Assembly (NCBI RefSeq): GCF_023055435.1
Contig: NW_025963835.1
Span: forward strand, 22,196,001-22,260,000
DNA from: Haliotis rufescens
Taxonomy: Eukaryota
Direction: 5' to 3'
Length of the DNA stretch: 64,000 nt
Part shown: positions 1 to 64,000 of the stretch, one piece after another
Layout: the number at the start of each line of letters is the position of its first letter
Numbering within the stretch: the first letter of the stretch is position 1
Notes under the pieces: model-generated
The model's input: only the letters and a program-made list of their open reading frames with translations
What the model was told of the DNA's origin: nothing
Database searches by the model: none
Program-made: the position numbers and the translations under genes

Positions 1-243
1 TTTCATTTAAGGTATTGAAAACATTAATAATCATGCTTTCATTAAACTGTACCACCTTAACACGAAAGAAGTTAGCATGAAATCCATCTCTATCATGAAC
101 CATCACAATTATTTTCTCTGTACTAATTGATATAATTGGATTGCGTGTTTTCATATAGATAGGGGGCATAATGTAAGAGGACTGTCATACAAATTAATAT
201 TGCAACATTCATTATCGAGTTGTGTGTGCTTTTCGCAGGAACA

Positions 244-3200
244 ATGTCTGACTCTCTCTCATCGTCACATGTCCAAAGTTATCTCACAGAGTGTCCAGTA
301 TGTTCTGAACAATTTGATGATGCCGCGCGCCTTCCCCGCCGTATGTCGTGTTGTGTACAGTGTATCTGTCAGCCATGTTTACAGCAGATCTACAATGAAG
401 AAGACAAGACGTTGCTCTGCCCTGTCAGTCACCACAAGCACGAACTTCATAATGGAGTTACCTCTCTTCCGACTGAGCCTATCACATCGAAGATACTAGA
501 CTACCAGAAAATCCAAAGAAATGAGCGGGTGGTATGTACAGATTGCCCAAGCAGCAACGAGGCAATAGCACGTTGTGAAGAATGCTGTGTATTTTTATGC
601 AAGGAATGCAGGATAACCCATGATCAACACAGATTGTCACGACATCACAGAACTCATACATTTGAGGAGATTAAAGGTCAGCCGATCCAGGCCTTGAGAC
701 GACTGCACGAATGCGGCCATCACCCACAGCGTCAGGAATACTTCTGCAATACCTGCGAGAAGATCATATGTGTTTCCTGCACTGTAGAGGAGCATCGAGA
801 AGGAGCGGGACACATGTTTGTACCTGTGGATAAAGCACACCAAGAAAAATCAATACATGTTGATAACATGTTAAATCAACTTGACGAAAAGGCTGTAGAA
901 CTGAGTCAAACAGAACAAGAATTGTTACACAAAGTCGACAACATGCACGTGTCAGCACTTGCAGCGAGACAGGACATCAACAAATGCTTTGAGAAGATGT
1001 TAGAGGAGTTGCAACAAAGGAAAGCAACTCTTTTGTCAGACGTTGAGGAGAGAACCGGCGCTGATGTAAAGCTGACCGAAGAGATCCTCCAGTCAACCAG
1101 AGAGCTGCTGGCGAAGGTGAGATCCTCAACAGAGTACATTAGACAGATGAGAAGCATGGCAGATAACATCGAGGATCTTCATCTGATGCTTTCCTCTACA
1201 CCCTCACTGAATGGCATACTAGCTGAGGAGCCAAAGAAAGTGGAATTTGTAAGCAGGGGAACATCCTTTGTCCCAGCCAATCTGAATAATCTCGCGTCCA
1301 CTATCAAGGTGACAGGCATGGTCAGGTCTGTCACATACACGCCAACCCAGAGGCCAAAATATGTACCACAGAAGACGATATATAACACCATCACACTGGA
1401 GCCAGCTGAGGTACCTGCAGGTCGGTTTCTGAAATAGTTCAAATATTTCAATACCTTTGTGACCCTATCTTAAACTGGTTGTTCGATTCTGTTGTTTTAA
1501 GCTTGTTTATTTAATTTGCTGTTATTGCTTTTATGTATATTCCAGCAAAATCATAGCAATATGTACATAACCGACTGAAAATGGTTGGCCTTTTAGCGAT
1601 ATCTCATGCAGTTTTAATGTCCTCTCCCAGCAATCATTGATTACTTGGGACGAATTCTTGTCCCTCAATTCACACTAGAGAACGTCATATATGACCATGG
1701 AATTAACTGAACATATGCCATATGTATCCCAATGTCGCAAGTAGTAAGCAGTTCACACACTACGATCACCCGGACCCAAGAAAGTCACTAAACCGTACCT
1801 CATTGATCCAATCTAGTCACCGAAGTGGTAAACGTCTGAGACCTGCATCACTTCGGGCTTTCCTCCCACATTAAGCTGTCACGCCGTGATATAACTGGAA
1901 TATTGTTAAAAGTGGCGTTAAACCCAACTCACTCACTCCCTCACTCCAATCTAGTCACCTCTTACGAAAGGAAATTGAGAGCTGGGGGGCCAGTTCTATG
2001 CTGGATCCTTATTAGATATGTATTGTTTAATAGTGGTAAACACCGTGTAACTTTTTTTAGTCTAGTAAGGCTTCAGTAATATGATTTGATATGACAAACG
2101 GTAGGCTTGGCATTCATTTTATTCACTCAATCAGTATCTTATTTCAGTGTGTGATGGTGACATGGTTCTATCGAAGGTAGACACAATGGTTACAACATGT
2201 AAGTTTAAATATGTTTCTATTCATAACAACGTTTTTATTTCAAATACGAACAGATCATATACACATACCATATGTATAAAAAACAAGTTTGTAATATTAA
2301 AGGTACTCCTTGTCACGTCTTAGAAAACCACTATTGTCGAATAACTTCAACTTCAGCTATGACGTCGTTTCTAGAGTGACGTCATTCCGGCCCTATGTCA
2401 CAATCGAATGACGTAAACAATACTAGTGTGATGTGCACTTGAAAGAAGAGACCAAACTGGGAAAGAAATACATTGCTTCTTACTAAGTAATTAAACCTCA
2501 TCATGAAAATAAAGTCCCCCTCCTGAGCTAATCAAGTATTAAAAAGAAAAAAACCACAACTGCTAGTATAGCAATTTGTCTCCATTTAACATCCCACCTA
2601 TTGGGTGCACCTTAGCTTCAGACAATCAGTTACTGTTACAAACATCTTTCTTTAAACTGTCACATCCACTTTGAACAGTGGTTACCGTCAGATAATTATG
2701 GAATAATGTGAGGGACATTCTCGCGATCTCGACCTTTGGAAACGAGGTAAATATGCCCAAAACACGAGGATGCGAGATTTGTCCAATCTACCGAACCTTT
2801 GACAGTTGCAATTTCTCTGATCTACCGTGAGTAACATAGATATTAAGATTACATACTTTGATCTATTTTCAACAGTGGATTCAAAATGTATCCACATTTG
2901 CCATGGACGACCGTGATTTCTGAATATTAGCCATATGTTTCCTACTCCTTTCAAAAGGTACACATCTGGAGTGGGACTCAACCGTTGCTAATCGTGACGT
3001 GACTGTAGAAGGGACTACGATCTCTAATGCCAGGCCGGATGTCTCGCCAAATGACACAGGCTGTAGGATACAATCCCAGAGATGTGTCATGGCATCGAAA
3101 CCTCTGATCATGAAGACTCGTCGCATTGACATGTTCCAGGTGAAGTCTCGATTCAGCCTACGACAGAAGGCAGAAAGGAATACGATGCTATTTGAAACAG

Positions 3201-3580
3201 CTCTTACCCCTTCACCATTAGATTCCGATTGGAATCAGTTGTTGGGGTTCAGTGTAAGTATTGTTGCATGTCCTAATCACAAAACGAAGCTGTGTGTCTG
3301 GGTGAGGTATGGGAAACTTGTCACTGACCTGCCACTCTTCAAGAATGAAGTTGGCATGTCCTGTGAGTTGCACTGGAATTTTCTTCTTGATGGCAACACA
3401 CAGAAAATACATGTCATTAATGTTGGGGATGGGAACACGTTCAGCACTGTGTCGAATGTTCTACTCAACACGCCACTGTGGGTCTTGATGTACGTTTCTC
3501 TACCATCTACATCAGAGATGACAGGGGAACTAATATCAGGCCACAACATTGACAAGAAGGGTCACATGTTTGAACTGTGA
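244..3580 (+). CDS. TRIM-family (RBCC) protein, putative E3 ligase; coding exons 244-1420, 2148-2198, 2958-3580 (about 616 aa)
   Basis: RING-like CPVC...CCVQCICQPC...CPVS, B-box1 CTDC...CEECCVFLCKEC...H...HH, B-box2 CGHH...CNTCEKIICVSC...H...H, then coiled coil. Acceptor ttttcgcag ends at 238, ATG at 244. Phase-1 GT-AG junctions (1421 gtcggt, 2147 ttcag, 2199 gtaagt, 2957 aaag) join in frame to ORF 2999-3580. Confidence 0.88.
1816..1946 (+). mobile_element. 3' fragment of SINE family 2
   Basis: Near-identical to 4200-4329. Confidence 0.85.
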
Positions 3581-4043
3581 GTCAGTTAATATTTATCGTG
3601 GCAATACCTTCACGGTATAGCGACGGATTATACGCAGTATATCAAGTCTCATACTGTAACATCTTAAATTGAAATTATTTTATCAGAAAAATTTGATGTT
3701 GTGTATAACATATGTTTATATTTATACAAAGTCCAAAACTAAGAGAAACTTATATAGATTACTTCATTGGCATGCGTAGTTCATGCAACCAAACATTGTC
3801 TGTATTATGGGCCTATGGCCTTTCTACTGAATATACAGTCTGTCTCTGTCTGTAAAGCCAAAATATTTAGACAAAAATATGAAATGTCTCTCAACAACTT
3901 ACTATAATACATGTAGGTCTATGTAAAGTCTAAATTACTAACACATGTTCTAATTATTTGTATACTGTACAAATGATGTACTATCTGAATGAGACATGTG
4001 AACCATTTGTATAAGGAATTTCGGCACCCTCTAACTAACCAGC

Positions 4044-4329
4044 GGGGCCACGGGTGGCCCAGTCGTCTGAGGCGCCGCGATTCGCTGTGCAGAGCTGCGT
4101 CCCTTGGGCACGCCAGAAACCTATGAGTGTGGGTTCGAATCCCGGTTCACCCCGATTATGTTTCTAGGTTTGTCAGCACCATACCCGTGCTCGTGGGTTC
4201 ACCGAAGTGGTAAACGTCTGAGACCTGCATCACTTCGGGCTTTCCTCCCACATTAAGCTGACACGCCGTGATATAACTGGAATACTGTTAAAAGCGGCGT
4301 TAAACCAAATTCACTCGCTCACTCACTCA
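4044..4329 (+). mobile_element. tRNA-derived SINE (family 2), full length, 13-bp TSD
   Basis: A box TGGCCCAGTCG, B box GGTTCGAATCC, (CTCA)n tail, TSD ctaactaaccagc at 4031-4043 and 4330-4342. Confidence 0.9.
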
Positions 4330-5320
4330 CTAACTAACCAGCAGCTGTTCGTCATCCATTCAGCAGCAAAACGGAATGGTGTCGCAAAAAGATGTATACT
4401 GTAATGAAGAAATAAATGGTCTTTGGTGTGGAAAGTGATCAGCCATTATCCTTAACTACCTCTACTGTGTAACTCTGTTTCTAATTGTATTGCTTTCAGA
4501 CATCTATATTTTGCAAAATGGTACCAATATATAAATTGCATTGGTGTTTTGTTAGTGTACCATATGCCATGATGTGATTTGTGTTGGAGACTTATGTTTG
4601 CTCTTCTGTCAGCAGCTGTACAATGAACACCAGTTGTTTAACCATACTTATCCAGTGGAGGATTTGATCATGATCGAGTTCAAATTATCTCAACAAATAA
4701 CCCATACTATTGTGCACCCACTGGAATCTGTTTTGTTGGATAATCGAGACTGGTTATTAGAGGATATATGTATCTATTTACTTTTCAACATGGATGAGGA
4801 TGTGCGAATTTCATAGCTTTGATTCCATGATAGTTTTGAATGATTATTGTATTTTAGTAATTAATATATTGTTCTTGAATATGTATGCATGTTCTATAGC
4901 AGCACCCATGATGTTATTCTGTTCTTCGCGGGTGGTTGGAGCATATAATGCACAAACCTCTCACTTTTGTACGTGATTCGTTATGTTTTGAAATATGAAT
5001 ACATCTATAAAGTTCCAAGGCTGTTAAAACTGTATGAAAAGAGGTGACGGAAATACACTATCTGTGCAATATTGAATTTGTTGCTGAAATGTTCTGTGAA
5101 CCTCCTTTTATACAAGTAGCAGTATTTAAACCAACTGAATCCATGGTTTAATTTAGCTTTTAAAAGAAACCACAGGCTGGAACATATCGCAGAGGGATTC
5201 CGTGACTGACTGTTCTGTCATCTCGTTCAAACTCCTTGCGTGACAAATATATACAAGTCATCCTATTTCACGTACGCTTGGTGGAGAATGCATATTTCTT
5301 AGATATAATTAATTATCTTA

Positions 5321-5556
5321 TGTTTGTTTGTTGTTTAACGCCGCACTCAGCAATGTTCCAGCTATATTATGGAGGTCTGTAAATAATCGTGTCTAGACCA
5401 GACGATCCAGTGACTGACATCATGAGCATCGATAAACGCAATTGGGAAACGAAGACATGAATCAACCACGTCACCGAGTCATACTACCCGATCCCGCTAG
5501 TCACCTCTTACGACAAGCATGGGTTGCTGAAGATCAGTTCTAACCCGGACCTTGGT
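5321..5556 (-). mobile_element. SINE-like family 3
   Basis: Similarity to 30970-31228. Confidence 0.8.
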
Positions 5557-7483
5557 CATCACAAGGTGTACACTAACACTACCTGTAAACTTATCAGCGA
5601 TGGACAGTATAATTACCAAAGTTATCACAGAGGTATTAACAATAGTATCATTGTGTTTAAATGTAATGAATACTTACCTCAGAGAAAAACTCGACGTCTT
5701 GTTGCGGAGGTCTTCATTCACATTGTTTGTATGCTCTCTGTATCAAATGATTTGACATCCTTTGATACCGAGTTTGAGTTCATTTTGTTTTGTTGCTGAA
5801 ATAACCCACAAAACAGGCACATGCTAGTTCTGTACCATTGTGGTGTTACTCACGAGGGTGTTATTATTTGCGCTACGTAGTAACTTTGGTCTGCTCCCTG
5901 GAGTGTAAAAGTTGTCAGTGCTGTGCAAAATAGTATGTAGCAGTAAACGTTATAGTTATTATTTGAATGTACAGTATAAAAGCGGGCTAGAGATCACCTG
6001 CAACCAATGTTAGGCCACCATACTAGGGATCAAGAGTTACAGTACCATCAGGATTTACACCATTCCTTTAGGTACTGGCTATTGTTACAAAGATAAGTCT
6101 AAAGTATAATAAAAAAAGTTAACTGCGTTTATCACTGTTCCCCGCCTAGGGGAACATTAAAATGATGTTTCGTCATATATAGTGAATATAAACTATATAC
6201 AAAGAACAGAATAAAGCCTTAATACAGTCTTGATAATTATCTCTTAGATAAGCTTGCAATGTAACATCAGTAGTTTCGTAGAAACATGTCCCTATTACAG
6301 ACACTTTATACTGTGTTGGAGGGCATAGAGCAAGGGCCATAACACTAAAAAATAATTTACGGCAACAATTTTCGAACTCAGTTTTGACAAGTATCACTCA
6401 GATGAGCATGCTAAATGTCGTTCATGTAACGTAGGTAGTTTCTGAGACAGGTAGTCAGTGGGGACGCGTTTTCTCAGAAACTGCTGATGAATGAAACTTT
6501 GTATGCTCACCTATGAGATACTTGTCAAGACTGTGTTCCATAATAGGCGCCGTAAATTATTTTTTTTATTATTACATTTTGTAAAGATTTTAAGCATACA
6601 TAGTTACAGCCCTTGATCGATGTTATTTTACAAGCGCATAATGTCTGTACATGGGTCACATTTTCTCTGGAGCTACTGACGCTAGCTGATCTAAGAGATA
6701 CTTATCAAAACTTAGTTCGAGAATTGGCGCCATAAATCATGTTTTTCAGAGAAGGGTCTTTTTGTGTATTTATTTCACATTTAATAAAAATATTTCTGAT
6801 GATATAAAGTGACCCCAGTGCCATCTCTTCTTAAGGCTTTATAGGACTCTTTTTTATAGTTTATATTCACTACTTTATGAACAAACAAAATTCTTATGTG
6901 CCCTAAGGCGGGGGATAATGGTAGTGCTGTTTTCTTGTTGGGTCTTAGTTCTTGAAATATTTGCATGCAATTGCGACATTTCTGTATGCGTTTTAAGTTG
7001 AGTTTGGGGTCTTCAACAGTTTTCTGGAATGTGCTGCATATGTCGCATCGCACCTGTGTCAGTGAGGACAGACACACAATGCCCAAGTGAAGGATATTTC
7101 CTTGACGATTGTTAGAGAGGTTGCTCTTGCATATATTTGACACGTTAAAATATATTAAATTCAACCAGGTTGTTTGTGTTATTTTCACATTAATTGTCAC
7201 CATTACTGTGTCGATTACACCAAATGGAGTCTGTTTTGGCAGATAATTATTCTCTGACGTCGACGTTTTTAATTTTCACAAAAACACATTTCTAATCGCG
7301 ACATTAAAATCCGATGTACCTCACATCCGCTGTGGATATATATTGGCGTGTTATGAAATGAAATGTGTTGTAATGACCGTTAAGCAACACACAGTAAGCA
7401 CGACTCGGGATTGGAAAGTTGATAGAATGCATAAGACATTCTCAAGAATGTACACTTGGTGTAAAAGGGGCTCTTACGAAGTA

Positions 7484-7641
7484 CAGTAAACTACTTTATA
7501 ACGAACTGACGGACATAACGAACTTATTATTAGTCCCGGTCATTTGTTGTATATATGCTGTATGTATGCTTATAACGAACTACGGTTATTACGAACTGTA
7601 CTTAGTGGTCCCCTCGAGTTCGTTATGACCGTAGTCTACTG
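7484..7641. mobile_element. Tc1/mariner(pogo)-type MITE
   Basis: TA TSD, TIR CAGTAAACTAC...GTAGTCTACTG, internal ATAACGAAC motifs. Confidence 0.82.
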
Positions 7642-8700
7642 TAATATGTCGTTTGATGGTTGCGGAGAGTTCTCTATAAGTGATACTCGGAACCTATATT
7701 ATGCTACAAGGCTTGTATTACAACAATGCGAGAGTCAGTAATTCTCTATTTATTGTGTCTATGCTCAATGTTCTTCGACAAAATTTGGTAGATATATCAA
7801 ACAGATCCTGAAGTGGTTATTTTTGTTTTTTTATATATTTTTGGCATTTTGATGATTTAAACCATATCTATTTCCAAGAAAAAGAAATCAGATCAGTGAA
7901 TAGGTTCAAGCTATTTACACACCTCTCCCTATAGAGGGCATTTAACAATAGCTGAGAGTAAACTGTACATAAAATAAAAAAATTCAATGAAATGTACCTA
8001 CTGTTGCGAATATTAGGATGCGAATATACAAGTAACACACAAATACACACATACACATTTGGCTACATAAACAAACAGCATGTCAGCATATCACACATAC
8101 TAACAACTATTAATTTTGATTGATGACATTTTTATGTTTCTCGATTCCCATGGAAACAATTTTTATTGAGTCTTATGAGGGGGTGTATTTTGTTTCCGGG
8201 GCACAACTCAAAAACATTTAACATCTTTCATCAAAACTCGGCACATATATCAAACAGATCCTGAAGTGGTGCCTTCTGCTATTTAGGAATTTTTCACAAA
8301 TTGATTTTTCCCTGTTTTATGGAAACAAGTTAGACTTAGGTCTTTGAAAGGCATTTAGAAGTGATACACATATTGCTTTGATCTTTGTCAGTGTTAATAA
8401 CCTAGCTGGCTTCAATTTGCCCCTTGCTATGTCCATTCTTTCACCTAGCAGTGCTAATTACTCCCGGTCTCCCGTTTGCCCAGTGTCCATAACCTATTAC
8501 TTATCTATGATAACTTATGTACTGGTATCCATACCATCAGCGCTAACTACTGTAAAGTGTTGGCTTCCATTGTCTAGTGCTAATCACCCATCAGCGCCAA
8601 TCATCTGTTGGCTTACCTTGTTAGTTTCTACTCTTTGTTATTTTCCACCTTTTGTTATGTTATTAATTTTGCTGTCCTCACATGTACATATATGTATGTA

Positions 8701-8705
<5 letters not shown>

Positions 8706-8777
<72 letters not shown>
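8706..8777. repeat. (TA)n microsatellite at the LINE 5' junction
   Basis: Direct reading. Confidence 0.97.
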
Positions 8778-8779
<2 letters not shown>

Positions 8780-10835
8780 TCTCGGAGCCCCACCCTCTTC
8801 AAAATAATGATAAACGATCTATTCGAGGGCCTATCTCCTAAAGTGAACACATCAGAATTCGCGGATGATGGAGCCATCTGGATCCGCACTAAAAGCATGA
8901 AAATGGCCCAGAATTTACTCCAAAAATCTCTTAATAAAATACATTAATGGGCTGACAAATGGGGCTTCTCCCTTAACTCAGAATAAAACAACAGGAATAG
9001 TATTCAAACATAAAAACATGAAACCCGCCTCCCCAATTCTCCAGCTAAACAATCAAACAATCAAATTTAAAAAACAAACCAAATTCTTCGGACTTATTTT
9101 CGATGAACATCTCACCTGGGATGCTCACATCCAAAACCTAACAACTAAATGCAGTAAAGACCTAAACACCCTAAGATGCCTAACTGGCTCTATCACTAAT
9201 TAGATCAAAACTAGACTACGGCTGCGCCATATACAACACCCTAAAAAACTCTCTATCTAAAAAACTGGACTCAATACAATATCAGGCTCTCTAACTAATT
9301 ACACGCACCCAACATGGCACCTCCTACACCTCACTTCAGGCCTTAACAGGAGAAATGCCACTAAGTCTACGCAGGGAACAGCTAAGCTTAAATTTCTGGG
9401 CCGCGTCCCAATCAAACCCTCTCATCCAAAACTTAATAAACCAAAACATCAGCCCCAAAAACCAAGCTCTAGCTCGTAAACACCCCTTACTTACCCCAAT
9501 ATCCCAAAGAATAACAAACTATCTAAATGAACACCAAATTAAAAATCTTAAACAAAACTGCAAACAATCAAATATCTTCACCCCTAAACTTAAAAAACCC
9601 AAAATAGACACAACACTAGCTAGCCAAAAAATTAACAAACCGACCCAACCATAGATAAAACCACCACACTAGCATACATACACGAAACTTGGCCAAATTG
9701 GTGTCACATTTACACGGACGGATCCTCAGATCCGAACTCCAAACACACAGGTTTCGGAGTCCATACCACACAACCAACTAAAACCACACAATCCTTCCGA
9801 CTCCCAAACAACCAATCAATATTCACGGCAGAACTGATGGGCATGGCCTCAGCCCTCCATAATCAAGAATCCAAAAACCACAAAAAAATCCTAATACTTA
9901 CCGACTCCTTAAGTGGACTGCAAGCCCTCCAAAACAAAAATACCAAAAACCGACCTAAATTAATAAATCAAATACTTAAAAGCTCCTACGACCTAACTAA
10001 GGCAAGCAAACAAATAACCTTCTTGTGGATACCCGCCCACGTAGGAATATACGGTTATGAAAACGCCGATAAAGCAGCTAAACTATCCCTCAAAATCCCA
10101 GAAATAAGCTTAAACTTACCCATCTCAAAAACAGAAATTAAAAGTGTAAACAAGCAAAAAATCACAAAAAATGGCATAACCTATATCTAAACTCAAATAG
10201 CCAAATCAAAAAAGTGCTCAGCAAACCACAAACCAAACCAAAAATTCTCCATCCTTCAAAAAAAATCGACAGAGTAATCACTTATCTCCAAACAGGACAC
10301 ACCAACCTAAATAACCAACTAAATAAGATAAAAACACACAACAGGTAACTCCCCTCACTGCAAACAACTAGAAACCCCAGAACACGCACTCATCCACTGC
10401 ACACACTACCTAACACATCGAACCGCATTACAAACCACCCTCAATCTAAACAAGGCTCACACTCTAGAAGCAATACTAAACCAACATAATAAACTAGAAA
10501 ACTTCAAGGCCTTAGGCGTATTCATAATTAAAACGGAACTAATAAAAAGCATCTAAAAACACAATAACCTACCAAATCAAAATCACATAAACAAACAAAC
10601 ATCCACCATACCCAGCTCCCTTAGTTCTCCTCCCCGACCCCATCGGCATCTATTCCAAATTTCAAAATTTCCAAATTCTATATAAGCAACCCCTAAAGCC
10701 CCCTCTTGGGTTACTCAGACCACTTTCGCCCCTTTCGGAAACACATTAAATGGCCTGGCCGGGCCCGTGTGCGAAATACGCATCAGTCGGAAAGCGCACG
10801 TTAAATCTCCAAAGCAAGTAAGTAAGTAAGTAAGT
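8778..10835 (+). mobile_element. 5'-truncated, decayed non-LTR retrotransposon of the I group (Nimb/Ingi/I-like): RT C-terminus, RNase H, CCHC knuckle, (AAGT)n tail
   Basis: SPTLF...FADD (RT), IRSKLDYG, YTDGS/AEL/TDS/WIPAHVGI.G.ENADKAAK (RNase H), HCKQLETPEHALIHC. Stops and frameshifts. Ends CACGTTAAA...(AAGT)5. Strong A+C strand skew. Confidence 0.9.
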
Positions 10836-10848
10836 CTTCGCATTCATT

Positions 10849-10888
10849 CACCTGATGAAGGAGTAAGCATGTACTCCGAAACGCTGTG
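10849..10888 (+). ncRNA. Penelope-type minimal hammerhead ribozyme motif
   Basis: CAC-CTGATGA-A-GGAGTA-agcatg-TACTCC-GAAAC-GCT-GTG, followed by AATAAA at 10897. Confidence 0.65.
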
Positions 10889-13125
10889 TTCCTCATAATA
10901 AAGAAGTTGACATCCATATATTATCTTCCTTAAGTTAGACTGCTGAAACGGAGGTAGGTGTCGTTTCCGGGGTAGAACTAAAACATTCTTCAACAGTTTG
11001 CATCCAAACTTGGTAATGTATTAATCAAGGACTGAAGTTATGTCTTTTCGTAGTTAGGAATTTAAAAGAAATTCCTGTTTCCATGGCAACAGGTTTGTTT
11101 TGAGTCTGCTCATAGTAGTGTGTTTGTCCGGACCATCTCTCTAAAACTAATTGGTATTCTTCTTGAAACTGTTCACACTCAAAGACCAGGTTGTCAACGG
11201 GTGTCATTTGCTATTCAGGGAATTTTAGAATTTCCATGGCAACACGTTTGAATTTGATTCTGTTCATAGTGATGTGCACCTAAGGTGGAAATACAAAGTT
11301 CCGAATACTAATTCTACGGTATTATTTTGATAGATCAATAACTGCTCTTGTATATGGACAGACAGATTATACAGAAATCTCTCATCAAGTTGGACATAAG
11401 GTAACAGTCAGATGATTTGTTCCTTTGTAGTTGCGGGGACCGGGGGGATTTGTCTTCTGACATGATAACTCTTGTGTTAATCACTTTTGAGATATACACA
11501 TTTGCTATGCCAATTTTTCGCGTACTGCTGGGTGTGTGTTGTCTATGATAATGTAATCATAAAATGCTTGCGAAGCTTTACAGGGTTTGAATAAATGGAG
11601 TGCTTCTTTACTAATTCACAGGTTGAATATCGTTATTGATTTTTTTACCATTTAACTTAATAATATCCTTCCGACTGAAGGGTATATAGTGTAGCATTTT
11701 GTTTTGATGAAATCATCCAAAATGATCTATTTGAAATTATAGTTCAAATGTTAATATACCATTCCCATCCCAAATATTTTTTTAATAAAGCATATGCCCT
11801 TGTCAAACCAGTATTTTTGTTATCATAACCTGTTTTGGTTGTGACATGGTTTAACACAGTTGCCTGACTGTTGAGGTTTCCGTCAGAAGGGATAAATATT
11901 TCACATAATCACCTCTAAAGGATCTTTAAGGGATCATTTGTTTTATACAAAACCTTTTTTGAAATCGGGTGAATAAATTGCTGTTATCTCGAAGGGGGTC
12001 AAGGTAGAATAAAAATATTGTTCCTCGGAGTGGATACTTAAGTTCCACACAATCAAAGTATATTTATGTCTTGCCACAATTTTAATAGTGGAATATTTGT
12101 TGATTTTATTTGTCGCCTAAACAAATCAGCTGTTCAATGGGTAATTGCTGTCGCCTAAACAACAATCGCCAGCAGCTGAAGAGATGTTGTAAATCCTGAT
12201 GGGGGTACCATGTAGGCAGGAGTAATAAATACGTCCACATGATCCCCAGTGGCAATCTTAGCCCCTTTTTATAATGCCTTTTCAAAGTGATGCCTTTTTT
12301 ATGGCCACATACAAGTTTTAAGTATAAATCTGCGTCCTTGTCGACAGATTTTAAAAAGTGTGGGTTATGTATTTTTAAATACTGCCGATCTATAATTCTA
12401 TAAACTCACTCACTCACAAATATGTAATTCTATTTGCCAAAGTATGTATTGTTTATCAAGGTTGACTGAAAAATTAACGCCACTCAATGTTGTCGTACAG
12501 TAGTCCAGGAAGGAGTTAAGTGCTACAGTGGTATCGATCAGCGTCGGTAACAGCTGACGACGACAGCATTGGAATTGATGCTGGTTATGTTGTCAAACTG
12601 AGGCATGACAAAGCCAGACTACAATATACAATGGGTAATACGTTGCTATTACTTTTAACGACTCTCCAGCAAATGTTCACTTGGTATAAATAAACTTGTA
12701 AGTAATCGATTTCTTCTAGGTCTCCTATTTTGAGCGATAGAATAGCCCTATATTTTTAGATTATGCATGGAAGAGTATCGTAGCAAGAATTAGGGAATTA
12801 GAAAACAGATGCATTACAACGATTGGTAAATTCAACAGATATTGTCAAAGTTTCCGTCCTGTGTGACGTCATGACTGACGCAAACTCACGTACAACTTCG
12901 ACGTTTTTTTATCGGCATTTCTGACTATTTCTCTTGGTTACAATGTACAACATAAACATATTAATAACAAAATGTTTCTGACTACTTACATGGCACATTT
13001 ATGTACAATCAACGAGAATCAACGAAAGTCCCCACGAAAATCCCGCATAATGATGTCAGTGGAAACACCATTTTGTGAAGGTGATCACGAGTTGTGATGT
13101 CATACGTCAACATATATTGTACATA

Positions 13126-13440
13126 CAGTAAACTATATTTATAACGAACACGCCATGCCGAACTGATGGATATAACGAACACGCCATACCGAACTGATGG
13201 ATATAACGAGCACGCCATACCGAACTGATGGATATAACGAACACGCCATACCGAACTGATGGATATAACGAACACGCCATACCGAACTGATGGATATAAC
13301 GAACACGCCATGCCGAACTAATGGATATAACGAACAGTTTTGGGGTCCCGTTCATCTGCTGTATACAGGTTGTATACGTTGTACGAACGAACGGTTATAA
13401 CGAACTAAAATCTATGGTCTCTTTTAGTTCGTTATAACTG
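13126..13440. mobile_element. Related MITE carrying a 31-bp tandem array (about 6 units, 13140-13335)
   Basis: TA-CAGTAAACTA start; unit GATATAACGAACACGCCATACCGAACTGATG. Confidence 0.75.
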
Positions 13441-13681
13441 TATATGGTGAAGGTCGGGTGAAAAAAGAGTAATTTCTGATGTTAAATTATTAAAAGTAAC
13501 ACTCGTTGATTAACACTGAGTTGTGTTTTTTATTTATGGGATTGGACGTACTTTGTTTTGCGTAAGTGTGAACAATATATCCACTAGTTGGTCACTGCAT
13601 TCCAATGCAACGGGTAACCTAAATTGTCGAAAATGTTTTGTGTCACAGTGCAATTGGCATCCCTTAAACTTCAAAATACGA

Positions 13682-13819
13682 GGGCGGTCGTGTAGCCTAG
13701 TGGTTAAAGCGGTCGCTCGTCACGTCATGGGTACAATTTGTGATGCCCATTTCTCGTGTCCCCCGCCGTGATATTGCTGGAATTCTGCTAAAAGCGGCGT
13801 AAAACCATACTCACTCACT
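13682..13819 (+). mobile_element. Short tRNA(Asp-like)-derived SINE (family 1), internal deletion, TSD caaaatacga
   Basis: GGGCGGTCG.GTAGCCTAGTGGTTAAAGCG head, (CTCA)n tail. Confidence 0.85.
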
Positions 13820-13954
13820 CAAAATACGAATTTAATTTCACATTACTGGAGTATGAACGCTTTGGACCGAGAACGTTAAAATCGTGTTAACGCCGGAGCC
13901 TGCCTCGGCAAAGTGAAATTCATTTCGTAAGTAACCACTGCCTAGACTGTATGA

Positions 13955-14118
13955 GTGAGTGAGTGTGTATGGTTTTACGCCGCTTTTAGAAATATTACAG
14001 CAATATCACGGCGGGGGACACCAGAAATGGGCTTCACACATTGTACCCATGTCGGGAATCGAACCTAGGTCTTCGGCGTGACGAGCGAACGCTTTAACCA
14101 CTAGGCTACCCGACCGCC
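13955..14118 (-). mobile_element. SINE family 1, TSD cctagactgtatga
   Basis: Full-length reverse copy with A and B boxes. Confidence 0.88.
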
Positions 14119-14810
14119 CCTAGACTGTATGATGTGATGAACATTAGACTCGTTCATGGTGAAACTCCTCTCACCCAAATCAGCTGGGCCTGCTTCAAAA
14201 CGAAGCTCATGCAGAGACAGGCGACAGCAGTCCACTGAAATGCACTGTAACACGTCTCCCTCATTCAAGTCAAATACTGGCTGGTATTAACGTGAAGCAA
14301 ACGACGCACAGGAACATAATTACGGATGACGCCATGTCACATATGGAACGATCACGTGACACATGAAGCTGAATAAGTCGTAGAAAAGTCAATCAATATG
14401 TATAAAACTTATTGGTATTGTTGTATGCATACACACCATAGACACGACCAGCAGGTATGTAGTTTAGACTTACGATAATGGTACGGGTTTTCATATCCAC
14501 GACTAGTTTAATTTAATCTTATTGACATTGCAATTGCATGTAGGAAGTTTTGTGGAATGATATGGAACATTAACGTGGATTTTAAAAGTGGATTTTGTAA
14601 TATAATTCGTTATAGCCGATAGATCGCTATATCCGTTGGTTATAGCCGATAGATCGCTGTGTCCGTTGGTTCGAAGCACCGTACCCAAGTTCGCCCTTGT
14701 ATACCGGTCTGTATCCCGGGCTCGTATGTTTCACCAACTCGACCACCCGTACCCCAACACAATATATAAAACACAGCAAGGAGGAAAATAGATACAGATT
14801 GTAAATCAAG

Positions 14811-15003
14811 TCTTGGAAGGCATTTAGAATGATACACATAAGGAAGAGAATTTATGGATGTTAACTTCTTTATTATGAGGAACACAACGTTTCGTAGTAT
14901 ATGCTCTCTGCCTCATAGGATTCATTCATCTGATGAAGGAGTAAGGATATACTCCGAAACGATGTTCCTCATAATAAAGAAGTTATCCATAGATTTTCTT
15001 CCT
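14811..15003. mobile_element. Inverted pair of Penelope-like terminal repeats with hammerhead motif (+ copy core 14930-14960; degenerate - copy about 14840-14919)
   Basis: CTGATGAAGGAGTAAGGATATACTCCGAAAC...AATAAAGAAGTT; left arm is the reverse complement of the same cassette; same family as 10841-10931 and 42215-42303. Confidence 0.65.
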
Positions 15004-15107
15004 TTGAAAGAAAAATCATTAGACATATTGTCCCGTCGACTATCACAACTACATACAGTGTGTTCCGGTTACAGGAGACGAACAGCAGTAATTTCCGTCC
15101 AGACATC

Positions 15108-18100
15108 ATGAGGTTCAACATGAAGACCGCGGTCACTTTGCTGCTGTTGTTTGTCGCCGTGGTGCTGTTCCTGTTGAGGCGCAGTCACACTGCGGTAACT
15201 GCCACGCGTCAACAGGTGGAAGTGAAGAGCTGGGCGGAAGAGTATGAACAGGCAAAGACGAAGGACTCCCTTATACTACCCGCTTCCGGCGTCGTTAACG
15301 TCATAGAGGAACACCATGAGGGTAGGTGACAAAGATGGACTGGACAGATGATTGTGCACGGGGGTGTCTGTAGGAGACGATGTTGTCGCGATCAGGTGGT
15401 GGTGTGAGTGAGTAGTATGGTTTTAGCAATATTCCAGCCCTGTCACGACCAGAAACACAAGAAATAGGCTTCACACATTGTACAGCGGGCCGTCGAACCC
15501 GGGTGTTGGGAGAGCACCGGAGGTAGGAGACAAAGATGAAATGGTCAGATGATCATGCAGTAGTGTATATGTAGGGGTCGAGTTTGTCTGATCAGGTGGT
15601 GATGGAGGAGACGATGGTGCAGCGATCGGGTGATGTTTGGGGAGAGTATGTTGTAGCGATCATGCAGATGGTGGTGGAGGAGACGATGTTGTAGAGATAA
15701 GATGGTGGTGGAGAAGACGATGTTGTAGCAATCAGATGGTGCTGGAGGTGACGATGCTGTAGCGATCCGATGGTGCTGGAGGAGAAAAATGCTGTAGCGA
15801 TCAGAATGTAGTGAGGTGACGATGCTGTAGCGATCAGATGGTGGTGGAGGAGACGATGTTGCAGCGATAAGATGGTGGTGGAGGAGACAATGTTGTAGCG
15901 ATCAGATGGTGGTGGAGGAGACGATGTTGTAGCGATCAGATGGTGGAGGAGGAGACGACGTTGCAGCGATAAGATGTTGCCGGAGGAGACAATGTTGTAG
16001 CGATAAGATGGTTGTGGAGGAGACGATGTTGTAGCGATAGGATGGTGGTGGAGGAGTCGACGTTGCAGCGATCAGGTGGTGGTGCAGGAGACGATATAGT
16101 ATTCTGTACACGTGTGTGTTGCTGCACTAATGTCCTAACTGTGGTAGAATAGGTCTTCAGCAACCCATGCTTTCCGTAAAAGGCGACTATGCTTGTCGTA
16201 AGAGGCGACTAACGGGATCGGGTGGTCAGGTCATGCACGTCATCGCATCCCAATTGCGTGGATTGATGCTCATGATGTCAATCACCGGATTGTCTGGTCC
16301 AAACTTGATAATTTACTGAACGCCATCATATAGCTGGAATAAAGCTGGAGTGCGGCGTTAAACAACATAAAAACGAAACAAACGGTACTTACCTGTGTGT
16401 CTGTTGCAGAACTGGTATGTGTATTCAAGCACTGATGCACTCTGTGTGTATGGTGCAGCACTGATATACTCACAATGTGTGTTGTAGCACTGATGCATTG
16501 TGAGTACTCTTTGTATGTGTTGTAACTCTCAATTTGATATTCTACATGTGTAGTGATTTACTCTGTGCTATTTGTTGCAGCACTGATGTACTGGTTCTCG
16601 GCCGCGTCGAATGGGACCATCAAGAAACAGGGTAACACCTTGGTAATATCCTTTTCGCCATATCATACCCTCATATATGTACATTTGCAGTGACCAGGCG
16701 ATGGTGAACAATATGTGAAGGCAATTGACGTTGTTACCTGAATATTCATCAGACTTGTGTCAAACCATACGTGAAAACACACTCTCTCATCCCCTCACCC
16801 ACTCTCTCACTCACCCACATACATTCACTCACACAGATATTTATATATGTGTGTGCATATATATGTGTGTGTATATGTACGTGTCTTGGTAAAATAGATC
16901 TTCACCAACCCATTCTTGCTGTAAAATGCGACTATGCTTATCGTAATAGGCGACTAACGGGATCGGGTGGTCAGACTCGCTGACTTGGTTGATGCATGTC
17001 ATCGTATTGCAATTGCGTTGATCGATGCTCATGATGTCAATCACTGTATTGTCTTGTTGAGACTCAATTATTTACAGTCCGCGTTTGGTTCAAGCCGCTT
17101 TGAAATGTTTTTCAGTTGTATCGCGGAATGTGATGTGGGAGGAAAACCGATGTGTTCCTATATGTATCTTACACGTTTACTACTTGTGTTTGTTTGTATG
17201 TATGTTGTCTGACGCAGCACTCAGCAATATTCCAGCTATATGGAGGCTTAAAATGTGTGAATCTCACGAGCACGACCACGCTGCTGTCAAACCAAGAATC
17301 GTAATCTGGGCAAAACGGGGATTTCACCATAGCACCATGTCAGTAACCGGAATGCACATCTACCACTAGTCTGTTTCTACCAATACAGGGCGGTACACAG
17401 ACATTTCTGTGAGAATTAAAATACTGAACAAAGCGCTCGACATGAGCAACACAAACGCCTTCATATGTGTTACTTTGTTAATCGACCATGATCATATAGC
17501 TGGAATATTGTGCAGCGTTAAACAACAAATAAACAAACAAAACAAACATTTGTGTTGAGATGCATTAGTAGACTGAGTTTTTAAGACCCATTTAGTAAAA
17601 TTCAGAACTCGCTGGTCGCAAGTACCAGATTCGTCCTATTGATGATCTTCGGTACAAGGCGAGATAATGTCGTACAACGCAAGATAAATGTCGTACAACT
17701 CAAGATTAATGTCGTACAACGCAAGATAAATGTTGTACAACGCAAGCTAAATTTCGTACAATGCGATATATCACGCGTCAGCCTCCAGTTTTATGATATG
17801 CAGCTCCAGTGGTATTCAGATGGCTTACTTTTTATCATTTATCTTACCCTGATCGACGTTAACATACTCTACTTCCTGTTACCCTGCCTTGCGCATGGCA
17901 TTAACAGGGTAAAACAATGCTGTCACACATTGTGATACAGATAGAAGCTCATTGTTCATAGTATTATTTACCATCATGTCAATAATTAACTGAATGAAAT
18001 GCACGGTCCTGAATACTGGGTAATCGTTTTAAGTCCTGTTTTAGTCCTGTTCTAGTCCTGTTCTCTTCTCTTGTGTAGTTGCACATAGATGGCCACAATG

Positions 18101-19697
18101 AAGCTGCCAGCCCAGTGCACTGGAGGAAGATGCCACTATTTCAGTTTCCAAAACGCCAGGAGGAGTTGAACCAAATGATGGAGAAAAGCAATGCTTTTGT
18201 CCACGTAATTAATCAAAATTATTGTTGGTGTGAGTGAGTGGCGTCGAGTAACATGAGTGAGTTGGTGAATAGGTAAGCGTGTGTGAGTTAGTGAGTGAAT
18301 GTCCGAGTGACCTGAATTCAGTTAAATATATGGTCAAGCTAAATATTAATTTCCTGCAAATGATCAAAAATCTATAAACGGTATGTGCTCATCTGAAAAA
18401 ATATAATTTTGAGTGAATGACTGAATTTGGTCATTCTTTCATCTTTCATCTATGTCTTAAATGTCAGTAATGTGAAATAGATCAGTGTAAGTTTTAATTA
18501 ATAACGTTTACTCTTCTGTCTAATAAATCTTCAATATATTGCCAGGTGGCTGCCGTCACGGGGTTGATCAACCGTTTCATATGGGTGTGGCCACCGTATG
18601 ATTCTGGCGGATATCAGCACGAAAACAGCGAGCCCTACGTGTCTCTGCGACTGAAAGTTGGGGTCATGTTTCAGCCAAGAGATAGACGTGATGTACTAGT
18701 ACACTGTGCTTGCGCAGAATCCGACCAGCTGAAGATGGAGAAGACGTGTGTCTGGATTGATGCTCATCGAGATGGTTCGGAGGAATATTTTGAAATACCG
18801 GAGTCAACATGTGTTGATATGTCTCTTAGTGGCACGGTGGAGTTCGTAAGTACAGGCAAGGCTATAGAGCTGGCTAAGTCAGGCACCTGGATCACGGCGA
18901 ATGACAGCATCATCCTGGACATTGATGAGGACTACTACGGCAGTGAAGCTGCATCATCTCCTCTGTATGAATCTGGCATGAGCAAGACTCAAATCAAAGA
19001 GATATCATCAAGTGTTGGGATGCTATTGTGTGTTGGAAATGCACACGATGAAATGATGGCTGACAAATTCTTCCATGACCTTTTAAAGATCATTCTCAAA
19101 CACATCAAACCCTGCGATAATAATGCAGCCGAGGGTAACAGCATATGCTCTGACCATCTTGCAATGACGAATGCAGTTATCGGCAATATATACGATATAC
19201 TGGAAAAAGCTAGGCATGTTATGTGCATGCCAACCCAATCTACACAATATATGCTCAACCGTCTTCTCAACGATCTGCTCTACCTCAATGAGCGTCAGTT
19301 GGAGGAACTGACAACCGTAGGCGTGTGTATGAACCAGTCCCCAAGAAGCACATTCTTCAACCTAAATGATGGTGTGGTGTTATGCCAGGGGTACAATGCC
19401 CCAAGGACAACGCTCATCCAATACCAGAGCGTGGATAAGGAGGCGATTGACCAGACCACAAACCATCTCCAAACCATCCTTTCCCACTCATTTCCTCCCG
19501 GAGTGGTGACTCTCGCCCGCTCTGTGCGAGATGGCTTTACTCCGAGGAAACATGCCCACACTATTGAGTATAAAGTTATCAATGTTTTGAAAACAGTGTT
19601 CCCAAACAGTATAGATGACAGTAGCATACACTATGACTCGCAGCTGCTTGGAGGTAAAGACGGGTGGTATTTTCGACACAAGACCATTAAGGCTTAA
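15108..19697 (+). CDS. UPF0489 (C5orf22-like) domain protein with N-terminal hydrophobic signal/anchor; exons 15108-15321, 16581-16642, 18079-18204, 18546-19697 (about 517 aa)
   Basis: Spliced translation gives VNVIEEHHEALMYW...NTLLHIDGHNE...FIWVWPPY...ILDIDEDYY...VTLARS, matching the UPF0489 motif order (VVEDH, HFDSH, LDIDLDFF). All junctions GT-AG and in frame. AATAAA at 19712-19717. Confidence 0.82.
15590..16095. repeat. 34-bp minisatellite in UPF0489 intron 1
   Basis: Unit GATGGTGGTGGAGGAGACGATGTTGTAGCGATCA. Confidence 0.9.
16141..16383 (+). mobile_element. SINE-like family 3
   Basis: Similarity to 30970-31228. Confidence 0.8.
16888..17102 (+). mobile_element. SINE-like family 3, degenerate
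   Basis: Similarity to 16141-16383. Confidence 0.75.
17666..17765. repeat. 21-bp minisatellite (about 5 units)
   Basis: AATGTCGTACAACGCAAGATA-like unit. Confidence 0.85.
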
Positions 19698-20099
19698 TCA
19701 TTCATGTTGGAAATAAAACTTGTGTTTTGTTCTTAAAACTAGCTGCCTGTGTCTTTCTGAAATTCAATATTAATACGGATAAAAATATACAAAAACTCAT
19801 TTTTATCCAAACTGATTGAAATAAAGGAGCAACCATTTGATATTTTGTGTGTCTACATTTAATTTTAAAAATATATTGTCCCAGAATATTTGTGTAAAAA
19901 GGTAATTATGCCTCAGACTGTTGTACAATAATTGTCTGCCACAAAAAATTTTTTTTTGTTGCAATGTGTTATTATATTGAAGAAATTCAATATCATAGCT
20001 TAAAAAGTATGAGCTGCAACTGAAAAATATCTAATCTCCAGACACAGCGGTTATGGAAATATCTGCATATGATACGTTATCTTTTAGGTTCACTCTCGT

Positions 20100-20830
20100 C
20101 CTGTTGACAATGGCCAACAACTTGGTAATACATTCAGGTCTTGATGACATTGGTCCACAGCTGGGTAATGCATCCTGGTCATGTTGACATTTGTCCACAA
20201 CTGGGTCATGTTGACAGTGATCCACAAATGTCATGTTGACAATGGTCCTCGGCTGGGTAATACATTCAGGCTATGCTGACAATGGTCCACAAGAGGGTAA
20301 TTATATTCAGGCTATGTTTACAATGGTCCACAGCCGGGTAATACGCATCCGGTGTCAGGTACACTCAGGTCACGTTGACAATGGTCAACAAAAGGGTAAT
20401 TGCATTCAGGCTATGCTGACAATGGTCCACAGCCGGGTAGTACGCATCCTGTGTCAGGTACAATCAGGTCATGTTGACAATGGTCAACAAAAGGGTAATA
20501 CATTCAGGCTATGCTGACAATGGTCCACAGGCGGGTAATACGCATCCTGGTCAGATACAATCAGGTCATGTTGACAATGGTCCACAACAGGGTAATACAT
20601 TCAGGCTATGCTGACAATGGTCCACAGGCGGGTAATACGAATCCTGGTCAGATACACTCAGGTTACGTTGACAATGGTCCACAACAGGGTAATACATTCA
20701 GGCTATGCTGACAATGGTCCACAGGCGGGTAATACGAATCCTGGTCAGATACACTCAGGTCATGTTGACAATGGTCCACAACAGGGTAATACATTCAGGC
20801 TATGCTGGCAATGGTCCATAGCTGGGCAAT
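20100..20830. repeat. Minisatellite with 97-bp higher-order dimer
   Basis: TGACAATGGTCCACA core alternates at two spacings; 97-bp period at 20511, 20608, 20705. Confidence 0.9.
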
Positions 20831-21537
20831 ACACATCATATGTCGATTTTTAATTCGAACCCACAATCACTTCTTCCTGGCTTGGCCAGCGAACTGCGTC
20901 GCCTTACAATTAAACGGCTGGACTCCCAATACTCCCGAACAAGTGTGTGTTATAATTATGCCCCTCTGTGTTCAGAGTGGATGCTGCTTTTCTTGTACAT
21001 ACTTTCTGATTTTGTTGAGTCTAATTTTTCTGATACTAGTATGTATGCAAAATGTATAGATACAATGACCAAATGACAGACAAATGATCACACAACCTTT
21101 TGTCCGCTCATAGTATAAGTCTGATTCGGGCACAGTTTACAAATCTGTATCACAATTTAAATCTCAATTTGCCCAGCACAAGAGAAGAAATCAAGCTTCA
21201 GCGATGGTCATACGCACGAAAGACACATAATTGTGAGCACTGTCTTTGCATGTGAGTAGTATAAACAACATGAGATTTCATGATCAGTAGATTTGTGACA
21301 TTGGTACAAACTGAAAACATAAATTTTGAGGCGTTTGAAGAATGTTTCTCAAGAGTAATTCTGTACTGGTGGCAGTGGTATTAAGGTAGCGAGGCTGGAG
21401 CGCCAGGTGGTGACATTGCGAAAGAGACGCTTTATTCTCCGCAATGCTGATGAGACCATCCCTGGTCAATCCATTCCGTAAGTAAGGCCGAATACAAAAG
21501 CGGAAATGCTGACAGCAAAATACGGCCAACGCTGGAG

Positions 21538-21900
21538 TATAAATAGATCTCGATTTGACCCACATAGCGATTGTTTGGGCACATGGGAAAGAGAAGAGTC
21601 AGATGCTTAGACAGTGCCAAGGTAGGTTACTTTTACTCCATGTAAACTGTTCCTTGAAATGCAACGCTGGTGCTGGCGACAGCCAAAGTAGAGAGAGAGT
21701 AGGGTTGAGTAATTTGGAAGCAGCTGTTGTTAACATACAAGTGAGATGACTCAGGGCATGCACGCACTGAACAGTTTATTAGGCAGCTCATATATCTGGA
21801 GGGGTCAGTCACATTCTTGTGATATGGAGCGCCGAATAATGATTAAAGGCGTTGTTTATTTCTACGATCTGGTTATACAGTTGCTTAGTGCTCTGGACAA
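21538..21900 (+). promoter_or_regulatory. Candidate promoter/5' non-coding exon of SULT-A (paralogous block at 33055-33325 for SULT-B)
   Basis: TATAAATAG at 21538; ATCTCGATTTGACCCA and AAGGCGTTGTTTATTTCT shared with the B block; donor-like GTAGGT at 21622. Confidence 0.4.
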
Positions 21901-22157
21901 TATCACTTACATTCATAGGAGCTACATTGCCAAACCATTTTTATTAATATGTTTCTTATATGTTTTGTAATACTGAGAAATAGGGAATAAAGTCTGATAC
22001 GCAGTAATTTGAATTCAAAGTTGCTTGTGGTATAAGTTTCCGTAGGAGGGGAATGCAATTGTAGACTATCGATTGAGGTTTTCTGGAGGCTACATGGGTC
22101 TCTGCTAGGTTGAGGCCCCAACCAATCTTCCATGTCAAAGTAGCAGCTTGTCATTTC

Positions 22158-22745
22158 CATGATAGCAAAGTAGCATCACGCCACCCATGATAGCAAAGTA
22201 GCATCACCCCACCCATGATAGCAAAGTAGCATCACCCCACCGATGATAGCAAAGTAGCATCACCCGACCCATGATAGCAAAGTAGCATCACGCCACCAAT
22301 GATAGCAAAGTAGCATCACCCCACCCATGATAGCAAAGTAGCATCACGCCACCCATGATAGCAAAGTAGCATCACCCCACCCATGATAGCAAAGTAGCAT
22401 CACCCCACCGATGATAGCAAAGTAGCATCACCCGACCCATGATAGCAAAGTAGCATCACCCCACCCATAATAGCAAAGTAGCATCACCCCACCCATGATA
22501 GCAAAGTAGCATCACCCCACCCATGATAGCAAAGTAGCATCACCCCACCCATGATAGCAAAGTAGCATCACCCCACCCTTGATAGCAAAGTAGCATCACC
22601 CCACCCATGATAGCAAAGTAGCATGACCCAACACATGATAGCAAAGTAGCATCATCCCACCCATGATAGCAAAGTAGCATTACCCGACCCATGATAGCAA
22701 AGTAGCATCATCCCACCCATGATAGCAAAGTAGCAGCACGTCACC
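22158..22745. repeat. 29-bp minisatellite (about 20 units)
   Basis: CATGATAGCAAAGTAGCATCACCCCACCC. Confidence 0.95.
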
Positions 22746-22829
22746 AATGTCGAAGTTGCAGTTTATCGAGGTATTTATAGTTCACATTTAGCGGTCTGTG
22801 GGATTTGAATCTAGTAGCACGTCATACCT

Positions 22830-24002
22830 TCCAGACTATAGGATTTCAATGTTGTAACACGTCTCATCATTAAGACGGTAGGACCTCAGTGTTGTGACAC
22901 CTCAAATAATACAGACTGTGGGGTCGCTATGTTGTAACACGTCACATCATGTGGACGATAGGACCTCAGTGTTGAAACACGTCACATCATGCAGAGTGTA
23001 GGATCTCTATGTTGTAACACGTCACATCATGTAGAGTGTAGCATCTCTATGTTGTAACACGTCACATCATGTCGAGTGTAGGATCTCTATGTTGTAACAC
23101 GTCACATCATGTAGACTGAAGGATCTCTATGTTGTAACACGTCACATCATGTAGAGTGTAGGATCTCTATGTTGTAACACGTCACGTCGTGTAGACTGAA
23201 GGATCTCTATGTTGTAACACGTCACATCATGTAGAATGAAGGATCTCCATGTTGTAACACGTCACATCATGCAGACTGAATGACCTCGATGTTATAACAA
23301 TTCAAATAATGCAGACAGTACGACAACAGTGTTGTTACACGTCACATGCGGACGATAGGATCTCTATGTTGTAACACGTCACATCATGTAGACTGTAGGA
23401 CCTCAATGTTGGAGTTTGTCACATCATGCAGACTGTAGGATATCAATGTTGTAACACGTCAAATCATGTAGACTGAAGGATCTCCATGTTGTAACACGTC
23501 ACATCATAAAGACTGAATGACCTCAATGTTGTAACAATTCAAATAATGCAGACTGTACGACAACAATGTTGTTACACGTCACATGCGGACGATAGGATCT
23601 CTATGTTGTAACACGTCACATCATGCAGAATGTAGGATCTCTATGTTGTAACACGTCACAACATGCAGACTGTAGGATCTCTATGTTGTAACACGTCACA
23701 TCATGCAGACTGTAGGATCTCTATGTTGTAACACGTCACATCATGCAGACTGTAGGACCTCAATGTTGTAGTATGTCACATCATTCAGAATGTAGGATCT
23801 CATTGTTGTAATACGTCACATCATGCGGAAGATAGGACCTCAGTGTTGAAACAGGTCACATCATGCAGAATGTGTGATCTATATGTTGTAGTATGTCTCA
23901 TCATGCAGACTGTGGGATCGCTATCCTGTAATGCGTCACATCATGCGGACTGTAGGACCTTAATTTTGAAACACGTCACATCATGCAGACTGTAGGATCT
24001 CA
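22830..24002. repeat. 40-bp minisatellite upstream of SULT-A exon 1
   Basis: GTAGGATCTCTATGTTGTAACACGTCACATCATGCAGACT. Confidence 0.93.
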
Positions 24003-24346
24003 ACGTAGCAGCTCGATATTCTTTGAGGCCTTGTGGTCACAGAGTTGTAGCACGTCACACCGTATCAAGGTGATAACTCATCACAGTTTGCAGGCTATCA
24101 GGTCAATAAGTAGTTAGGGCGTCAATAAGTAGCAGCCCCATGATGTCAGTGCATTGTCACTTCTGAAGAGTGTGTTCCCAATTCCCATTTCACACAAATT
24201 CCAACAAAAATATTGTTTTACAGCAGTTTTTCTTACCATTCAGTATCTGACATCTTTCATTTGAGATTCAAGTCTTGTATGACCATTTTCAGACTCTTCA
24301 GACACTCCGCTCAAGGCTTTGACGAATACGACAACCGACGTCCGAC

Positions 24347-29073
<4,727 letters not shown>

Positions 29074-30709
29074 TGGTCCCAAGGGGTGGGTAGAGTTAGA
29101 GGAAATAGCTAGAGTAGTAAGTAGAAATGGCTAGAGTAAGCAGTGCCGGTGGAATAATTAGTAATGAAGATTGCATGTTCGATCCGCGGAAATATATAGA
29201 AAACTTTTGAGATTTGATTTGCATTACATTGTGTTCCAAAGTGACATAACTTTCAAGCGAAAAACATTCATACTTTACAGTATAAATGGATATAAAAGGT
29301 TGAACACGAACATCAAAGTTGTATTAATAAAATTCCAGGGATATTATAAAATCCCTGTTTATGAGAATTAACCCCACTGGCGAAGAATTGGATGACGTCA
29401 CTGGAGATTTATAAAAGCGTTTGCAGTGAGATGGTAGGGCGGGTGGCTTACTGGGAGAGTGGTTTGAGTGCGTGGAGGGGTTGGATAGAGTAAAATGGAT
29501 GGTATAGGTGTAGAGTCGTAAGAACAGCGGAAGTGAGTGGAGCGAAAACGATAAAATGATGTGGTGCAAGACAATTGGTGGTGTGGATGGAGTGGATGTA
29601 TGGCAGCAGGCTCTGTTTTTCAGATTGAGAACGGAAAGAATCACAACACAGGTCATGTGAGCATACTGCTCTTCATAGCACGAACTGTGTACCATCCAAG
29701 TTTGGGAAACCATAATACCGTTTCATTGGTATTTTCTTTCTGAATATCTGCGTGTTATATGATGACGGACAATTATCGTCACTGTCACCCACAAGAGACA
29801 GCCAAAGATAGCGGGTGTCGCCTTTGATTTAAAAAGAGATCTGTTGGATGTTGTTTCAATGTCAATCATTGTCTATGTGCACTGTAAAATGAACTATGGC
29901 AATAATAAAAGGAATATAACTTTCTGTCTGCGCATCACATTCAAGCAACAAAGACAAAATATACTTTTATAAATTTGTATACAGATCAGTCAGTGGTGAA
30001 CTGGTACCTTTTCATGATTTTGGATGTTTGGGTTTTTTAAAAATTAATTTTAGCTATGTTTTCATGACGATAAATTGGATTTTACTGAAAACGGGGATAG
30101 TGGTCATTTCCGGAGCAGATGAAACTTGATTAATCGATCACTCTCGGGGTGATTCAATTTTTACTTGTTCAGTAAGTAGTGTTCTTCCAATTTGCCGCCA
30201 TGACATAGACGACCCTGACTGATGCATGAAGCTTATAAAACTCGAGTGAGGGGAACCAGCTCGCTTAGCAGAGGCACCACTGTACATGACCAACCACACA
30301 CCAACACAAGACATGAGTTAATCAACAGTCAGTTTATTAGACAGTTACAGAATGATTTGTGACTGTCTGTCGTCCGTATTTATACCTATTCTAACTACTA
30401 CATATAACCCCATTTACTGATTTCACAATTTCCAATTATTAATATGTGGCATGTAAAGTGATCAAATATTTGTAAAACTGGGTCCATTTTCCCATTGTTA
30501 CTAGTACACCCCTGTTCTTCTAAAATTGGTCCCGAAATTTCCATAAACAAAATATAATTAAAGATATTTACATTATAACAGATGGGTAAAGTGACATTGC
30601 TGGCAGTGTCGCTGCAGGTTTAACAGAGACAACTGGCAATAGTACCCATGATGGTTGATGAGAACATGCACAAAATGACTTCTTTTCAAACAGGGTCCAA
30701 ACAGCAGGC

Positions 30710-30872
30710 GGGGCGGTCGGGTAGCCTAGTGGTTAAAGCGTTCTCTCGTCACGCCGAAGGCCCGGGTTCGATTCCCGACATGTGTACAATGTGTGAAACC
30801 CATTTCTGGTGTCCCCCGCCGTCATATTGCTCGAATATTGCTAAAACCGGAGTAAAACCATACTCACCCACT
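30710..30872 (+). mobile_element. SINE family 1, TSD caaacagcaggc
   Basis: TAGCCTAGTGG A box, GGTTCGATTCC B box, GTC at the anticodon position. Confidence 0.9.
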
Positions 30873-30969
30873 CAAACAGCAGGCTGTATAGAGCCGTGGG
30901 GGATATGGTGAAGGTAAGGTGACTGGCATATCGACATAATTATAATCAAGACGAACACAACCTACTATG

Positions 30970-31228
30970 TTTGTTTGTGTGTTGTTTAACGCCGCACTCA
31001 GGAATATTCCAGCTATATGACGGCGGTCTGTAAAATAATCGTGTCTGGACCAGACAATCCAGTCATTCAGATCATGAGCATCGATCCACGCAATTGGTAT
31101 CGATGACATGCATCAACCAAGTCAGCGAGCCCGATCCCGTTAGTCGCCTTTTACGACAAGCATAGTCGCCTTTAATGGCAAGTATTGGTTGCTGAAGACA
31201 TATTCTACCCCGGAATCTTCACGGGTCC
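30970..31228 (-). mobile_element. SINE-like family 3 (structured non-tRNA head, GTCGTAAGAGGCGAC hairpins, (AAAC)n tail), TSD aacctactatg
   Basis: TSD at 30959-30969 and 31229-31239; related copies throughout the window. Confidence 0.85.
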
Positions 31229-31249
31229 AACCTACTATGAAGAGATTGA

Positions 31250-31393
31250 NNNNNNNNNNNNNNNNNNNNNNNNNNNNNNNNNNNNNNNNNNNNNNNNNNN
31301 NNNNNNNNNNNNNNNNNNNNNNNNNNNNNNNNNNNNNNNNNNNNNNNNNNNNNNNNNNNNNNNNNNNNNNNNNNNNNNNNNNNNNNNNNNNNN
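31250..31393. other. Assembly gap (N)
   Basis: N run. Confidence 1.
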
Positions 31394-31967
31394 TCACCTT
31401 TTGAGATACATAATTATATATGAATAAATAAATAAATCTCATTACTATTCAATAAAATTTAGAATATAAAAATAACGTATAATCATCAACATCTGATTGA
31501 AACTAAACATTTTTGCAATGCTACTGTCGTCTGATTATTTGGTAGAGATATAACAAAAAATCATAATAAAATGGACACATATAGCCCCCAACTCGTTACA
31601 TTGCAGGAGAATTCAAATCACGTCACTTGACTTTGCGCTTCGGTGGGTCAGTAAACAATAAACATTTGGGACAATCAAATGTACAATTATGGGGGAAAAC
31701 ACCATGCAATAACGAAACATAGTCCCTAAGAATTTGGGATATGGTACCAAATTGTCAGAGATTGCATGTTAATTCAAGCCTAATGCGGTGCTCCATCGTT
31801 AAAAAGATAACATTATTTCATTGATTTAATGAAAACTTCCTGTGGTCTGAAAAGCATAATGTCCCCTTTCGAGTTGAACAGTGTGATTAAAAAAGTAATG
31901 TTTTACGACGCTTTAAACAATAGCATGAACGTTTACTAAGTTTGTACTCCACGTTAACTTCTTACGA

Positions 31968-32110
31968 ATCCATGTTTTATCCTTAATGCCGAGCGCCAGG
32001 CAGGAAAACAACAATTACGATATTTCAACGTCTTTTGGTATGACGCGGCTGGGGATCGAACCACCGACCTTCCGCTTTAAGGGCAGACGCTATTTCCACA
32101 AGACCACGGA
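31968..32110 (-). mobile_element. SINE family 4, 5' fragment (another at about 41030-41162)
   Basis: tRNA head plus core, reverse complement of 61132-61280. Confidence 0.72.
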
Positions 32111-32511
32111 GTTACGAATTCGTGTGACACATATGTGATTGTAGACGTTCGTTGTATGCTACTATATATGGTAAGTATTACTATACTTTTAGAGTAGGTT
32201 CCCAGCATTCTAGTGTTCGTCGAGAGGGTGTTAATTGGATCGCATCGTCAGGCTTGTAATATAGCTGGAGTATTGCAGCATGCCACCAGCAATAAAGCAT
32301 AGAAGGTTTGATTCATCCTGTACCCATTTCTCTTTCTCCACGCAAGCAATAGCCTATTCTCAATACAATCCCCTTTCGCATATAATGTATTTTATACAAA
32401 ATGTTGCAGCTTCTACGTTCTTTTTAAAACAGACTTAAACGTCGGTGAAAACCGTACTTATAGTTAAATCCTGTCAACACAATTTCCCCTTGCGAAAAAT
32501 ATTCCAAAATA

Positions 32512-32686
32512 CAGTAAACTACGGTTGTTACGAACTCAAAGGGACCACTTATTTTAGTTCGTTATAACCGTAGTTCGTTATAAGCATATATACAGCATAT
32601 ATGCAACACATAGACGGGACTACAAAATAAATTCGTTATATCGGTCAGTTCGTTATAAGCATGTTCTTTATAACCGTAGTTTACTG
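32512..32686. mobile_element. Tc1/mariner-type MITE
   Basis: TA-CAGTAAACTACGGTT...AACCGTAGTTTACTG-TA. Confidence 0.88.
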
Positions 32687-32812
32687 TATCTAAATCTTAC
32701 GCCGAGCGTGGAAAATGTTTGAGGCTGTCATATGTAGTGTTTTGTCACAGGGAGGCTATTCCTATAACACCGGCACACTTTTGAATTGATTTCATTGACG
32801 CAGTAGTTCACG

Positions 32813-32937
32813 CACAGGAGTCCGTATCTAAAAATAGACGCCCTCATGCATATTCATGACCATCTCCGCACGCGTGCCCGAAGGAGATGGTCATGAATAT
32901 GCATGAGGGCGTCTATTTTTAGATACGGACTCCTGTG
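32813..32937. mobile_element. Perfect 55-bp-arm palindromic MITE
   Basis: Arms 32813-32867 and 32883-32937, 15-nt spacer, flanks gttcacg and gttcatg. Confidence 0.8.
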
Positions 32938-33422
32938 GTTCATGTGACATACTCCTCAATGTTGTTGAGACCATCCCTGCTAAATCCACACCATCAGTCG
33001 AGAGGACTACAAACCTGACCGAATTAACGCGGTGAGTCAAACGGGGTCATACCCATCTCGATTTGACCCATATAACGATTAGTTGGGACCGTGACTCGGA
33101 GCACATTCCGATGCAACCATAAGGTCAAAGTACGTTACTCTGTTTTAACCACTTGAACTTGCATAGCTGGTGGCGGGGACTGTGTAAAGAGAGTGGGCGA
33201 AGTACTTTCGAAGCAGTGGAGCATCGAACGTTGTACAGACAAGTAAGGGTACTCAGTACACGCGCATTATCACAGTTTTGAGCACAGATAATGTAACGAG
33301 GCACGAAGGCGTTGTTTATTTCTCTAGTATATTTCTACTACATCGTGATTGGACAATATCGGTATAAGAGCTGAGTTGCCTAACCTTTTACTAATGTTGC
33401 TTATTTGATTAGAAATGCTGAC

Positions 33423-33673
33423 GACCCGTGACGACCCGGGGCATATTAGGCCTTCAGCAACCCATGCTTGCTGTAAAAGGCGACTATTCTTGTCGTAAGA
33501 GGCGACTAACGTGATCGGGTGGTCGGGCTCGCTGACTTGGTTGATGCAAGTCATCGATCCCAATTGCGTCGATCGATGCTCATGATCTGAATGACTGGAT
33601 TGTCTGGTCCAGGCTCAATTATTTACAGACCGCCGATATATAGGTGGAATATTGCTGAGTTAAACAACAAAAC
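33423..33673 (+). mobile_element. SINE-like family 3
   Basis: Similarity to 30970-31228. Confidence 0.8.
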
Positions 33674-33771
33674 AATTTCTGTATTCAGAAATGTACCCAC
33701 CCATGTTTCAAATCATGACGTCGCCTGTGGTATGTTAATTGTTACATGGGAAAAAGGATGCAGTTGTCCAT

Positions 33772-36700
33772 CAGGATCACAGTGTACAAGTATGTCTCAC
33801 AGTGACGGCTGTAGGATCACAGTGTACAAGTATGTCTCACAGTGACGGCTGTATGATCACAGTGTACAAGTATGTCTCACAGTGACGGCTGTATGATCAC
33901 AGTGTACAAGTATGTCTCACAGTGACGGCTGTATGATCACAGTGTACAAGTATGTCTCACAGTGACGGCTGTATGACCACTGTGTACAAGTATGTCTCAC
34001 AGTGACGGCTGTAGGATCACAGTGTACTAGTATGTCTCACAGTGACGGCTGTATGATCACAGTGTACAAGTATGTCTCACAGTGACGGCTGTATGATCAC
34101 AGTGTACAAGTATGTCTCACAGTGACGGCTGTATGATCACAGTGTACAAGTATGTCTCACAGTGACGGCTGTATGATCACAGTGTACTAGTATGTCTCAC
34201 AGTGACGGCTGTAGGATCACGGTGTACAAGTATGTCTCACAGTGACGGCTGTAGGATCACAGTGTACAAGTATGTCTCACAGTGACGGCTGTATGATCAC
34301 AGTGTACAAGTATGTCTCACAGTGACGGCTGTATGATCACAGTGTACAAGTATGTCTCACAGTGACGGCTGTATGATCACGGTGTACAAGTATGTCTCAC
34401 AGTGACGGCTGTATGATCACAGTGCATCCGCCTTTGCGTGAGAAATGACTTAAATTTGTCCCATGCTCCCCAAACCTAAAACATTGCTCCATCCACAGAC
34501 ATATACAAACAACAAAGTGAATAAAATATTAAAAAATTTTTTTTATTATTTTATAACTGTCATAATGAGCCAGATAATAAAATGTTTTAAAGGCAATGTT
34601 TGGGCAGTGTGACTAGAAGTGAGTTTTCTATTGCACTCACAACCTGCGTCTACATGTGAACAAAAACTTTCCCATTTCATCATATTTTTCCATATTTTCT
34701 AAAATCCTATAATTACATACCATACAGTATGACGGGCATTATATTACAGTGAACTAGTTTGTAAAACGTAAACGCCGCTTTTAGAACAGACTATACGAAT
34801 ATTACAATCGTTACAACCATTTTTCAACATTACATTACATTACAACATTACAATCATAGCCTCCCTGCTGTGATGCTGCTTCGATTGAAGAGTGACATTA
34901 TAAACTCTTCTAAATCAACCAACACTACAAGGTGTGTGTTTGACGTAGTTGGGTCTAAACGTATGATGAGGTCACACTATGCGATCTGTAGAATTTAGAT
35001 ATAAAAGTACGTTACACGATGCGGGTTGTAGGATATCCATGTACTAACACGCCAGTTTTGCAGTCAATGTAGACGTACGTCACACCACGGGGACTGTCGA
35101 TCTCAGTGCAGCGTAATGTGACTCCGTGCGAACTGTAGGATGACACTATAATGGAACGTCTAACAGTGACGGCTGTAGGATCACAGTGTACTCGTATGTC
35201 TCACAGTGACGGCTGTATGATCACAGTGTACTAGTATGTCTCACAGTGATGGTTGTAGGATCACAATGTACTAGTATGTCTCACAGTGACGGTTGTATGA
35301 TCACAGTGTACTAGTATGTCTCACAGTGACGGCTGTATGATCACAGTGTACTAGTATGTCTCACAGTGACGGCTGTATGACCACAGTGTACTAGTATGTC
35401 TCACAGTGACGGCTGTAGGATCACAGTGTACTAGTATGTCTCACAGTGACGGCTGTAGGATCACAGTGTACTAGTATGTCTCAGAGTGACGGCTGTAGGA
35501 TCACAGTGTACTTGTGTGTCTCACATTGACGGCTGTATGATCACAGTGTACAAGTATGTCTCACAGTGACGGCTGTAGGATCACAGTGTACTAGTATGTT
35601 TCACAGTGGCGGCTGTAGGATCACAGTGTACTAGTATGTCTCACAGTGACGGTTGTAGGATCACAGTGTACTAAATCGTCACACAATGAGGGCTGTATGA
35701 CCATAATGTACTGGCACGTCACACAATGGGCCAAGATAGCAATGCAATCAAACGTCAGACCATGTTGGCTGTAAGATCACGGCTATAGGATCACAGTGTA
35801 CGAGTATGTCTCACAGTGACGGCTGTAGGATCACAGTGTACAAGTATGTCTCACAGTGACGGCTGTATGATCACAGTGAACTAGTACGCCTCCGTGACGG
35901 CTGTAGGATCACAGTGTACTAGTATGTCTCACAGTGACGGCTGTAGGATCACAGTGTACAAGTATATCTCACAGTGACGGTTGTAGGATCTAAATGTACT
36001 GGTACGTCTCACATTGACGGCTGTAGGATCACAGTGTACTAGTTTGTTTCACAGTGACGGCTGTAGGATCACAGTGTACTAGTTTGTTTCACAGTGACGG
36101 CTGTAGGATCACAGTGTACAAGTATGTCTCACAGTGACGGCTGTAGGATCACAGTGTACTAGTATGTTTCACAGTGGCGGCTGTAGGATCACAGTGTACT
36201 AGTATGTCTCACAGTGACGGTTGTAGGATCACAGTGTACTAAATCGTCACACAATGAGGGCTGTATGACCATAATGTACTGGCACGTCACACAATGGGCC
36301 AAGATAACAATGCAATCAAACGTCAGACCATGTTGGCTGTAAGATCACGGCTATAAGATCACAGTGTACGAGTATGTCTCACAGTGACGGCTGTAGGATC
36401 ACAGTGTACAAGTATGTCTCACAGTGACGGCTGTAGGATCACAGTGAACTAGTACGTCTCCGTGACGGCTGTAGGATCACAGTGTACTAGTATGTCTCAG
36501 ACCATGTTGGCTGTAAGATCACGGCTATAGGATCACAGTGTACGAGTATGTCTCACAGTGACGGCTGTAGGATCACAGTGTACAAGTATGTCTCACAGTG
36601 ACGGCTGTAGGATCACAGTGAACTAGTACGTCTCCGTGACGGCTGTAGGATCACAGTGTACTAGTATGTCTCACAGTGACGGCTGTAGGATCACAGTGTA

Positions 36701-38520
36701 CTAGTATATCTCACAGTGACGGTTGTAGGATCTAAATGTACTGGTACGTCTCACATTGACGGCTGTAGGATCACAGTGTACTAGTTTGTTTCACAGTGAC
36801 GGCTGTAGGATCACAGTGTACTAGTTTGTTTCACAGTGACGGCTGTAGGATCACAGTGTACTAGTATGTCTCCGTGACGGCTGTAGGATCACAGTGCACT
36901 AGTATGTCTCACAGTGACGGCTGTATGATCACAGTGTACAAGTTTGTCTCACATCGACGGCTCTATGATCACAGTGTACAAGTATGTCTCACAGTGACGG
37001 CTGTAGGATCACAGTGTACTTGTACGTCTCACAGTGACGGCTGTAGGATCACAGTGTACTAGTATGTCTCACAGTGACGGTTGTAGGATCACAGTGTACT
37101 AGTATGTCTCCGTGACGGCTGTAGGATCACAGTGTACTGGTATGTCTCACAGTGACGGCTGTAGATTCAGAGTGCACTAGTATATCTCACAGTGACGGTT
37201 GTAGGATCACAATGTACTGGTACGTCTCACAGTGACGGCTGTAGGATCACAGTGTACTAGTTCGTTTCACAGTGACGGCTGTAGGATCACAGTGTACTAG
37301 TTTGTTTCACAGTGACGGCTGTAGGATCACAGTGTACTAGTATGTCTCCGTGACGGCTGTAGGATCACAGTGCACTAGTATGTCTCACAGTGACGGCTGT
37401 ATGATCACAGTGTACAAGTTTGTCTCACATCGACGGCTCTATGATCACAGTGTACAAGTATGTCTCACAGTGACGGCTGTAGGATCACAGTGTACTAGTA
37501 CGTCTCACAGTGACGGCTGTAGGATCACAGTGTACTAGTATGTCTCACAGTGACGGTTGTAGGATCACAGTGTACTAGTATGTCTCCGTGACGGCTGTAG
37601 GATCACAGTGTACTGGTATGTCTCACAGTGACGGCTGTAGATTCACAGTGTACTAGTATATCTCACAGTGACGGTTGTAGGATCACAATGTACTGGTACG
37701 TCTCACAGTGACGGCTGTAGGATCACAGTGTACTAGTTTGTTTCACAGTGACGGCTGTAGGATCACAGTGTACTAGTATGTCTCACAGTGACGGCTGTAG
37801 GATCACAGTGTACTAGTATGTCTCAGAGTGACGGCTGTAGGATCACAGTGTACTAGTATGTCTCGAGGTGACGGCTGTAGGATCACAGTGTACTTGTGTG
37901 TCTCACATTGACGGCTGTATGATCACAGTGTACTAGTATGTCTCACAGTGACGGCTGTAGGATCACAGTGTACTGGTATGTCTCACAGTGACGGCTGTAG
38001 GATCACAGTGCAATAGTATGTCTCACATTGACGGCTGTAGGATCACAGTCAAAAGTATGTCTCACAGTGACGGCTGTAGGATCACAGTGCACTAGCAAGT
38101 CTCACAGTGACGGCTGCAGGATCACAGTGTACTAATATGTCTCACTGTGACGACTATAGGATCACAGTGTACTAATATGTCTCACAGTGACGGCTGTAGG
38201 ATCACAGTGTACTAAAGCGTCACAACATGAGGGCTGTAGGATCGCAATGTACTAAACGTCACACCACGGGGGTTGTAGGATCACAATGTACTGGTACGTC
38301 TCACAATGACAGCTCTAGGATCACAGTTTTCACAAACGTAATACCACATGGGCTATATGATCACAATCCACTAAAACATGACACCATGTGGGCTTTAATA
38401 TCGCAATGTACTAAAACATCAAACCATGTGGGATGTAAGATCCAATATACTGGTACGTCACACCATGTGGGATGTAGGACCACTATGTACTAGAACGTCA
38501 TATCATGTTGTCTTTAGGAT
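33772..38520. repeat. 40-bp minisatellite upstream of SULT-B exon 1 (interrupted about 34425-35160)
   Basis: GTAGGATCACAGTGTACTAGTATGTCTCACAGTGACGGCT. Confidence 0.95.
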
Positions 38521-38968
38521 CTGAATGACAAAGAACGTCACGCCATATGCGGACTGTTGGATATCAGTGTTCTGTTAATGTCACACATGGAGGGCTACAG
38601 GATCTCAGAGTAACAGCACGTCACACCATATCAAGGCAGTTTCACGTCAGACCTTGAGGCCTGTGTGGTCACACAGTAGTAGCGTGGCACATCACATCAA
38701 GGTGAAAGCACTTTTCAGTTTGCAGATGAAGTGGTCAATAAGAAGTAGTACCACACACTATAATAGCAAAGCAGCCCCTTGACGTCAGTGCATTGTCAAA
38801 ATTTAAGTCTTTCCGGAAACGTTGTTTGTTCGAAAATACCCATTCTTAGCAAAATGTCACTATTCACTGTATGACATGTTTCTTTTCAGATTCAAATCGC
38901 GCGTGACCATTTAGACGCTTCAGACACTCTGCTCACCAGGTGAACGAACAAGACGACCTTCCGTCACC

Positions 38969-43969
<5,001 letters not shown>

Positions 43970-44853
43970 CTGTTGTTGACAGAAGGGGCGAATTTCAGTG
44001 CGTGTTTGAGAGAATTGGTAGAGTTTTAGAGTTGATAGGAGTGTGAGTTTATGCTTTACGTCACATCGGCAATATGTCAGCCATATCTGACGATAGAGTT
44101 GATAGGATTGGCTGGAGTTGATAGTAAATGAAAGCGGGGAGTGCGATGTGGAGTAATTGGAAGCGCCGAGAACGGGTGATGAGGAAGAAGTGAGTTCATT
44201 GGCAAGATGCTGTGGAGTGGCTGGACTGACTAGAACGCCTAGCGTCAGCGAGCAACGGGAATGTGTTTGTAGAGACGTAGATTGAGGGCGTGTCACCACC
44301 GATTTTCAGTAATTCATTCATATAATTTTCACCGGATGTTTGCCTTATTCTCTAGCATTGACGTATCAATCCATATGCCTCTTGTTTGATAGTGTGATAT
44401 ATTTACATATTCTGTTATTATATTGCAACTGAAATATTAGGTCTACACATTCAGATAACAATATGATCCTCGCATTACGGTCAGGCAGTCGTCCATGTGT
44501 ACTTAGCGTACTGTTTTCGGGACAAAATGATAGCGTGACTGAATTCTGTATGAAAGCAGACACTATGTCCTGAGGGTGTTTGTGTGCACGGAACAAGGCG
44601 CCAGCTTGTGTCAATAGGCATGTGCGAACATAGCGTGAATGGGTAGCAAAGTTCGACTTTTGTATCTTTATATCAATGATGAGCTGTATACCTGAAAGTC
44701 AATAAAAGAATTTCCATTTGAACCTTGGTGACTCATCATTCTGATGCAACTGCCACGACAACAAAGTATATTTAAGAGGCTGATCGTTCAGTGGTGAGTA
44801 TATGTTGTGTTACGGTGCGTAGTGTAACGTATGTAGTCTCTCTTGACCAACTT

Positions 44854-45476
44854 NNNNNNNNNNNNNNNNNNNNNNNNNNNNNNNNNNNNNNNNNNNNNNN
44901 NNNNNNNNNNNNNNNNNNNNNNNNNNNNNNNNNNNNNNNNNNNNNNNNNNNNNNNNNNNNNNNNNNNNNNNNNNNNNNNNNNNNNNNNNNNNNNNNNNNN
45001 NNNNNNNNNNNNNNNNNNNNNNNNNNNNNNNNNNNNNNNNNNNNNNNNNNNNNNNNNNNNNNNNNNNNNNNNNNNNNNNNNNNNNNNNNNNNNNNNNNNN
45101 NNNNNNNNNNNNNNNNNNNNNNNNNNNNNNNNNNNNNNNNNNNNNNNNNNNNNNNNNNNNNNNNNNNNNNNNNNNNNNNNNNNNNNNNNNNNNNNNNNNN
45201 NNNNNNNNNNNNNNNNNNNNNNNNNNNNNNNNNNNNNNNNNNNNNNNNNNNNNNNNNNNNNNNNNNNNNNNNNNNNNNNNNNNNNNNNNNNNNNNNNNNN
45301 NNNNNNNNNNNNNNNNNNNNNNNNNNNNNNNNNNNNNNNNNNNNNNNNNNNNNNNNNNNNNNNNNNNNNNNNNNNNNNNNNNNNNNNNNNNNNNNNNNNN
45401 NNNNNNNNNNNNNNNNNNNNNNNNNNNNNNNNNNNNNNNNNNNNNNNNNNNNNNNNNNNNNNNNNNNNNNNNNNNN
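44854..45476. other. Assembly gap (N)
   Basis: N run. Confidence 1.
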
Positions 45477-46884
45477 CGCCATCTCTTAATTGGACTATTG
45501 CTGTGTGAGGCGCAAACAACAAACATACAACTTTAAAACCTAAAAAGCTGTGTAAAGAAAGTCAGTCTGGTTATTTACGTATCCTAGACACCTGACCTAG
45601 ATTAGATGGATGACCGTAAAGTGGAGAATTTATATTGTGTTGTCGCATCACCGCTTGTCCCCACCAGCGCCTGACAGCCGTAAGGAAACTACACGCGGCC
45701 CAGTGAGGAGGCCGCTCCATCCACACGTGCAAGTATTCCGATTGAGTCACTGTGTTTGTCAATGTGAATGTCAGGGTAATACTATCTTGTTCACGGTTTT
45801 GATAAGGCACATCACGTAACGGCGCGCAGCTGTGTGATATAAACAAATATCGTACCCTATGAATAGGCTAGATAGAGCAGGACCTGACTGTTCGAAAGGA
45901 TTTTGGTTAAGAGTAATCTCAACAACTCACCTTTATAGAAAGGTATGGTGCCGTTAGTTTACAACAACAACAACAATAATAATAATAATAATAAATGTCA
46001 CGCTTGCATCCCAAGTACCAAGTTTTCCGACTCCCCATTGTTCTTGATGCCTTAGGTTTGGTACCTTCCAATCTGTTGACTGATATTGGGAGAGTACCCA
46101 GGTTTGCTACCAGGAATACTCCTGATACGCCACGGAGGCGGTCCTGTGTCAAGGTGATGTTAGACGTCAAGTTTATTCAAAGTTTGAAATAGTACAATTG
46201 TCATTGCCTTTGGTGGTATGCTGGTAACACCACGAGATTGCAAACTGAATATTAGAGTTAGGTTTATGGTCAAAGTTTATACATGTATACATGACATCAC
46301 CTTAATAACTGCTAAGGTAAAATGAGGTAGGGGTAGTGTAAAATAATGTGTTACACGTTACAATATTACGTGTTATAATGTGCTATCGCAAACCATTGGA
46401 CCGTAAAGTATATATGACAGTCCTAGTAAAGCAACTCGGAGCACGTTGTATTTGATGTGTTTGTTTGTTGTTTAACGCTGCACTAGGAAATAAATAAAGT
46501 CAGCGAGCCTGACCGACCACCTGATCCACATTGTTCACCTCGTATGACCAGCATTTTTGTTTGTTGTTTAACGCTGCACTCAGCAATATGCCAGCTATGT
46601 CAAGGCGACCTGCAAGTAATACAATCTAGACTATATTCAGTCAGCTATATCGAGAGCAAAGAGTCACCTCGTCAGGGTACAATATACGCACTTTTCCAAG
46701 TCGCTGAGCCTGACCTTCTGATTAATTTTGTCGCCTCTTACGACATGCACACGTGCATGTTTTGTTTTTGTTTTTCGTCGCCGCACGCAGCAATATTCCA
46801 GCTATATATTCCGTCTGTAAGTAAACGAGTCTGGACCAGACAATCCAGTGTCTGAGGTCATGAGCATCGATCTACGCAAATGGG

Positions 46885-46964
46885 GTGAGGTGAGGTGAGG
46901 TGAGGTGAGGTGAAATGGGGTTTAACGTCGCGTCAAAGATTATTGCACTTATATAGCGACGTGC

Positions 46965-47008
<44 letters not shown>

Positions 47009-47232
47009 CTGCTTATACTACTTCGGACTGATGCCAATTTATAGTGCTAGCTCACTGAGATACCATGCCGCAGTTTAACATGAATACCCAACTCAGTCAC
47101 CGTGTACTGACTCCGAGCCGACCAGTCCTTGTTTTAGCCCCTTAATGCCAAGCGCCAGACAGGGTAAATACAAGTACCATCTTTTAACGTATGTTGGTAT
47201 CGAACGCTCTACCACTAGACCACAGAGGCGGT
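46885..47232 (-). mobile_element. SINE family 4 with (GT)n and (GAGGT)n tail
   Basis: Similarity to 39455-39758. Confidence 0.82.
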
Positions 47233-47381
47233 TTACGCAATTGGGATACGTGACGTGCATCAACCAAGTCAGCGAGTCTGACAACCCGATACCGTTAGTC
47301 GCCTCTTACGAACGGCAGAGTCGCCTTTTACGGCAATCAGGGGTTGCTGAACACCTATTTTAACCCGGATCTTCACGGGTC
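47233..47381 (-). mobile_element. SINE-like family 3, 5' part (3' part at about 46760-46884, split by a family-4 SINE)
   Basis: TACGCAA repeated at the junctions 46873 and 47234. Confidence 0.75.
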
Positions 47382-47774
47382 ACACATATATGTTGTTGTG
47401 GAGCTTTTGTAACCCGGAAACCGCATGGGTTACTTGAAGTTTGCATCATATCGCAGCGTTCAGGTGTTGTCATTTGACCGGAAAAGCATATAACGTGCAT
47501 GGTTAAGTGAGACAATGAATAAAAAATAATTTTGGGAGAGGTTTTAAGCGAAAGGAGTTGAATGTTTGAAGCAGTGACAAAACAAATGGTCCATTTCTAG
47601 CATAAATCCTAGGTATCTTGATTAGATAATTATATGTATTTCCGGCATAATTATATCGTATCCGGTTTGGGAAAATCTATAACAAAGAATATAACTTTAA
47701 TCAATCCCCTCGTTATACTTCATTTTCAGACGCTCTGTTCATAGGATTGACGAATTCGACGACCTGCAGTCGCC

Positions 47775-50700
47775 ATGGAGTTGATACATGTAGCCGATGA
47801 TGGTGGAGATGAGATGACGCTGGTAAACTACAATGGCCGCAAATACCCACAGTTTCCCGGATCTATGCAGACCAAACCAATAGAGAAATTAGCATCTGTT
47901 GAAATCCGCTCTGACGATATTCTGGTGTGTACGTTCCCCAAGTCAGGTAGGTAAACTGTTCTTATCAATACAGTAATATAATTATGACAACATCTTCGAG
48001 GTCAGAAATCACAGCCTTGTTACAATCGCTTGTCTACATCACGATGTCCGAAGATGGAGAGAATATCAACCTGGTGGAGAATGTCGGGTGTTTTGTCATA
48101 CAAAAATGTTAACATAAATGGGTTTCCCGAAGAATCGTAGGAAGAAAGAAGTTGTGATATTGTTATGTAATAATTGTCAAATTTACCCAAACAAAGGCGA
48201 GCAGTGACGTAATTCAGATATTACACAGTTCATAGCTTGTCGTTAACCACAACTGTAATTTCAACCAAAGTGAAGAAGTGTAGTCTATGACTTTGGTTTG
48301 TTTGCAGGGTACATATCATTATATTACATTACTTTCCCATTGTGGCCCTACCATTATTAGCAGCAGTAAAACTACGAAAAACATCGAAACGATTTTGCCC
48401 AAACCACGAACCTCAATATGGTATTACTATCCAGGTACCCACTGGGTCTGCGAGATGGTTCGCCTGCTGGTGGCAGGAAAACTCGACCCTGAAGTCGGCA
48501 AAGGGTTTCACTTGATTGAAGGTTGCAGTGAAGATGACTATAAAAATCTCCCTTCTCCAAGAATCCTCAACACTCATGTGTTGTACAACGACCTTCCAGT
48601 GCAGGTTAAAGTGATGAAACCTAGGATAGTGTACGTGACTAGGAACCCCAAGGACGTGACTGTTTCCTATTACAACTTTGTGAAGAAACTGACGATGTGC
48701 TACAACTACACTGGAGAGTGGAAGAATTTCTTTCGACCCTCACTGGAGGGGAAGTGTGAGTGATTTTCTATCATTCTTAGATTAAACAGTGCACACAACT
48801 CATGCAAACATGTACTGTAGATGATGGTCAGGATCTCCCTCTGACAAATCAACATATCAATCATGGTTCTTTACTTGAATGGATGATCAGTATGGTCCTT
48901 GGTTTATCAGCACCTTCTCGCTTGAGTTGAGGGCTTTCGTCCGACATTTCTGAAATGGCATGATGTGAATTATAATCTTCTAAGGTGGTGTTATACGTAC
49001 ACAACTCTGTAACTCTTCAACGTATTCCTGACCATGAATTTGTGACCTTTGTGTCCGATATTGTAGTTGACAACGGTTCCTGGTTCGATTATGTGAAGGA
49101 CTGGGAGGAGGTGAAGAAAACCACTGATGTCCCCATACTGACGATTAACTATGAAGACATGAAAGAGGTAAGCGAGGCCATTGCAATGATTACCAAAATG
49201 TTTTCCCGAAATAGCGGCCTGTGAAATTTTGAACTTGAAATGTTAGATAATTGTCAGTGATTTATTTGTCGTATCTTAGTTTATTCCTAAATATATACGT
49301 CCCCGTACTGAAAGAAATCCTGGTGTTGCTGGGGCCTAAATTATTCAAACACACATGGCAGCCTTTGTTCCATTATGACTATAATTATGATTTAATTGAA
49401 ATTAGTGTCAAATATTGGCCACTCCAGCTGAAGATGTTGCTTCTTATACTGTCAAGGAATAAGGCCTTTCTTCGTAATCCTCTGGTCGTACTGGGCATTA
49501 AGTCACTGTCATACCTTTTCGAAACAATAGTTTCGTGAGTTTTGTACAACATTAATCTTGTATTTCTCAGAGGATGACCTTAGCTGATTGACTTTCTCAC
49601 TTACTCTTGTAGTTACACCGAAGCAGTTTTTACATACAATGTTTACATTGCAACCTCTCAGTATAGAAACATTCAGGACAGCTTAAAGTGTGAGACAGGT
49701 GCTGGTCTTTTGACTCCCATTGACAATTTTTCTTTTGTAGAGATGTTTTTCTGTATCCTTTCCACAAATTCTACAAATAGGTGCTTTTGAATTTGGAGAC
49801 AAATCCAATTTCCAATCAAAAATATTTTTCAGACAATTTTGGCAATTTGGCCATCCAGCTTTCAAAAAACATTGTAAAAACCAAGTTTCAAAATGCGTCT
49901 GAAGAAATAGTATTAGGGAATGGAAGGGTTGTGGACCAGGCCACTAGATGGCATCAGTAATCTGGTTAGACTCCTTGGAGAGAGAACAGAGCTTGGGAAA
50001 GGACCAATAAGCTTTTGGTTTCCATAAAAAAAATCATATATGTTCAGAGACTAAGCGTCAGTTTAGATATCAGTCTCTTTGTCATGACGTGTGTTCATGC
50101 TTATAGTGTCGGTCTGTTCGGGATATGAGTGACGTTTAAGTTTTATCTGTTCAAAGAATCTGTTCCGCGAGATGAAAAAAATACAAGCCTTCCTTGGAAT
50201 TAAGAGGAGTGATGAGTTTGTGAAGGAAGTATGTGATCAATGCAGCTTCGCCTCCATGAAGAAGAGCAAGGCAGCAATGTCCGCGGTCACGTATAGAAAG
50301 GGTGGGTATTTCTCTCCTAGAACGCTCCGTGGAATGGAACATCTAGAAACTGTAATTATTGTCTGCCCAGTATGCCCTGTGGAATGATTATCGAGAAAAG
50401 GTGAAAAAAATATTCCTGTACGCCCTGTGGAGCGTGATAACTGTAAAATGTGGGATAGTGTTGTTTCATGTCAGCTATAGTCATGTAGATGTAAGGCAGG
50501 TCTATTAATCAAGGTACGGTTACTTTACATCGTAGTAAGTTATGGAAACACTGCACAATACTGCTGCATAAGACAGCACAGGGCGTCCTTTGCAAAAATC
50601 ACCTCGACTTCTTGACCTTTCATTGAGATGTCTAATCATAATAGGTGGAGTAGATGACTTTATGGCGATCCTTTTTACGCCCACATTATTTACGTACAGT

Positions 50701-51207
50701 AAACTACGGTTATACCGTTAACGAACTCAAAGGACCACATATTTTAGTTCGTAATAACCGTAGTTCGCTATAAGCATATATACAGCATATATACAACAAA
50801 TGGCCGGGACTAAAAAATAAGTTCGTTATATCGGTAAGTTCGTTATAAGCATGTTCTTTATAAACGTAGTTTACAGTATGTTGACATAAGCTGTAACCCA
50901 CATATTTTACCAATCATCATATAGTGATATTGGACATCCCTACTCTGTAACAATTTTAGATAGTTATGTAATGGAAAAAATGATACTCTTGCCTGGGTCG
51001 AACACTTTTTCTCTGACTTACATCAGAATTACCAGTGTCATAAATGCAATATTCTAACATGTTATTCATACATTAATTTCTGATATTTCAGGTGAAATTG
51101 GGGACTGGAAGAATTGGTTCACTATCGCGCAGAATGAGTGGTTTGATCAAATCTACAAGGAGAAGATGAAAGATTGTCCTTTGGAGTTCAGATATACATT
51201 GAAATAA
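47775..51207 (+). CDS. Cytosolic sulfotransferase, copy C; exons 47775-47946, 48435-48755, 49067-49167, 50157-50301, 51092-51207 (284 aa)
   Basis: Exon sizes 172/321/101/145/116. [37 protein letters not shown]. Intact frame. Confidence 0.92.
50697..50876. mobile_element. Tc1/mariner-type MITE
   Basis: Near-identical to 32512-32686, TA TSD. Confidence 0.86.
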
Positions 51208-51313
51208 TGGTGTTGTGGAGTGGGGAGAATTGGTATGGCAAGAAAGGATACAGTAGGCAGAGTAACGAACATCAGCGTTAACGGTGGATGGAACATAGTG
51301 GCTACAGTAATTG

Positions 51314-52770
51314 GAGCGGGTAGAGAAGACTGCGGGAGTGGGTAGAGAGGGTGGAGTGAAGGGGTGTGAGGTGGCAGAGCGGGTAGAGAAGACTGCGGGA
51401 GTGGGTAGAGAGGGTGGATTGAAGGGGTGTGAGGTGGCAGAGCTGGTAGAGAAGACTGCGGGAGTGGGTAGAAAGGGTGGAGTGAAGGGGTGTGAGGTGG
51501 CAGAGCGGGTAGAGAAGACTGCGGGAGTGGGTAGAGAGGGTGGAGTGAATGGGTGTGAGGTGGCAGAGTGGGTAGAGAAGACTGCGGGAGTGGGTAGAGA
51601 GGGTGGAGTGAAGGGGTGTGAGGTGGCAGAGCGGGTAGAGAAGACTGCGGGAGTGGGTAGAAAGGGTGGAGTGAAGGGGTGTGAGGTGGCAGAGCGGGTA
51701 GAGAAGACTGCGGGAGTGGGTAGAGAGGGTGGAGTGAATGGGTGTGAGGTGGCAGAGTGGGTAGAGAAGACTGCGGGAGTGGGTAGAGAGGGTGGAGTGA
51801 AGGGGTGTGAGGTGGCAGAGCGGGTAGAGAAGACTGCGGGAGTGGGTAGAGAGGGTGGAGTGAAGGGGTGTGAGGTGGCAGAGCGGGTAGAGAAGACTGC
51901 GGGAGTGGGTAGAGAGGGTGGAGTGAAGGGGTGTGAGGTGGCAGAGTGGGTAGAGAAGACTGCGGGAGTGGGTAGAGAGGGTGGAGTGATGGGGTGTGAG
52001 GTGGCAGAGCGGGTAGAGAAGACTGCGGGAGTGGGTAGAGAGGGTGGAGTGAAGGGGTGTGAGGTGGCAGAGTGGGTAGAGAAGACTGTGGGAGTGGGTA
52101 GAGAGGGTGGAGTGAAGGGGTGTGAGGTGGCAGAGCGGGTAGAGAAGACTGCGGGAGTGGGTAGAGAGGGTGGAGTGAAGGGGTGTGAGGTGGCAGAGTG
52201 GGTAGAGAAGACTGCGGGAGTGGGTAGAGAGGGTGGAGTGATGGGGTGTGAGGTGGCAGAGCGGGTAGAGAAGACTGCGGGAGTGGGTAGAGAGGGTGGA
52301 TTGAAGGGGTGTGAGGTGGCAGAGCGGGTAGAGAAGACTGCGGGAGTGGGTAGAGAGGGTGGAGTGAAGGGGTGTGAGGTGGCAGAGTGGGTAGAGAAGA
52401 CTGTGGGAGTGGGTAGAGAGTGTGGAGTGAATGGGTGTGAGGTGGCAGAGTGGGTAGAGAAGACTGTGGGAGTGGGTAGAGAGGGTGGAGTGAATGGGTG
52501 TGAGGTGGCAGAGTGGGTAGAGAAGACTGCGGGAGTGGGTAGAGAGGGTGGAGTGAATGGGTGTGAGGTGGCAGAGTGGGTAGAGAAGACTGTGGGAGTG
52601 GGTAGAGAGGGTGGAGTGAATGGGTGTGAGGTGGCAGAGTGGGTAGAGAAGACTGTGGGAGTGGGTAGAGAGGGTGGAGTGAATGGGTGTGAGGTGGCAG
52701 AGTGGGTAGAGAAGACTGTGGGAGTGGGTAGAGAGGGTGGAGTGAAGGGGTGTGAGGTGCCAGAGTGGGT
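51314..52770. repeat. 63-bp G-rich minisatellite (about 23 units) just 3' of the SULT-C stop codon
   Basis: GAGCGGGTAGAGAAGACTGCGGGAGTGGGTAGAGAGGGTGGAGTGAAGGGGTGTGAGGTGGCA. Confidence 0.96.
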
Positions 52771-53196
52771 ACAGGGAAGTCAGAAGGAGAGTTGTTAGGG
52801 AGTGGAAGGAGTTGATAGTGTAAGTTGTAAAGGGTTGGTAGAGGGTGTGTAGTGGTGGGGACGGCGGGAGGGAGTGGAGCGGCTAAAACGAATAACAAGG
52901 TGTGGGCTCCTTAGAGTTGGTATTGTGGATGGAGTGGATGTGCGGGAGCAGGTTATATTATTTGGATTGTGAAGAGCAGATAGAATAATAACATTGGTAC
53001 TAAATGATATGACTTAACACTTCAGCAGAGAGCTTGTCATTAAAGGTATGCATTACACCCAAACTTTATAACTATTCTTTCACTGATATTTCCTCTCAAA
53101 AAGATGGAGCTGTCTAAAATATAGCCAATGTCCATTCTGATAAGGGGCAATTGATGGCCAGTGTTATCCAAACGCGGTGCCTAATACTATCTGGCG

Positions 53197-53324
53197 TCGA
53201 CTTTGATATAAAAAGACATCTCTATTTTACTTTGATTCATTATCCATCACTCTCCATATCTATACTGTAATGATGCATAATGTCTCAATGTAAAATAGAG
53301 ATGTCTTTTTGCATCAAAGTCGAT
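53197..53324. repeat. About 34-bp inverted repeat (MITE-like)
   Basis: TCGACTTTGAT..AAAAAGACATCTCTATTTTAC / GTAAAATAGAGATGTCTTTTT..ATCAAAGTCGA. Confidence 0.7.
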
Positions 53325-53340
53325 CCATCATTCACCTTAA

Positions 53341-53500
53341 GAGGCGGTGGGGTAGCCTAGTGGTTAAAGCGTTCGTTCATCACGCCGAAGCCCCGGGTTC
53401 GATTCCCCACATGGGTACAATGTGTGAAGCCCATGTCTGGTGTCCAGTGCGTGATATTGCTGGAATATAGCTAAAAGCGGCGTGTAACTATACTCACTCA
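53341..53500 (+). mobile_element. SINE family 1
   Basis: Similarity to 30710-30872. Confidence 0.85.
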
Positions 53501-53940
53501 CCCCTTTTTCTGTAATATGAACTGTGACCATATTAAAAGGAATGAAACTTTTTGTCGGCATTCGTTTGTACATCACACTCCAGCAACAACGACAAAACAG
53601 ACGCATGGAAGTGACAGATGAAGATGTTTTTGACAACAGTGCATCTGTGTCAACTTAGTAAGATAAGTCTGTGTCAAGTGACTCATCTGTTACAAGCCAA
53701 ACATGGCTTTTGAACACAATCGTCTGAGAAAATGTATATAGCAGTCATTCAGAAACCTTATGACATCTTTAATAAGCTTTGTACTTGCATAAACCATGTA
53801 AGACATAGAGTTTGTCATATATGTCAGTATTCATTTCTCAGTGAATTCTTTGTTTTTCAAGAATGACATTTTGTGGATCGCAAAATTCCATTTGCATTTC
53901 TTTACATATGGTATTTACTAAAATACGAAAATTCCATGTC

Positions 53941-54121
53941 NNNNNNNNNNNNNNNNNNNNNNNNNNNNNNNNNNNNNNNNNNNNNNNNNNNNNNNNNNNN
54001 NNNNNNNNNNNNNNNNNNNNNNNNNNNNNNNNNNNNNNNNNNNNNNNNNNNNNNNNNNNNNNNNNNNNNNNNNNNNNNNNNNNNNNNNNNNNNNNNNNNN
54101 NNNNNNNNNNNNNNNNNNNNN
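53941..54121. other. Assembly gap (N)
   Basis: N run. Confidence 1.
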
Positions 54122-54409
54122 AAATTAAAGCTGGCCCTTTTGGTGACACAACAGTCTGCTATACAACTGCTGCAATAACATAGTATCAGTTTGGGTTTGG
54201 GTCGATCCGTGGTGAGCATCTGCTGTGTTATGGTGCATAGCATTACGTACGAATGATCACTATATTATCATGAGCTCTGAAACCCCCAGTTCCCTTTCAA
54301 AGGTCAAGCTCAGGCTTATTATAACCAGATAACACATTGATATATTGAACTCAATGATAGACGGGGATTTTCGATATTTGATAATTGCGATTATAGTATT
54401 GTAATAAAC

Positions 54410-54465
54410 GACTGACTGACTGACTGACTGACTGACTGACTGACTGACTGACTGACTGACTGACT
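54410..54465. repeat. (GACT)n microsatellite
   Basis: Direct reading. Confidence 0.95.
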
Positions 54466-55029
54466 GTCTTTAATTTCTTCCAGAATATATATATATATAT
54501 AATGTCCCGCATATTCGCAGGCTCTCAACAGTGAGAAATATTGGTAAGATTACAACACGTTGTTTAGGATATGTTTAATTTCATACAAATACTTTGAGAA
54601 GTCAATAATAGTGAAATGCCACGTTATTTTATCAATGTCATTGTTATCTGCACCAAAAGATAATGCTAACATATCATGGTCTTCCATCATCTCTATTTTG
54701 ACAAACATTTCAACATCAAGATAATCAGTTAGAGCGGAAAAGAATACATCTCTCCCTGAAAGTAGACATCAACAGTTTAAGATGACATGATGATAATAAT
54801 CATTAGCAAAAGTATTACATTTTGCACATTCTTTAGATATTTTGCTTCTGGATCCACTCCTTATTACATACTGTATTTTTTCTCTCAATTCTGGATCTAA
54901 CTTAACAATGATGTATAGCACATGAGGAGTAAGTGTTGTGTAAATTTTAGAATATCGAAACCGGTCAGCTCTACTTGATTAGTGATATTTCCATACTTCT
55001 TCCTCGTGGGTAGTTATTTGATTTAACAC

Positions 55030-55424
55030 TTAATGAGTGAGTGACTGAGTTGGGTTTAACGCCGCTTTTAACAGTATTCCAGTTACAGTAAACCTCGGTT
55101 ATAACGAACTCAAAGGGACTTCTAATTTTAGGTAAGTTCGTTATATCCGTCAGTTCGTTGTAAGCGAGTTCGTTATAACCGTAGTTGACTGTATATCGCG
55201 GCGTGTCAGCTTAATGTGGGAGGAAAGCCCGAAGTGATGCAGGTCTCAGACGTTTACCACTTCGGTGAAACCCACAAGCACGGGTATGGTGCTGACAAAC
55301 CTAGAAACATAGTCGGGGCGAACCGGGATTCGAACCCACAATCATAGGTTTCTGGCATGCCCAAGGGACGCAACTCTTCACAGCGAATCGCGGCACCTTA
55401 GACGACTGGTCCACCCGTGCCCCC
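55030..55424 (-). mobile_element. SINE family 2, TSD tgatttaacac, interrupted by a MITE at 55086-55191
   Basis: Reverse complement of 4044-4329; TSD at 55019-55029 and 55425-55435. Confidence 0.88.
55086..55191. mobile_element. Short Tc1/mariner-type MITE nested in a SINE
   Basis: TA-CAGTAAACCTCGGTTATAACGAAC...GTTCGTTATAACCGTAGTTGACTG-TA. Confidence 0.85.
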
Positions 55425-56644
55425 TGATTTAACACAATCTTTCTCCACTTACAGTGTTGTCTTCGCGGAGAATTCCACTTTGCAAACGTAGTGAAATACA
55501 TGATGAAGCAGGTAAGATTTCGTGGCTGGTGAAAGCAACACTCCACATAAACTGTGAAATTATTGTTATGAAAATAATAGAGTGAAGTTGATGCGCAGAA
55601 AACAGTTTTACAAATTGAGACACATGAGTTATTGCAGAGACGCCCCGGCAGCTGAAGTCTACATGTATCCATATATAGCCAACCAAGCTCCAAAGTCCTA
55701 GATTAGCAATAGCGGCATCAGTGGGAGAACGTTTGTCAAAACCAATCCTGGCAATGTAACGCTGGGTACTTTCAGCTAATTCAAGATCTTTACCATGCAG
55801 AGGAGGTAGTAATTCACATCCATTAATACTTGTCAAAATAATTCTTTTCAATATCTTAATACTTGCATACTGTTGTAGGTCACTACTATTTAGACCAACA
55901 GAGAGGAGAAAATGAATAAAAAGATTACTTTGTAGAACAACATCGCATATTTTACATTATAAAACAAAGGTATGTTATAATCTCGAGAGTGACAAATAAG
56001 CATGCGTACACAATAATTGCTTCTTTTTATGAAACACAACAATTATACTTTTCGATGCATTATAAGTTAATCGCCATTTTGATGTGTAATTAACAACTGT
56101 ATCTAGAAACATTAAACTGCAGCAGTTGCACTAATGCATACAAAGAACGCCATCAATTTAACAAATGAAAGTGTAAACTTGATAAAAGGTAAATGCAGTC
56201 ATGTTTAAACCTAATTATTTTTAAAATAAATTTTCTATTTGCATAGACGATTTAGAACAGAGAGTTTGTCATATATTTTAGCATTCGATCATTTAGTGAA
56301 AATACGTCATAATCACAGTTTTCTTTCAAGAATGACAATTTGTGGCTCGCATTCCATTTGTTTTTCTTACATGTGGTATTCACTTTAAGAACGAACTTTC
56401 TTCCAACAGTCTCTGTTAATGTGAGCGGGTTTACGGGTTTACGGGTGGCAAAGCTCGCCCGTTTGATGACTCAACGGTCAGATTGACATAAAACTGCCAC
56501 GATAACAAAGTGTATTCTGTGGTGGCCGAGAGGGGACATTGCTTTCTCGCTCTATCGTTTTCTCGCGTTATAGTAAAATTAAGGGGCTTACCCGATATAA
56601 TATATGGATATAGGTGGGGTGGGGCATGCTGTGGTTTTCTTCAT

Positions 56645-56681
<37 letters not shown>

Positions 56682-57854
56682 TGTGCTGAGATGAGATTTT
56701 TCATAACAGAGAGCTGAGTTTTTTCCAGGCACATTTTCAAATAATACTTATGGAGGGAATGTTGACATTTTCTCACTACCTTCTTAAACAAAATTTAACT
56801 GCACAGACGTCGGAAACTGTAAAAAAAACAATCAACAGAAATTTTACGTAATAAATAATTAAGTGATTTGAGGCCCTAGTCAGGAGTTGTATCAGGCTAT
56901 CACGCTGTCAGCGCGTTGCGGGTCATGAAATTAATCTAAATTCTAAATAAAAAATATTGAATAACACATTGCTGACAATAAACCACGATCTGGAAATAAC
57001 TGATTGTATTGTAATTTGTATTGTTTGCATTGTCCAAAGAATGTCGGTCAACAGATTTAGAGTTAAGCCGAATACGAGCTCGTCCGAGTTATGAATGACA
57101 ATGATATTCGGTATGATGGATGAAGTATATGCAGACAAAAGTTCTAAATGTACTCTGTTATGTTTCCCTTAAAAAGTTCAGATCGATCAGATATATGTCT
57201 TTACCTTAAGTCACATATACGACTTTTGGGAGCGTCATTAACCCGTAACCTCATTCCTTGGACAATAGAAATGGAATGCGTTGTACATATTGTTTAAAAA
57301 CAACTCGTTTCTTATAATTTCTTTCAATCAAACTGTCTTCCCTTCAGGTAAGACGAGATATCCGATTATAGTATAAGCTCTTTGTTCAGGCATGAATATT
57401 CATAGTTTTGTAACAATTCTCTATCTATCACATTGTATGGTCGTTATCAGTTGTGCAATCTGGTGTGAGTTATGTAATTATCTACCGCATGTATACACAG
57501 ACAGCGAGTCACACACACGCACGCACGCACACGCACGCACGCACGCACGCACACGCACACGCACACACACACACACACACACACTCACACACACACACCA
57601 TGCCAGCTTGACAGGGAGACAGACAGGTAACACATCCAACCCACTCACATACATAATTTGACAAAACTATACTTAAAATATACACAAAATATATATAAGA
57701 ATGACTGTTGATTTAACATATGTTATAGTCATAGTAATGCACTTCATATTGTTATCAACGTTAACTGAGTGGCCACACTAATTAGGATGTTTCTCCATAT
57801 GTGTAGTACACAAGTACACATATCAACTGTGATAAAACCTTTGTCACAGCGATG

Positions 57855-58021
57855 AGAGGGGGGGGGGGGGGGGGGGGGGGGGTAAACTTCAGCTCGTCAC
57901 CCCGAAGACCCAGGTTCAATTCCCCACATGGGTACAATGTGTGAGCCCATTTCTGGTCTTCCCCACCGTGATATTTCTGGAATACTGCTAAAAGCGGCAT
58001 TAAACTGTACTCACTCACTCA
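57855..58021 (+). mobile_element. SINE family 1, degenerate, with poly-G at head
   Basis: Similarity to 30710-30872. Confidence 0.75.
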
Positions 58022-59679
58022 CAGCTGTGTTTATCAAATTACTATATACAAGTACATATAGGTTGTTCATGTAGATTTGCTCAAGACAAGAGACACAATA
58101 CAAGTTGATCATAAATCAAATGTCAAAAAGAATATTTACGGAAAACAGTATTATGACATTCACACTGTAACATCATATACTACTCAAAACAAGTTAAAGA
58201 ACACCCACAAGTATGAGATTGTGTTTTACAATACAATCAGCCTTGACTGATTAACCATAGTCGGATGACGAATCAGGTCTTCTTTAAATTCTCTTGAAAA
58301 GTGTGTATTTAGATTTAAACCTGATTTATTTTGAGCGTATTGCCATGACGCGCCGCGCGCTTTCGGTGTTATAGTCACATAAAACTCCTGAACAGAAACA
58401 TTGATCAATCAATAATTGCACTTTACGAGAAAATCCGTGAATTGTTCTAAAATAAAATCACCTACATCTATACAGTTAATTCATGTTCAAGTAAATAGTG
58501 AGAAAAATTTAACATTCCCTCAAAACTGAAACAGACAACACGTGCGACCCCTAGTGGTAAAGATGGGATATTGCTTTACCGCGCGATGAAGCAATATGGC
58601 AGGAACGCGAGAACGCGGGAAATCGATGTCCCCTCTCGGCCTCCATAGTATTCAGGGGGCTTGGTCGTTCAGTGGTGATTATCTGTTGTGCAGGGCTTAG
58701 GAGCTCGAGAGCACACCCGATGAAGGCATTGCCTGAACGTGCATAACATAACGTGTGCATTCTTTCTTGACCAACTAGTGCCTTATCGCCGTATGGTAAG
58801 GTAAGTCGGTGGGATATAAGTTCAATATCATTTCACAACTACCTTCCGGCACGTATGTGTGGCTGCTTGTACATACCCGGAGCATACGGGCTTTGTAGCG
58901 CCAGCTCAATGAGGGGATTGCCTGAACGTCGGGCTGGGCCGAGACGGGTAACGTTATTGTTGGCTAAGTACTCCATTATACCCATATATTACTGATAGAA
59001 CATACACACGTGACATTAATGAACAATCACAAATCTAAAACGTGAAGCATAATTAAGTCACTGCGAGTAAATCGCTTGAAAACCAGGAAGACGAGCTCAG
59101 TGAGCGGAGCAGTGTTACATGTAAAAGAGGAATCGTTAAACGAAATAGGATCTAAAACGTATCAAATACAATTCTCGTGAAAAAAGTAATTCTTCTGTCC
59201 AGCATAACGTTTACATCTATAGAATAGTACTATATCTAAGTAAATATCTCTTTATAATGTCAGGCTTCTAGTTGTAACAGACACGTATTGGAAGACGGAG
59301 TTTCATTAAAATGTATTTATTTGCCTGTAACAAGAAACGTCAACATCAGAAAGGTGTTGATTACTGTCGGCCATCCTACCAGACTAACTGTTGACAATTG
59401 ACTGTCCTTATTATATGATATATATAATAATGATAGAAGTAAAATAGGCCAAATATATATGAGCACTGATTGGCTTTGCATGCTAACATTCTGACGTCAC
59501 ACCTGTGGCACGAAGTCAGTGATCAATAAACTAGTGTTTTGGGTGTAATATTGTATGACAATACACACATAGTATTATTCCTTTCACATGTACACTGTCT
59601 TACGTTCTATGCTAGTGAAGTAATTAAGTTAGTAATGGCGATTAGCACGATGTTTACATTAAAAGCGATCGTACATTAA

Positions 59680-60029
59680 TTAGTTCATATAATCTGTGTC
59701 ATATGGAGGGGTGCAGTCAGAAGAAGAAAAAAATGTTTTTACTAATTTTCCATTTTTTTAATGAATTTTTCCAAACCCTAACGTCCGTCCGAAAACTTTG
59801 TCCACGCGATTTCTCTTAAACTATTCAGTGGATTGATCTCAAACTTAGTACATATAATCTGTGTCATATGGAGGGGTGCAGTCAAAAGAAAAAGAATGTT
59901 CTATTAATTTTCCATTTTTTTCACGAATTTTTCAAACCCTAACCCTATCCTCGCTATTTAATTTGAAACTATTGACACACTAGGCGGGTCGGGGGTATTA
60001 GTGAGCCACGCCTCCTTTTCTTCTTGTTC
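59680..60029 (+). mobile_element. Helentron/HINE-like non-autonomous element fragment with 165-bp internal repeat
   Basis: CATATAATCTGTGTCATATGGAGGGGTGCAGTC at 59686 and 59851, GTCCGTCC motif, 3' end GGGGGTATT...hairpin...CTTGTT. Confidence 0.5.
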
Positions 60030-60849
60030 AGTACTGTATTCGGTATTATTACTACACTAGCAATTATATACTAGCATATATATAGGGGGCATATATAAGG
60101 GGTGACCTTTATCTTTAACAAGAAATGACAACATCAGAAAGGTGTTGATTACTGTCGGCCATCCTACCAGACTGACAGGTGACATTTGACTGTACATTCA
60201 AATTGTAGTGACGTCACAGGTAGACACATGTGAATTAGGCGTTTAGCCAGGTACGGGTAGCACGCACAACTCCTTATATGTGGCAGTGGAGGCGCAGCGT
60301 TCAGATGGATTGAAGTAGAAACAGGCTGCAGGCGACAATAATGTCACTATTTGCCTAAGTTAAGGCTTACTCTTTGGTTAGAGTGAAGCTCTTTTCCCTA
60401 TAGTTTCACAAGTGTTCGGTCCGACGCGGCTCCGGCTGTCAAAAGATCAACGTAGACCTCATAGGTGTATAATCATATGTGTTTACATATATAGACTAGC
60501 ATTTTATCTGCCTAAATATCACTTAAAAGCGTCGCAGATTGTGGTATGTAAAGCCAAACCGTTGGTCAAAGTGAAGATATTTCCCTCTACATTCTCAACA
60601 TAGTCTCTTTGGGACGTGTTTGGTCTGTGTTCGGACCGACTTGGCCCGGGTTGTCAAAATTAACTTACGCGTCACATATGTATCATCAAGTGTGTTTGCA
60701 TTTACTCAGCCGTAAAGTAAGGTAAGGTGGTGGGGTAATTAAGTTCAATATTATTTCACTTATACAGCTACTTTAGGCCACGTGCGTGTTTTGCTGCTTG
60801 TATTAGGCGCCGGACTTATAACGGTCGGTTTTTGTAGTGCAAGCCCAAT

Positions 60850-61018
60850 GAGTGAGTGAATGAGTTTGATTTTACGCCGCTTTTAGCAATATTCCAGCAA
60901 TATCACGGCGGTGGACACCAGAAATGGGCTTCACACATTGTACCCATGTCGGGAATCGAACCCGGGTTTTCGGCGTGATGAGCAAACGCTTTAACCACTA
61001 GGCTACCCGACCGCCCCC
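60850..61018 (-). mobile_element. SINE family 1
   Basis: Reverse-complement copy, nearly identical to 13955-14118. Confidence 0.87.
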
Positions 61019-61131
61019 AAAGTCCAATGAGATACGTATACCGTGCCGGAGGTTACCGTGGATACCCCACGGATATGGATACATTATACTCATTCTGAGT
61101 CGGCCAGTCCTTGTATTCCCCTTAATGCTTA

Positions 61132-61495
61132 GACCGCCTCCGTAGCCTCGTGGTAGAGCGTCCGCCAGGAGAGTGGAAGGTTCGGGGTTCGATCCCCAGC
61201 CGCGTTATACCAAAAGACGTTAACAAATGGTACTTGTTGTTACGATGCCTGGCGCTCGGCATTAAGGGCTGACACAAGGACTGGTCGACCCTGAGTCAGA
61301 AAACTGAGTCTCAGGCGGGTATTCAAGTTGAACTGCGGCATGGTATCTCAGTGGGCTAGCACTATGAAATCGGCATAAGTCAGGACTAGTACAAGCAGCT
61401 GCACACACACACACACACACACACACGCGCGCGCGCGCACGCGTGCATGCATGTCGTTATTCAAGTGCAATAATCTTGCCTGCGACGTAAAGCCA
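61132..61495 (+). mobile_element. tRNA-derived SINE family 4 (MetaSINE-like central domain) with internal (CA)n
   Basis: TAGCCTCGTGG A box, GGTTCGATCCC B box, CGTTATACCAAAAGACGTTAA...GCCTGGCGCTCGGCATTAAGGG core (recalled resemblance to the Meta domain, not searched). Confidence 0.8.
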
Positions 61496-61841
61496 CCGAT
61501 TTTTTCCGTCCTCGGGACAAATGCTCTATTCACGACACCACGGAGACAGTCATGGATTTTTTAGGGAACAACTTTCTGTCCAGTTTGGAGTATACATGCA
61601 TCAACACATGTACGTGTGCCTCCTGAGTCATCTGTGTCTGTCAATGTGAACTGCAGTCGAAAGCAATCTCGGTTGTGATATGTCTTCTCATAACTGATTA
61701 TGTCCTCAATAGCACACGGCTGTCAATTACATGTCAAATGTCATATTCACTCAGTCTATGATGACAATTGTCACCGGGGTTATAACATACATCATATATG
61801 TGCATATGTCATGTTCCATTAAATCAGGGATACAAGAGTCT

Positions 61842-62022
61842 ACAGCTTTGTAATACTGTTAACACATAATGTCAGGCTCGTTCACGCCAGTTTGACAATC
61901 GTTCACAGCTTTGTAGTACACGTAAAATGTCAGATTCGTTCACGTCAGGTTGACAATAGTCAACAGCTTTGTAATACTGTTAACGCATAATGTCAGGTTC
62001 GTTCACGCCAGTTTGACAATTG
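61842..62022. repeat. About 60-bp tandem repeat (3 units) upstream of SULT-D exon 1
   Basis: CAGCTTTGTA.TAC...AATGTCAG..TCGTTCACG.CAG.TTGACAAT. Confidence 0.8.
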
Positions 62023-62175
62023 TCTCCAATACAGTGTAACTCTAAACCTTGTTACCCTTGTTACATTTGACCACTTTCTAAATGTATTCATAACTTTCGG
62101 CCAGGGGGGCCATGTCAGAGGGGTACTCAAAGTACGTGATCTAGACTACTGTTGTCGGACTATCATTTTTGTGGA

Positions 62176-62275
62176 AGCCTCGGTGGCTGAGTGGGTTAGA
62201 TCGCAGACTTTGTGTGCTGGCGATTAGGTGCCTTACTCTGGCAAGTGTGGGTTCGAATCCCAGACGGGACTCAAC
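62176..62275 (+). mobile_element. tRNA-like head (SINE or tRNA pseudogene)
   Basis: TGGCTGAGTGG A box and GGTTCGAATCCC B box, no clean acceptor stem. Confidence 0.6.
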
Positions 62276-62445
62276 CGCAAAAAAGTACTAGAATCTGTAC
62301 TTTACTAAGAAAGTGTTATCCCCAAAATAACGTTTGTTACCCCCTCAATATACTTCAGTTTCTTATTTAAGTCGTTTGTAACCACATTCAGGCGATCCAG
62401 ATTCTCTGGTTATTGGAGTGTAGTAACAGACGATCTGCAGTCACC

Positions 62446-63404
62446 ATGGAGTTGATACGTGTAGCCGATGATGCTGGAGATGAGTTGACACTGGTAAACT
62501 ACAATGGCCGCAAATACCCAAATCTTCCCGGATGTATGGAGACAAAAGTCCTGGAGAGATTACCATCTGCTGAGATCCGCTCTGATGACATTTTAGTGTG
62601 TAGTTTTCCTAAGTCAGGTATGTAGACTGTACTTATCAATGCAGTCATATAATTTTGACAACATCTTCATCAGGTCTCGAATGACAGATTGATTACAATT
62701 TCAAGATCTAGGCAGAATAGGTATTCAGCAACCCATGCTTGCCGTTAAAGGCGACTATGCTTGTCGTAAAAGGCGACTAACGGGATCCGGTGGTCAGGCT
62801 CGCTGACTTGGTTGATGCATGTCATCGATCCCAATTGCGTTATTCAATATATAGTGACAGGATACATGTATTACACAGTTCATTAGTGGTCGTTAAACAC
62901 AAATGCGATCTCATCATTGTATACTATGCCTTTGATTAGCTTTTAGGCCACACAAAATGTCATGACTATCTCTTCCTTGAACAACAATTAATGGAAGTAG
63001 AAAAATATATAGATGTAAAGACAAGGAAAAAATTGAAAGTATTTTCCCCAAGCCATGAAGCCCCTCAATGGTGTTCTATTCAGGTACTCACTGGGTCTGG
63101 GAGATGGTTCGCCTGCTGGTGGCGGGCCAACTCGACCGTGCTGAATTCGGCAATGGATTTAACTTAATGGAAAATTGCAACGTGGGGGACTACTACAAAG
63201 ACTTCCCTTCTCCCAGAATCCTGAACACTCACGTGGGGTTCAACGAACTTCCAGAGCAGGTTAAAGTGAAGAAACCTAAGATACTGTACGTGACTAGGAA
63301 CCCCAAGGACGTGACTGTTTCTTATTACAACCATGTGAAGAAACTTGCCTACAACTACACTGGAGAGTGGAAGAATTTCGTCCGACCCTCACTGGAGGGG
63401 AAGT
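62446..63404 (+). CDS. Cytosolic sulfotransferase, copy D (5' part; exons 62446-62617 and 63084-63404; continues beyond window)
   Basis: MELIRVADDAGDE...FPKSG|THWVWE...SPRILNTH...[11 protein letters not shown]...LEGK; donor gtgagt at 63405. Confidence 0.9.
62712..62840 (+). mobile_element. SINE-like family 3, 5' part
   Basis: Similarity to 16141-16260. Confidence 0.75.
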
Positions 63405-64000
63405 GTGAGTGATTTCCGTATCTTTCTTTGGTCACACAATTGTGCACACAGCTCTTGCATACATGTACACTACAACGCACAAGTTTGTTATCGAGTTCTG
63501 CAGTACAATTGCGAATAATTCGCGGATGAGTTGCAAATGATTCGCGAATTATCCGTGGAAAAGTTGCAAATAATTCGCGAATGATTTGAGAATAATTTGC
63601 AATGTCTGAGAAAACTATTGTGTTGCTTTATGGCACTAATTAGGAGTTTTATGGGGGTATCACGCCGACAACGCGTGGCGGGCCATGGCAATAGTCTCGA
63701 TACATACAATGTATGCTGTGATGCTACACTGTGAATGGATTGCAGGTAAATGAAATGTTTGATAAATATATTCCTGCTTTAATAATGCTGTCATTTAATA
63801 TCCTTAGTGACATGAATATTTGATTCATGATTAACTTGCATCGTGTTTCTTGTTTCTTGTACAATTCTACATGTATACAGTCATTTATCTACTAGCATAT
63901 ACTTATGTGGTTGTTTGATGAATACCACTTTGACACAGGTTGTATCACATTTGATGTATGTACATGTACACTCCGAGTTGGGATAAGCCTAGGAACTTCT

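Follow-up and report, generated by a model that had tools for sequence, protein, structure and literature searches.

The hammerhead cassettes dealt with in this work are closest to the minimal hammerhead ribozymes (min-HHR) of the pLTRs of metazoan Penelope-like elements (PLEs), which were described as mostly solo motifs of truncated elements, with opposite-strand pairs and a U3-A8 variant, and whose cleavage in vitro was reported to be low and dimer-dependent (PMC4209133). As for the elements themselves, 5' truncation, an inverted partner and a 30-40-bp tail have been described for PLEs, and an endonuclease (EN) with CCHH residues and no linker finger is considered a Penelope/Poseidon trait (PMC8557442), while reverse transcription is described as starting internally, at tail ends (PMC11167929). 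Non-LTR retrozymes, for their part, have been defined as tandem units (bioRxiv 10.64898/2026.07.22.740005). The second element at the locus is a LINE whose closest counterparts are the Drosophila I element and the Nimb LINEs; Nimb has been found in molluscs and fish, and TATA goes unmentioned in the passages of these reports devoted to the I element and Nimb (PMC10018349, PMC4758252). Finally, insertion guided by promoter factors is known from TRE5-A, whose ORF1p binds TBP, Brf1 and Bdp1, and from Ty3, which needs TBP and Brf1 (PMC5911963), and in the literature that we found promoter-guided non-LTR insertion is described for Pol III genes only.

The window, that is, the whole stretch of 64,000 nt of Haliotis rufescens DNA analysed here, contains the four cassettes that a sequence-only reading had located in it, and we agree with that reading that no Penelope ORF is present. 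Our overall interpretation, which we regard as probable, is that these cassettes derive from Penelope pLTRs and that the copy at 10841 was split by a LINE that lands behind TATA words, likely docked on the TATA-binding protein (TBP). The relevant features are the following, the element numbering starting at the first T of the TTCACC ahead of the core:

8338..8372, minus strand: piece of Penelope tail, 35 nt long and inverted (element +84..+118), bordering the split copy on its 5' side; 97% by blastn to the locus L003 tail
8376..8783, plus strand: 3' UTR/pLTR sequence (element -338..-17) forming the 5' half of the Penelope copy that was split; 89% to locus L010
8786..10835, plus strand: LINE, 5'-truncated and frameshifted, with RT end, RNase H, 3' UTR and (AAGT)n tail; Pfam RNase_H; 95% to locus L104
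10840..10932, plus strand: 3' half of the split copy (first cassette of the sequence-only reading), element -7..+85
10849..10888, plus strand: minimal hammerhead with helix I CAC/GUG, core CUGAUGA (10852-10858), unpaired A (10859), helix II (10860-10865/10872-10877), GAAAC (10878-10882) and U16.1 changed to C (10884)
14810..14905, minus strand: inverted copy that begins in loop II, with tail, element about +19..+116, 5' core absent
14898..15004, plus strand: direct copy, element -27..+84, without tail, with a 2-nt deletion at the cleavage triplet
42210..42303, minus strand: short copy from element 0; core and ACGUU intact, one helix II mismatch
41925..41948, minus strand: tail end of the 42303 copy, parted from it by a SINE (about 41947-42209)

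Cores of the form CTGATGA..GAAAC were found at 10852 (+), 14930 (+) and 42298 (-), which makes three window matches against zero in 100 shuffles, and the fourth cassette is the copy at 14810-14905 (-). The complete pattern that had been read from these copies, CAC-CUGAUGA..GAAAC-GUU-GUG, holds as regards the cores, but GAAAC-GUU-GUG is retained by the 42298 copy only. The 10852 copy reads GAAAC-GCU, a change of U16.1 to C that breaks the ACGU palindrome too, so that this hammerhead is predicted to be inactive, and the cleavage triplet of the 14930 copy is affected by the deletion listed above. Similarly, the AATAAA reported to follow the cassette is present in three of the four copies, but the 42298 copy has AATAAG instead. 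In all, the core is damaged or absent in three of the window cassettes and intact in one. The copy at about 14885 (-), which had been taken as decayed, turned out to be 5'-truncated within loop II. An 8-nt microhomology (TATATGCT/AGCATATA) joins it to the 14930 copy, of which it is the inverted partner, and both copies together constitute a fold-back insertion. The 42303 insertion as a whole is flanked by a duplication of 10-12 bp, GTGAAATATT (42304-42313 and 41915-41924). In a scan of the window with hammerhead models, which had been proposed as a check, no hammerhead model of Rfam was matched at E<=1.

Some neighbouring features deserve to be recorded. A probable first coding exon (15108-15325, +; MRFNMKTAVTLLLLFVAVVLFLL..., with a hydrophobic anchor and then a GT donor) lies downstream of the fold-back Penelope copies, at a distance of about 100 nt, and the 42303 copy has its Penelope tail end, together with the 3' end of the SINE, within a direct 337-bp tandem duplication (41369-42041, 99%). 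Large minisatellite arrays occupy 33773-38626 (about 40/80 bp), 51314-52774 (63 bp) and 22136-24006 (56-84 bp), with a strong GC skew in two of the three, and a near-perfect 45-bp inverted repeat at 32814-32936, possibly a MITE, gives a weak Rfam miRNA match.

The cassette had been supposed to be abundant in this genome, and the scan of its 1.33 Gb bore this out: the 13-mer CACCTGATGAAGG at the hammerhead start has 3,656 exact matches, compared with 31 for the control, and CTGATGA-N19-GAAACGTTG has 1,447 compared with one, a few of them coming from sister families. One retrieved ORF is, over 83% of its length, 100% identical to a protein named as that of Haliotis rufescens, an abalone. The family reaches about 33 nt farther in the 3' direction (the tail) and, in the 5' direction, as far as about 1 kb or more. 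The layout of the cassette, consisting of helix I (CAC/GUG), CUGAUGA, one unpaired base, a 6-bp helix II, GAAA and an ACGU palindrome replacing helix III, supports the earlier assignment to Penelope-type minimal hammerheads with a palindromic helix III. The core CUGANGA/GAAA, with its 3-8 pair and NUH triplet, was found, and the core columns are invariant in 15 natural motifs from about seven families, with C3-G8 in ten of them and U3-A8 in five. In these 15 sequences, 85% of the helix cells pair, and both sides change in seven of ten pairs. Covariation of helix II, one of the points on which the sequence-only reading had staked its proposal, is present: helices I and II score 0.58, a value reached in 0/500 shuffles and to be compared with at most 0.21 for slid controls, bearing in mind that the set comprises related sequences hand-picked with a helix II filter and that the score is no probability. 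Single-strand folding revealed no unusual stability (z from -1.7 to +0.2), as expected of a motif that would need a dimer. Among 75 family copies, the core is intact in 48 and damaged in 27, and substitutions (about 5%) are spread evenly across core, stems and flanks, from which it follows that the copies decay without visible selection; the pattern of change looks like that of dead insertions.

These motifs share with the published min-HHR (PMC4209133) a long helix II, a short helix I, an unpaired nucleotide before helix II and a palindromic 15.2-16.2, as well as the existence of U3-A8 families, of mainly solo truncated motifs and of opposite-strand pairs. They differ in that the abalone families are new, that helix I has just 3 bp within the cassette and that cleavage is here predicted. 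The hammerhead family is, in short, new but of a published kind, that of pLTR fragments.

Comparison of longer copies indicates that the cassettes are almost certainly truncated pLTR ends of a Penelope/Poseidon-type retrotransposon endowed with its own minimal hammerhead. Copies with upstream sequence extend 5' by varying lengths, and the linked RT and GIY-YIG ORFs whose search had been recommended do exist in the longer ones (L010, L191 and L189). L010 presents the endonuclease motif GCIYQIPCNCGHQYIGET about 600 nt upstream of the cassette, and L191 contains a 260-aa frame covering thumb, linker and GIY-YIG, followed by the cassette. L189, which is 89% identical in DNA to L191 over 785 nt, carries the RT (RVT_1, E 1e-5), and its RT and EN frames overlap the EN and cassette of L191, so that RT followed by a C-terminal GIY-YIG is found in an element with the cassette. 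A sister family has a 5'-truncated RT+EN open frame of 723 aa (L196) with a U3-A8 hammerhead of its own at the 3' end; the L189 RT shares 50% identity with that frame, 64% with P0006, which starts with MPFKN, and 36% with an Anolis carolinensis protein. The EN region is 29% identical to a protein named GIY-YIG endonuclease (E 2e-20), and GIY-YIG was not called by Pfam on the EN frames; the EN translations of L191 and L189 contain the CCHH residues (CNC...EH...SEH) and no CX2-5CxxC linker cysteine cluster.

At the other end, copies stop near +85, or near +118 when the tail is present. Of 24 sampled copies (30 loci minus six that were array repeats, a duplicate or members of other families), eight have the tail and nine an upstream inverted partner; 5' truncation, inverted partners and a tail of about 33 nt are thus all found in this family. 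The tail reads MPFKD from +102 at four loci, and homologous ORFs open with MPFKN, MPFKE or MPLKQ. No intact full-length copy or upstream pLTR appeared among the 150 matches scored in a protein search with the L010 endonuclease region and six extended loci of the family, and for this reason the link between the tail and the ORF start rests on homologues. The extended loci contain no pLTR-ORF-pLTR partial tandem, and the tail translates like the homologous ORF starts. In its organization, the element resembles Poseidon_Ac of Anolis, which has an RT along with a C-terminal GIY-YIG with CCHH and no linker zinc finger, undergoes 5' truncation, has an inverted partner and a 30-40-bp tail and possesses an ORF that runs from the pLTR end (PMC11167929, PMC8557442). 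Unlike that of Poseidon_Ac, the ORF start in abalone is predicted about 65 nt past the cleavage site and not at stem II.

The 10841 cassette is present, but it had been overlooked that it belongs, as one half, to a Penelope fragment of greater length, which is made up of 8376-8783 and 10840-10932 and is interrupted by an APE-RT-RNase H LINE. This LINE, about 2 kb long and 5'-truncated, lies in sense orientation just upstream of the hammerhead, has no target duplication and is accompanied by the loss of about 10 nt of target. Its RNase_H domain is recognized by Pfam at 9636-10187 (E 1.4e-18), and in the 5' Penelope half a (TA)n run (about 8684-8777) has arisen by expansion of the TATA box. In the L104 copy of the same LINE, Pfam reveals a Cys-rich ORF1 and an ORF2 with APE, RT and RNase H, and the full 5' end of the element starts with CAGTTGCAG... 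The features of the I group are found in it, namely ORF1 plus an APE-RT-RNase H ORF2, an (AAGT)n tail and variable duplications of 9-16 bp, and within this group the LINE may be Nimb-like. In common with the Drosophila I element and Nimb LINEs, it has the APE-RT-RNase H ORF2, the Cys-rich ORF1 and a 5' CAG (PMC10018349, PMC4758252), whereas the I element prefers promoters only weakly, at about 150 bp ahead of start sites, and has AT-rich targets (PMC10018349). The idea of a full-length LINE that starts at the host start site without a leader of its own was considered but had to be given up, both L104 and L080 being truncated and the true 5' end being located about 940 nt farther upstream. In two small-RNA runs, possibly from another species, the reads on 8300-11000 are mostly antisense to the LINE (3,348 and 36), and those on 8786-10835 measure roughly 30 nt and are piRNA-like; the Penelope parts received no reads in these runs, which would miss ribozyme ends.

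Insertion of this LINE is almost certainly positioned behind TATA words, at a distance of about 20 nt. From 173 LINE 3' ends found, 96 with a duplication, 61 were scored, the remaining 35 being dropped because they came via Penelope or other non-LINE routes (13), had duplications under 9 bp (11), were tandem (10) or were a duplicate (one). The duplications at the 61 sites range from 9 to 16 bp, with a mode of 11. TATAWAW with at most one mismatch occurs 16-23 nt upstream of the duplication in 47/61 sites (exact in 19/61), with a peak at -20, as opposed to 3-8/61 (exact 0-2) in nine other position windows and to 6 on average and 15 at most (exact at most 4) in shuffles. The 61 targets form 47 unrelated clusters, and when a single target per cluster is taken, 34-36 of the 47 have TATA. 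The distance from TATA to the end of the duplication peaks at 31 nt, this end falling 29-33 nt after the T in 42/47. The rule can be formulated as a first strand cut about 20 nt and a second about 31 nt from the TATA start, with the element facing downstream. As for orientation, TATAAA is forward in eight cases and reverse in one, TATAWAWR is weakly oriented (15 forward, 10 reverse), and the eighth position, on which there was no selection, is a purine in 34/47.

As a control, a tRNA-type SINE subjected to a similar duplication search yielded TATA in 3/28 sites, none exact, and a second SINE provided just two scorable sites. In contrast, a second LINE family (ORF2 41-47% identical; 386 matches) gave 5/9, four of them exact, with 0-1 in its controls, and it stacks with the first family at shared sites. 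A third LINE family had a scorable duplication in none of six loci. At free full-length 5' junctions, TATA is found at -27..-35 in 5/9, one control position window reaching 4/9.

Stubs of about 50 nt from the LINE 3' end, identical to one another (mostly 100%), were observed at L110, L111, L114, L118, L128, L138, L139, L175 and others; all begin at one point just past a GC-rich palindrome and obey the TATA rule, and they possibly reflect a strong reverse-transcription stop or a young mini-element. Pieces of both LINE families are also stacked within long arrays at L257-L263 (C52) and L281-L289 (C2), with units of about 2.9 kb and 6.4 kb, and an open frame of 454 aa, of which a part close to the end resembles a transmembrane segment, lies upstream of stacked LINEs at L098:6538-7899 (-).

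With regard to the mechanism, and arguing by analogy, we lean towards guidance of the LINE by TBP or the pre-initiation complex. The LINE would dock on bound TBP and nick about 20 nt and then about 31 nt from the T of TATA. Since the start site lies about 30 nt from TATA and melting starts 20-30 nt from it (PMC4291466), the duplication would cover the stretch that is opened in the Pol II initiation complex. TRE5-A in Dictyostelium and Ty3 in yeast also keep a set distance to a promoter element when they insert; unlike these two, which target Pol III genes, the LINE inserts in sense, 20-31 nt behind TATA words in unrelated sequences, and its targets include Pol II-type end repeats (PMC5911963).

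A less probable explanation, although one to be taken seriously, is that the LINE protein itself recognizes a TATA-like word located two helical turns ahead of the nick, without any host factor, in which case the agreement with promoter geometry would be a by-product or an evolved mimic. Indeed, an initiator is not enriched at +30 in the 47 TATA targets, and the words hit include TATA-like ones that can hardly be promoters, for example in the AATAAA region of a pLTR (L174, L184), so that the data fit direct reading of DNA as well as TBP; in addition, for RTE-clade elements a proposal exists that they bind a stretch of T located one helical turn ahead of the duplication (PMC6007223). However, the motif fits the TBP consensus, including the purine at the unselected position 8 and the forward TATAAA, and the duplication at +20..+31 coincides with the expected melting and start region. 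Moreover, 20 nt is far for an APE domain alone, which also counts against direct reading.

The presence of a TATA word in the pLTR is relevant as well to the origin of the short Penelope copies. The pLTR contains TATATATG at -29 and TCATTC/TTCACC at -3..+5, and sister pLTRs contain TATATATA 38-39 nt ahead of their cores. With a TATA box situated 29 nt ahead of the cassette, the RNA would begin just before the hammerhead (at about 0), which would make the cassette the 5' leader between the start site and an ORF beginning 102 nt after the RNA start. Reverse transcription from the +85 or +118 end would yield run-off copies of 90-120 nt or longer truncated ones, and the hammerhead would cut only as a dimer, via the ACGU palindrome, most genomic copies being presumably dead. 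The short copies may hence be run-off products of the pLTR promoter. In the 24 sampled copies, 5' starts fall at -10..+10 in 11, at -11..-60 in two and further up in 11. Counting against the model is the promoter of the D. virilis Penelope, which is TATA-less and internal (PMC2377424), in contrast to the TATA box predicted in the abalone pLTR.

The sequence-only reading had favoured a different origin, with the short copies forming a self-propagating mini-element or retrozyme, transcribed from a neighbour promoter, cleaved as a dimer, circularized and re-inserted by the Penelope RT. We consider this unlikely, and a separate, non-autonomous and ORF-less retrozyme is not supported, given that the longer copies run into an RT plus GIY-YIG gene. 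Animal retrozymes have been reported as derived from pLTRs, and the type-I hammerhead of pLTR origin and the ORF-less short copies are points of similarity with the non-LTR retrozymes, from which the window copies differ in being dispersed or inverted and in their continuity with a PLE (bioRxiv 10.64898/2026.07.22.740005). That 11 of the 24 copies begin within 10 nt of one point would fit such a unit, and so would the 42303 copy, precisely delimited and with a duplication of its own; on the other side, the remaining 13 reach 26-290 nt upstream and the short copies leave the TATA box behind. Short and longer copies are about 92-98% identical where compared, and divergence is equal in core and flanks, with the core damaged in more than a third of the 75 copies, all of which argues against independent propagation. 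Tandem copies had been put forward as a further check. Those in the window are single or inverted, with no two consecutive units that each include a complete hammerhead, and local arrays carrying the core are found at three other loci:

L228:1122-2026: 46-bp unit, about 20 repeats
L227:1355-2109: 72-bp unit, 10.5 repeats
L202:1500-1829: 83-bp unit, 4 repeats

These arrays speak for the retrozyme, and the fact that the unit length is different in each speaks against it. The 46-bp unit, barely more than the hammerhead, is the best candidate for dimer cleavage, and a retrozyme-like offshoot may exist at the three arrays. Further cassette arrays, of about 38 and 43 bp judging from the spacing, occur at C1:33.338 Mb and C1:11.311 Mb, and a tandem array of about 50 bp in L003 (5-about 900), 700 nt from a family-A copy, has a unit that resembles a degenerate hammerhead (CTGATAA...GAAACGTCGTG).

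Returning to the LINE, its association with these pLTRs is well above chance: exact junctions between a LINE tail and a hammerhead number 28 genome-wide, when about 0.07 would be expected from 1,553 LINE ends, 3,656 cores and a 31-nt gap, and the LINE lies between -13 and +4 of the element in 8/30 loci with upstream sequence. That the LINE specifically parasitises Penelope pLTRs or hammerheads is nevertheless highly improbable, in spite of these figures and of the three pLTR families hit, because a hammerhead pLTR follows just 9/107 LINE 3' ends (3/107 for the family of this cassette) and the 47 target clusters, otherwise unrelated, have the TATA word alone in common, on which grounds targeting of the hammerhead as such was rejected. 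Penelope is therefore not the target of the LINE as such and, if landing is guided by TATA, the TATA boxes of Penelope pLTRs would be one reused target among many.

Our literature search, with Repbase reports and subscription papers outside its scope, retrieved no report of a LINE insertion positioned by TATA, and the base-precise position of the LINE relative to TATA words is in itself noteworthy for specialists. A more general proposition, to which we would give an even chance, is that a clade of animal RNase H LINEs uses TBP or the open Pol II complex as a beacon, nicks the edges of the start-site bubble and settles in the promoters of mobile elements such as the Penelope pLTRs. If true, this would be the Pol II counterpart of Ty3 and TRE5 targeting, and the LINE insertions would also map TATA promoters genome-wide. 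Should the LINE be guided by TBP, it would allow the tethering of a LINE to the Pol II machinery to be put to the test, and promoter-directed gene insertion might be developed from it. It would also lend indirect support to a TATA promoter placed just upstream of the Penelope hammerhead, and such a promoter in the pLTR bears on where the RNA of the PLE starts and on why many of its short copies begin there.
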